Part shown: in pieces, positions 1 through 64,000 of the stretch | How the letters are laid out: every line of letters starts with the position of its first letter | How positions within the stretch are numbered: the first letter of the stretch is position 1 | Assembly (NCBI GenBank): GCA_028826165.1 | Contig: JAPDFW010000064.1 | Coordinates: forward strand, 124,001-188,000 | Reading direction: 5' to 3' | Length of the DNA stretch: 64,000 nucleotides | Source: Anaeramoeba ignava BMAN | Lineage: Eukaryota; Protista; Anaeramoebae | Made by a program: the position numbers and the translations under genes | Notes under the pieces: model-generated | The model's input: only the letters and a program-made list of their open reading frames with translations | The model's database searches: none | Told to the model about the DNA's origin: nothing

Positions 1-216
1 GTGAAAAAAAAAAATGAAAAAAAAAATTCAAAAAAAATTTTTTTCAATTAAAAAAAACAACAAAAAAAAAAAAAAATTTTTAAAAAAGAAAAAAACCAAA
101 CTTAATTTTAATTTTAATTTTAATTTTAATTTTAATTTTAAATTTAATTTTAATTTTAATTTTAATTTAGAATTTTAATTTTAATTTTAATTTTAATTTA
201 AATTTTGGAATTCAAA

Positions 217-3200
217 TCATTTTTTTTGTTTTGGTAAATGAAATGGAAAGAAAACTTCTTTAAAATTATTCAATATTCCTTTTGAATAAGGATTGCGAAT
301 TTCTTTTTCTGTTGGAATATTTTTTAATTGGGAAATAAAAGTAACATTTTCATGAGTTCGTAAAAAAAGTTCTTTTAATTTTTCATTTGGAATTTTAAAT
401 TTATTTGGATCGATTGGTTTTCTTTGAGAAAGTGGTTTATTTTCTTCCATTTTTTCATATTTGGCAATTAGTCTTTTTGTTCTTGTGAAGCTTTAAAATT
501 TTCAAACATATGAATTTCTTCTTTTAAATCAGCATATCTGAAAGTTTCATTTGTTGTTGTATTAGTTGCAATCAAATATAAATGATATGCCACAAAAGCA
601 AATAAAACAATTCCCATCATAAAAACCATAATCAATAATCCAAATAAAGCTCTATATTCAACAATGATATACTTATAAAGAAAATTTTAATTTTATATTT
701 AATTTTAATTTTAATTTTGATTTTAATTTTAATTTTTTAAAATTTTTATTTTAATTTTAATTTTAATTTTTATTTTTAATTTTTTGATTTTAATTTTATT
801 TTTAATTTTAATTTTAATTTTAATTTTAATTTTAATTTTAATTTTAATTTTAATTTTGATTTTAATTTAAATTTGATTTTAATTTTAATTTTAATTTGAT
901 TTTAATTTTAATTTTAATTTGATTTTAATTTTATTTTTAATTTTAATTTTGATTTTAATTATAATTTTAATTTTAATTTTAATTTTATTATAATTATCTA
1001 CTCGAAGAATATGTGAAAAAGAGATTGGCGAAGGATTTCCATATTTATCAAAAAACACAAGATCTAAAATTGAACTATTTTTAACATTATAATATAAAAT
1101 TCGGAAAATAATATAACTTGCATAACTGCACATAATCATGTTTGCAATTAAAAATAAAACAAAATATCGATAATTATTTAATCCCATAGTATTTGCAACC
1201 CATCCACAATAGTGATCATAACGTGCAACACATTTGTTAACAAATCTACAATGTTTTGATCTTGCAGGTCTTTTTAAAAATGATTATTAAAATGATTATT
1301 AAAATTTATTATTAAATTTATTATTAAATTTATTATTAAATTTATTATTAAATTTATTATTAAATTTATTATTAAAATTATTATTAAATTTATTATTAAA
1401 TTTATTATTAAATTTATTATTAAAATTATTATTAAAATTTATTATTAAATTTATTATTAAATTTATTATTAAATTTATTATTAAATTTATTATTAAAATT
1501 ATTATTAAATTTATTATTAAATTTATTATTAAAATTTATTATTAAATTTATTATTAAATTTATTATTAAAATTTATTATTAAAAATTATTATTAAAAATT
1601 TATTATTAAATTTATTATTAAAATTATTATTAAAATTTATTATTAAAATTATTATTAAAATTATTATTAAAATTATTAAAATTATTATTAAATTTATTAT
1701 TAAATTTATTATTAAAATTATTATTAAAATTTATTATTAAAATTATTATTAAATTTATTATTAAAAATTTATTATTAAATTTTATTATTAAATTTATTAT
1801 TAAATTTATTATTAAAATTTATTATTAAAATTATTATTATTAAATTTATTATTATTAAAATTATTATTAAATTTATTATTAAATTTATTATTAAATTTAT
1901 TATTAAAATTTATTATTAAATTTATTATTAAATTTATTATTAAATTTATTATTAAATTTATTATTAAATTGATTATTAAATTTATTATTAAATTTATTAT
2001 TAAATTTTTATTAAATTGATTATTAAAATTTATTATTAAAATTATTATTAAAATTTATTATTAAAATTATTATTAAATTTATTATTAAATTTATTATTAA
2101 ATTTATTATTAAATTTATTATTAAAATTATTATTAAATTTATTATTAAAATTATTATTAAATTATTATTAAATTTATTATTAAATTTATTATTAAAATTT
2201 ATTATTAAATTTATTATTAAATTTATTATTAAAATTATTATTAAAATTATTATTAAATTTATTATTAAAATTATTATTAAAATTATTATTAAAATTATTA
2301 TTAAATTTATTATTATTAAATTTATTATTAAAATTATTAAAATTATTATTAAAATTATTATTATTAAATTTATTATTAAATTTATTATTAAAATTATTAT
2401 TAAATTTATTATTAAAATTTATTATTAAAATTATTATTAAAATTATTATTAAAATTATTATTAAAATTATTATTAAAATTATTATTAAATTTATTATTAA
2501 ATTTATTATTAAAATTATTATTAAATTTATTATTAAATTTATTATTAAATTTATTATTAAAATTATTATTAAAATTATTATTAAATTTAATAAAAATTTA
2601 TTATTAAAATTATTATTAAATTTATTATTAAATTGATTATTAAATTTATTATTAAATTGATTATTAAAATTATTATTAAATTCATTATTAAATTTATTAT
2701 TAAAATTTATTATTAAATTTTTAAAAGAAAAATTGGAGTTGCGAAAATGAAAAAAATCGAAAAGTTAATCCCAAATCCAAAATCTAAAAAACCAAAACAA
2801 TAAAAACAAATTACCTTTGAATCTTACAAGTTTCACAAAATTTTGGGAAAAAAATCAAATTATCTGGCGGAAAATGTGTTAAATAGATATCAACATTATC
2901 TTTTGTAATTGAACCAGGATCAGTGAAAACACAAAGAAGGAAAGTAGTAATAACGTTTGCAATGATTAAGAAGATATAAACACTATTAAAAAAATAAATA
3001 AAAAATTTATTTTCAATAAATCAATTTGCTTTTTAGATTAATAAATAATTTTATTACTAATTCCAAGAAGAAATTGTTGGAATTTGAATAATTTCAGGAA
3101 AAGCCCAAACAAAAAAAACAAAAAAACCGCCAATTAAAATAGCAACATAAAAAAGCATCATAAAAGGATTCCAAGTAAGACACATATAAACAACAATTTT

Positions 3201-3496
3201 TTTAAGAAAAGTATCTGCAGATTTACCAAAAATTTTAACAAGCATTTTCCTTAAAATTTTTTTAAAATTAAAATTTTTTTAAATTAAAATTTAAATTAAA
3301 ATTAAAATTAAAATTAAAATTTTTTAAAATTAAAATTAAATAAAAACTTCAAAAATGCCCAAATTTCATAAGTTAAAATTGAATGAACATATCCAATAAA
3401 TCCATTTCTATTAGATTCACTTTGTCCAAAAAGAAGAACATAAACAATAAAAGAAAGAAATCCAACATAAACGAAAATAAAAAGGAAAAAATCCAT
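217..3496 (-). CDS. DHHC-family protein S-palmitoyltransferase (Swf1/ZDHHC4-like), DHYC variant; 5 exons
   Basis: Exons at ~3496-3348, 3249-3058, 2982-2815, 1269-1002 and 671-217 are joined by GT-AG introns. The spliced product reads DPGxIT...[44 protein letters not shown], then TTNE and NPYSKGILNNFKEVF (PaCCT-like). One apparent 1-nt deletion at ~475. Confidence 0.92.
1280..2720. repeat. 11-12 bp minisatellite (TTATTATTAAA[A/T])n filling intron 3 of the DHHC gene
   Basis: Directly visible tandem array of ~1.45 kb, almost free of G and C. Confidence 0.97.
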
Positions 3497-3599
3497 TTTA
3501 AAAAAAAAATGAAAAAAAAAATGAAAAATTAAATTAAAAAATTTTTTTCATTTTTTTTCATTTTTTTTCTCTTTTCAATTCTTTAATAAAAAAATTATT
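3497..3599. promoter_or_regulatory. ~100 bp bidirectional promoter with T-rich TCA (Inr-like) motifs on both strands
   Basis: Divergent ATGs at 3496(-) and 3600(+). AAAAATGAAAAA occurs twice near the minus gene and TTTTTCATTTTT twice near the plus gene. Confidence 0.65.
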
Positions 3600-6500
3600 A
3601 TGAGCACAAGAAAAAAAAATACAAAAAAAGAAAGTGAATCGGAAACTGATTCAGAAAAAGAAAAACCAAAAGAAAAACCAAAAAAAAATAATAATAAAAA
3701 AATAATAATAAAAATAATCAAGAAAACGATAAAGAAAAAAAAGTTCACGTTGAATCAAATTCATTGAGCAGTGTAACAACCGATAGTGAGACAGAAAACA
3801 GTGCGGAAATAGAAGTTGATGATTATATTGATAGTCAAACTGAATCAGAAAGCTCTCAAGAAAGTTCTGAAGAATCAGAAATAGATCAAGAACAAGAAAG
3901 AAAAAATGAAGAATTTACCAAAAAATTAAATGAAAATCAATCAGAAATGCTCATTCAAATTGTTAATAAACTTCAAGATGCTTTTACAAAATTAGGGTAA
4001 TAAATATTTAATTTTGATTTAATTTAATTTAATTTTAATTTAATTTAATTTAATTTAATTTTTAATTTAAATTTTAATTTAATTTTAATTTAATTTTAAT
4101 TTAATTATAATTTAATTTAATTTAATTTTAATTTGATTTGATTTAATTTAATTTAATTTTAATTTAATTTAATTTAATTTAATTTAATTTTAATTTTAAT
4201 TTTAATTGAAAGAATTGCAAATTTGGATCTTCCTCAAATTGCAGTTGTGGGTAGTCAAAGTTCAGGGAAAAGTAGTGTTTTAGAAAGTATTGTTGGAAGA
4301 GATTTTCTTCCAAGGTAAAAATTTCAAATTAAAAAATTTCAAATTAAAAATTTAAATTAAAATTTCAAATTAAAAAATTTCAAATTAAATTTCAAATTAA
4401 AAAAATTTTTAGAGGATCTGGAATTGTTACAAGACGCCCACTTGTTCTTCAATTAATTAGAGATACAAGTTTAAAAGGAGGTTTGAAAAAGAAAAATTTT
4501 TTAAAAAATCAAAAAGAAAAACTGATTTAGCAAAAATTTCAAATATAAAAATTTCAAATATAAAAATTTATCTAATTAATTAAAAGAATATGGTGTGTTT
4601 TTACATGCTTCTGAACAAAAATTTTATTCTTTTGAAGATATTTGTGAAGAAATCATTCGGGAAACAGATCGTGTAACAGGAAAAAATAAAGGATTATCTC
4701 CAGTTCCAATTAATTTAAAATTATTTTCACCAACTGTTGTTAATTTAACTTTAATTGATCTTCCAGGAGTTACAAAAATTGCTGTTGGTATGTTAAAAAT
4801 AACCGAAAACAAGAAATATTTATTTTGATTTAAAAAATATTTATATTTATAATTATAATTATATTTATATTTATATTTATATTTATATTTATATTTATAA
4901 TTATATTTATATTTATATTTATATTTATATTTATATTTATATTTATATTTATATTTATAATTATATTTATATTTATATTTATATTTATATTTATATTTAT
5001 ATTTATTTTTATATTTATATTTATATTTAGATTTATATTTATATTTATATTTATTTTTATATTTATATTTATATTTATTTAAAAAGGTGATCAACCTGAA
5101 GATATTGAAAAACAAATTGAAGAGATGGTTTTAAATTATATTAAACGACCAAATTGTATTATTTTAGCTGTAACTCCTGCAAATTCAGATCTTGCTAATT
5201 CGGATTCTTTAAAACTTGCTAAAAGAGTTGATCCAAAAAGTAAATAAATTAAAATTAAAATTAAAATTAAAATTAAAATTAAAATTAAAATAAAATTAAA
5301 ATTAAAATTAAAATTAAAATTGAAATTAAAATTAAAATTAAAATTAAAATTAAAATTAAAATTAAAATTAAAATTAAAATTAAAATTAAAATTAAAATTA
5401 AAATTAAAATTAAAATTAAAATTAAAATTAAAAAATTAAAATTAAAATTAAAATTAAAATTAAAATTAAAATTGAAAATAAATTAAAAAGGAGAAAGAAC
5501 TATTGGTGTTTTAACAAAATTGGATTTAATGGATGAAGGAACAGATGCTTATGATATTTTAGAAGGAAACTTAATTGGTTTAAAATTTATTGGTGTTGTA
5601 AATAGAAGTCAAAAAGATTTGGAAAATAGAAAAGATATTACTTCTTCACTTGAAGCAGAACGCTTTTTTTTTGAATCACATCCAAAATATGGACAAATTG
5701 CATCAAGAATGGGAACTCCCTATCTTACAAAAATATTAAATAATGTATGGAAAAAAAAAATGCAAAATGAAAGAATTTTTTCCAAAAACTTGAAAGAAAA
5801 GAAAATTTATTGATTAACCAAAAAACTTTTCATATTAAAAATTTTTAGAGATTAGTTAATCATATCCAAAAATGTCTTCCTGAAATTTCACGTTCAATTG
5901 AAACAGAATTATCAAAAGCTCAAGCAGAACTTGAAAATATGGGATCTGATGAAGGAGATCTTCAAAGAAAACAAGTAAGAAAACAATAACAAAAAAATAA
6001 TAAAAAATTAAAAATAAAAATTAAAATAATTAAAAACAAAATAAAGATTGCTTTTAAATCACTTTCTCGTTTTGCACAAGAATTTAAGGATTTAATTGAT
6101 GGAACAGATAGTGAAACTGATTATGTTGATTCGGATTATGCAAAAAAAGTTCTTGGAGGTGCTAAAATAAGATATCATTGTACAGTTACATTAAAAAAAG
6201 GAATTCAAAATTTAAGATTAGGAGATGATCTCAAAGATGCCAGTAATTTATTTAATTTATTTTAATTTAATTTGAAAAAAAAAATTTGATAAAAAAATTT
6301 ACAAAAATTTGAAATGTTTGAAATGATTATATAAAGTTATATACCGATATATCCAAAATGCAGAAGGTGCAATTACAAGACTCGGAATTCCGGAAAATGC
6401 ATTCCAATGGGCAATTAGAACAGGATTATCAAAATTATTTGAGCCATGTTTAGCATGTGCAAAAAATGTGGAACAAGAATTAATAGAAACAGTTATAACA

Positions 6501-7579
6501 ACAGCAAATAAAATTAAAGAATTTGGATCATTTCCGATTCTTCGAGATCGAATATTAGAAATATCACAAGAATTAATTCACAATTTTTTGAAACCAACAC
6601 AAGATCTCATAACAAAATTAATTAACATGGAACTTTCATTTATCAATTTCGATCATCCTTTGTTACAACTAAAAAAATTTACAGAAGAAAAAACACAAGG
6701 TTTAATTGAAGGATGGCTAACCAAAATAAGTCCAAAAAAAAAGACAAGATGGTTTGTTCTGAAAGGAAAAACTTTATTTATTTATGCAAGTCCTAATGAA
6801 TCTCATGCAATGGATGTTGTTCCTTTGGAAGGTTGTTTTGTGGAATCTTTTCAAGATATTGAAAATTTTCAAAAACAAAATCCAGAAAAAAAAGATGATG
6901 ATGAAGATGAAGATCTCGAAGCAGGTAAATAAAAAATATTGAAAATGTCATGTTAAAAATGAATTCCAAAATGTCATGTTAAAAATTAAAAATTTAATCA
7001 TTTTTGATTCATTTAGTTGAAAAACCAAAATTTGTTCCTAATGGTCCAACTCTTGTTAAAGAAAGAAGAAAATCAATTTTTGGAAGAAAAAAACAAACCG
7101 AATTATTAATAAAAGAACAAGAATTATACTTTCGAATTCGACATCCATTTATAAAACATTTATTAAAAAAAGAAGAAATTCTTGAATTTATTGCAGAAGA
7201 CGTAGAAACTTTTGAAAAATGGTTTAATCCAATAAAAAAAGCAGCTCAAGGAAGTGAAAAAGGTTTAAAAAGTAGAACAAATAGAGATATTTGGCTTGTT
7301 AGAGAAGTTGCAAATTCTTATTTTAGAACAGTTACAATAACTTTATCTGATACTGTTCCAAAAGCAATTATGTTTGAAATGGTAAATCCAACTAAACAAA
7401 AACTTGAAGGTTCTTTAATGGCAAGAATTTATGATGAAGAATTATTAGATGATATTATGAATGAAGATCCTGCTATTAAAGAAAAACGTCAAAGATTGAA
7501 AAGAACAATTCTACTTCTTCAAGAAGCAAAAGAAATTCTTTCAAATGTTTCTTCAATTAAAATTCAAACAAAAATTTAA
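3600..7579 (+). CDS. Dynamin-family GTPase with middle, PH and GED domains; 10 exons
   Basis: Motifs [51 protein letters not shown] and GVVNRSQ. PH-like [20 protein letters not shown] and [43 protein letters not shown]. Acidic N-terminal extension with an apparent 1-nt deletion in the A-run at ~3700. Confidence 0.95.
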
Positions 7580-7824
7580 GAAAAAAAGAAAAAAGAAAAA
7601 AGAAAATAAGTTGAATTGAATTTTTTTTATACTTTCTTTCTTTCTTTCTTTCTTTCTTTTAATCAAAATTTCTTTTTTTTTTTAAAAATTCTTTCCACAA
7701 ACAAAACAAGAATTAAAAATTTAATTTAAATTTTCTTTTTACTTTTTTTGATTTTGATTAAAAAATTTTGTTTTTTTGAAAGAAAAACAAATTGAATTAA
7801 AAAAAAAAATATCAAAAATCCCAA

Positions 7825-10800
7825 TTACATTATTTTGAAACTTGCAAAAGGATCTTGAAAACCTCCATCATCTCTTACATATTCTTGTGCCATATCTTCA
7901 GTTTCATCTTGAGATAAAGGATTACTTTTAGCAACAATATGAGAAATAGCTTGAGAAGAAATTGAATGAGAATTTAATAATTCAAGAATTTTCATAAAAT
8001 AATCCAAAGAAGAATCAATAAATAAATTTAATTCTTCAAATTGTTCTTTTGTTAAACCTGAACTTTTTCCTAATGAATTAATTGCTTTTTTCTCAAGATC
8101 CAAACTATAAATATTTGATTCCAAAAACTCAGCAGCACGAAATCCTTCAATAAAACGTAACCAACGAAAGCTATTAATGCAAATTAATATTATGTGAATA
8201 ATTCTAATTTCAACTTTGGATTGTAATTTAGGATCAAATTCAAAATTAAGACAACATGGATCAATTATTAGTTTTTTTCTTTGTGAGAAATTATATAAAA
8301 ATTCTCCTTCTTTTAAAACAAAAGTTTTCCGAATTTCATTCAAAGATAATCTCACATGCAAATCAACTTCTAATTGTTCATTTTTTGATAAAGATTCATC
8401 TGAAATGAATTGTTTAATCATGATCAATTTAAGTCTTTTAATAAGTTTTGCAATTTCAATCATTCCTTTCTTTTGTTCTAAAATTGTAAATGGAGTAATA
8501 TAAGTCAAACATTCAAAATATTTTTGTGTGTGTTGAGAAACAACATCAAAAATATCATTATCAACAAATGGGATAATAGTATCTTTTCCAAAAGCATTTG
8601 GATATTCAAATCCTGATTTTGGATCAATAAATTCCAATCGATTTTGTGGTTCAAAATTCCTCATTTTTGCTCCAAAATTAACTTTTACTGTGATTCCTTC
8701 TGTTCCAAAAGAAATTATTGGAAGAACAACTTGATTTGGTTCAAATTTATTAGCAATTCCTAAAAAGAATCCATTTTTTGCAAATGCAATAACTCCTGTT
8801 GATAAATTAATAAAACAACTTATAGTATCTCCTTCATAAAATTGTGGTCCATAAACATAAGATCTGTTATTTTTGAAAATCATTCCTGTATTTCCATAAT
8901 AACCAATTGATGATGAATTTGGAATCAATGATTTTTGTGTTTTTTCTTCATCTTCAAAAATTTTCCCTAAACAACAACTTGAATATTCTTTGTGATATTT
9001 TTCATATTCTGATTTAATAACTAACCCAATTCCAAATGAAAATTTTTCAACAGGAATTTTTGATTTAATAATTTTCACTTCAAACATACATATTCCTTCA
9101 ATAAATGGTAAATTTGAAACAATATTTGAATAATTACTATTGAAATGACTTCGATTCTTTTTTCTCCAATATTCATTAACTTTTAAATTGAGTTTTTCTT
9201 GTATAATAATTTCAGAAGGAAGAGAAAAAATTAATTTTTCATTTTGTTTGATATTTGGTTGATTTAAAGAAATTAACTGTAAATTATTATTGTTATTATT
9301 ATTATTATTATTTTCATTTTCATTTTCATTTTCATCAATTTCAATATTTTCATCAAGTAAATGTTCAAACATTAAATCTGTTGAAGTTTTTGGTCCTGAA
9401 TGATAATCTCCAAATCCCATTTTATAAATTGCAAGTGTACTTTCTGTTTTAAACCAAATCATTGGAAATATTTTTTTCATTTGATCTTGAGAAAAATTCA
9501 AAGGAACTGAAAAAACAATTTGAGAATTAACATAAAATATAATTTTTTGTGTTTTAATTGAAATTAAACATCCTAAACATCTTCCCAATTTTATTGGTTT
9601 GAGGATTTTAACATTATTTCCAAGATTCATTTTAGGTTTTTGAGGTTGAATATCCCAATCAGAATCAGAATCAGAATCAATAGTTAATTTCAAAGGATCT
9701 GCTCTTAAATTTGGATTAGGAGGTTCTATTTCTTTATCATCTTTTTTAATATCCTTTTCATCTTTTTCATCTTTTTCATCTTTTTCATCTTTTCTTATCT
9801 TTTTCATCTTTTTCAATATCTTTTTCATCTGAAGATATCAATTTTAATTCTTGTTCATCTTTATCTTTATCTTCTTCTTTTTCTTTTTCTTTTTCTTTTT
9901 CTTCTTTTAACTTTTTCTTTTTATATGCTTGTGGATTTTGTTGAAAATAAAGTTCTTCATCTGCAATAATACAAATATTTTTTTGAAGTAATTCTTCAAA
10001 TGTTGATGTTTCTTGAGATTCATCATATAATCCTATTCCAATATTAGCTTTATTTATTTTTCCAGTATTTGCAATTTTAATTTCGAAATAGAAAGATTCA
10101 AAATTTTGAAGATAGAATTGATTCCATAAAGGAATTGGTTTTTCCATTATAACTTTTAATCCATCAGGATATTCATTTTTTTCTCCATAATAAATTAAGC
10201 ATTTGCCATTAAAAGTAGAAAAAATATCTTGATAATTACGTATAAAAAAAGGAAGTAAATTTTGTAATTGATTTTCAATTTGATTTTGATTTTCATTTTG
10301 ATTTTCAATTTGATTTTGATTTTCAATTTGATTTTCAATTTGATTTTGATTTTCAATTTCATTTTGATTTCGATTTTGATTCAAATCGTTTTTTATATTT
10401 GTAGATTTAATTGTTAATCTATCATCACTAATTTCTAATCCATCAGCTTTTTTCTTCATTTTAAATACATTTCCTTTTCCTAAATCCATTTCATCTTCAA
10501 TTTTTTCAACAAAAGATTTAACCATTTTAACATCACCAGCTAATTTACTATCTTTAACAGGAAACATTTCTGTAAATTCTCTTTTCACAAATTTAGATTT
10601 TTCCTTTTGAGTATTGAAACGATCCAAAGAATATTCACTATTGAAAAGATAAGAATCATTTGTCCATAATTTTCTTTTTGCTTCAGATTTTGTTTCAGGT
10701 GAATCCAAATGAAGTAATTCTGAAATATCCTTTTGAATCCATTGTTGTTTTGAATGTAATTTCAAAAACTTCTTTTTGGTTTGAATTTTGAAAGGATGTT

Positions 10801-13331
10801 GTGTTTTTTTCATTTCTTCTTCTGTCATAACTTCAAATTTTGGAATTGGAAGATCATATCCAGAATTTCTTCCTTGAATGAAAAAAATAGGGTTTTCAAC
10901 TTCTGGATATTTTCTATAAGAAAGATAAATTTTCTTTTCCTTAATCAATTTATAGTAACTATTTATATCATTTTTTATCATTTCTTTTATAGAGATGAAT
11001 TGATTTGAATTTTTTTCATTTTCTTTGTTTTCATTTTCTTTGTTTTCATTTTCTTTGTTTTCTTTTTCTTTTTTTTCATTTTCTTTGTTTTCACTTTCTT
11101 TGTTTTCATTTTCTTTGTTTTCATTTTCTTTGCTTTCACTTTCTTTGTTTTCTTTGTTTTCTTTTTTCTTTTTCTTTTTCTTTTTTTCTGAATCAATATC
11201 AATTTCTGATTGTGATTGTGATTCTTCAAATAATAAACGATCCAACAAAAGAGTTCCAATTTCATCATTTAGATATTTAATTGTTGAAAGTGTTCTTGAA
11301 ATATTTTCCTTTTGAATTTCATTTGAATTCCAATTTTGTGATTCTTGTTCCATTTTTTTAATTCTTTTTGCTTCTTCAAGTAATAAATATCTACAATCCT
11401 CATTACCAAATGTTTGAACCATCAAATTAATAAAAGGTTTTGATTCTTCAGACCAAGAGTCATAAGAATATAAATAAAACCCACTATTGATTTCCTCAAA
11501 TTCTCCATTTAATGGATTTGCAAATTCATGATAATATTTATTACCAACATATTTTTTCATTTTTTTCAAGAATAAAAAGGCTAAATCTTCTTGATAATAA
11601 AATTGAACAGCAAGAAAAAACATGCATTTATGATCATTTAATTGGAATATTTCTCCATCAGAGAAATTGATTTTGTTTGTATATCCATCTTCAATCGAGG
11701 ATTTTTTAACTAAATATTTAATTTGAGATTCAATTTCATTTTTTGAGTAATCATTTGGTGCTTTAGAAAATGTAAGCAAAATAGTTCTATCAAAAGATCT
11801 TGCAACAGCAAAATATCTTATATCCGATAAAGAAACCAATCCAATATCAGTTTCCACAAGTTCGATTTTGATTGGATGAATAAAAACACCAAAAATTAAA
11901 AATGCAATCCAAACAGTAACTAATGAATTCCAAATAAAAAACATATAAGATAATGATTCTGTAGGTTTTTTGCTTGAATCTTTATCGTTGATTAAATCAT
12001 TTTCATTTTTGATCACAATTCCAATCAAAACACCAACGCCAACTATTGCGCAGATGAATAAAATTATGTAAAACCATGCATATACTCTACTATTCATTAT
12101 GTTTTTTCTTTTGATAATTATACTTCTTCTTAAACTTTCCATCATATTAACTCCTTTAATAACAATTTCTTGTTCAATTAAAACTGAAAAAAACGCAAGT
12201 AAAAAAACACTTGCTAATAAAGCAAATCCAACTACAATTCCAATTGCAAATCTTATATCAAGCTAAATTATTAAATCATTAAAAAAAATTGTTTTTATTT
12301 TTGTTTTTCAATTTAAAATTTTTTTTCTTTTTGTTTTCTGATTTAATTTTTCAATTTACATCCAATATTGAAAATAATGTTCTTATTAAACTGTATTCTG
12401 TAAAAAAAGAACCAATTAAACACAAAAAGAAGAATAAAAATTTTAAAGGATTGATTTGATTTTTTGATGATCCAATTTCTTGTTGTTTGACAATATTTTG
12501 AATGTTTGAAACAACTGTTTTTATTGGTGTTAAAAGTAAAAAAGGTCCTGATCCCATAAGAACTGCTGCAAAAACAAAACTTCCTCTCATTGCTGTTTCA
12601 AGTTTTCCATTTGGTTTAAAATTTACAACAAGAGATATCATAGAGTAACAATAATACCAACCCAAAGCAAGGAAACTTAATGCCAATACTTTTTTGATAT
12701 TAATTTTAAATTTCATAAATGAATTTTAATTTTAATAATTTTAATTTTAATTTTAATTTTAATTTTAATTTTAATTTTAATATTAATTTTAATTTTAATT
12801 TTAATTTTAATAATTTTAATTTTAATTTTAATTTTAATTTTAATTTTAATTTTAATATTAATTTTAATTTTAATTTTAATTTTAATTTTAATTTAGATTT
12901 TAATTTTAATTTTAATTTTAATCTTGATTTTAATTTAGATTTTAATTGTTGTTCTTAATTTTAATTTTAATATTAATTTTAATTTTAATTTTAATATTAA
13001 TTTCAATTTTAATTTAAATATTAATTTTAATTTTAATTTTAATTTTAATTTTAATTTTAATTGCTGTTCTTAATTTTAATTTAGATTATAATTGTTGTTC
13101 TGAATTTTAATTTAGATTTAGATTTTAATTGTTGTTCTTAATTTTAATTTAGATTATAATTGTTGTTCTTAATTTTAATTATAATTTTAATTTTTTACAT
13201 TTAGGATGTCTTTGTGACATTCTAAAAATAAGATAAATAAATTGAAATATTGCAGCAAAAGCAACAGCAATAAATGTAACATAAGACATTATATTTAGAT
13301 TAACACTTAAAACACTTGAAACTTCTGTCAT
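7825..13331 (-). CDS. Multi-pass membrane protein (~7 TM) fused to a longin-like domain and two SPRY/B30.2-like domains; 3 exons
   Basis: Exons 13331-13199, 12688-12360 and 12262-7825 splice in frame, with one +1 frameshift in the DEK repeat at ~9795. Seven hydrophobic segments, then longin-like IRYFAVARSFDRTILL...YQEDLAFLFLKKMK, then SPRY-like FYFEIKI...IGIGL and MFEVKII...SIGYYGNTG...YGPQFYEGDTISCFINLSTGVIAFAKNG...VKVNFG. Confidence 0.8.
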
Positions 13332-13565
13332 TTTTTATTTTTTATTATTATTTAAAAAAATAATATTTTCCGTTAAAATTGAATAAAAAGAATAATAAAA
13401 AGAAATTAAAAGAAAAAAAAGAAAAAAAATGATTTTTATTTATTTTAATTTAATTTTTTTATTTTATTAAAGTTGGAACTAAAAAAAAATTTTTTTAATT
13501 TTTTTATTTTTCATTTTTTTTTAATTTTAATTTAAAATTTAATAATAAAAATAAATATAAAAAAA

Positions 13566-15687
13566 ATGGTTGTTTATTTATTTCTTAGAGATTTTTGTTC
13601 TTGCTTTGCTTTTACAATAACTTTTCTTATAATATTTATATATCCAACATTAACAACAATTAAAAAAATAGATTTAGAAAATTTAGAATATAAATCAAAT
13701 ATAAAAAATGAAACAGGATTTGATAATAAAACAGAAAAATTATTTTGGTTTATTCACATTTCAGACACACATTTAAACAAATTTCATCCAGAAACAATTG
13801 AGAAATTTGAATATTTTGTTTCAGAATTTATTCCCAAAATAAACCCTTCTTTTGTAATTCACACTGGAGATATAACTCATGCAAAATTCTCAACTAATTT
13901 AACTTATAAAAATCAAACAAAACATTGAAGAATGGATAATTTATAAGAATATTCTTGAAAAATATAATTTATCATCTCCTCAAAAATGGTTGGATATTCG
14001 AGGAAATCATGATAGTGCAGAAATATATGATTTATACGATCCAAATAATTTCTATTATCGTTATTCTTCTTTAACTGAATATCTTAATCAAACACAAAGA
14101 AATCCTGTCAATCAGTTTTTATTCTCTTTTGATTTCGGTCAATATCAATTTATTTCTTTGGATGTCAATCCTTATCCTCATATTTCTTCCCCACTTTCTT
14201 TCTTGTCTTTTGTTAATGAATCTATGTTGCAAAAACTCGAAAGTTTTTTGAATCAAACTCAAGCTAATCAAACAATTCTTTTCATGCATCATCCAACTTT
14301 TCTTCATCAATATTACCCAAAAGAATTCTTACAATTCCCATTAATTGCTCAGAATAATTCTATTCGTCATCTCTCATCAAAATACTCCATTTTGGCTTTA
14401 TTAAATGGTCACGTTCATCGGAAAGGAATGTATTCAAGACTTTCTAAAAATCAAAACTCAAAAGAAACATTAGAACTTGAAGTTGCTGATTTTGGAAAAA
14501 AAAATATTTTTAGAATTTTTGCAATTGATAATGATGTTTTCAGTTTTGAAGATTTCGATATAAATGATATTGATTTTAGCTCACAATCAATTACATCTCA
14601 AAAATCAAACGAGAAAAAACCTAAACAAAAAGCTCTTATAGTTGTTACAAACCCAAAAAACGCTCGATTCATTACTTATAATGAACCATTAAATTTAATC
14701 AAAAAAAGTCAATATATTCGCGTTTTGATTTTTCCTAATAATTGGGATAATGTTGCCTCAGTTTCTTGTTATATCGATGGGAAAAAAAATCCTTTAGAAA
14801 TGAAACAAGTGGAAAAAAATCATCCTTTATTTGTAACTAAATGGGATCCTCAATTATGTTGTGATAAAGGACTTCATAATTTAAATATTGTTGTTAAAAA
14901 TTCAAATGGCGAAATTATTGCAGAAAAATCTCACTATTTTTCAATTGATGGAACAGTTAAACAAATAAAGCCAACATATTGGAATGTTATACAAAAAAAT
15001 GAATTGTATCAATTAGTTTGGAGTTGGTTGCTTTTTTTCTTTTTTCTTTTTGTTGTGGGATTGGGACTTGTTCCTCAAATTGTCAAGTTTATTTTGAAAA
15101 AAATACAAATTTATGATAAATTTAATCAGAAAATGAGCCAAACAATTTTCGAGAAACCATCATTTAAATCTTATTTGTTACTTCCTTTTAATCATTTAAT
15201 TTTCAATATCTGGAAATATTCATTAATTCCATTTAAAGATTTCATTTTCAATTTTTTGTCAGGAATTTTCCTTTTATTTGGACCTGTTTCAATTGGCAAA
15301 ATGATTGGTGAAGATTTTGGAATTGCATTTTTATGGGGTTGTTATATTGATTCATATTTTATTCCTTATTCTTTACCTGCTTATCATGCTCTTGTAATTA
15401 TATCTTTTGTTTATTTCCCATCAATTAATACACAAGCATTTGCTAGTTTATATCATTTAATCCAAAAGAAAAACAAATTGTATAAATGGATTAGTCTTTT
15501 TCTTCTTTTGGTTTCGTTTTTTTCAATAGTTATGTTTTTAATGATTTTTACATTTGTTTATTATCGAGGATACTTTATTATTGGTGTTTTAACTTCTTTT
15601 TCTTTATTTTGGAGCTCTTTATTGTGTTTAATTTTAGATTTTCGTTCTCTTTTAAAAATTTATTTTTCTAAATCAAAATCTGATTAA
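13566..15687 (+). CDS. TMEM62-like calcineurin-type metallophosphoesterase with C-terminal TM helices
   Basis: Motifs HISDTH, HTGDITH, DIRGNHD, HHP and GHVH; LIVVTNPKNA; hydrophobic C-terminus. The two ORFs join by removing one A at ~13916, giving NQQNIEEW. Confidence 0.88.
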
Positions 15688-15745
15688 CAAAAATTCAATT
15701 TCAAATTTCAAATTTCAAATTCATTTATAAATTCATTTATAAATT

Positions 15746-16180
15746 TCAATTTAAAAATTTAATTTTTCTTTCAATTAAATTCTTTTTTTCAATTAACTTC
15801 TTTTCAATTCCTAAATTCATTTCTTCAACTTCAATTATAAATTTTTTCCTCATTTGATTAATTTCTTCTTTTATTTTTAATTTTTCTTTTTTTAATTCTT
15901 TAATTTTTAATTCATTTTCTTTAATTTCTTTTTTAATTTTTGAATTAATTTCATTAATAATTTGAATTTGAGTTTTTATTTTGGAAATTTGAATTAAATT
16001 TTTTTCATTTTCTTCTTTCTTTTTTAAATATTTTTTTTCAAAAGAAATAATTTCTTTTTCAATTAAAAATAAATTTGTTTTTGTTTTTTCAAATTCTTCA
16101 TTTTGTTTAAAATTAATTTCTTCAAGAAGAGAAAAAGTGGATTCAAAAGTGGATTTATTATTTTGATTTAAAGAATTCAT
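15746..16180 (-). CDS. Small coiled-coil protein of unknown function
   Basis: 144-aa ATG-initiated, E/K/I-rich ORF with heptad-like pattern, lying between two genes. No recognisable domain. Confidence 0.55.
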   Translation of the reverse strand: MNSLNQNNKSTFESTFSLLEEINFKQNEEFEKTKTNLFLIEKEIISFEKKYLKKKEENEKNLIQISKIKTQIQIINEINSKIKKEIKENELKIKELKKEKLKIKEEINQMRKKFIIEVEEMNLGIEKKLIEKKNLIERKIKFLN

Positions 16181-16329
16181 TTTTATTATTTATTATTTAA
16201 AAAAATAAAAAGAAAAATAAAAAGAAAAAATTTAATCAAAAAAAAATAAAAATAAAAATAAGATCTGCCAGAAAACAAAATAAAAAAAAAAGAAATCAAA
16301 AAGAAATAAAACAATTTTTCTTCCACTTT

Positions 16330-19366
<3,037 letters not shown>

Positions 19367-19380
19367 TATTTATTATTGAA

Positions 19381-19430
19381 AAAAAAATGAAAAATGAAAA
19401 ATGAAAAATGAAAAATGAAAAATGAAAAAT
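19381..19430 (-). promoter_or_regulatory. Tandem array of ~6 T-rich TCA (Inr-like) units just upstream of the WIPI ATG
   Basis: (AAAAATG)n on the plus strand, 15-65 nt upstream of the minus-strand ATG at 19366. Confidence 0.55.
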
Positions 19431-19463
19431 TTTATTTTTTTAGATTTTTGGATTGTTTCTTTT

Positions 19464-22400
19464 CTATTTCATCATAACACTCATTTTAACAAGTTTAGAA
19501 TTTATATTTTCTGGAATTCTAAGTGGAATTATTCCACAAAATTTCATTAAATTTGAAGCTTTAGATTTTAATTCATTTAAATACTAAAAAAATTAAAAAT
19601 TTAAATTAAAAAATTAGAAAATTAATTTAGAATATAATTTTTAAATATAATTTTCTTACTCTAATTTGTCCTCCATCAAATAAATCATTTGTAAATTCAA
19701 TTTGATTACTTTCAAATATTTTAAAAAGAATTGTCATTGAAACAAGAAGAATTTGACTAAATATTTTCTTAATAGAATTACCCAAACTTGCAAATCTTAT
19801 CATACATTCATTCATTTGAGAAGAATCAAAAGGAACTAATTTTAAATTTTCAATAATCTATATATAAAAAATTTTTTTTGATTTTTTTTAAATTTGAAAA
19901 TGGAATAAAAATTATTGTTTTTTGGATAATTGAAAATTAAAATTAAAAAAATTTTTTACAGAAAGAGCTTCTCCAAATTCTCCAATAGAATAAAGATAAA
20001 AGAAATCAATAAGATATAATAAAATAACAAAATTTTCTGAAGATTCAGGATTAACATTATTCCAAAGAATAGAAGATGATTGATATCTTATTCTAATTGA
20101 TTGAGCAAGCTCTATTAAACTTTCATTTTCTTTTGAATCACCACCAATTATTCTACTTAATCTTTGATTTAATAAATCAATTGCTTTTTGATTAAAATTG
20201 GCAAAATCATAAATACGAATAGCCTCTTCATATAATCCATTTTCTTCAAATTGAATAGCAGTAATTTTCATCATTTCCTGAATTTCTTCCATTTCTAAAT
20301 TTTGGAAAATTTGAAACACAATTCCTTCTTCTCTATTATCTTGATCATCATCAACTTTCCCAAAAATATAATCAATTTGATGAGTTTCCAATACTAAATC
20401 TTTTACTGCATAATATAAGTCTTGTTTGTCACGGATTATGTTTAAGTAATTAAGTGAAATATCGAGATGATCCTCTTTGGGATAAAATCTGTGAATATAA
20501 GATTTGATCATTTGGCTAAACATAAAAGAAATGTTGTTTTTTTCTTGATTTAAAACAAGAAAATCATTATCTATTGAGACTTGAATTAAATTCCATAATT
20601 TCTTGATTTTCTGTTTTGGATTTGTTTTGGTTTGCTGAATATTTTTATATCCAATTTCCTTTTTTTGAATAGGAAGATAGTTCAATATTCCATAATAATA
20701 TAAAGCAATAGCAAAATGAACTGCTTCATAATAATATTCACTATATTGAATAAGATAAGCAACAGCACATTCAAATAATTGAGATAATAAAAGAATTCTA
20801 AAAAATTGAAGAGGTTTTTTTCCTGTTGGATTAAAATGTTTTTCTCCATATTCAAGAATATTTTCTTGTAATTTTTCAAGTGTAAAAATTTCATTTAAAG
20901 CAGTTCTATTACTTTTATCATCTTGTATCATTAACAACTATAATAAAATTATGAAATTAAAATTATGAATTCTTTTAAATAATTCAAATGATTTTTTTTT
21001 AATACCATAAACCAAATATAATCTTCTAAAGAATTCAAAATTGATGTCATTGAATGTATATCACATTTCCCAATAATATTAAAAACAATTTGTTTATAAG
21101 GATCATCACAAGTGTGAACAATATTTCTATATTGATGAAATAGTCTTGTCCATAAATATTCTGAAAGTCTATTTATATTTTTTAAATATTTTTAATTATA
21201 TTTTTTAAATATTTTTTAAATATTTATTACATTCCATCATTTTCAATATATTCTTTGAAATAAACAAGAAATTGAACAACATCATTTGAAGCAACATCTT
21301 TGATATCAATTAAAAATTTAAGAATTGATTCCAACTCTCCACATCTAAGAAGATAATATATTATTGGCCAAACAGGAATTCCATCAACAAAATCAACAAA
21401 ATTTGAAGGCCAATGATCTTCACTTGTTTTAAATTGAATGTTTAAAAATCCATAAATTAAAGATATTATTCCAGGAACTCCTCCAACTTTAGCCTTTCTT
21501 GGATTTTTTTGAATTTGATTTCGAATAAATTTTGTGTATTGACTTTCTAAGAAATCAAGTGCTCCTCTAATAAATGTTTTTGAGATGTTTGAGTTTTTTT
21601 CTTGATAATCTATTAAATAATGTTGTTCTTGAAAAGTTTTGTTTTGGAAAATCCCATCTTTAACATCTTTTTCTGAAATAATACAAGCTAATAATTCCCA
21701 AATATCATTCAATTCAATTATTTTCTTTTCGCTTAAATCTGAAAGTGCGGATAGTTGATTTTGAGCTGATTGAAATACATTTATAATTCCATAAGGTTGT
21801 TTTTTGTTTCTATAAAAATTCAAATTGATAATTGCTTGACTAAAAATTTGGATTTTGTTTAAATTTGGAGGAATATTGCTCATTTCATTTGATAAATTAG
21901 AATCAGGAGAATATAATAAAATTTCCACATCTTTTGATTGTGAATTTTGAATGGAATCTTGGAAATAATCCATTTGATTTAATTTTAATTCCTTTTCAAG
22001 TATAGAATTTTTACTACTTTCCCATTCATCTTGTGCAGTTTGAAAACAATATTCACTTGATTTTGAGATTGTTTTTTGTATTGTTTCTTCAATAGATTTG
22101 AGGATTATTGTTTCGTGAATATTTTTAAAATGCACATTTAAATCTGATTTTGTTTGAATAATTGGATCTAAATTAAATTCTTGATTAATATTTTTTGATT
22201 GAAATTTTGATAATTCTCGAATAAATTTATCAGATTCAAAACCAGCTTTAGAAAGAAAATTTCGAACTTTATTTGAATTTAATTTAGGTTTTTCTGTTAT
22301 AATTTTTGATTCTGTTTCTTTTTTCTTTTTCTGTTTCTATTTCTATTTCTATTTCTATTGGTTCTTTTCTTGATTGAACATTTACTTGATTAATTGGTTT

Positions 22401-22475
22401 TTGTAATTTTGGAATTGATTTTTCTTGAAAAGAATTTAAATTTTGAGCTTTTTGAAGTAAATTTTGAAAATCCAT
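19464..22475 (-). CDS. NUP93: Nucleoporin Nup93/Nic96; 5 exons
   Basis: MDFQNLLQKAQNL...IPKLQK; IHETIILKSIEE; ALDFLESQY...NPRKAKVGGVPG; PVWPIIYYLLRCG; DPYK; LEDYIWF; FFRILLLSQLFECAV; EAVHFAIALYYYGIL. One +1 frameshift in the A-run at ~22320. Confidence 0.93.
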
Positions 22476-22605
22476 TTTTAAAATGAAAAATGAAAAATGA
22501 AAAAAATGAAAATAAAAATTTTTATTTTGAATCAAATCAAAATGAAAAAATAAAAACAAAAAATTAAGAAATTTCTTTTTTGTTTGTTACAAAATAATTT
22601 TGAAT

Positions 22606-25600
22606 TCAATTATGAGAATATAAAACTTGACCAATAAATAAACTTCCATTAGCAGAACCAGCAATTAAATATTTTTGGTCAAAAAGAAGAGAAAGAGAAA
22701 AAATTTGTTGTTGAATATTAATTTTTGAAATCAACCTTAAAGTTTCAACCTCTCTAATTTCTGATAAAACCTTTTCCACCAAGAAACATAAACTGAGCAT
22801 TATCCATGATACAAAAGGAATAAATTGGCTGAGAAGAATGAACTTGACGAATAAGTCTTCCATTTATAGTAAATAAAGAAATCTTCATACTTGATTGATA
22901 AGTAACAACAATATAACCATTTCTTGAAATTTTCAAAAGAGAAATTGGAGAGTTATCTTTTTCATGGAAAGTAAATAGATGCTTTCCTTTGAATAAACTA
23001 TGAGCAATTATATTTCCGTTATTTGAACCACTGACAACAATATCCAAATCCACATTTAAATCAACACTTGTAACTTCATCTTCATGTTCAAGAAAAACGC
23101 GAAGAGGAACATCTTTAAAATGCTCAGGATCTCTTGATTCCCAGACAGAAACAGATGAATCTTGTGAAGCTGTGACAAGATATCCTTTCATGTAAGATGT
23201 GCAAGTGACTACTCCTTTATTTGCGCAAATACTTTGAATAATTTGAGAATTTTCAATGTTGATGATTTTGAATGTTGAATCTGGAAATCCGCAACAAAAC
23301 GCAAATTTTGCTGAATCATGCACTTCAAAACATTGTGAATATTTTGTGATATCAATCGCAAAATTCCCTTCAATTGGAGATCGTTTTGAAAGTTGTCGAT
23401 CAATTTCAAAAAGAAAAGGTGCAGAATTTCCAACTGAATTTACATTCAAACATCGATGAACACCAATTCTGCGCTCTGAATTGAATGTGATTAATGAAAT
23501 GGGAGATCCTGTGAATAAAGAATTTTGCGTTTCTTGTGGAATGCCTACAAATAAAATGGGAGAATCGCCGATATTTGTTGTGTAACATTTCAAATCACAT
23601 GGATAATATTTTAATTGGATACACAAAAGTGGATTTGCTGTTTTTTCGATTGGCAATCTTTGTGGATGAGGTTTTTTGAATAGTTGTTTTGGTGTCTGTC
23701 CAAGAACTTGTATTTGCAATTCTATAATTTCGATCTGTTGCTTGTCAAGCTTTGAAAAATCAACAGAATTTTCATATGTTAAAGGATAAAAAACATTCAT
23801 GGCTTTTTGGGCTTCGAATCCTTTTTGTTTATATCCGAATATCAAATCTATCCATTCGTGAAGATGTTCAGATACATATTCAGATTCAAGTGCTTCCCGA
23901 TGAATACGAATGAAATCTTGAGAATTTCTCGCCCATTTTGGTAATTCAACATCTGGGATTTTTGATCCGTTTCTTTCGGGATATGAAGATGTTATTCTAT
24001 TCGTATTTTCAAGGAATTCGGGAAAATAAAAAAATTCGGGAGTTAATTCTCGAACATCATTTTGATTTGAAAAGCAACTTTTCCAAAGATCAGAAATGGA
24101 CTTTAAATTCATCAATTTTTGTATTCTTATTTGCTGTTTGAAAAACAAAGAAGTGAAGGGTTCAATTCTGTAGAGAAAAGAAAGCACAACCATTGGATTT
24201 GAGTAATGGTTTCCGTAAAAAAACGGTCCAAGTTCTCTTTGATTTTTGGAATTTTCGAAAGTGTTTTTATATGATTGATGTAAATCTGGATTTAAGGCTC
24301 CGATTGGTTTTGATAAATCACGATATATTTCCTTATTTGATAAATCAATTTTTTCTGATGTGTAATCTGTTAATATCCACGGAAACACTGGGTATTGTGA
24401 TAAATCATTGTAGCTTCTTCCAGCAAATGTGTTTAATTCCATCAAATATTCAAAGTTACTAATTTCTCTGTTTCTCCATTTGTTGAACCATTTCCATTCC
24501 TTAAAATTGATTTTATCAGTAAAATTTTCTTTGAGTTTCAGTTGTTTTTGATTCAGTAAAAAATTTAAAACTTTATCTCTTGAATTTTCTGAATTAAAGC
24601 GAAGAAGAAGAGGATGCGATTTTCTGAAGAATATTTCAAGTGAATTACGGTTGTGAAGTGATGTTCTTGTGAAAATTTTGGAAATGTCTGAAATTTCCCA
24701 CAAACTATGAAGAATAAAGAAATCAATTGAATTTGTTTTTGAATTTGGGATTGAAATTGAAATTCCGTTTTCGTTTTCATTTTCATTTTCATTTTCATTT
24801 TCATTTTCGTTTTCACTTTCATTTTCACTTTTATTTTGATTATTATTTTGATTATTATTTTGATTATTATAATTATGATTATCTTTTTTGGCTTGAAAGA
24901 AAAGTAAATATTTTTCTTGGATTAGAATTAATCCGGGAATTGTATTATTTAAAAAAACACAAATAGTTGAACATTTTACACTTGGAGAAGATTGGTTTTG
25001 AATAACTTCCAAAATTGTTTGGTTACTTTCATTAGAATTTATACGTCTTTTCCTGATAATTCGATCAAGAAACATATAATTAGGATCTTCTGAAATGGGA
25101 GATTTGAAGAAGTTTTGTTTTATATCTTGAGACCATTCAATATCAAGAATAAATCTTCGTCTCAATGAGTCTTCTTTGTTGGATAATTTGAATCTGAAAG
25201 AAGGATATTCTTCTTCTTTGTTTTCATTTTGAATTTCATTTTGAATTTCATTTTCATTTTCAATTTGAATTTGAATTTGATTTTCATTTTCAATTTGATT
25301 TTCATTTTCATTTTCATTTTCAATTTGATTTTGATTTTGATTTTGATTTTGATTTTGATTTTGATTTTGATTTTGATTTTGATTTTGATTTTGATTTTGA
25401 TTTTGATTTTGATTTTGATTTTGATTTTGATTTTGATTTTGATTTGTTTCCAGGAAAGATAAAGGTTGAAATTGCTCATAAAGTGATTTGCCAATAAAAG
25501 GTTTAAAATCTTGAAAAGATAATATTAAGTTTTGCTTTTGATTGAAATTTTCAGTTTTCAGTCTTTGCTTCTCAGATTTAAACAATGCTTCTTGAGACTC

Positions 25601-28600
25601 GAAATGTATTTGGTTGAGAGATATTTTGATTTCTGTTCTATTTTTTTTATTATTTCGAAGGAAATCGCGTTTCAAAATATGAGAATTTATTAGTTGATTT
25701 TTCAGAAAATCCTTTGTATCTTGGAACTTTTTTGCTTTTGATTTGTTGCTTATAATGGGAAAAAGCTTTATTAATGGCTTTTTGCCATTGTCCTTCGTTT
25801 AAAGTTTGGCTAAATTCCTGAATTGAAATATTGAATAATTTTGATTTTTCTTGATTTTTTGGGAATATTTTTTCTTTGTTCTTAAATTGCAAGGCATTGG
25901 ATACAAAGTAATATTTCAGTTTCATCATATCTAAAATGCATCTCAATATAAAATGCTTTTGAATATTCAAATGTTCCAATTCCAAGATTGTATTAGTTTT
26001 TTTTGCATTTTCAAGTTCATCGGTTTCATCAATTTCACCAATACTTTTTTCATGATCTTCTTTTCCAAGTTGTTTCTTCTCGAGTTTCTGATAATAACCA
26101 AATAAATAACAAAATGTAATGTAAGTATATTCAGAAACAGTTGATGCTAATATTGGGTTATTGGCAAAAACTTCAGAATGCAAAGTGATCAAATAACTGC
26201 ACATTGTTTGCATTTGGATGGGTTTTGATTTTTCAACACAAGTCAAGAGTAGAATCAAAACTATTTTATAAAAGCTCCGAGTTATTCCTTTGGTTTGGAA
26301 TGTAAATGATTTTGAAAAAACGCCTAAACTATTCAGTAATTCAAGCAATTTTGACGCCATATCAAACTCCAAAATTTTCACAATATCATTTTGTGGATTT
26401 TTCTGATTGCTATTTCTGTTCAATCCATCATATTGAGAAACAAACATTCTTTTTTTATATTGCTTTAATTTTTTAGCATCCATTTTTTTGCGATTAGAAG
26501 GAGATATTTTTGTGATATTTATTTTCTTTTGTGTTATTTTTCCAGTTTTCGATGATTTCTTTAGTTCGTTGATATCATTTTCCAAATCAAAATTGAAAGT
26601 TTGCTCAAAAACTAAGCAATAAACTAAATTTGTGAGATAGACTAAATTTTTGGAAAAAGAATAATCAGAGTTTAGATCAATTTTTGAGTTTTCAATCAAA
26701 GAAATCAAATCTTCCAGAATATTTGATAACAAATTGAAAAGGATAAAATTTTGGTCTCCTTGTGTTTTGAAGAGTAGATGAACAAAAAACAAAGTTTGTT
26801 CAAATTCTTTTTGGAAAGAAACCCTTGGATTTTGAGTAAAACAATATATATGGATTTGACGAAAAATTCCGAAAATGAATTTAATTTTCAATCGAGTATT
26901 TTCATAGGATTCTAAAACTTGATTTTGATTATTTTGATTATTTTGATTATTTTGATTTTCATTTTCGTTTTCATTTTCGTTTTCGTTTTGACTACTTTGA
27001 GAAGAGTTTAAATCAAGTTGAGTTCGAAGTAATTTGAAAAACCAATTATGCCAATAATTTCGTGAAAGAATTTTATCTTTGATTGTGAGTTTATTTTCAT
27101 TACTTCTTTTGTTATCTTTATCCTTGAGTATAGATAACAAAGACAAAAGAATATCCACAAAAATTTCATTGTTTTGCTTTTCGCACATTTCACAAAGTAT
27201 TTTTAGATAATAAATACTAGCATTATCTAATTTATTGTTGCAAAAAGTGACTTGAAACAATTGGAAAATTAGTTGAGATGTGAAGTTATTAAATGGCTTT
27301 TTTGACAATAAACTACTGATAATCAAAGAATAGTTTATTGTGATTTCGTATGAATCCTCGTTGATGAATTCATGATTCTGTAAGGGATAATGGGATTCGA
27401 GAATAAATATCACCTGCAGCCAACTGTTGATTATTATTATACTTTTTGCTTTTTGGATCAAATACAAAATAATTTCTCTTGATTGAGGTATTTTATGGAG
27501 AATAGTTCTGAAGAAAGGGTTTTTGGAGACTAAGTTTGCTAACAAGGAGGCTGTAATGTCGCTGAAATAAACTGTTTTGAGAATGTCGCAACTTGAGAGC
27601 AGTGATTTGAAGTGAGTAATTCTCAGATCTTCGCTTCTTTCCTTGGTTATCACCTCTTCGATAATTTGTGATAATTTATTTCCAATCTGATAAATTTGGT
27701 CAGTTGTTAGCTGAATTTTATCCGGTTTTTCGTCCATGAAATTTGGATGTTTTCTCTGGAGCATTAAAACATTGAGGATATTATCATAAAAATACAAAGG
27801 ATGTAATAAATCTAGGAACTGTATTGGTAAAGATGATTTAGATTCCTGGTTTTCGACTTGAAGATTTCTTTTTTGTTTTTGTGGTGAATGAGTGATATTA
27901 TTTTCTTGCATCATTTGGTTCATTTTTTTCAATGCAGATTTTTTGATTTTTTTATCTTGCTTTGAAGGAGTATTTGTTTCTGGTTTGGTTTCTTTCTTGT
28001 TTTCCGGTCTCTCTTCTTTGATACTATTTTTATGCGAGGATATTTTTTGAGGACTGAATGCGATTGTATTGGTTTGTTCATCTGGTGCATTCAAATATAT
28101 ATAATCTGATATCATTTGAAGAAGTGATTTGTGGAAATTGAAGCTGAAATAATACCAAATATTGAAATCAAGAAGAAGCTCTGTTTTCAGACTCTTCAAA
28201 GTTTCCTTGTCTGTTGTTAATAGAAGCAAACTTTTCAGAAGATTGAAAATTTGGTTTTCAAATAATTTGAATGAAGTGTTTCTGAATATGTTATTCAAAA
28301 GATAGAAACCGTGTTTTTCTTTCATATCTTTGCGGAAATCTTTTTGATAAAGTAGCAAAACAAATAATTTGGATAATTGCTCAAATATTGCAGGATCGAT
28401 TTGACTATTTTCCTTTTTTAATTTATTCTGAATATTTTCAATATTTTCAATATTTTCGTTATTTTCTTCGTTTTCTTTTTGATCCTTCTTTTCCTTTTCT
28501 TGTTCTGCAATTTCTCGCCTGATGCAATAATTAAACTCAAGAAAAAGCGAAATGAAAGCGCGAGAACCTCCAATAGAAATTAAATGGGTTAGTGCAGATG

Positions 28601-31600
28601 ATAGGCAACAAGGAAAGACATGAAAAAGTTTTGATAAATTTTTTGTTTCAATCATATTTTGGTTATTTTTTTTCACGGATAGCAGATTATAAATATCTCT
28701 TGGATGCAATTCAAGGATATATTTGTTTCGCAGTTGTTTGTATAAGTGTTTTTCAGAGGATGAAATATTTGCTTTGAAATCTTCAGGGAAAGTATAAGGA
28801 TGAAAAATGCAAATTGAAGAAAGTTGTTCAGAAGATAGAGATTCGTTGAAAATGAAAATTGGACCTATATTCCCGTAAAATGTTCTTTTAAAATATGTGT
28901 CTGTGTCTTTATTTTTGCTCAATATCATGTTCTGTGCTCCAATTATATTATAAGTAAATAACTTTGTTTGGAAATCTTGGGTTCTTGTTGTTGTTGTTTT
29001 ACTGTATTTATCGTTAATAGACAAGGTGACTTTAGAAGAATTTGATCCTATATTTGAAAATGATAAAGCAATGAAATTCCATCTGTATTCCTGAATTAGT
29101 TCTGAAGGAATTTCGAAGCGATGCTTTATTGATTGTTGTTCTTTTAAATGAATTTTGAATGTGCAAAAAATGGTTTGTTCTGAATTAAAATTTCTTGTTA
29201 AATCAAAACTTTTTTGATTTTGATTTTGATATTGATTTTGATTTTCTTGATTTTGATTTTCTTGATTTTGATTTTGATTTTGATTTTGATTTTGATTTTG
29301 ATTTTGATTTTGATTTTGATTTTGATTTGATTTGGAGTCTTCTTGGTTAATATTGAAATATAATTGAAACCCTGCTGATAAATCATTTGAAAAACTGAAA
29401 ATCCTTGGTTTATAATTAGTTGAAATATGTGTGTTTGATGTGATATTTTCCATCTTGAACCATGTACAGAATGTAAATCCTGAATTCAAATTTTTGATTT
29501 TGATTGCTGGAAGTTGAATACATGATTTTTTATCTTGGAAATCAAAAAAATCTAGATTCCCATTTGGGTTTTGTGATAAAAGAAAATACAAATGGGAAAG
29601 ATAAATATAAGCCATTTTTTTATCATAATTTCTTAGTGAGTTTCTGAGTAAATTGAGTAATATTTTGAGTTCTGAGGAAGTGATCCAATTTGAGCCTAAA
29701 AGAGAAACAAACGACATAATTTTCTCCAGAATATCCAAGTTGGTTATTCTTGGAGCAAGTTCAAGAAGGAAAGTAATTATTCCTTGATAGCAGCATCGCA
29801 GAATATTTTGAATAGATTGTTGGCATACTTTGTGGAATGTATCAATCAATTCAATGAAAATGTCGTGATTTTTTGAATAGTTATAGAATATCCGAAAAAC
29901 AACCATTAAAAACCCTGGATTTTCAATAATATAAACATCATCCAAATGAGCATCTTTTCTCATGATCATTTTTAATAGAATTTCGTAAACTGTTTTTGAG
30001 TCGACATCCTCAGGGAATTCTTCAATCAAATTTGAAAAGGCATCAAAGCCGATGATTTTCTTGAATTTCTCAACATTTTCTGGATTTTCATAGATCAATT
30101 CCGCAATTAATAGAAGAATATCAATGAATAATTTTTGGCGCAATTCTTGTTTGGAAAGCAAAGCAACCAAATTTGTTAATAAATCTGTTTCGAAAAATAT
30201 TTTTTGAAGAGGTTTCCGGTTTTTTTGAATGGAACGCGAGCATAAATCCAAAATATTCTTTATGATTTCCATATTTTCATAAAGCGCACTTTCTTCAATC
30301 CCATCTTTTTCGCTTTGCTCATCGCTTAGAGATGAATTTATTGAAGGAAGTGTTTGTCCTCTCATTAGTAACTCCTCAAGAATTCTTGTGAAAAATGTTG
30401 TATCCAATTTTGAGTAATTTTCTGGAACTTTGTTCATCATTTCAGATAAATGATAAAGCGCATACATCTTTGTTTTTGGGATTGAAATCCAAGATAGAAG
30501 CATTTCATATGTTTCTTTGTGATTTAGTATTTCAACTTGAGCATTTTGGAAAGATAAAAATAAATGGAAAATTCCCATCACTTTCGAGAGAAATTTGAAA
30601 TGCTTTGGATTTTCAGGAAAAGATGGAAATAAATAACGAATAATTTTTGTGAATGTTTCAAGCCCATTTATTTCTAACAATAATGTTTGGAAATTTGATG
30701 AATTCTGAGTGAAAATATAAGACATAATTTTGATCCAAAATGACAAAATCTTAGGATTATCGAGATTATTTGTAATTGTATCATTAAAATGGTATATTGA
30801 AGCATCACTAAATAGTACCAAACATGATGAAACTTTAGCAAGCAACACTGAAAGGGTGCCTTGGTATTTTATCATTTCTGAATTGTTGTTTTGTTTGAGT
30901 TTTTCTTCATCAAATAGAAAATAATCTGAAAGAAATACTTCCCAAAAAGGTTTTGGATAAATTATTTTCCAATCATCAGCTTGAAATACTTTTTCAAATT
31001 CAAGTAGAATGAAGAATTGAAGAACAGGATATTCGGTTTTAAGTTTTTGAAGACTTTTTTTGACTAACAAAGAGTCGTTTTCAAACGGAGTGAATATATC
31101 AATATAAATATAAAAGAATCTGAGGCGAAATGAAGAAACAATGATTCTTGCTGATGGTTTAAGATAATTTGGTGTATCTTGCTCAATTTGGAATTCTTTG
31201 AGTTGTTTTGAAATGTATTTATTTGATGAATTTTTTTCTTTACTGAATTTTGTGTTTGTAAATAAACGGAATTTTTGGAATAGTTGATCAAGATATGGTT
31301 CAGATGGATATTTTCTTTGAGAACGATTTTGTTGTTCTTTTCCAATAAATGAAGGCATTTTGACAAATTGGGAATTTTTTTTGGGTTGAGAAAAGTCGAA
31401 ATCATTCAGAGAGATTGATTTTTTATCATTATTATTTTCTTGATTATCATTATTATTATTATTTTCATTATTTTCATTATTATTATTTTCATTATTATTA
31501 TTTTCATTATTATTTTCTTGATTTTTTATCAGTTTTTTATCAGTCTTTTTCTTTAGCATAACTGAAGATAATTTGCTAAAACACCAATGTGTAAATTCTC

Positions 31601-34049
31601 TTAAATAATGAATCAAATTACAATTCATTACTTCCTCTTCAATTTGGAAATCCTTAATAGCTTTCAAAAGAAAATTCATCCCCAAATCAAATAATTGAAA
31701 CTCTAAATGATTTGCAGTAAATTTATCAATTAATCCATTTTCTTGAATCATTGAATTTGAAGAAGGAGATTCAATACTGATGATTTCATCAGAAATTGAT
31801 CCAAAATCAAAATAATTAGTATTGTATCTATCATATAACTGGTGTTCATAAACCATAAAAGGTTGCTTGTTATATTTTGTGATTTTAATTTCATTGTTTG
31901 GATCGTTTCGGAAAATCCCAAGGTTTGGAAGTGATAAAATTGGTGGTTTGAAAAAACTAAACAACAACTTTATAATTCTAACTTTATCCTCTCTCGAATA
32001 AACCCCAATAGTCAATAAATTTTCCAAAATATCTAAATGAGTTAATAATAAATCATATTGTTTTCTTGTAAAAAGAAAATATTTTTTAAGATTTAACATT
32101 TCTTCAAAACAATCTAAATCAAAAATGAATCAAAAATAAATTTAAATGAGAAAAAACAATTCTTTGATATTTATATTTGTATATTTTGATACCAATTAAT
32201 GAAGAAACTAAATGTTGGTTTTTAGATTTGATAAGAAATTCACGAGGAGGAAGAATATCACGTACTTTAAAAAACTTAGAAATTATATCCAAAATTTGTG
32301 TTTGAATAAATTGGACCATAAAAAGATTATTAATAGCAACTTCTGGATCATTTTTCTAATTTCAATATAAATAAAATTAATATTGATATTATTATTATTA
32401 TTCTCCTTTTTTTTTTTATAAAATCTACTCTTTGAATTTGAATAACTTTAATCATTTCCGTTATTGAAACGAGATATGATATTAATATTTCTAAAATATT
32501 AAAGCAAGCCAACATGTATCTGTTGTATTTTGATCTTGATATGATTGAAATGACTTGAAGTGAAATAAGAGCAGTTAAATCATCATTTTTTTGAGAATTT
32601 TTTGTATTTTCATTTTGTTGAATAAGAAATTGTTTATAACTTTGAATAAATTCATTTCTGATTTTTTCTTGATCTTTTTCTTTTTGTTGATTTGATTCAT
32701 TTTCATCTTGTGATGTTTCTGAAGTTGTTTCAATAGTAGTATCTGATACAAAAAGAGCTTTAATTTTGGAATTTTGTTCAACACTTTCTTCATTAGAAGA
32801 TAAACTTGATGTTTGAATTTTGTGTTTATTGTTATATGATTGGATTGTTAATAAATTTCTTTTTTCAGAAGGTGAATTTTCTTGATTTTCCTGACTATTT
32901 TGAGATTCAGCATTACGAATTACTCCTAAATTTTGAATTTGAATTTGAATTTTATAAATGAATTTTAATTTTAATTTTATAAATGAATTTTAAATTTATA
33001 AATGAATTTTAATTTTAATTTGAATTTTAAATTGAATTTTAAATTGAATTTTAATTTTAATTTGAATTTTATAAATGAATTTTAATTTTAATTTAAATTT
33101 AAATTTTAATTTGAATTTTAATTTTAATTTTAATTTTATAAATTAATTTTAATTTTAATTTTAATTTGAATTTTAATTTTAATTTTAAATTTATAAATGA
33201 ATTTGAATTTTAATTTTAATTTTAATTTTAATTTTAATTTTAATTTTAATTTTATAAATGAATTTTAATTTTAATTTTAATTTTAATTTTAATTTTAATT
33301 TTAATTTTAATTAATTTTAATTTGAATTTTAATTTTAATTTTAATTTTAATTTTAATTTTAATTTTAATTTTAATTTTAATTTTAATTTTAATTTTAATT
33401 TTAATTTTAATTTTAATTTTAATTTTAATTTTAATTTTAATTTTAATTTTAATTTTAATTTTAATTTTAATTTTAATTTTAATTCAATTTTAATTTTATA
33501 AATGAATTTTAATTTTATAAATAAATTATATAAATGAATTTTAATTTTATAAATGAATTTTAATTATATAAATGAATTTAAATCGCGAATCAAATTTTGT
33601 TTACTTGAAAAAGAAGAAAAACAAAAACAAGCAATTGTAACAACAAAATGAATTAATTTTAAAGGGTGAGCAGAATGTTGTTTAATTCTCTCTTCAATTT
33701 CTTCATAAGTAAAACCCAATTCATAATAATGACCTGCTTTTTTTTCACATTTATCTTTATCATTTTTAGAATTATAAGGATACCATTCAGAATAAGCTTT
33801 TATAAATAAAGGAGAGAATATTTTCATTCTATCAATAATTTCAGTCTAATTTTTTAAATTAAATTTTTTTAATTAAAATTTTTTTTCTTTTTAAATTAAA
33901 ATTTTCTTTTGTTAATTTACTCCTCGAAGATTAAAAGATAAACCTTTCCAAACTTTTTGAAGTCTTTCATTATCTTGGAAATAATTCTCTTCTAAATCTT
34001 CATTTTTTTTATCTAATAATTCTGTAAGTTTTGTGTAAATTGTACTCAT
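22606..34049 (-). CDS. Giant BEACH-domain protein (LYST/neurobeachin-like: ARM-like, ConA-like, PH, BEACH, WD40)
   Basis: BEACH motifs [58 protein letters not shown] and WIDLIFGYKQ. ConA-like GFTFCTWFK; C-terminal WD40s. Three 5' introns. +1 frameshifts at ~32123, ~25730 and ~22770. Confidence 0.92.
32930..33565. repeat. (AATTTT)n microsatellite in BEACH intron 2
   Basis: Direct hexamer array with occasional ATAAATG interruptions. Confidence 0.93.
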
Positions 34050-34521
34050 TGATTTAATTATATCTTTTTTTTTTTTTGTTTTTTTTTTAAATTCTGTTGT
34101 TTTAATTGAATACAAAAATAAAAATAAAAACAAAGAAAAAGAAAAAAATGAAAATTAAAAAATTAAAATTTTTTAAAAAATATTAAAGAAGAAAAAAGCA
34201 AAAATATTTTTGATATTTTTTTTTCATTTTTCTTTTTCTTTTTCTTTTTTTTTTAAAATAAGATTAAAATAATAAAAAATGCCAAAAAAAAAAACAAAAA
34301 CATTTCTTTTCTTTTCTTTTTTTTTTTGGAAACTTTTATAATAAATTTGTTTTGTTTTTTTTTTGAAATAAAGTTGTTCACATTTCAATTCAGAAAGTAA
34401 AAGTTAAAATGATATTTTGTTATTTTTTTTTTGTTTTCAACTTTGAAAATTAAATCTACTTAAATGAAATTCAAAAAAAAAAAAAGAGAGAGAAATTAAG
34501 AAGAAGTTATTTTTGGAAAAA

Positions 34522-37500
34522 TTATTTTTTGTTATTCTCATTAATAAGTCTTTCTCTTGAAAGTTGTTGAATTTGAGTTTTAACAGCATCAATAACTTGA
34601 TAAAATTGATCTTTATCTCGACATTGAACATTTAATTCTTTAATTCCTGAAAAAGAAATAATTTTAAAAGAATAATCTAAAATGGAAATAAATTAAATTT
34701 TATAAATTAAATTTTTAATTTTATAAATTTAAATTTTAATTTTTTGATTTACTTAAAGATAAAAGCTCTTTTACAATCGCTTGATCAATTTCAATTAAAT
34801 CAACAAATTTAAATTTTCCTTTTTTCTGTTGTTTAGCAACAACAATCAAATCATTAAAAATCCACATATTAACATTAACACCTTTAGATTTCTGATAAAT
34901 TTTAATATTTGGATCTTCAAGAATCAATTTTCGGTTTGAATTTGGAAGAATAACATGTTTTTCAATTCCAACAATTTTGGAAGCAATTTCACCCAATGAT
35001 TTTTCACTATCGCTTTGCTTCTTATTTTTATTAACATAACCAGCTACTTCTTCAAGACGAAGATAAGCCTTAGCAAGATCTTGATAATCCTCATGTTCTG
35101 ATGAAGTGGATCTCAAGATTTCTTTGAAAAGTAGTGGATATTTGCAAATTCTTTGAATAGGTTTTATTAAGAAATCAAGTAAATCTAAACCTTTGCATTC
35201 TGTCAATTTTTCTTGGCAATCAGTTATATATTGTAAAAATTCAATTTTCTTTGATAATTTTGAAATTGCTTCGTTTGAAGTGTTTTGATTTGTGCAATAT
35301 TCCGTATAAACTCTCAAATCATCAGCAAAAAAAGAGAAAATTTTGCCAACATTAAGATTTTCTGGTTTGTTATTCATTGATTCCAAAAGTCCTTTCATCA
35401 ACGTAAAAAGTTTTTCATTTACTTCATGAACTCGTGAAATATTTCCAAAAATTTGGATACTTTCTTGTTGGGTAATCAACTGTTTTTTCAGCATTTCTTC
35501 CATATAGATTTTTTGGATTGTCACGAGATCTTGAACATATTCTTGTTCTGTATGAATTAATTCTCCAATTATCATTCCTCTTTTTTCTGTTTTAGTTGTT
35601 TCTCCTTTTGGTGCTTGAATTAATGTGTTTGAATTTGGATCGTTTACCAATTCCGATTCGTTTACTGCTGATCCTTGGATTCTTACAAAAAATACTTCTG
35701 TCAAATACCACCAAAATTGTTCGTGTTGATGTTGTGCTTTAAAAAGAAATACATATCGTTGTTCTGTATCTTCTGAGTATATTTCGACTGCATATGTAAA
35801 TTTAAGTTGGTTTGTGCGTATTATTCCATCTAAATCAAATAATATTAAATATCAAATATTATTATTAAATAAATAAATTTTGTTTTTTGTTTTTTGTACC
35901 GTTTTTTTCCTTGGATTCATCTTCCTTTTTCGATTTCATATCATCTTGATTTGGAGTAAGATTGCGAATAATTGAAGATGAATAATCAATTTTCATATCA
36001 AATTTCAATTGACCTTTTTTACCAATGTTAGCCAAAACCATCATATCATTAAACAGATAATAATGCTGATCAATAAGTTTCTGATTGGGATACATATATT
36101 TTTGAAGAACACCATCATTATGGAAAGATCTTGAAGGATGAACAATCTCCATATCTCCAAGTCCTTCAATATTTGATTGAATTTCAACAAGTTGATATTG
36201 ATTATCATATCTTTCAACTCTTGCAACCAAATTTTTATCTACAACATTTTCCAAAGTTTTGAAAAACGCAGTTATTTTTGGATAATCCTCATTTTGTCTC
36301 TCGATATCCTCCATGTAATCCTCAATCAAACGATGGAAAGTCTTGATATATTTCAACGGAATAATTATGAAATCAAGATATTCTTTTTCAATTTCTTTTT
36401 CGCATTTTTCTAATAAATCTTGGAAGTCTTCGTGATCCTTCTTCAATAAAATCATTGTGTATAAAGCATCATCATAACCTTCATGAACCTCCTTGAAAAG
36501 ATCTATATCATATTCTTTAAACGCATCTGAAATTTTCGGTCCGCTTTCTAAAATGGAGAGTAAACTCAAAGACGTTTTTTGAGAATGTCCTATCAATTCT
36601 TTTGTTTTTCCGAATAATGTTTCTAGTTGCCATTCCTGCAAAATATCTGCGTTTTCAAATGGTTGTAAAAATTTTTGATTGAATACTTCCATTTGATCGT
36701 GGAATTCCTTTTCGTTTTGTAGAATCTTTAACGGAATTGCTGGGAATTGTGAAATTTTTGAATAGTTTTCATTGTAATCCTTCTCAAATGTAATTGAAAT
36801 TGGATATTTGAGTTTTTTTTCTTCTTGATGGCTTTCTTTTTGATCTTTATCTTGGTTTTTATTTTTCTCATTTTTTGGTGATTTTTCAGTTTCTTTTGGA
36901 GAAATTAATACTTTTTGTTTTTCGGATTTTGTTGAATCGTGCTCATGATTTTTGGAAGGAATCAATTTGGAAAACACATTTTTGATTTTGGGTGTTTTTT
37001 TTGATTTTGATTTTGATTTTGTTTGTGTTTTTGCTTCATCAACATCAAGTGAATTGCTTCTTGCACGAATTTCTTGATCGTGTGATTTGTTTTTGATTTG
37101 TGGTGGCATAACTCCTATTTTTCCTTGAAGTTCTTGCTTTAATTTTTGTAAGTTGCCATGTGGAACTGAATCATGTCTTTTTCTTGTTTGGGTTTCTTGT
37201 GTTGTATTTGCTGAAGTTGTTAAATTTTTTATTCTTTCCGTTATTGAAAATTTTCTGTTCCTGGATGTTGAATTTAAATTATTTGGAAATTCTGGCACTT
37301 TGTTATCTTCTTTTCTTGGGCTATTTGGACGCATTAATTTGGGTTTTTGATTAACTGAAATTTTTTCGAAATTATTTTTCTTTTTTTGATTTTCATTTTT
37401 TTGATGTTCATTTTTTTGATGTTCATTTTTATTTTCATTTGATCTTTTTGATGAATCCATTAGCATATTAAGTGCATTTTGTCGAATATTTGATGATAAT

Positions 37501-38420
37501 TTTGTTTGTGTTAAATTAGAAACTCGACTTCCAAATTTTTTATGATGAAGAACTTGAGTTTTTCGAGTCATTTCATTTTTTTGCATTTTTTTAGTAGGAG
37601 AAGATAAGTTATTTGGTTCATCTTCGGGTAAAAGAAAAGTTGTAATATTTTTTTTATGTTGTGGACTGATATTATGTTCATTATTTTCATGTGAATCAAT
37701 TATTTTTGGTGAAATTGTTTGTAGTGATTCGTTTGCAGGAGGAGTGATTTGAGTAGGAGTTGTTTGAGGAGATGATTTTGCTGATGTTTGAATTGAAATT
37801 GTGAGTTCTTTTTTTGGGTTATCATTTTTGACATTTTCATTTTCATTTTTGACAATTTCTTTTTTAATATCATTTTCATTTTCATTTTCATTTTTAACAA
37901 TTTCTTTTTTAATTTCTTTATCATTTTCATTTTTGACATTTTTTTCCGTTTCGGTTTTCTTGTCAATTTCTTTTTTTTCTATTACTTGTTTTGTTGGTAC
38001 TCTTTTTTTTGGAATTATGTTTGCTAGATCATCTTTTTTGAAAACTGAACTTAAAAATTCTTCTGCAGAAAGAAGTTTTGGTCTTTGATTTAGTGAATTT
38101 GTTAGTACTTTTTTTTCAGCAAAATTTGCTCTTTGAGTTTTTCTAACAGGTTTTGAAATGTTTTGATTTGAAGAATTTTTGTTAATGTTATTTTCAATTT
38201 GTTCTTTTGGTGATTCTTTGTTAATGTTATTTTCAATTTGTTCTTTTGGTGATTCTTTGTTAATGTTATTGTCAATTTGTTCTTTTGGTGATTCTTTGTT
38301 AATGTTATTGTTAATGTTATTGTTAATGTTATTGTCAATTTGTTCTTTTGAGTTTTTTTCAATTTTTGGTAAAGGACGTGGTTTTATTTTTGGTAAAGGA
38401 CGTGGTTTTTTTGTACTCAT
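34522..38420 (-). CDS. Dbl-family RhoGEF with two tandem DH-PH modules and a long low-complexity N-terminus; 3 exons
   Basis: DH2: KRGMIIGELIHTEQEYVQDL, QIFGNI and LLDFLIKPIQRICKYPLLFKEILRST. Degenerate DH1: KILQNEKEF and DFIIIPLKYIKTF. PH motifs YYLFNDMMV and WIFNDLIVVA. Introns at ~35899-35830 and ~34751-34677. Confidence 0.92.
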
Positions 38421-39014
38421 TTTATTCTATTTAATTTTATTGAAGTTATTTTTTTTTTAATTGTATCAAAAAAATTAATAAAAAAAATTTTTTTTAATTT
38501 AAATTTTTTTTAATTTTTTTAATTTTTTAATTTAGATCAAAAAAAAAAGTTTTTTTTGCTTTGTTTTAGTTTTAATTTAAATTTAATTTTAAAATTTAAT
38601 TACACACTTATTTTTGTTTGTTTTGTTTTGTTTTGTTTTGTTTTGTTTTTATTTTTTTTTTTTTGATAATAGTTTCTAAATTAAATTTGTTTAAAAATAT
38701 CAATCAATCAAAAAAAAATTGGAAAATAAAAAAATCAAAAATAAAAGAAGAAGAAAACTAAAAAAGAAGAAAAAAATGAATTTTAAAATTAAAAAAAATA
38801 ATAAAAATAAAAATAAAAAAAGTTCAAAATGATCAAATAAAAAAAACAAAAAATTTACAATTACAATTAACCAACTTTTTATTTATTTTATTTATTTTTT
38901 TTTAATTAAAAAAAAAATTATTCTCTTTTCTCCTTTTTTTTTTTATTATTAAAATAATAAAATTAATTTAAATTTTTCTCAATCAATTTTACCATTTTAT
39001 TTTTTTCAATCAAA

Positions 39015-39325
39015 ATAAATTCTCAATTAAAATTAATTTTAGATTAATAAATTCCCAATTTAAATTAATTTTAGATTCATAAATTCCCAATTAAAATTTA
39101 ATTTTAGATTAATAAATTCCCAATTTAAATTTAATTTTAGATTAATAAATTCCCTAACTAAAATTTAATTTTAGATTAATAAATTCTCAATTAAAAATTA
39201 ATTTTAGATTAATAAATTCCCTATTAAAATTAAATTTTGGATTAATAAATTCTCAATCCAAATTAATTTTAGATTAATAAATTCTCAATCCAAATTAATT
39301 TTAGATTAATAAATTCCCTATTTAA
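39015..39325. repeat. 32-33 bp minisatellite, ~10 copies (TAATTTTAGATTAATAAATTCCCAATTAAAATT)
   Basis: Head-to-tail units with point variants and no spacers. Confidence 0.92.
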
Positions 39326-40310
39326 ATTAAATCAAAATTAAATCAAAATTAAATCAAAATTAAATTAAAATTAAATCAATATTTTAAAATTAATAAATTT
39401 AAAAATTAAATCAATTTAAAATTAAATAAAAATCAAAATCAAATTAAATTTAAATCAAATTAAATCAAAATCAAAATCAAAATTTTAAAATTAAATCAAA
39501 TCAAAATCAAAATTTAGTTAAATAAAAATCAAAAATTAAATTAAAATTAAATTAAATCAAAATTAATAAATCAAAATTAAATCAAAATTTAAAATTAAAT
39601 CAAAATTTAAATTTTAATAAAAATTAAATCAAAATTAAATCAAATTTAAATCAAAATTAAATCAAAATTAAATCAAATTTAAAATAAAATTAAATCAAAT
39701 TTAAATCAATTAATAAATTTAAATCCAAATTAAATTTTAAATCAAATTTAAAATTAAATCAAAATTAAATTAAATTTTAAATCAAAATTTAAATTAAAAT
39801 TAAATCAAAATTAAATTAAATTAAATCAAATTTAAATCAAATTTTAAATCAAAATCAAATTTAAATTAAAATTAAATTAAAATTAAATCAAAATTTAAAT
39901 CAAAATTAAATCAAAATTAAATTAAAATTAAATCAAAATTAAATCAAAATTAAATCAAATTTAAATCAAAATTAAATCAAATTTAAATCAAAATTAAATC
40001 AAAATTAAATCAAATTTAAATCAAAATTAAATCAAAATTAAATCAAAATTAAATCAAAATTAAATCAAAATTAAATTAAAATTAAATCAAAATTAAATTA
40101 AATCAAATTTAAATCAAATTTAAATCAAAATTAAATCAAAATTAAATCAAAATTAAATTAAATCAAAATTAAATTAAAATTAAATCAAATTTAAATTAAA
40201 ATTAAATTAAAGTTAAATCTAAATTAAAATCAAAATTAAATCAAAATTTAAATTAAAATCAAAATTAAATCAAATTTAAATCAAAATCAAATTTAAATCA
40301 AAATTTAAAT
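39326..40310. repeat. ~11 bp minisatellite (AAAATTAAATC)n
   Basis: Direct tandem array of ~1 kb immediately downstream of the ankyrin-BTB stop codon. Confidence 0.92.
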
Positions 40311-40336
40311 AAAAAAAATTGGTTTTATTCTTGTTC

Positions 40337-43300
40337 TTAATCTTTTTTATCCTCATTCTCTTCATTTTTCCCAACTTTCCAAAGCCAAAAATCAAAAGAA
40401 GAATTCATATTAAGTTGATAATAATCAGTTGCATCATATAAATCATTAATAACAAAATTAGGCAAATCAGGTTCCAAATTATCGAGATAAAGAAACCGAA
40501 TCAAAGCACGAAGAGCAAGAGGAGAAATATTCGAGTAATCATTCACTTGATTTGAATCATCAGAAACCAAAAGAAACATTCCTTTATATAAATCACTTCT
40601 TGCTCCTAAAATGAATTTGTGAACTTTTATTGGTTCATTTTGCGCAATGATAGTAAAATCTTTCGATTCTTCATCGTGAAACAATTTCTCCAGATCATTC
40701 AAGAGATTTTTCCTTGTGTTTAGTTTTTTGAAATCAAGCCCAATTTCTTGACACAAAATAGTGATTTTTTCAACTTTTTGTAAATCCGTTTTTCCAGTAT
40801 ACAAAAAACGAACAAAATCAACAACATCCTTCGTCAATTTAGATTTGAAAACATCGTGCATTTTTGGTAAAAACGAAGGACCAATTCGAAGAGTAATGAA
40901 AATTTTATGTAATCTTGTTGATCCATCAAAACAATTAATTTGATAATCAGTGAATTCGGAATTTTCATATAAAGCTAGTAAATCATCCGATAAAGAAGAG
41001 AATGAATCAAAGTAATTTCTGAGACGGTAGTTGACAAGATAGTCTGCAGGAAGTGCGTCTGTATCATTTTTACATTTGTAATCAGCATTGTTTTCAAGAA
41101 ACACTCTTAAAACTTCAAAATTAGGATTCATTCTTGCAAACATGTGAAGTGGTGTATCTCTCGAATTATTAAGTGCATTTAAGTCAGATCCATACTCAAT
41201 AAGAAGCTGCGCAACTTGATCCATGCAATCCGCAGAATTAAAAGACGCGGTGTGCAAGGGAGTGTTATTTCCTATATCGCACAAATTTGGATCATTTCTA
41301 TAATCCAACAGAATTTTTGTAATTTCAGGATTTTCACAAAATTGTGCTGCAAAATGAAGGAAGGATCTGCGATTAGAATCCATGCGGTTAATCTGTGCTC
41401 CTGATCTTAGGAGAAGATCAACCACTTTGGGATTTGGATTTTTCTGCATAAGAAGATGATGCAAAGGCTCCTTAAAATTTGAGAAACAGGAAGCATCAGC
41501 CTTGTGATTGATCAGCAATTCAAAGGCTTCCAAAGGTGCATTTGGATTGTCACAAAGCACATGAAGAGGGGAGTTGTGAGAAATATTGACGATGTTTGGG
41601 TTTGCGCCTTTTGATAAGAGTAGACGAAGTGAATCAAGATTAATATTTTGAAGTGAACATAAACCAGTTAGTAAAGTTTGTTGTCTTGTTAGTTCTTCAC
41701 ACAATGCACCATGGTCAAAAAGGAGTTGGATAACATCTGTGTCTCCGTGATTTGCGCACGCAATCAAAAGAGGTGTTCGCTTATTTTGACTGATTTGATT
41801 TGGATTTTGTCCCGATTCAAGTAAAATTTTCACTACATTATAACATCCTTTTCTTGCGCAAATATAATGCAAAGGACTCATTCCTCCCCATGTGAGATTC
41901 AGATGATCCTTCGGATTAAAAAGTGCTTCGATAATCTCCATTGAGGAGTTATTCTTAATTGCCAGTTCAAAAGGTGAGAATCCTGATCTGTTCTTTGTGA
42001 ATATGTTGTTTTTCGTTTCTAAGATTTTCTTCACAACTCCGATATTCTGATTTGGATCCATGCAGCAATGATGAAGCGCGTTATTGCCGTCAGCATCTTT
42101 GATTTTGGGGTCTGCACCTGCTTTAAGCAGAAAATCAACTGTTTTTGGATCAACCTGATTGTGACAAGCAATATGAAGTGGAGTTAATTTTGAGTCTGGT
42201 AAAGTTATGTTGAGATTCTGAATTTTTTCAACAATATAAAATATCGCGTCTGGATTCGTTTGGTATTCGCAAGCAATATGGAGAGGGGTATATCCCTGCT
42301 TGTTTCGGAGATTTACTTTGCTTCCTGCCTTGACTAGCATTTCAACAACTTTTGGATCAGGATTCATTTTGCAATTTGTATGAAGTGGTGTTTCCTTAAA
42401 GAAATTCAGCGAATTTACTCCTGCTCCATGTTGTAACATCAGTTTAACAGCTTCAGCCGTTGTTTTTTTACTGCATAAAAGATGCAAAGGTGTGTTTTTA
42501 TTGTCATTTTGTTTATTGATTTCTTTTCTTGATTTCCCAATTATGATCTTCAATACTTCCAAGTTTTGCGGTTGATATTCACATGCAATATGAATAGGAT
42601 GATTCTTAACTGTGTCTTGTTTGTGAAGTGCTTTTGGATAGCTATCAACGAGTATTTGAATGAATTGTGGCGATTCTTGATATCGCAATGCTACATGAAT
42701 TGGATATTGCAAACTTGAATTCCAAATGCTTGTTTTTGATCCTTTTTCAAGAAGTATTTTCAGTGTTTCAACATTTTTTGAATATTTACAAGCGAAAAAA
42801 AGCGCAGTTTCATCCTGGATTGTTTTGTAATGAATATCCGCTTTTTTCTGAAGAAGTAAATCAATGATTTTTGGATCAGCATCGTTTTGACATGCGTTCA
42901 TCAATATAGAATGTTTTTTACTATCAATAATATTTGGATCACTTCCATTTTCAAGTAGCATTTGAATGATTTCGTAAGAGTCTGAAAATATGTTTCCACA
43001 AGCGAGATTCAGCGGAGTCTGCCCGTCAAAATTCAGAGCATCTATCTTACTCTTTGCGTTTATCAGGCATTTTACGACCTCCTTTTTAGCCTTGAACTCG
43101 CATGCAATGTGAAGAGCTATACTATCATAACTATTCCCAATATTCACATCTGCTCCCTTTTGAATAAGCATTTCCACAGCTTCATATCCTGCATTCCACT
43201 GGCAAGAAAGATGAAGCGGTGTGATTCCTCGATTGTTTTTTCTGTTGATGTTGATTTTTCCCGTATTCATCAATAATTCAATGATTTTTGGATCTGCGTT

Positions 43301-43591
43301 GTATTGGCATGATAAATGAAGTGGATTGCTTCCATCGCTTGTTTTAGCTTCAATATTTACTCTTTGAATCAAGTTTCCAAACATGATTCTTCTTTCTTGG
43401 TTTTTTTGTTTTGTTTCATCATCTTCAAGATCTTCATTGTATTTTGATAGTAAATATTTCATTATTTTGGCACTTGCTCCCCATTGACATCCAAAAATTA
43501 ATGGATCTTCATATCCAACTTGTTTTATGAAATCTCGTAATGAAGAGAAATGTTCGTTTCCATATTTAATATTTTCTTCTTTTTCTGCCAT
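40337..43591 (-). CDS. Ankyrin-repeat protein (>20 repeats) with two C-terminal BTB/POZ-like domains; intronless
   Basis: Repeated TPLHxAC...LLxxGADxN units. C-terminal SLSDDLLALYENSEFTDY...LHKIFITLR and NLLNDLEKLFHDEESKDFTI...IKVHKFILGARSDLYKGMF. Confidence 0.93.
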   Translation of the reverse strand: MAEKEENIKYGNEHFSSLRDFIKQVGYEDPLIFGCQWGASAKIMKYLLSKYNEDLEDDETKQKNQERRIMFGNLIQRVNIEAKTSDGSNPLHLSCQYNADPKIIELLMNTGKININRKNNRGITPLHLSCQWNAGYEAVEMLIQKGADVNIGNSYDSIALHIACEFKAKKEVVKCLINAKSKIDALNFDGQTPLNLACGNIFSDSYEIIQMLLENGSDPNIIDSKKHSILMNACQNDADPKIIDLLLQKKADIHYKTIQDETALFFACKYSKNVETLKILLEKGSKTSIWNSSLQYPIHVALRYQESPQFIQILVDSYPKALHKQDTVKNHPIHIACEYQPQNLEVLKIIIGKSRKEINKQNDNKNTPLHLLCSKKTTAEAVKLMLQHGAGVNSLNFFKETPLHTNCKMNPDPKVVEMLVKAGSKVNLRNKQGYTPLHIACEYQTNPDAIFYIVEKIQNLNITLPDSKLTPLHIACHNQVDPKTVDFLLKAGADPKIKDADGNNALHHCCMDPNQNIGVVKKILETKNNIFTKNRSGFSPFELAIKNNSSMEIIEALFNPKDHLNLTWGGMSPLHYICARKGCYNVVKILLESGQNPNQISQNKRTPLLIACANHGDTDVIQLLFDHGALCEELTRQQTLLTGLCSLQNINLDSLRLLLSKGANPNIVNISHNSPLHVLCDNPNAPLEAFELLINHKADASCFSNFKEPLHHLLMQKNPNPKVVDLLLRSGAQINRMDSNRRSFLHFAAQFCENPEITKILLDYRNDPNLCDIGNNTPLHTASFNSADCMDQVAQLLIEYGSDLNALNNSRDTPLHMFARMNPNFEVLRVFLENNADYKCKNDTDALPADYLVNYRLRNYFDSFSSLSDDLLALYENSEFTDYQINCFDGSTRLHKIFITLRIGPSFLPKMHDVFKSKLTKDVVDFVRFLYTGKTDLQKVEKITILCQEIGLDFKKLNTRKNLLNDLEKLFHDEESKDFTIIAQNEPIKVHKFILGARSDLYKGMFLLVSDDSNQVNDYSNISPLALRALIRFLYLDNLEPDLPNFVINDLYDATDYYQLNMNSSFDFWLWKVGKNEENEDKKD

Positions 43592-43714
43592 TTAATTTAC
43601 TAATTTCTTTTTTTTTTTTGAAAAGAAAAAAAATGAAAAAATGAAAAATGAAAAAAAAAAAATCAAAAAAAATCGAAATTCTCAATTTAAAATTCATTTA
43701 AAAACCAATCTTAA

Positions 43715-43782
43715 AATAAATTAATTAATCAATCAATCAATCAATAAATTAATCAATAAATTAATTAATTAATTAATCAATT

Positions 43783-43817
<35 letters not shown>

Positions 43818-45330
43818 TAATCAATCAATTAATAAATTAATTAATAAATTAATCAATTAATCAAAATAAATAAATCATCAAATAAATCAAATCAATTAAT
43901 AAATTAATCAATTATTGTAATTCACCAATAATCAATAATTGTCAATCAATAAATCAATTGGTCAAATCAATTAATCAATAAATGTCCAAAACAAATCAAC
44001 AAATCAATCAATCAATAAAATCAAATAACAAAATCAACAAATCAAATCAACAATCATTGTCAATCCACCAATAAATTCAATAATTAATCAATCAAATTAA
44101 ATCACCAATAAATTACCAAATCAATAAATAAATAAATCAATAAATCAAATCAATCAATCAACCAATTACCACCAATTAACCACCAATCAATCAATAAATT
44201 ACCAAATTGGCCAAATAAAATTAATCAATAAATAAATCAATTGTAATCAAATCAATCAATTAATGTAAAATTAATTAATCAATAAAATCCAAATGTAAAT
44301 TGTCAATCAAATTACAAATTAATTAATGTCAATTAACACCAATTAATCAATTACAATAAATAAATAAATTGTCAAATCAAATAATTGAAAATCATTGTAA
44401 ACCAAAATCAATAATTAATCAATCACCACCAAAACAAATTACCAAATCAACCACCACAAATTACCAATTAAATCAATTGGCCAAATCAATTGTCAAATCA
44501 CCAATAAATAAATCACCGGTAATTCAATAAAATAATTCAACCACCAATTGGTAATAAATCCAATCACCGGTAATAACAAATAAATAAATCAATAAATCAA
44601 ATATCAACCGGCCAAACCACCAATCACCACCAAATAAAAATCACCAATCCGGTTTAATCAATTACAATAAAAATAATAAAATAAATTGTCAAAATAAACA
44701 AATAAATCAATCAAATAAATCATCCAAATAAATTCAACCAATTGTCAATCAAAATCAAATCAACAAATAAATACAAAATCACCATCAAATCAATAACCAA
44801 AATAATTACAATCGATAATTAACCAACCAATCAATCAAATCAAATACTAATCACCAATTACCAATTTTAATCAATCAATAATCAATCAATAAATTGTCAA
44901 TAATCAATTACCCAAATAAATCATTATAAATCAGTAAATCAATCAACAAATCAATTTAATAATCAATCAATCAACCAATTGTCAATTACCAATCAATAAA
45001 CCAATATCAATTGTCAATCAATTACCAACCAACAAATAACCAATCAAATCACAAATAAAATTAATCAATCACCAATCAATCAATCAATTCAATAATAAAT
45101 AAATAAATCAAATCAATAAATCAATCAATCAATCAATTAATAAATAAATCAATCAATCAACAATCAAATAAATCAATAAATCAACAAATCAATCAATAAA
45201 TCAACAATTCAATCAATCAATTTTTAAAAATCAATAATAAATAAATAAATAAAATCAATCAATAAATCAAATAAATTAATCAATCAATCAATCAATAAAT
45301 CAATCTTAAAATCAATCAATCAATCAATTA
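43715..45330. repeat. (AATC)n-based satellite with clean ends and a highly degenerate centre
   Basis: AATC runs at ~43725-43830 and ~45060-45330. The interior is G-poor on the + strand with CACC, TTGTC and CCGG variants. Confidence 0.85.
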
Positions 45331-45365
45331 ATCTTAAAATGAAAAAATGAAATTTGTTTTGTTTT

Positions 45366-46215
45366 TTAAATTAATTTATTTAAAGAAATTAAAATTTCAT
45401 TTGAAAGTTGTTTTGCTGATTGATTTCCATTAAGGGTAATAAGAACATTTAATTTTGAATAAAATTTTCTAACAGAAGGAATAAATTTATGAAATTCTTT
45501 CAATCTTTTTTTGAGAATTTTTGGATTATCATCTTTTCTTTTTATGAGAATTTCATTTGTAATCTAAAATAATTTGAAAATCAAAAATTAAAATTAAAAT
45601 TAAATTGGATTAAAAATGAAATACATCATCTCTCATTTCAATTTTTGGAGGATTAAATTTTTTATGATAAATTCTTCCTGAAGAAACATGAATTAATCTT
45701 CCTTTAATTCTTTCATATAAAATATTATCAGGAACTAAAAAATCAATTGCTGCATTCACTTTACAATTAATTTTATTGAGCATTTGTTCAAAAAGTATTG
45801 CTTGATTTTCAGTTCTTGGTGATCCATCAATTAAAAAACCATTTGATTTTTTTGATTTTTTAAAAACCAAATCTTCAAGCATTTCAATTATAATTTGATC
45901 AGGAACTAATTTTCCATTTGCTAGATAATATTTAATTTTTTTGCCAAGTAAAGTTTCATTTTTCATTTCTTTTTTTAAATTATCTCCTGTTGACTAAATA
46001 ATTTAGAATTAATTTTGAATTAATTTAGAATGTATTTTAAATTTTTTACAAATAAATCCAATTTATATTTTTGTAAAATTGTTGGAATTTGGGTTCCTTT
46101 TCCTTAAAAGAAAAAAATTTTTTTCTTAATTTTGAATTTTTCAATTTTGAATTTTGGAATAATTTTTACCACTTCCTGGAGCACCTAATAGAACAATAAA
46201 TAATTTTGAATTCAT
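45366..46215 (-). CDS. Adenylate kinase, long-LID (AK2-like); 4 exons
   Basis: MNSKLFIVLLGAPGS|GKGTQ...|STGDNLK...GKLVPD...GFLIDGSPRTENQA...GRLIHVSSGRIYHKKFNPPK...|ITNEILIKRKDD. Confidence 0.93.
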
Positions 46216-46295
46216 TTAATTTTATTTAAAGAAAAAAGAATAAAAAAAAAATGATTTTTTGAATTTTTGGAAAGAAATTTAAAATTTATGTTAAA

Positions 46296-46791
<496 letters not shown>

Positions 46792-46940
46792 ATCTTAAAT
46801 TAATTTGTTAATTGAATTTTAAGTTGATCTTTTTCCCATTTTTTGGATTATCGAATAAGAAAAAAAAATTATTTTCCCAAAATCAAAAAGAATTTTTCTT
46901 TTTCTTTTTTGCTATTTTCTTTTTATTTTTTATTTTTTGA

Positions 46941-48594
46941 ATGAAAAATAATTCAAGAAAAATATCTCAAAATAACTCTTTTGTTTTAACAATAATATTA
47001 TTATTAGTTAGCATTTTTGTTACATTTTTTCTTTTCAATTTTTTAATTAATGATACAAAATGTATTAAAATCAAAATTAAAATCAAAATAAAAATCAAAA
47101 TCAAAATTAAAATTAAAATCAAAATCAAAATTAAAATCAAAATCAAAATTAAAATTAAAATTAAAATTAAAATTAAAATCAAAATCAAAATCAAAATCAA
47201 AATTAAAATCAAAATCAAAATCAAAATCAAAAATCAAAATTTAAATGAAAAAAATAGATTTAGATCAATTTCCAAAATTAGAACAAAATAACCACAAAGA
47301 AATTATCATAAAAGAATTGATTCATGTTCAAAATTCTATTTTTAAAATTGAAAAAGAAATTGAAGAATTAAAAAATGAAAATGAATCATTGAATAATTTC
47401 ACTTCAAATGCTTCATTTTATTTTGAATTTGATTTTGATTTACTTAATTATACTGATCCTTATTTATTTTTTGATAATGAATCTAATAGATTCAATCATT
47501 ATACAAACTATAACAAATCATTAGAATATCAAAAACAAATCATTTCACAAAATCAAATAAATTATCAATTTTTTTATGGTTCTTTTGCTTTAAATTTACC
47601 TCATTTTCTAAACAAAAAAGCATTTGAAAGATTTATAAAACACAGACATCAAAAAAGATATGATCAGATTTTTGATGAAAAAAATCAACAAATGGTTTTC
47701 AATTCATCTGTAAATTCATTTGGAAATATAACCTATTTCAAAGATTATTCTTTTCAAATATTTCCTAATTGTACTTTTTATGGTTTGAAAATTGAAGATT
47801 TTGAAATACCAAATTCAAATAATATCAAACATATGGAAAAAGTTGTAGTTGCTATTGCTCAATTTTCTAGTGCTTTTCAACACTTTATTGATCGTGTTTT
47901 AGGATCATTAATAAGAATAAGACCCTTTATTAAAGATAAAGGATGGACTCTTCTTATTGATTCAAGTATGGAAGAGATTCCTTATCAATTATTAAATCTT
48001 ATAAAAGAAGATTTTAATGTTAAACTTGAAGTTTATGATCCTTCAATTACTTACAAAATTGATAAATTAATGATAATTTGTAATATTCCTTTTATTCATC
48101 CAAGAAAATTTCAAGAAATAAGAACATTTTTAGTTAAAAATATTTTGAAAATCAATTCAAATGAAGAAATTCCAATTTATAAACAAGAAAATATCATTTA
48201 TTTACCAAGAGTTAATAATCATAACGAAAGAAATGTTATTAATAATGAAGAAATTGAAAATTATTTAAGAAAAAGATTTGGAAATAAACTCAAAATTTTT
48301 TCACATAAAGAACATCAAGATTTAAAAGAATTAGTTGAATATTTTTCAAAAGCCAAAATAATAATTGGAGCACATGGAGGAGCTTTTTATAATTTATTAT
48401 TTACTTTATCACATCCTATTGTTATTGAATTTCAAGGAAAACCATTTTTTGGAGAACTTTCAATATTTTATTGGATTTCACATACAACTGGAAATGAATA
48501 TTGGATAGATTATACTGAAGAAAGTGGAAATGATTTAATCATTAATTTAGATCATTTAAAAGAAATATTAAATAATGTTCTTAAAGAAAATTAA
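46941..48594 (+). CDS. GT61-like (DUF563) glycosyltransferase, copy 1; type II membrane protein; 2 exons
   Basis: Signal-anchor exon 46941-47061, then a phase-1 intron made of AAAAT(C/T) repeats (to ~47262). Motifs IIYLPR...RNVINNEE and FSKAKIIIGAHGGAFYNLLF...VIEF. Confidence 0.88.
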
Positions 48595-48683
48595 CATTAA
48601 TAATCATTTCAAATTTCAAATTTCAAATTTCTTTTTAATAAAAAATTTTTTCATTTTTTTTTTCATTTTTTTATTTTTATAAA

Positions 48684-50287
48684 ATGAGAATAACTTCAGA
48701 AGATTTTAGTGATACAAGAAAGATATTTCAACAAATAATTCAAAACAAATCTTTCATTTTAACAATTCTTTTAATATTTGTGAGTTTTTTATCGTTCTTT
48801 TTACCCTTCCATTTTGTTAGAAATAAAACAAGTAAATTCAAATAATAAAAAATTTATTTGAAAAAAAAAATTATTAATATAAAAAAAATAAATAAAATTA
48901 AACACAGACCAAAAACCAGATTTAGATATAGAAGAACCAACAACAGAACTTAAAATATTACAAAAAATGCAATTATTATACAAAAAACAACAAGAAGTGT
49001 GGGAAACTCGAAATTTCATTTTACAACTTGAAAATCCAATTGAAGAATTAAAGCAAGTATTACAAAGTAAAGGATCATCAAAATCTAAGGCTATTGAACA
49101 ATATTTGTTTTATTTTGACTTTCTAATTGATTTACTTAATTATACTGATCCTTATTCGTCTCATTCAAATGAAGATATTCGATTTATTGTTTATCCAAAT
49201 TATAATCAAACTCCAACAATTACCACAAAAATCATTTCAGAAAATCAAATTCGTTATGAAGTTCTTTATGGTTCATTTTTGCTAGATCTGCCTCATTTCA
49301 TTGATAAAAATTCAGAAAAAGAATTTATAAATGATTTCGAAACAATCAAGATTTAAAGAAATTTTTGATGAAAAAAATCAGAAAATACTTTTCAATTCAT
49401 CCGAAATTACAATCGGAAATATAAATTATTTCCGAAATTTAACATTCGATAAATTTCCTATTTGTTCAACAGATAATTTTGATATCAACGATTCCAAGTT
49501 ACCAAATTCAAACAATACAAAAACTATGAGCAATGTTATAATAATTAAGAAAGAAAATTATGAAGATAATGAGTATTGGATTTATCATTTTTTAGGAACA
49601 CTATTACAAATAAGACCCTTTATTAAAGATAAAGGATGGACTCTTCTTATTGATTCAAATACGCATGAGATTCCTTATCAATTATTAAATCTTATAAAAG
49701 AAGATTTTAATGTTAAACTTGAAGTTTATGATCCTTCAATTACTTACAAAATTGATAAATTAATGATAATTTGCAATTCACCTTTTATTCATCCAAGAAA
49801 ATTTCAAGAAATAAGAGCATTTTTAGTTAAAAATATTTTGAAAATCAATTCAAATGAAGAAATTCCAATTTATAAACAAGAAAATATCATTTATTTACCA
49901 AGAGTTAATAATCATAATGAAAGAAATGTTATTAATAATGAAGAAATTGAAAATTATTTAAGAAAAAGATTTGGAAATAAACTCAAAATTTTTTCACATA
50001 AAGAACATCAAGATTTAAAAGAATTAGTTGAATATTTTTCAAAAGCCAAAATAATAATTGGAGCACATGGAGGAGCTTTTTATAATTTATTATTCAGTTT
50101 ATCACATCCTATTGTTATTGAATTTCAAGGAAAACCATTTTTTGGAGAACTTTCAATATTTTATTGGATTTCACATACAACTGGAAATGAATATTGGATA
50201 GATTATACTGAAGAAAGTGGAAATGATTTAATCATTAATTTAGATCATTTAGAAGAAATATTAAATAATGTTCTTAAAGAAAATTAA
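48684..50287 (+). CDS. GT61-like glycosyltransferase, copy 2; divergent N-half, C-half near-identical to copies 1 and 3
   Basis: Signal-anchor exon from 48684 with a phase-1 intron (~48832-48907) at the same position as in its paralogues. One extra A at ~49341; removing it restores the alignment FINDFEQSRFKEIFDEK vs FIKHRHQKRYDQIFDEK. Confidence 0.83.
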
Positions 50288-50360
50288 CATTAATAATCAT
50301 TTCAAATTTCAAATTTCTTTTTAATAAAAATTTTTTTTCTTTTTATTTTTCATTTGTTAA

Positions 50361-52220
50361 ATGCGAAATAATTCAAGAAAAATATCTCAAAATAACACTT
50401 TTGTTTTAACAATAATATTATTATTAGTTAGCATTTTTGTTACATTTTTTCTTTTCAATTTTTTAATTAATGATACAAAATGTATTAAAATCAAAATCAA
50501 AATCAAAATCAAAATCAATATCAAAATCAAAATAAAAATTAAAATCAAAATCAAAATCAAAATCAAAATTAAAATCAAAATTAAAATCAAAATCAAAATC
50601 AAAATTAAAATCAAAATAAAAATTAAAATCAAAATTAAAATCAAAATCAAAATTAAAATCAAAATTAAAATCAAAATCAAAATAAAAATTAAAATCAAAA
50701 TCAAAATCAAAATCAAAATCAAAATCAAAATTAAAATCAAAATCAAAATTAAAATTAAAATCAAAATTAAAATCAAAATCAAAATTAAAATTAAAATCAA
50801 AATCAAAATCAAAATCAAAATCAAAATTAAAATTAAAATCAAAATTAAAATCAAAATTTAAATGAAAAAAATAGATTTAGATCAATTTCCAAAATTAGAA
50901 CAAAATAACCACAAAGAAATTATCATAAAAGAATTGATTCATGTTCAAAATTCTATTTTTAAAATTGAAAAAGAAATTGAAGAATTAAAAAATGAAAATG
51001 AATCATTGAACAATTTCACTTCAAATGCTTCATTTTATTTTGAATTTGATTTTGATTTACTTAATTATACTGATCCTTATTTATTTTTTGATAATGAATC
51101 TAATAGATTCAATCATTATACAAACTATAACAAATCATTAGAATATCAAAAACAAATTATTTCACAAAATCAAATCAATTATCAATTTTTTTATGGTTCT
51201 TTTGCTCTAAATTTACCTCATTTTCTAAACAAAAAAGCATATCAAATATTTATAAAACACAGACATCAAAAAAAATTTGAACAGATTTTTGATGAAAAAA
51301 ATCAAAAAATGATTTTCAATTCATCTGTAAATTCATTTGGAAATATAACCTATTTCAAAGATTATTCTTTTCAAATATTTCCTAATTGTACTCCTTATGG
51401 AATTAAGAACAATGTAGATTTTGAAATACCAAATTCAAATAATATTAAACATATGGAAAAAGTTGTAGTTGCTATTGCTCAATTTTCTTATGCTTTTCAA
51501 CACTTTATTGATCGTGTTTTAGGATCATTAATAAGAATAAGACCCTTTATTAAAGATAAAGGATGGACTCTTCTTATTGATTCAAATACGCATGAGATTC
51601 CTTATCAATTATTAAATCTTATAAAAGAAGATTTTAATGTTAAACTTGAAGTTTATGATCCTTCAATTACTTACAAAATTGATAAATTAATGATAATTTG
51701 TAATATTCCTTTTATTCATCCAAGAAAATTTCAAGAAATAAGAGCATTTTTAGTTAAAAATATTTTGAAAATTAATTCAAATGAAGAAGCTCCAATTTAT
51801 AAACAAGAAAATATCATTTATTTACCAAGAGTTAATACTATAAACGAAAGAAATGTTATTAATAATGAAGAAGTTGAAAATTATTTAAGAAAAAGATTTG
51901 GAAATGAACTCAAAATTTTTTCACATAAAGAACATCAAAATTTAAAAGAATTAGTTGAATATTTTTCAAAAGCCAAAATAATAATTGGAGCACATGGAGG
52001 AGCTTTTTATAATTTATTATTCAGTTTATCACATCCTATTATTATTGAATTTCAAGGAGAAAATACAAAAGGAGAACTTTCATTATTTTATTGGATTTCA
52101 CATACAACTGGAAATGAATATTGGATAGATTATATTGAAGAAAGTGGAAATGATTTAATTATTAATTTAGATCATTTAAAAGAAATATTAAATAATGTTC
52201 TTAAAGAAAATTACCATTAA
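50361..52220 (+). CDS. GT61-like glycosyltransferase, copy 3; 2 exons
   Basis: Close paralogue of copy 1. The same repeat-filled intron is about twice as long (~50482-50880). Confidence 0.88.
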
Positions 52221-52315
52221 TAATCATTTCAAATTTCAAATTTTTCTTTTTCTTTTTAATAAAAAATTTTTTTTTCATTTTTTATTTTTTTCATTTTTTT
52301 CATTTTTTTTTTTAA

Positions 52316-53776
52316 ATGCATCAACTACAAAATTTACCATTATTTGTTAAAACTTTTTTTGTTATCTTTTTGATTGGACAAATAATAATTTTTTTAACTT
52401 TAAATTCGAAATGGATGATTACAAAAGAAAATGATCAACAAACTTCAAAAGAAATACAAATAATAAAGCAAATAGAAATTAAAAATAAATCATGTGAAAC
52501 TAAAATTGAATTTTGCGAATGCGAAGAAGAAAAAAAAAATTCATCAACAGATTTAGTTGCGAAATTACAAGAAATAGAAAACAAGCTAGAAATGACAAAG
52601 CAATGTTCATCAGAATATGGATATTTATTAATAAAGAATTGGCAGGAATCAAGAATAGATATTTGTTCAGGATCAAAATTATCGCAAGTTTCTTGTTATA
52701 AAAGAGAAAACCCAGGGAAGCATATTTTATGCACAGGAAAAAATGTTGAAATCAAAGGATACGAACCATTTTTTAAGGCTGGAAACACAGCAGTTCCAAC
52801 AAGGAACAACGTTCATTTTGGAGGAGGATTTTTAACTGTGGATTGCAGTCAAGCACTTAAAAATTGGGTTCCTTCGGATCAATGGGAACATCATGTGAGT
52901 AATGTTATTGGGAATATGATTTCTGTTCCCGAAATGAATTGCGACCATTGGGTCGATGATACTGTGATGCTGATTTTCCGTTGGGATCAATGGAATTCTT
53001 ATCATGCTTTGGAGGATTATATAACGGCTTTCATTAGTCTTCTTATTCTTAATGAAGACCCTCAGAAAATCCAGCTTGTTTTCACTGATGATATGCCTCC
53101 TGGCGCACAAGTCTATGATTTTTGGTCTTATTATTTCGCGAAAGAGCCTATTTTTTTAAGAGATGGAAAATTCCCGCAAAATACTTGCTTCAAAAAAGCT
53201 ATTTTTGGAATGTGGGCTCAAAACTCAATTTTATCGATTGATTTTTCTCGAAATTGGAGTAAAAACTGCAGATCAAGTATTATTCTCCTCTTTAAAAAGT
53301 ACATTCTTCCAAGATTTAATATTTCTATTGAGGATAATGTTCATAAACCTCCTTATACAATTGCATTTGTCAAAAGAGAAGATTATCAAAACAAAAACAT
53401 TGCAAGAAAAATCACAAATCACGATGAGATTTTTAAATATATTGAAAGAAAACTCCCCAAAGATTGGTCAATTGTGAACTTCCAACCTGAAAAACTAACA
53501 ATTGAGGAGCAAATTCAAATGAGTTCCCGATTCTCAATTATAATCGGTCCGCATGGAGCTGCTTTTACTTATGTTGTTTTCTTTCCTGAGAAATCTCATC
53601 TTATTGAGATCTTTATGGGTGATCGAGGTTCAATTAATGTTCATTTTAAGAATCTTTGTGTTTTTATGGGTCATCATTATCATAATGCTGGTCATTTTAG
53701 TAACAATGTTCCTCCTGAAACACTTTGGAATATTGTTGAATCTTCAATCAAAGAAATTGAAAAACTTCCTCATTAA
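52316..53776 (+). CDS. GT61-family glycosyltransferase (EOGT/POMGNT2-like); intronless
   Basis: N-terminal signal anchor and Cys-rich stem; NSYHALED; CFKKAIF; RKITNHDE; LTIEEQI...IIIGPHGAAFTYVVFFPEKSHLIEI; FKNL...G. Confidence 0.88.
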   Translation: MHQLQNLPLFVKTFFVIFLIGQIIIFLTLNSKWMITKENDQQTSKEIQIIKQIEIKNKSCETKIEFCECEEEKKNSSTDLVAKLQEIENKLEMTKQCSSEYGYLLIKNWQESRIDICSGSKLSQVSCYKRENPGKHILCTGKNVEIKGYEPFFKAGNTAVPTRNNVHFGGGFLTVDCSQALKNWVPSDQWEHHVSNVIGNMISVPEMNCDHWVDDTVMLIFRWDQWNSYHALEDYITAFISLLILNEDPQKIQLVFTDDMPPGAQVYDFWSYYFAKEPIFLRDGKFPQNTCFKKAIFGMWAQNSILSIDFSRNWSKNCRSSIILLFKKYILPRFNISIEDNVHKPPYTIAFVKREDYQNKNIARKITNHDEIFKYIERKLPKDWSIVNFQPEKLTIEEQIQMSSRFSIIIGPHGAAFTYVVFFPEKSHLIEIFMGDRGSINVHFKNLCVFMGHHYHNAGHFSNNVPPETLWNIVESSIKEIEKLPH

Positions 53777-53909
53777 AAAAAAACAATTATTTTTTTTAAG
53801 AAATTTAAAATTTAATCTAAATTAAAATAAACTAAATTCAAATTAAAATTAAATTTAAATTTAATTAAAATAAATTAAATTCAAATTAAAATAAACTAAA
53901 TTCAAATTA

Positions 53910-55140
53910 AAATAAACTAAATTCAAATTAAATTATTATTAAATATTATTAAAATTCAAATTTTATTTTTATTAAATTATTTTTATATTTTATTAAATTT
54001 AAAATTAATTTTTAATACATTTTATTATAATTAATTTTAAATTAATAAATAATCAAAAATATTATATTAATAAATAAAAATATTATTTCAAATTAAAATA
54101 AATTAAATTTAAATTAAATTATTATTAAATATTATTAAAATTCAAGTTTTATTTTTATTAAATTTAAAATTAATTTTTAATATATTTTATTATAATTAAT
54201 TTTAAATTAATAAATAATCAAAAATATTATCTTAATAAATAAAAATATTATTTCAAATTAAAATAAATTAAATTTAAATTAATTTATTATTAAATATTAT
54301 TAAAATTCAAGTTATATTTTTATTAAATTTAAAATTAATTTTTAATATATTTTATTATAATTAAATTTAAATTAATAAATAATCAAAAATATTATATTAA
54401 TAAATAAAAATATTATTTCAAATTAAAATAAATTAAATTTAAATTAAATTATTATTAAATATTATTAAAATTCAAGTTTTATTTTTATTAAATTATTTTT
54501 ATATTTTTATTAAATTTAAAATTAATTTTTAATACATTTTATTATAATTAAATTTAAATTAATAAATAATCAAAAATATTATATTAATAAATAAAAATAT
54601 TATTTCAAATTAAAATAAATTAAATTTAAATTAAATTATTATTAAATATTATTAAAATTCAAGTTTTATTTTTATTAAATTATTTTTATATTTTTAATAT
54701 ATTTTATTATAATTAATTTTAAATTAATAAATAATCAAAAATATTATATTAATAAATAAAAATATTATTTCAAATTAAAATAAATTAAATTTAAATTAAA
54801 TTATTATTAAATATTATTAAAATTCAAGTTTTATTTTTATTAAATTATTTTTATATTTTTATTAAATTTAAAATTAATTTTTAATATATTTTATTATAAT
54901 TAAATTTAAATTAATAAATAATCAAAAATATTATATTAATAAATAAAAATATTATTTCAAATTAAAATAAATTAAATTTAAATTAAATTATTATTAAATA
55001 TTATTAAAATTCAAGTTTTATTTTTATTAAATTATTTTTATATTTTTTATTAAATTTAAAATTAATTTTTTAATACATTTTATTATAATTAATTTTAAAT
55101 TAATAAATAATCAAAAATATTATTTTAATAAATTAAAATA
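53910..55140. repeat. AT-rich satellite, ~7 copies of a 165/187 bp unit
   Basis: The anchor ATTATTAAAATTCAA(G) recurs at ~53955, 54141, 54306, 54471, 54658, 54823 and 55010. Confidence 0.93.
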
Positions 55141-55297
55141 AATTAAAATATTCTCGTGAGTTGGATTAATAAATAATCAAAAATATTATCTTAATAAATA
55201 AAAAAAATTCTCAAAAAAAAAGGAAAAAAAAAATTCATTTTTCTTTTTCTTTTCTTTTCTTCTTTTATTTTCTTTGTTGGAAATTTTTTATTTTAAA

Positions 55298-56209
55298 ATG
55301 AATGAAATAAATAAAATTACAGTTGCTTTTTTATTTTTGAGTTTAGGGATAATTTTCGTAATTTATGAAACAAGTTTCCATTTCCAAAACAAAACAAAAA
55401 ACACAAAAGAAACGCAAGAAATATTAATCAAAAAAGAAATGGAAGAGAAAATAGTTTATATAAATTCGAATAGAAAGTTAAAAATAGCAGTTGTAGCTGC
55501 AATAATTTCACTTCCATATGGAGATATATCAATAGAGAATTTTAAAAAATATTGCAGTTTACATAATTATTCACTTCATATTCAAACAGACAGAAAAGCA
55601 CCAGAAAGAGCGCCTCATTGGGAAAAAATAATAGCAATGAAAGAAGCAATGATGTCAAATAACTTTGATTATATCTTTTGGATGGATGCCGATAGTTTGT
55701 TTATGAATATGTCAAAAAAATTGGATGATTTAATTCTTGACAATAATTTCCCAGATATGATAATGACTGGTGATATGTGCAGTTGTATTAATTCGGGTCA
55801 TTTGCTTGTTAGAAATAGTTGGTGGAGTTACAAGTTTTTTGATGATTTCTGGAATTCTTATCCTGTTCCAAAACCAAATTGGGCAGATCAAACAGCAATG
55901 TATTTACTATTGTTTGGAAAAACTCCTGAAGAGATTCAAAAAATGCCCAAAATGGAAGAGGAGTTATGCCATGAAACTATTTTTAATGAGGAACGAATGA
56001 AGAATTGTAGTGAGGCATTTGATGAAAAATATCGAGATCATATTGTTCTTGTTCCTCAAAGAGCTATTAATAGTTATGTTCCTACTTCTGCTTGGTTTCG
56101 AGAGGAAGAAGTTTATCAACCGGGTGATTTTATTATCCATTTTACTGCAGTCGAAAAATTCAAAAAACACGGTTTAATGAAAGAATATAAAGATAAAATA
56201 ACTTTTTAA
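55298..56209 (+). CDS. GT34-family glycosyltransferase (MNN10/GMA12-like)
   Basis: Signal anchor; NFKKYCSLHNY; PHWEKI; FDYIFWMDADS (DxD); INSGHLLVRNSWWS; ADQTAM; YQPGDFIIHF. Confidence 0.9.
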   Translation: MNEINKITVAFLFLSLGIIFVIYETSFHFQNKTKNTKETQEILIKKEMEEKIVYINSNRKLKIAVVAAIISLPYGDISIENFKKYCSLHNYSLHIQTDRKAPERAPHWEKIIAMKEAMMSNNFDYIFWMDADSLFMNMSKKLDDLILDNNFPDMIMTGDMCSCINSGHLLVRNSWWSYKFFDDFWNSYPVPKPNWADQTAMYLLLFGKTPEEIQKMPKMEEELCHETIFNEERMKNCSEAFDEKYRDHIVLVPQRAINSYVPTSAWFREEEVYQPGDFIIHFTAVEKFKKHGLMKEYKDKITF

Positions 56210-56526
56210 ACCGAAAAGATTAACTTTTACACTTTTTTTTTTCCAATCTTAAATGGATACTTTTATTTTTTTTTTGATCATTCAAGAATTCAATAAAAAT
56301 TTTACTTTTTAAAAATGGAAAATCAATGGAATATCTAAATAAAAATCTAAAAATCAAACTGTATTCATTTCGAGATAAAAATATGGTTTGATTTCAATAA
56401 ATTCCTAAATACTTTTGATTAATTTCATTATATTTTTATTTGAAAATGAAGAAATTATATTTCAATATAATTTTGATTGTTGGATTTATTAATAAATTTA
56501 TTAATCAAAAATAATTCCAATCTAAA

Positions 56527-58008
56527 CTAAAAATTTTGTTTTTCAAAATAAACTTCAATTTCTTCAATCTTCCAATTATCGAAAGATCCAGCAAGAAAAA
56601 TCTTTGCTTTTTGTAATGTATCTTCAATTTGAGAAGGGACTTCATAAGTATAACCAAAATCAGAGTAAAAAGTATCAAATAAATCTTCTTGATTTGAAGA
56701 GCTTGAATAGATGGTAATATCACCTCCACCAAAACTTGGTCCATGATAGTCACGATACAGAATAGAATATTTACTCTTAGATTTTTTCAATTTGAATCGC
56801 TGAGGTTCTGTTTTTTGGATATTTCGAAGTGTGAAAATGAATGCATTTTCATCTTTGATCCAAAAATTATTTCCTGTTGTTCTTCTCCATCCGACATCAG
56901 TAAAACCTCCAAAAATGGATCCATTTGTGGTTTGAATGACAACTAAAGATCTGCCTGAATTATCGCATTTTTGATGGAAGGATTTGCCGCAAAATCCGTC
57001 TTTTTTGGCTGAGTAACCCAAAATCATTGAGGAAAAAAATTCGGGTTTTTTGATCCAATTTTTCAGTTTTTGGGAATATTTTTTCTTTCCTTTGATAATT
57101 GAGCTTTCCGAAAAGCAATCTCGTGATTGAAAAATAGCAAAATTTTGCTGATGGTATTTTTGCTTTAATTCATATATCCTTTTCGAATAGGGTTCGTTTT
57201 GAATGAAATGTGAAAATTCAAGGATATCGTGCATAATGGAATTGGGAATTAATTTCAGTTTTTGGATTTTCTGGAGATCGACTGGGTTGATATCACAAAA
57301 CCTGATTTTCCCAATAAATTGTGAAAAGGCTTCTCTTGTATTATTTGTCTCTTCGCCCATTTCAACATCTGATTGGGAAGTTGAGTCTGAATGAAACTGA
57401 ACCCATTTGAGTAATAAATAAAATAAATCAATTTCATTTTCAATTTCAAAATTGGGTTGATTGAGCAAAAAATTCAAATCATTTGCTGAAAATTTGAGGA
57501 ATCTTTGACTATGAATAATCTCTTGGAAATGAACCATCACAAATTTCATGCAGTAGAAATATAAATCTTGGTAGTTGAGTCTTGATGAAATTGCCAAAAT
57601 ATCAATCACATTTTCTAATTGAATATTTTCTTCAATAAACATTGTTAAAAAATTAATAATTCCTGAATCAAGAAGAAGTTTTCTTGCTGAAATCAAAGCT
57701 TCAAATGCATTATTTAAATTGATATCAATTATTCCTGTGTAAATATAATGAATAATCAACTTAAAAATTTCTGGGGAAACATCAGTAAAAACAACAATTC
57801 CTTCTTGTGATTCCTTCATTTTGGATCGAAATAATCCATAAAAATATTCACTTCTTGATGATAATATTGCTTTGTGTGCGTGAATAACAGTTTCTTTCTT
57901 GGATTTGATGATGATTTTAAAATCGGAAAACTCGATCCCATTTTGGAAAAGTTGGAAAATATCTTTGGAAAGTTGTTCTTGATTTTTGAATTGCGAAAAT
58001 TCATTCAT
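56527..58008 (-). CDS. BTB-BACK-TLDc protein
   Basis: BTB FSDFKIII...HAHKAILSSRSEYFYGLF...YIYTG; BACK ENEIDLFYLLLKW...IRF; TLDc YSAKKDGF...FHQKCD...GSIFGGFT...GPSFGGG...IEEIEVY. The likely start is the ATG at 58008. Confidence 0.93.
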   Translation of the reverse strand: MNEFSQFKNQEQLSKDIFQLFQNGIEFSDFKIIIKSKKETVIHAHKAILSSRSEYFYGLFRSKMKESQEGIVVFTDVSPEIFKLIIHYIYTGIIDINLNNAFEALISARKLLLDSGIINFLTMFIEENIQLENVIDILAISSRLNYQDLYFYCMKFVMVHFQEIIHSQRFLKFSANDLNFLLNQPNFEIENEIDLFYLLLKWVQFHSDSTSQSDVEMGEETNNTREAFSQFIGKIRFCDINPVDLQKIQKLKLIPNSIMHDILEFSHFIQNEPYSKRIYELKQKYHQQNFAIFQSRDCFSESSIIKGKKKYSQKLKNWIKKPEFFSSMILGYSAKKDGFCGKSFHQKCDNSGRSLVVIQTTNGSIFGGFTDVGWRRTTGNNFWIKDENAFIFTLRNIQKTEPQRFKLKKSKSKYSILYRDYHGPSFGGGDITIYSSSSNQEDLFDTFYSDFGYTYEVPSQIEDTLQKAKIFLAGSFDNWKIEEIEVYFEKQNF

Positions 58009-58074
58009 TTTTAGAAAGAAAGAAAGAAAAATGAAATTCAAAAAATAGTTTTTTCATTTTTTTCTTTTTTAAAA
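58009..58074. promoter_or_regulatory. 66 bp bidirectional promoter between two BTB genes
   Basis: Divergent ATGs at 58008(-) and 58075(+), with one TTTCATTTTT motif on each strand. Confidence 0.65.
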
Positions 58075-59853
58075 ATGAATGAAATTATATTTTTTGGAAG
58101 AAATGAATATCCAAAACTTATCAAAAATAAACCAAATGAAATAATAAAACCAATTCAATTTAAATTTGAAAATGAAAATGAAAATGAAAATGAAAAACAA
58201 ATTAAACAAATTTCAACATCAGATTTATCAACAATTTTCCTTTTTCAAAATGGAAAAGCAATAGAATGTTTAAATTATTTAAATGATTTAAATCCAAATC
58301 CTGAAAAAATCCAAATTGAAGAAAATATTCAAAAAGTAATTGTTGGTTTTGATAATGAAGCTATTTTAACAATAGAAGGAAATGTATTTGCAAAAGGAAA
58401 AGATATTAATCCAAAAAATCCAAATGAATTTATCAATATTTCATTATTAATTGAAGATAAAAATGATAGAATAATTGAAGATATCTTTTCTGGAGCTAAT
58501 TCAATTTACTTATTAACTTCAAATCAAAATGTTTATGGAATTGGTTCAAATTTTTATGGTCAACTTGGTTTTGATTCTAAAACACTTAAAAAAACAGAAA
58601 AACCAATTTTAATGATGAAAGATATTTCTAAAATATTTACAGGAGGTGATTCAGATAATGTTTTTCTTTTAAATTCAAATCAAGAATTATTTAGATGTGA
58701 TGATAATAGAAATGGTCAAGTTGGATTAGGAGAATCAAGAAAAGAAAAAAAAATTCAAAAATTAACCAAAATCCAAAATATTCCAAAAGGCAAAATAATT
58801 GATATTAAATGTGGGGGTAATCATTCAATAATGTTGATTGAAAATGAAAATGAAAATGAAAATCCAAAAAGAAAACTTTATTCACGTGGATGGTATCGAT
58901 ATAATGGACTTGGCAAAGATGAAAATATTTATGAATTTACTGAAATTAAATCATCTTTATTTGAAAATGATGATGATATTATTGATTTTTCTGTTGGGTT
59001 TGAACATACTTTGATTTTAACATCCAAAGGGAAACTAATTGGATTTGGAAGTAATAGATACGGTGAATTAGGAACTGGAGATACAAAAGATCAATCGATT
59101 CCAATTCAAATTGAACTTCCTAAATTAAGATTTAATGAAGATATTTCCAATTATCATATTTCTTGCGGTGATTATAGATCATTTATTTATTATTCTCCTT
59201 CTCTTTCCAATCTTGAAGAAGATTTGATAAAATTATTTAGAAGAAAAGAATTTTGTGATATTTCATTTAAAACAGAAAATGGAGAAATAATTAAAGCTCA
59301 TAAATTAATATTGAAATATAGATTAAATCAAAATCAAAATCAAATTGAAAAACTTAAAGAAATTATTTCAAAAAAATCAATTAAAGAATCAAATCAAATA
59401 TTTGAAATGATTTATTCAAACAATTCCATAATAAATCCAAAATTATATTCTGAAATTAAAGAAATTATAAATTCCAATGAAAAAATTGAAGAAACAATTA
59501 AAAGAATTTATTTAAATGAAAATGAAAATGAAAAAGATTTTATAATTGAAAGAAAAGAAAAACAATATAAATTTCCTAAATTAATATTAATAATGAGAAG
59601 TGAATTATATCGAGGAATGTTTTTATCTGTAACTGAAGATACTTCTAATAAAGTTACAGATTATAGTGAATTAAGTAATAAATCATTTCAAATATTAGAA
59701 TATTGGATTTATTCAAATCAAATTAAAGAAGAAATTCAAATTACACAAGAAATAATTGATGAAATTCAAATTGGAATTGATTATTTTCAATTAAATCAAA
59801 CAAATCCAAATTTATTTGATTTATTAATTAACAAATTTAATAATCAAAATTAA
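58075..59853 (+). CDS. RCC1-repeat beta-propeller with tandem BTB-like domains, copy 1
   Basis: GSNFYGQLG, IKCGGNHSIML, SVGFEHTLIL and GSNRYGELG; BTB-like NLEEDLIKLF...FCDISF...IKAHKLILKYR and KDFII...PKLILIMRSELYRGMF. Confidence 0.92.
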   Translation: MNEIIFFGRNEYPKLIKNKPNEIIKPIQFKFENENENENEKQIKQISTSDLSTIFLFQNGKAIECLNYLNDLNPNPEKIQIEENIQKVIVGFDNEAILTIEGNVFAKGKDINPKNPNEFINISLLIEDKNDRIIEDIFSGANSIYLLTSNQNVYGIGSNFYGQLGFDSKTLKKTEKPILMMKDISKIFTGGDSDNVFLLNSNQELFRCDDNRNGQVGLGESRKEKKIQKLTKIQNIPKGKIIDIKCGGNHSIMLIENENENENPKRKLYSRGWYRYNGLGKDENIYEFTEIKSSLFENDDDIIDFSVGFEHTLILTSKGKLIGFGSNRYGELGTGDTKDQSIPIQIELPKLRFNEDISNYHISCGDYRSFIYYSPSLSNLEEDLIKLFRRKEFCDISFKTENGEIIKAHKLILKYRLNQNQNQIEKLKEIISKKSIKESNQIFEMIYSNNSIINPKLYSEIKEIINSNEKIEETIKRIYLNENENEKDFIIERKEKQYKFPKLILIMRSELYRGMFLSVTEDTSNKVTDYSELSNKSFQILEYWIYSNQIKEEIQITQEIIDEIQIGIDYFQLNQTNPNLFDLLINKFNNQN

Positions 59854-59990
59854 AATTAAAATTAAAATTAAAATTAAAATTAAAATTAAAATTAAAATTA
59901 AAATTAAAATTAAAATTAAAATCAAAATTAAAATTAAAATTAAAATTAAAATTAAAATTCAAAATTAAAATTAAAATTAAAATTAAAAAT
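59846..59990. repeat. (AAAATT)n microsatellite beginning at the stop codon of RCC1-BTB copy 1 (same arrangement after copy 2)
   Basis: CAA AAT TAA AAT TAA... continues directly from the coding NQN. Confidence 0.93.
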
Positions 59991-60017
59991 ATTTTTTTCA
60001 TTTTTTTCTTTTCAAAA

Positions 60018-61778
60018 ATGAATGAAATTATATTTTTTGGAAGAAATGAATATCCAAAACTTATAAAAAATAAACCAAATTTAATAACAAAACCAATTCA
60101 ATTTAAATTTGAAAATGAAAATGAAAATGAAAATGAAAAACAAATTAAACAAATTTCATCAGGAAATTATTCAACAATTTTCCTTTTTGAAAATGGAAAA
60201 GCAATAGAATATTTAAAATATTCAAATTCAAATCAAAATCCTGAAAAAATCCAAATTGAAGAAAATATTCAAAAAGTAACTGTTGGTTATCAAAATGAAG
60301 CTATTTTAACAATAGAAGGAAATGGATTTGCAAAAGGAAAAGATATTAATCCAAATAATCCAAATCAATTTATCAATATTTCATCATTAATTGAAGATAC
60401 AAATGATAGAATAATTGAAGATATTGTTTCTGGACATAATTCATTTTACTTATTAACTTCAAATCAAAATGTTTATGGAATTGGTAATAATTCTTTTGGC
60501 CAACTTGGATTTGATTCTTATTATAAAACAGAAAAACCAATTTTAATGATGAAAAATGTTTCTAAAATATTTTCAGGAAATTCTTCTTATCATGTTTTTC
60601 TTTTAAATTCAAATCAAGAATTATTTGGATGTGGTGATAATCAATATGGTCAACTTGGATTAAGAGAATCAATAAAAGAAGAAAAAGAAATCCAAAAATT
60701 AACCAAAATCCAAAATATTCCAAAAGGTAAAATAATTGATATTCAATGTGGAGAATTTCATTCAGTAATGTTGATTGAAAATGAAAATCAAAATCAAAAT
60801 CCAAAAAGAAAACTTTATTCATGTGGTGATTATCTATTTAATGGACTTGATAAAGATCTAGATACTTATGAATTTACTGAAATCAAATCATCTTTATTTG
60901 AAAATGATGATATTCTTGATTTTTCTGTTGGATATGCTCATACTTTGATTTTAACTTCTAATTCAAAATTGATAGGATTCGGAGATAATTCTTATGGTCA
61001 ATTAGGAACTGAAGATACAAAAAATCAATCAATTCCAATTCAAATTGAACTTCCTAAATTAATATTTAATGAAAATATTTCCAATTATCATATTTCTTGT
61101 GGAGATGATAAATCATTTCTTTATTATTCTCCTTCTCTTTCCAATCTTGAAGAAGATTTGATAAAATTATTTGAAAGAAAAGAATTTTGTGATATTTCAT
61201 TTAAAACAGAAAATGGAGAAATAATTGAAGCTCATAAATTAATATTGAAATATAGATTAAATCAAAATCAAAATCAAATTGAAAAACTTAAAGAAATTAT
61301 TTCAAATAAATCAATTAAAGAATCAAATCAAATATTTGAAATGATTTATTCAAACAGAATAATAAATCCAAAATTATATTCTGAAATTAAAGAAATTATA
61401 AATTCCAATGAAAAAATTGAAGAAACAATTAAAAGAATTTATTTAAATGAAAATGAAAAAGATTTTATAATTGAAAGAAAAGAAAAACAATATAAATTTC
61501 CAAAATTAATATTAATAATGAGAAGTGAATTATATCGAGGAATGTTTTTATCTGTAACAGAAGATAAATCTAATAAAGTTACAGATTATAGTGAATTAAG
61601 TAATAAATCATTCCAAATATTTGAATATTGGATTTATTCAAATCAAATTAAAGATGAAATTCAAATTACACAAGAAATTATTGATGAATTAGAAACAGGA
61701 ATTGATTATTTTCAATTAAATCAAACAAATCCAAATTTATTTGATTTATTAATTAACAAATTTAATAATCAAAATTAA
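60018..61778 (+). CDS. RCC1-repeat beta-propeller with tandem BTB-like domains, copy 2 (tandem duplicate)
   Basis: Colinear with copy 1, including the upstream motif and the downstream repeat. Confidence 0.92.
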   Translation: MNEIIFFGRNEYPKLIKNKPNLITKPIQFKFENENENENEKQIKQISSGNYSTIFLFENGKAIEYLKYSNSNQNPEKIQIEENIQKVTVGYQNEAILTIEGNGFAKGKDINPNNPNQFINISSLIEDTNDRIIEDIVSGHNSFYLLTSNQNVYGIGNNSFGQLGFDSYYKTEKPILMMKNVSKIFSGNSSYHVFLLNSNQELFGCGDNQYGQLGLRESIKEEKEIQKLTKIQNIPKGKIIDIQCGEFHSVMLIENENQNQNPKRKLYSCGDYLFNGLDKDLDTYEFTEIKSSLFENDDILDFSVGYAHTLILTSNSKLIGFGDNSYGQLGTEDTKNQSIPIQIELPKLIFNENISNYHISCGDDKSFLYYSPSLSNLEEDLIKLFERKEFCDISFKTENGEIIEAHKLILKYRLNQNQNQIEKLKEIISNKSIKESNQIFEMIYSNRIINPKLYSEIKEIINSNEKIEETIKRIYLNENEKDFIIERKEKQYKFPKLILIMRSELYRGMFLSVTEDKSNKVTDYSELSNKSFQIFEYWIYSNQIKDEIQITQEIIDELETGIDYFQLNQTNPNLFDLLINKFNNQN

Positions 61779-61922
61779 AATTAAAATTAAAATTAAAATT
61801 AAAATTAAAATTCATTTTGAAATTAAAATTAAAATTAAAATTAAAATTAAAATTCAAATTCAATTCAAAATTAAAATTAAAATTAAAATCAAAATCAAAA
61901 TTAAAATTAAAATGATGTTTTT

Positions 61923-62596
61923 TCATTTCTTTGAATTTTCATCAATAAATTCTTGAACTTTTTTTTGAAATAAATCTTTATCTTTTCTTAAAAGTTCACC
62001 AGCTATTCTATTATCTGGATCATCTGGATTAGGTTCCTTTTTTTTTTTTTTTGTTTTTTGTTTATAAATATGAATTTTAATTTTGTTTTTGTTTTTGTTT
62101 GAAATTTTTAAAATTAAATTAAAATCATTTACTAAAAACATAAAAATAAGACCAAAAATAATTGAATTTAAATCAAGAATTGGATTCCATTCACGATCTA
62201 AAATATTCAAACAAGGATAACCATTTTCATCAATATTAGGATGAAATATCTTTGTTTCACAAAAAACTTTTGGAGGAGAAACTGGATAATTTTGTGGAAT
62301 TTTAAAATCAAAAACAAATGAACCATTTTTATAAAATCCTTCAAGTGGAGTAATGATAACTTTAAAGTGAGAAAAATCTTCTTTTTCAGGAAATTCAATT
62401 CTCACTTCTTCTATTTTTTCAATTGCTTGTAAATCTAAATTTTAATTTTAGTTTTAATTTTATAAATAAATCTTAATTTGGAATTTTATAAATAAATTTT
62501 ACCTTTTTGGATTCTGTCTTCTCGAGTTTGAGATTGCTTTTCTTCTTTTGTTGGTTCTTGTTTTCTTTCTTTTTTTAATTCAATTAATTTTTGCAT
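61923..62596 (-). CDS. UBC12: E2 conjugating enzyme, NEDD8-type (Ubc12/UBE2M-like); 3 exons
   Basis: MQKLIELKKE...RIQK|DL...IEFP...PLEGFYKNGSFVF...YPVSPPKV...FHPNIDENGYPCLNILDREWNP...IIFGLIFMFL|EPNPDDP. Confidence 0.85.
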
Positions 62597-62688
62597 TTTA
62601 AAAAAATGAGAAAAAAAGAAAAATGAAAAATGAAAAAAAAATTTTTAATTTAATTTTGAAAAAATTTCTCTTTAAAAAAAAAAAATAA

Positions 62689-63544
62689 TCAAATATCAAA
62701 AAAATCATTGTTCTTATTATCATTTTCAATTTTATGATCATTATCAATAATTTTCTGAATTGAATTTAAATTGGAATAATTTTGAGTTGTTTTTTCTTTG
62801 ATAATTTCAGCATTAGAAATAGCATTTTTCAAAATATTTTCAACTTCTTGAACATCATGAAGATAACGGAAACCAATAGCAATAAGATAAGCAGCATAAG
62901 GATTAGGTTTTTCTCGTGCAAAAATCAAATCACCAACACCACCCTTTTCTTTTATAAACTGATAATTCAGGTAAATCAGTTAAATTCCACATTTTAGATT
63001 TATTTGGAATTTCAAGAAAAAATTCCATATTATAATTTCCAAAAATATAAACTTTTTGATCAGTTAAAACATATAAAGTTTGAAGCCTTAAATCCACTGA
63101 ATTAATAATTAAGTAATTTATTGGAATCGAACCAGCTGCTTGAATAAGAAACCACCAAACGGAAAAATTTCCTGATTTCAATGTATAAAAAAATCCAATT
63201 AAAACTAATAATATTCCAAAACTATTTATTCCTATTATTGTCCATACAAAAACTTCAATGCTTTCTTTGATTGCTGTTGGGAAACTTATAAATTGCATTT
63301 TTTCTTCATCTGGTATTTTTTCTTTGCAAATTTTTTGAAATTTTGAATCAATCATTTCAAATCTTGATTCCGCATTTTTTTCTTTAAGAAATTTATCAAG
63401 ATATTTTTGTTGTTGAAAAAGAAGTCTGAAAAAAATATAAAGTGAAGCTAATGATTGTGAAGTTCCAATTATAAAAAGAAAGAAAGAAATAACTGAATAA
63501 TTATTATTATTATTACTATTAGTATTATCAACTGAAGATTCCAT
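62689..63544 (-). CDS. Membrane protein (~3 TM) with a C-terminal bacterial-type PH-like domain
   Basis: Three hydrophobic segments, then LYVLTDQKVYI...GGVGDLIF...IGFRYLHDVQEVENIL. Requires removing one base at ~62943 to join the two ORFs. Confidence 0.6.
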
Positions 63545-63619
63545 AAATAAAAAAAAATGAAAAAAAAATGAAAAATTTAATTTTTTTATTTTTTATTTTT
63601 TCTTCATTTTAAAAAAAAA

Positions 63620-64000
63620 ATGAATTCAAATTTAAATTCAAAACAAGGAAATAATGATATTTGGTTTTTGGGTCAAAATTATTTTGTTTCACTTACAAAA
63701 GATAAATCACAAAAAATTGCAAAATTTACTCAATTAATTTTACCTCAATTTAAATTTAAAAACCAAAATCAAAATCAAAATCAAATTGAAAATCAAAATG
63801 AAATTGAAAATCAAAATCAAAATCAAATTGAAAATCAAAATCAAAATCAAATTGAAAATCAAAATGAAAATGAAAATCAAAATCAAAATCAAATTGAAAA
63901 TCAAAATGAAATTAAAAATGAAAATGAAAATGAAAATCAAAATCAAAATCAAAATCAAAATCAAAATCAAAATCAAAATCAAAATGAAAATCAAAATCAA
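63620..64000 (+). CDS. 5'-partial gene, possibly another RCC1-family protein, with an NQ/NE repeat
   Basis: ATG at 63620 follows a TTCATTTT motif. The frame MNSNLNSKQGNNDIWFLGQNYF...PQFKFKNQNQN is open to the window end and resembles NEIIFFGRN...IQFKFENENE of the RCC1-BTB genes. Confidence 0.6.
   Translation, partial: MNSNLNSKQGNNDIWFLGQNYFVSLTKDKSQKIAKFTQLILPQFKFKNQNQNQNQIENQNEIENQNQNQIENQNQNQIENQNENENQNQNQIENQNEIKNENENENQNQNQNQNQNQNQNQNENQNQ

Follow-up and report, generated by a model that had tools for sequence, protein, structure and literature searches.

About 600 proteins of Anaeramoeba ignava share an RCC1-type propeller followed by a tandem BTB module, and they are least alike at a set of loops that lie on one predicted face of the propeller. 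We give roughly an even chance to the reading that these copies are Cullin3 substrate receptors for fast-changing foreign cytosolic proteins, with short-tract gene conversion likely reshuffling the loops. The sequence-only reading had proposed a family from one tandem gene pair; what we find is far bigger than a pair, with 606 proteins at E<=1e-180.

The pair lies on the forward strand of the window, by which we mean the whole 64,000-nucleotide stretch that was analysed. Both open reading frames were found where they had been placed, and both are intronless: gene 1 (P0001, 592 aa; Pfam, ORF) at 58075..59853 and gene 2 (P0002, 586 aa; the same architecture by Pfam and model) at 60018..61778. 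In both proteins Pfam detects RCC1 repeats along with two stretches of BTB, with PF00415/PF13540 over their cut-offs, PF00651 at 38.6 and 45.1 bits (cut-off 20.5) and PF25390 at 134.8 and 143.4, under its cut-off of 150; it finds neither ankyrin repeats nor an F-box or MATH domain. AlphaFold2 and Foldseek place a seven-repeat propeller at residues 4-370 of gene 2 (60027..61127, forward strand) and the tandem BTB module at residues 376-585 (61143..61772, forward strand). Transferred to gene 1 by codon alignment, the boundaries of this model fall at ~58075-59193 for the propeller and ~59209-59847 for the BTB module, both on the forward strand. By hydropathy gene 2 has neither a signal peptide nor a membrane segment, and a secreted receptor was rejected on this ground.

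The forward-strand spacer (59854..60017) consists of an (AAAATT)n tract and then a 33-base 5' flank that recurs ahead of gene 1 (58042-58074). A second tract follows gene 2 from 61779, and the duplicated unit is ~1,940 bases long. A haplotype or assembly duplication, which the sequence-only reading had named as a possible undoing of its case, was rejected: the copies are 86% identical, which is ordinary for two family members (92nd percentile).

Among the matches listed, 161 of 161 named relatives belong to A. ignava. An unnamed PANTHER family containing one of the relatives has 597 members among 15,022 A. ignava proteins, 156-189 in the sister species A. flamelloides, 83 in Naegleria and 0-10 in other metamonads. 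A profile search aimed at A. flamelloides returned 31 proteins, namely 29 named A. ignava proteins, P0001 and one JGI protein, and in viral and metagenome contigs no relative was confirmed from 20 and 236 pattern matches. The expansion itself is already tabulated in the genome supplement of the species; we found no published account of the loop variability and the shuffling. Our comparisons use 157 of the ~606 members, picked by closeness to P0001/P0002, so the identities may be biased upward; six of the 120 first-listed proteins, with lengths outside 575-630 aa, were left out (P0003-P0006, P0042, P0095). A BTB segment like that of the family is also fused with ankyrin repeats in the window and with ARM repeats in relatives.

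The variable positions fall into two classes of loops, given here by their forward-strand positions in gene 2. Class A loops follow (S/C/V)G at codons 50-51, 91-92, 140-141, 188-191, 246-247, 306-307 and 363-364, within 60165..61109 (60165-60170, 60288-60293, 60435-60440, 60579-60590, 60753-60758, 60933-60938 and 61104-61109). Class B loops lie in GxNxxG at codons 9/11/12, 108-109, 157/159/160, 207/209/210, 271/273/274 and 323/325/326, within 60042..60995 (60042-60053, 60339-60344, 60486-60497, 60636-60647, 60828-60839 and 60984-60995). Across the 157 paralogues the mean identity is 25% at these 33 loop sites (26% for class A, 24% for class B), 84% in the remaining propeller and 93% in the BTB half. 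In 112 paralogues besides the pair, the mean entropy is 2.61 bits at loop sites, 0.48 in the remainder of the propeller and 0.19 in the BTB half. None of 100,000 random site sets matched the loop entropy, a test that is partly circular since the sites were fixed by motif after an initial look at the variation; the 43 paralogues first met later gave 2.49, 0.49 and 0.20 bits. The loops are rich in tyrosine, at 20.7% compared with 3.0% in the remaining propeller and ~0% in the turns of the opposite face. Y, S, N, F and D together account for 66% of the residues in the loops and E, Q, K, R and W for 18%, and the flanking Gly and Asn stay fixed. A unique loop combination is carried by 156 of the 157 copies, and only 14 of 12,246 family pairs exceed 60% loop identity.

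Gene 1 and gene 2 differ at 23 of the 33 loop sites, at 50 of the 341 sites in the remaining propeller and at 11 of the 211 in the BTB half, and 22 of the 27 codons with at least two base differences are in the propeller. All 11 motif pairs that had been read from the sequence are present at matching positions. The two genes had been called nearly identical in the BTB half and the propeller scaffold; this holds for the former but not for the latter, which is 85% identical in the pair. Likewise, the differences do recur at the same two positions of successive repeats, but that description was incomplete, as residues 9-12 and 108-109 vary too. There is also a rim of extra variable sites at the far end of long loops. 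In eight old paralogues, with scaffolds 35% alike, class A loops are 46% identical, compared with 26% in the young family, and class B loops are 18% identical; the class A figure speaks for our preferred explanation and the class B variation in this old group against it. Clustering alone is not peculiar to the RCC1-BTB genes, since the window also holds a glycosyltransferase pair whose amino-acid differences are clustered, with 31 codons against 10 that are synonymous only.

The propeller model of gene 2 (pLDDT 89.5, pTM 0.84) has its Foldseek matches in the RCC1-like domains of RPGR and HERC2 (E 5e-25, TM 0.77-0.82 by target). Of the 42 sites with at least 2 bits, 35 map in the model to the X-Y and Z-W loops and the other 7 to adjoining strands, with strand W of repeats 2 and 3 assigned by eye from short DSSP bridges. 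No highly variable site is found among the 87 loop residues of the opposite face, where loops have 0.23-0.50 bits. Class A codons 306-307 align to the GWRH motif of UVR8 and class B codon 323 to a peripheral interface tryptophan position, so that both classes align to UVR8 tryptophan positions sharing one interface. The variable loops are thus predicted to form one face, as had been suggested, with the BTB module predicted to sit on the opposite one. We think it highly likely that the variable face serves for binding and that diversifying selection acts on it.

The estimates of selection rest on one DNA pair, gene 1 against gene 2. Loop dN is 0.71 and non-loop dS 0.09, about an eightfold difference, and with a single gene-wide dS the loop omega is 4.5-8.5 (p<1e-7 in all three codon models). 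With a local synonymous rate it drops to 3.0 (p=0.011), 1.4 (p=0.57) and 1.3 (p=0.6), and neither of the AT-aware models gives a significant excess over 1. It falls because four-fold sites beside the loops differ more often than those elsewhere (6/18 vs 7/96, p=0.006); at a distance of 1-2 codons from a loop, synonymous changes are more frequent. For this pair, the positive selection that had been anticipated at the loops is therefore seen against the gene-wide rate but not clearly against the local one.

The copies also look like mosaics, shuffled by very short exchanges, a feature absent from the sequence-only reading. At 46 two-state scaffold sites r2 is 0.39 at a distance of one codon, 0.06 at 2-3 codons and 0.003-0.008 beyond, where 1/n is 0.006. 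All four gametes occur in 1,005 of 1,019 site pairs more than three codons apart. The two-codon unit D3-C4 or E3-I4 is perfectly linked (59 vs 95) and shows no linkage to distant sites. In 17 of 18 simulations without conversion r2 was higher than observed; an extreme star tree with two-state hypermutable sites matched the low r2, but with roughly a threefold excess of sites of this kind. A Mantel test for a relation between r2 and distance was negative (4,436/5,000) because linkage is at background already beyond five codons, and no tree-like signal is found in the large family. Common variants of the scaffold show no linkage over more than three codons, a pattern that points to gene conversion in short tracts, and we regard exchange of such tracts among copies as very probable. 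Linkage lost over as little as three codons makes this an unusual instance of shuffling in a gene family.

By prediction, the tandem BTB module of gene 2 forms a BTB pseudo-dimer within one chain (pLDDT 93.2). Its best Foldseek matches are tethered Miz1-BCL6 BTB dimers and then the SPOP BTB in a Cul3 complex, and the whole module matches models of RhoBTB3, LZTR1 and ankyrin-BTB proteins with TM 0.70-0.77. The model terminates at helix 6 of the second BTB, one helix past BTB helix 5, with no 3-box present, and Pfam gave no BACK match. Some Cul3 adaptors, those of the KCTD type, lack a 3-box. The 3-box has been described as required for tight Cul3 binding (PMC3616122, PMC4447969). A candidate Cullin3 contact, from paralogue conservation and the KBTBD4 alignment, is the alpha3-beta4 segment of the second BTB (G508-D516; 61539..61565, forward strand); the alpha3 segment touches Cul3 in KLHL3 (PMC3616122). 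Residues 504-513 and D516 are invariant in 157/157 paralogues, and residue 515 is E in 110 and N in 40. Relative to the phi-x-E motif as defined in PMC3616122, V513-T-E515 comes one residue early and the aligned position reads T-E-D, opposite L-K-E of KBTBD4. This shifted or replaced motif and the absent 3-box count against a Cullin3 adaptor. IBTK, which carries RCC1 repeats and a pair of BTBs, needs those BTBs to bind Cul3 (PMC4447969), and this speaks for the ligase link, as do the module's matches to known Cul3 adaptors. IBTK binds its substrate Pdcd4 through the C-terminus and not the RCC1 repeats (PMC4447969), which counts against our preferred explanation. A. ignava has 8 cullins, and we infer, with fair confidence, that the invariant module brings in Cullin3-Rbx1 and that proteins it holds are ubiquitylated as a result.

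If it does not, the recognition face would be real and the BTB pair would scaffold another partner, in autophagy, trafficking or signalling, making the proteins sensors and not ligase adaptors. The absent 3-box, the atypical phi-x-E and the transcription-factor BTB dimers at the top of the Foldseek list speak for this, but the whole-module matches, SPOP bound to Cul3 as best single-domain match, the invariance of the alpha3 segment and the similar BTB segments on ankyrin and ARM repeats make it unlikely. We rate it slightly less likely again that the proteins serve as Cullin3 receptors whose targets are expanded proteins of the amoeba itself, such as Rho/Rab GTPases or symbiosome machinery, the receptors having diversified to share out substrates. 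RCC1-like propellers do bind host proteins, as in RCC1-Ran and at the top face of HERC2 RLD2 (PMC13748646), and Anaeramoeba has an expansion of Rho GTPases (log2FC 3.89). However, stable subfamilies with conserved faces would then be expected, as in the eight old paralogues and HERC2, whereas the big family is nearly without shared loop sets and without tree-like signal.

The variability could also be mutational and not selected, if loop codons were targeted by error-prone, templated or DGR-like mutation. The raised synonymous change beside the loops and the predominance of Y, S, N, F and D fit such a mechanism, which we nevertheless hold to be improbable, given the unchanged flanking Gly and Asn, the share of E, Q, K, R and W, and a local dS explicable by hitchhiking in short conversion tracts or by multi-base mutations. 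E, Q, K, R and W need a purine at codon position 3 or otherwise fall outside the DGR adenine-mutation spectrum. A DGR was rejected, as changes occur at all four bases and no template-like repeat was found in 57900-62000 of the window. That surface loops drift neutrally in a family amplified for selfish reasons, or that assembly polishing created the mosaics, we regard as very improbable and largely refuted already. The genome is ~80% A+T with a repeat tract behind each gene, and the public assembly was polished with short reads, but loop dN is eight times non-loop dS, the opposite-face loops barely vary, and copies depart on average 2.1 times at 311 near-invariant columns. In addition, contigs of sequencing runs X1, X5 and X6, which do not depend on the long-read assembly, have different bases at loop codons 157-160, and 76% of 180 sampled gene 2 31-mers are present in run X1. 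Depth in run X5 is higher over the propeller half, a contig depth that cannot rank parts of a gene.

Several known systems resemble the family in part. Nematode and plant F-box and MATH-BTB families (Thomas 2006, in the account of PMC4334554) are described as birth-death families of hundreds of cullin adaptors with a conserved cullin-binding and a positively selected substrate part, proposed to degrade foreign proteins. The A. ignava family shares the large lineage-specific expansion and the contrast between a BTB half at 93% and loops at 25% identity. It differs in carrying an RCC1 propeller in place of MATH/FTH, in belonging to a single-celled metamonad, and in being one young subfamily of 84% identity with linkage gone within three codons. 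It works like these repertoires without being a member, having neither an F-box nor a MATH domain. IBTK, S. pombe Btb1 and RCBTB1/2 also have RCC1 repeats followed by BTB domains, and RCBTB1-type clusters score 0.94 by features. However, the ankyrin-RCC1-two BTB-3-box order of IBTK/Btb1 contrasts with genes lacking ankyrins and 3-box, and all of these are low-copy conserved genes, not ~600 copies with a variable face. The tandem BTB modules of LZTR1 and RhoBTB superpose (TM 0.72-0.75, between models), and LZTR1 has a propeller too; these are single conserved genes with a Kelch or GTPase domain in place of RCC1. UVR8, HERC2 RLD2 and RPGR share the RCC1-like fold, and interface positions of UVR8 align to both loop classes, but their binding faces are conserved (the HERC2 groove by description), whereas in A. 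ignava conservation is lowest at the face. Chicken immunoglobulins, trypanosome VSG mosaics and MHC combine a fixed scaffold with a variable Tyr/Ser-rich surface and patchwise exchange, on the surface or secreted; the A. ignava proteins differ in being predicted cytosolic, and an expression site or silent donor archive is not known.

Under the Cullin3 receptor reading, point and multi-base changes at loop codons would be retained by selection, and conversion would both even out the scaffold and recombine about 13 loop patches among copies. Nearly every copy would then couple a distinct set of loops to the same standard ligase plug, and a bound foreign protein would be ubiquitylated via Cullin3-Rbx1. 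The ligands are probably foreign, for instance intracellular bacterial effectors or proteins of viruses or mobile elements, and the family is likely an antibody-like library that would tag foreign intracellular proteins for destruction. A bolder version, which we consider doubtful, is that ~4% of genes form an anticipatory, ubiquitin-ligase-linked repertoire inside the cell, its Tyr-rich loops recombined by dedicated micro-conversion or targeted mutation and aimed at symbiont, parasite or virus effectors.

The finding bears on whether free-living protists possess diversified immune receptors. The idea of defence by expanded cullin adaptors has so far leaned mostly on nematodes and plants, and the A. 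ignava repertoire may represent the same principle on a new scaffold in a protist. It is directly testable, as A. ignava can be cultured, houses bacterial symbionts and has ~600 copies that differ at ~30 defined codons. The family is also a natural library of RCC1-propeller positions that tolerate free variation, which is useful for binder design.

Gene 1 (protein P0001, 592 aa; 58075-59853, plus strand) and gene 2 (P0002, 586 aa; 60018-61778, plus strand) are intronless reading frames, each encoding RCC1 repeats and two BTB stretches. The proteins are 86% identical, and the duplicated unit, with an (AAAATT)n tail and 33 bases of 5' flank included, spans about 1,940 bases. All 11 motif pairs by which the sequence-only reading described hypervariable loops were found in the two proteins. 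P0001 may have a damaged blade: at residues 207-209 (58693-58701) it has an Asp where a glycine (G206 of P0002) is fixed in 112 further family members.

The variability is real and extends well beyond the pair. We aligned 157 single-unit members of 575-630 aa, leaving out six longer proteins, and set 33 loop sites by motif: in each repeat the pair of residues that follows (S/C/V)G, extended to four residues in repeat 4 (class A), and the x positions of GxNxxG (class B). Identity between paralogues is 25% at the loop sites, 84% in the remaining propeller and 93% in the BTB half. In the first 112 sequences from outside the window the entropies are 2.61, 0.48 and 0.19 bits, respectively, and none of 100,000 permutations matched the loop value, the sites having been set after this alignment was viewed. 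For that reason the test was repeated on 43 sequences obtained after the site choice, giving 2.49, 0.49 and 0.20 bits. The loop combination is unique in 156 of the 157 proteins.

The loops are rich in Tyr (20.7%), Ser (13.7%), Asn (12.5%), Phe (10.3%) and Asp (8.9%); Tyr makes up 3.0% of the propeller outside them. A Tyr/Ser-rich make-up of this kind is typical of antibody paratopes. A+T-rich codons may add to this composition; the turns of the opposite face, equally A+T-rich, consist of Asn, Glu and Lys with Tyr almost absent. In eight old paralogues, an internal control whose scaffold is only 35% alike, class A loops are 46% identical and class B loops 18%.

An AlphaFold2 model of the propeller (pLDDT 89.5, pTM 0.84) matches the RCC1-like domains of RPGR and HERC2. 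Faces were deduced from strand order alone, since successive loops of an antiparallel meander lie on opposite faces. Of 42 sites reaching 2 bits or more, 35 fall in the X-Y and Z-W loops, which total 108 residues, and none in the opposite loops, which total 87 (p=7e-11); the other seven lie in strands adjoining the variable loops, and none in the BTB half. Independently, G305-Y-A-H and G322-D-N-S-Y align with G-W-R-H and G-W-N-K-F of UVR8, whose tryptophans, judged by spacing, are W285 and W302, both of the same dimer interface (PMC7455749). The proposal that the loops form one variable face thus holds for the predicted fold. Since strand order puts both chain ends on the opposite face, the BTB module would exit there. 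In HERC2 RLD2, peptides are bound in a top-face groove that is conserved (PMC13748646).

The C-terminal 216 residues are modelled with a pLDDT of 93.2. Because the first six Foldseek matches are tethered Miz1-BCL6/Nac1 BTB dimers, the model suggests a single-chain pseudo-dimer; the seventh match is the SPOP BTB in a Cul3 complex. Over 199-208 of 215 residues the module also matches Atlas models of RhoBTB3, LZTR1 and ankyrin-BTB proteins (TM 0.70-0.77). Residues 504-513 and D516, invariant in all 157 paralogues, are the counterpart of the KLHL3 alpha3 region, which touches Cul3 (PMC3616122). The phi-x-E motif, by contrast, is shifted, with Asn at E515 in 40 copies, which speaks against Cul3 binding. 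IBTK and fission-yeast Btb1, both Cul3 binders, also combine RCC1 repeats with two BTBs; however, IBTK has a 3-box, absent from the BTB module of the pair, and binds Pdcd4 via its tail (PMC4447969). On these structural likenesses the BTB module probably recruits Cul3. Hydropathy shows no signal peptide or membrane segment in P0002, so the ligands would be cytosolic or nuclear.

Directly downstream of the pair lies an apparently intron-containing gene for a NEDD8-conjugating enzyme (61923-62600, minus strand; UBC12/UBE2M, E 6.5e-35), the E2 that activates cullins; its position may be due to chance. Just upstream of gene 1 and divergently transcribed, a gene for a BTB-BACK-TLDc protein (56527-58008, minus) carries a canonical M-K-E motif. 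An ankyrin-repeat protein with a terminal BTB (40337-43591, minus), its alpha3-beta4 segment similar to that of the pair, could be part of another family of adaptors. A reading frame leaving the window (63620-64000, plus) begins with a WFLGQN segment resembling the first strand of RCC1 units, followed by N/Q/E repeats, and has no match in a Pfam search. Long simple-repeat tracts at 46288-46791 and 50361-50861 produce spurious reading frames (IK and Y runs).

Selection was tested on a single DNA pair, genes 1 and 2. At loop codons pN is 0.46 and dN 0.71; dS outside the loops is 0.09 and BTB dN 0.026. With a single synonymous rate, omega at the loops is 8.5, 5.4 and 4.5 in three codon models (each p<1e-7). 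However, four-fold sites differ more often within one codon of the loops (6/18) than elsewhere (7/96; p=0.006), and with a local synonymous rate omega falls to 3.0 (p=0.011), 1.4 and 1.3 (both not significant). The excess of dN over dS at the loops stands with one dS, and is not significant in two of three models with a local one. Neutral relaxation cannot yield a two-codon-wide peak, eight times the dS of the gene, at every repeat of one face. The peak calls either for selection that carries adjacent bases along by hitchhiking or for a mutator targeted to the loops; we favour selection over the mutator. Multi-base differences may be common across this genome, since a pair from the nearby cluster of glycosyltransferase 61 paralogues (47245-53776, plus) also has partly clustered changes, with 31 amino-acid differences and 10 synonymous-only codons among 449.

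The copies appear to be shuffled. Among 46 scaffold sites with two common states, in protein sequences, the mean r2 drops from 0.39 for sites one codon apart (7 pairs) to 0.064 for those 2-3 codons apart (9 pairs) and to 0.003-0.008 farther apart, where 1/n, the value expected without linkage, is 0.006. All four gametes are present in 1,005 of 1,019 site pairs more than three codons apart. Multi-base states such as D3-C4 and E3-I4 (59 and 95 copies) have r2 1.0 within the unit and no linkage to distant sites, and distance matrices of different segments are uncorrelated. In simulations with duplication and point mutation only, r2 exceeded the observed 0.008 in 17 of 18 settings; the remaining, extreme setting reached it while producing 145-159 two-state sites, against the 46 observed. 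Mosaics made by assembly polishing are unlikely, as short contigs of three sequencing runs (X1, X5 and X6) carry other letters at a loop and X1 contains 76% of 180 sampled words from gene 2. The simplest reading would be frequent, very short gene conversion between dispersed copies, which would also account for the raised dS beside the loops. Local duplication or exchange also happens, as six tandem neighbour pairs exceed average similarity (92nd-100th percentile of 12,246 pairs).

Searches gave 844 proteins with P0002 (E<=1e-20) and 606 with P0001 (E<=1e-180), the latter counted as clusters at 90% identity of 325-1,036 aa only. The best 120 of each combine to 163 distinct proteins, the two window proteins and 161 named ones, and all 161 named relatives among these matches are from A. 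ignava, spread over many contigs. The A. ignava genome paper already tabulates the expansion: in its Supplementary Data 4, 597 A. ignava genes fall into PTHR45982, a PANTHER family without a name to which one of our relatives belongs, whereas A. flamelloides has 156 and 189 such genes, Naegleria 83 and other metamonads 0-10. Also listed are 364 A. ignava genes of PTHR22870, 213 of PTHR22872 and 8 cullins (PMC11550330). With 15,022 proteins in the genome (PMC11550330), the RCC1-BTB subfamily makes up about 4% of the gene set. In three relatives (P0124, P0126, P0129) armadillo repeats precede the unit. Four others (P0042, P0326, P0003, P0005) are annotated as fusions to a Rho GTPase, actin or a second unit; several are likely gene-calling errors, because P0005 runs through an (AAAATT)n spacer. 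X6, a hydrothermal-vent metagenome, carries fragments 93-225 bases long, each with 4-21 differences, so the family is likely present in wild relatives.

Our literature search found no paper joining Anaeramoeba, RCC1 and BTB, no such family described in protists, and one-face variability with shuffling nowhere in print. BTB, RCC1, ubiquitin and cullin are absent from the main text of PMC11550330 and from the A. pumila preprint; parts of the supplement of the former, the supplements of the latter and subscription journals could still mention the family. The F-box and MATH-BTB families of nematodes and plants are described as being under positive selection in the substrate-binding and not the cullin-binding domains, and degradation of foreign proteins has been proposed for them (PMC4334554, citing Thomas 2006). 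The A. ignava family is not a member of these, its ligand domain being an RCC1 propeller. By analogy it would work like them, and its variable face may be directed at foreign targets.
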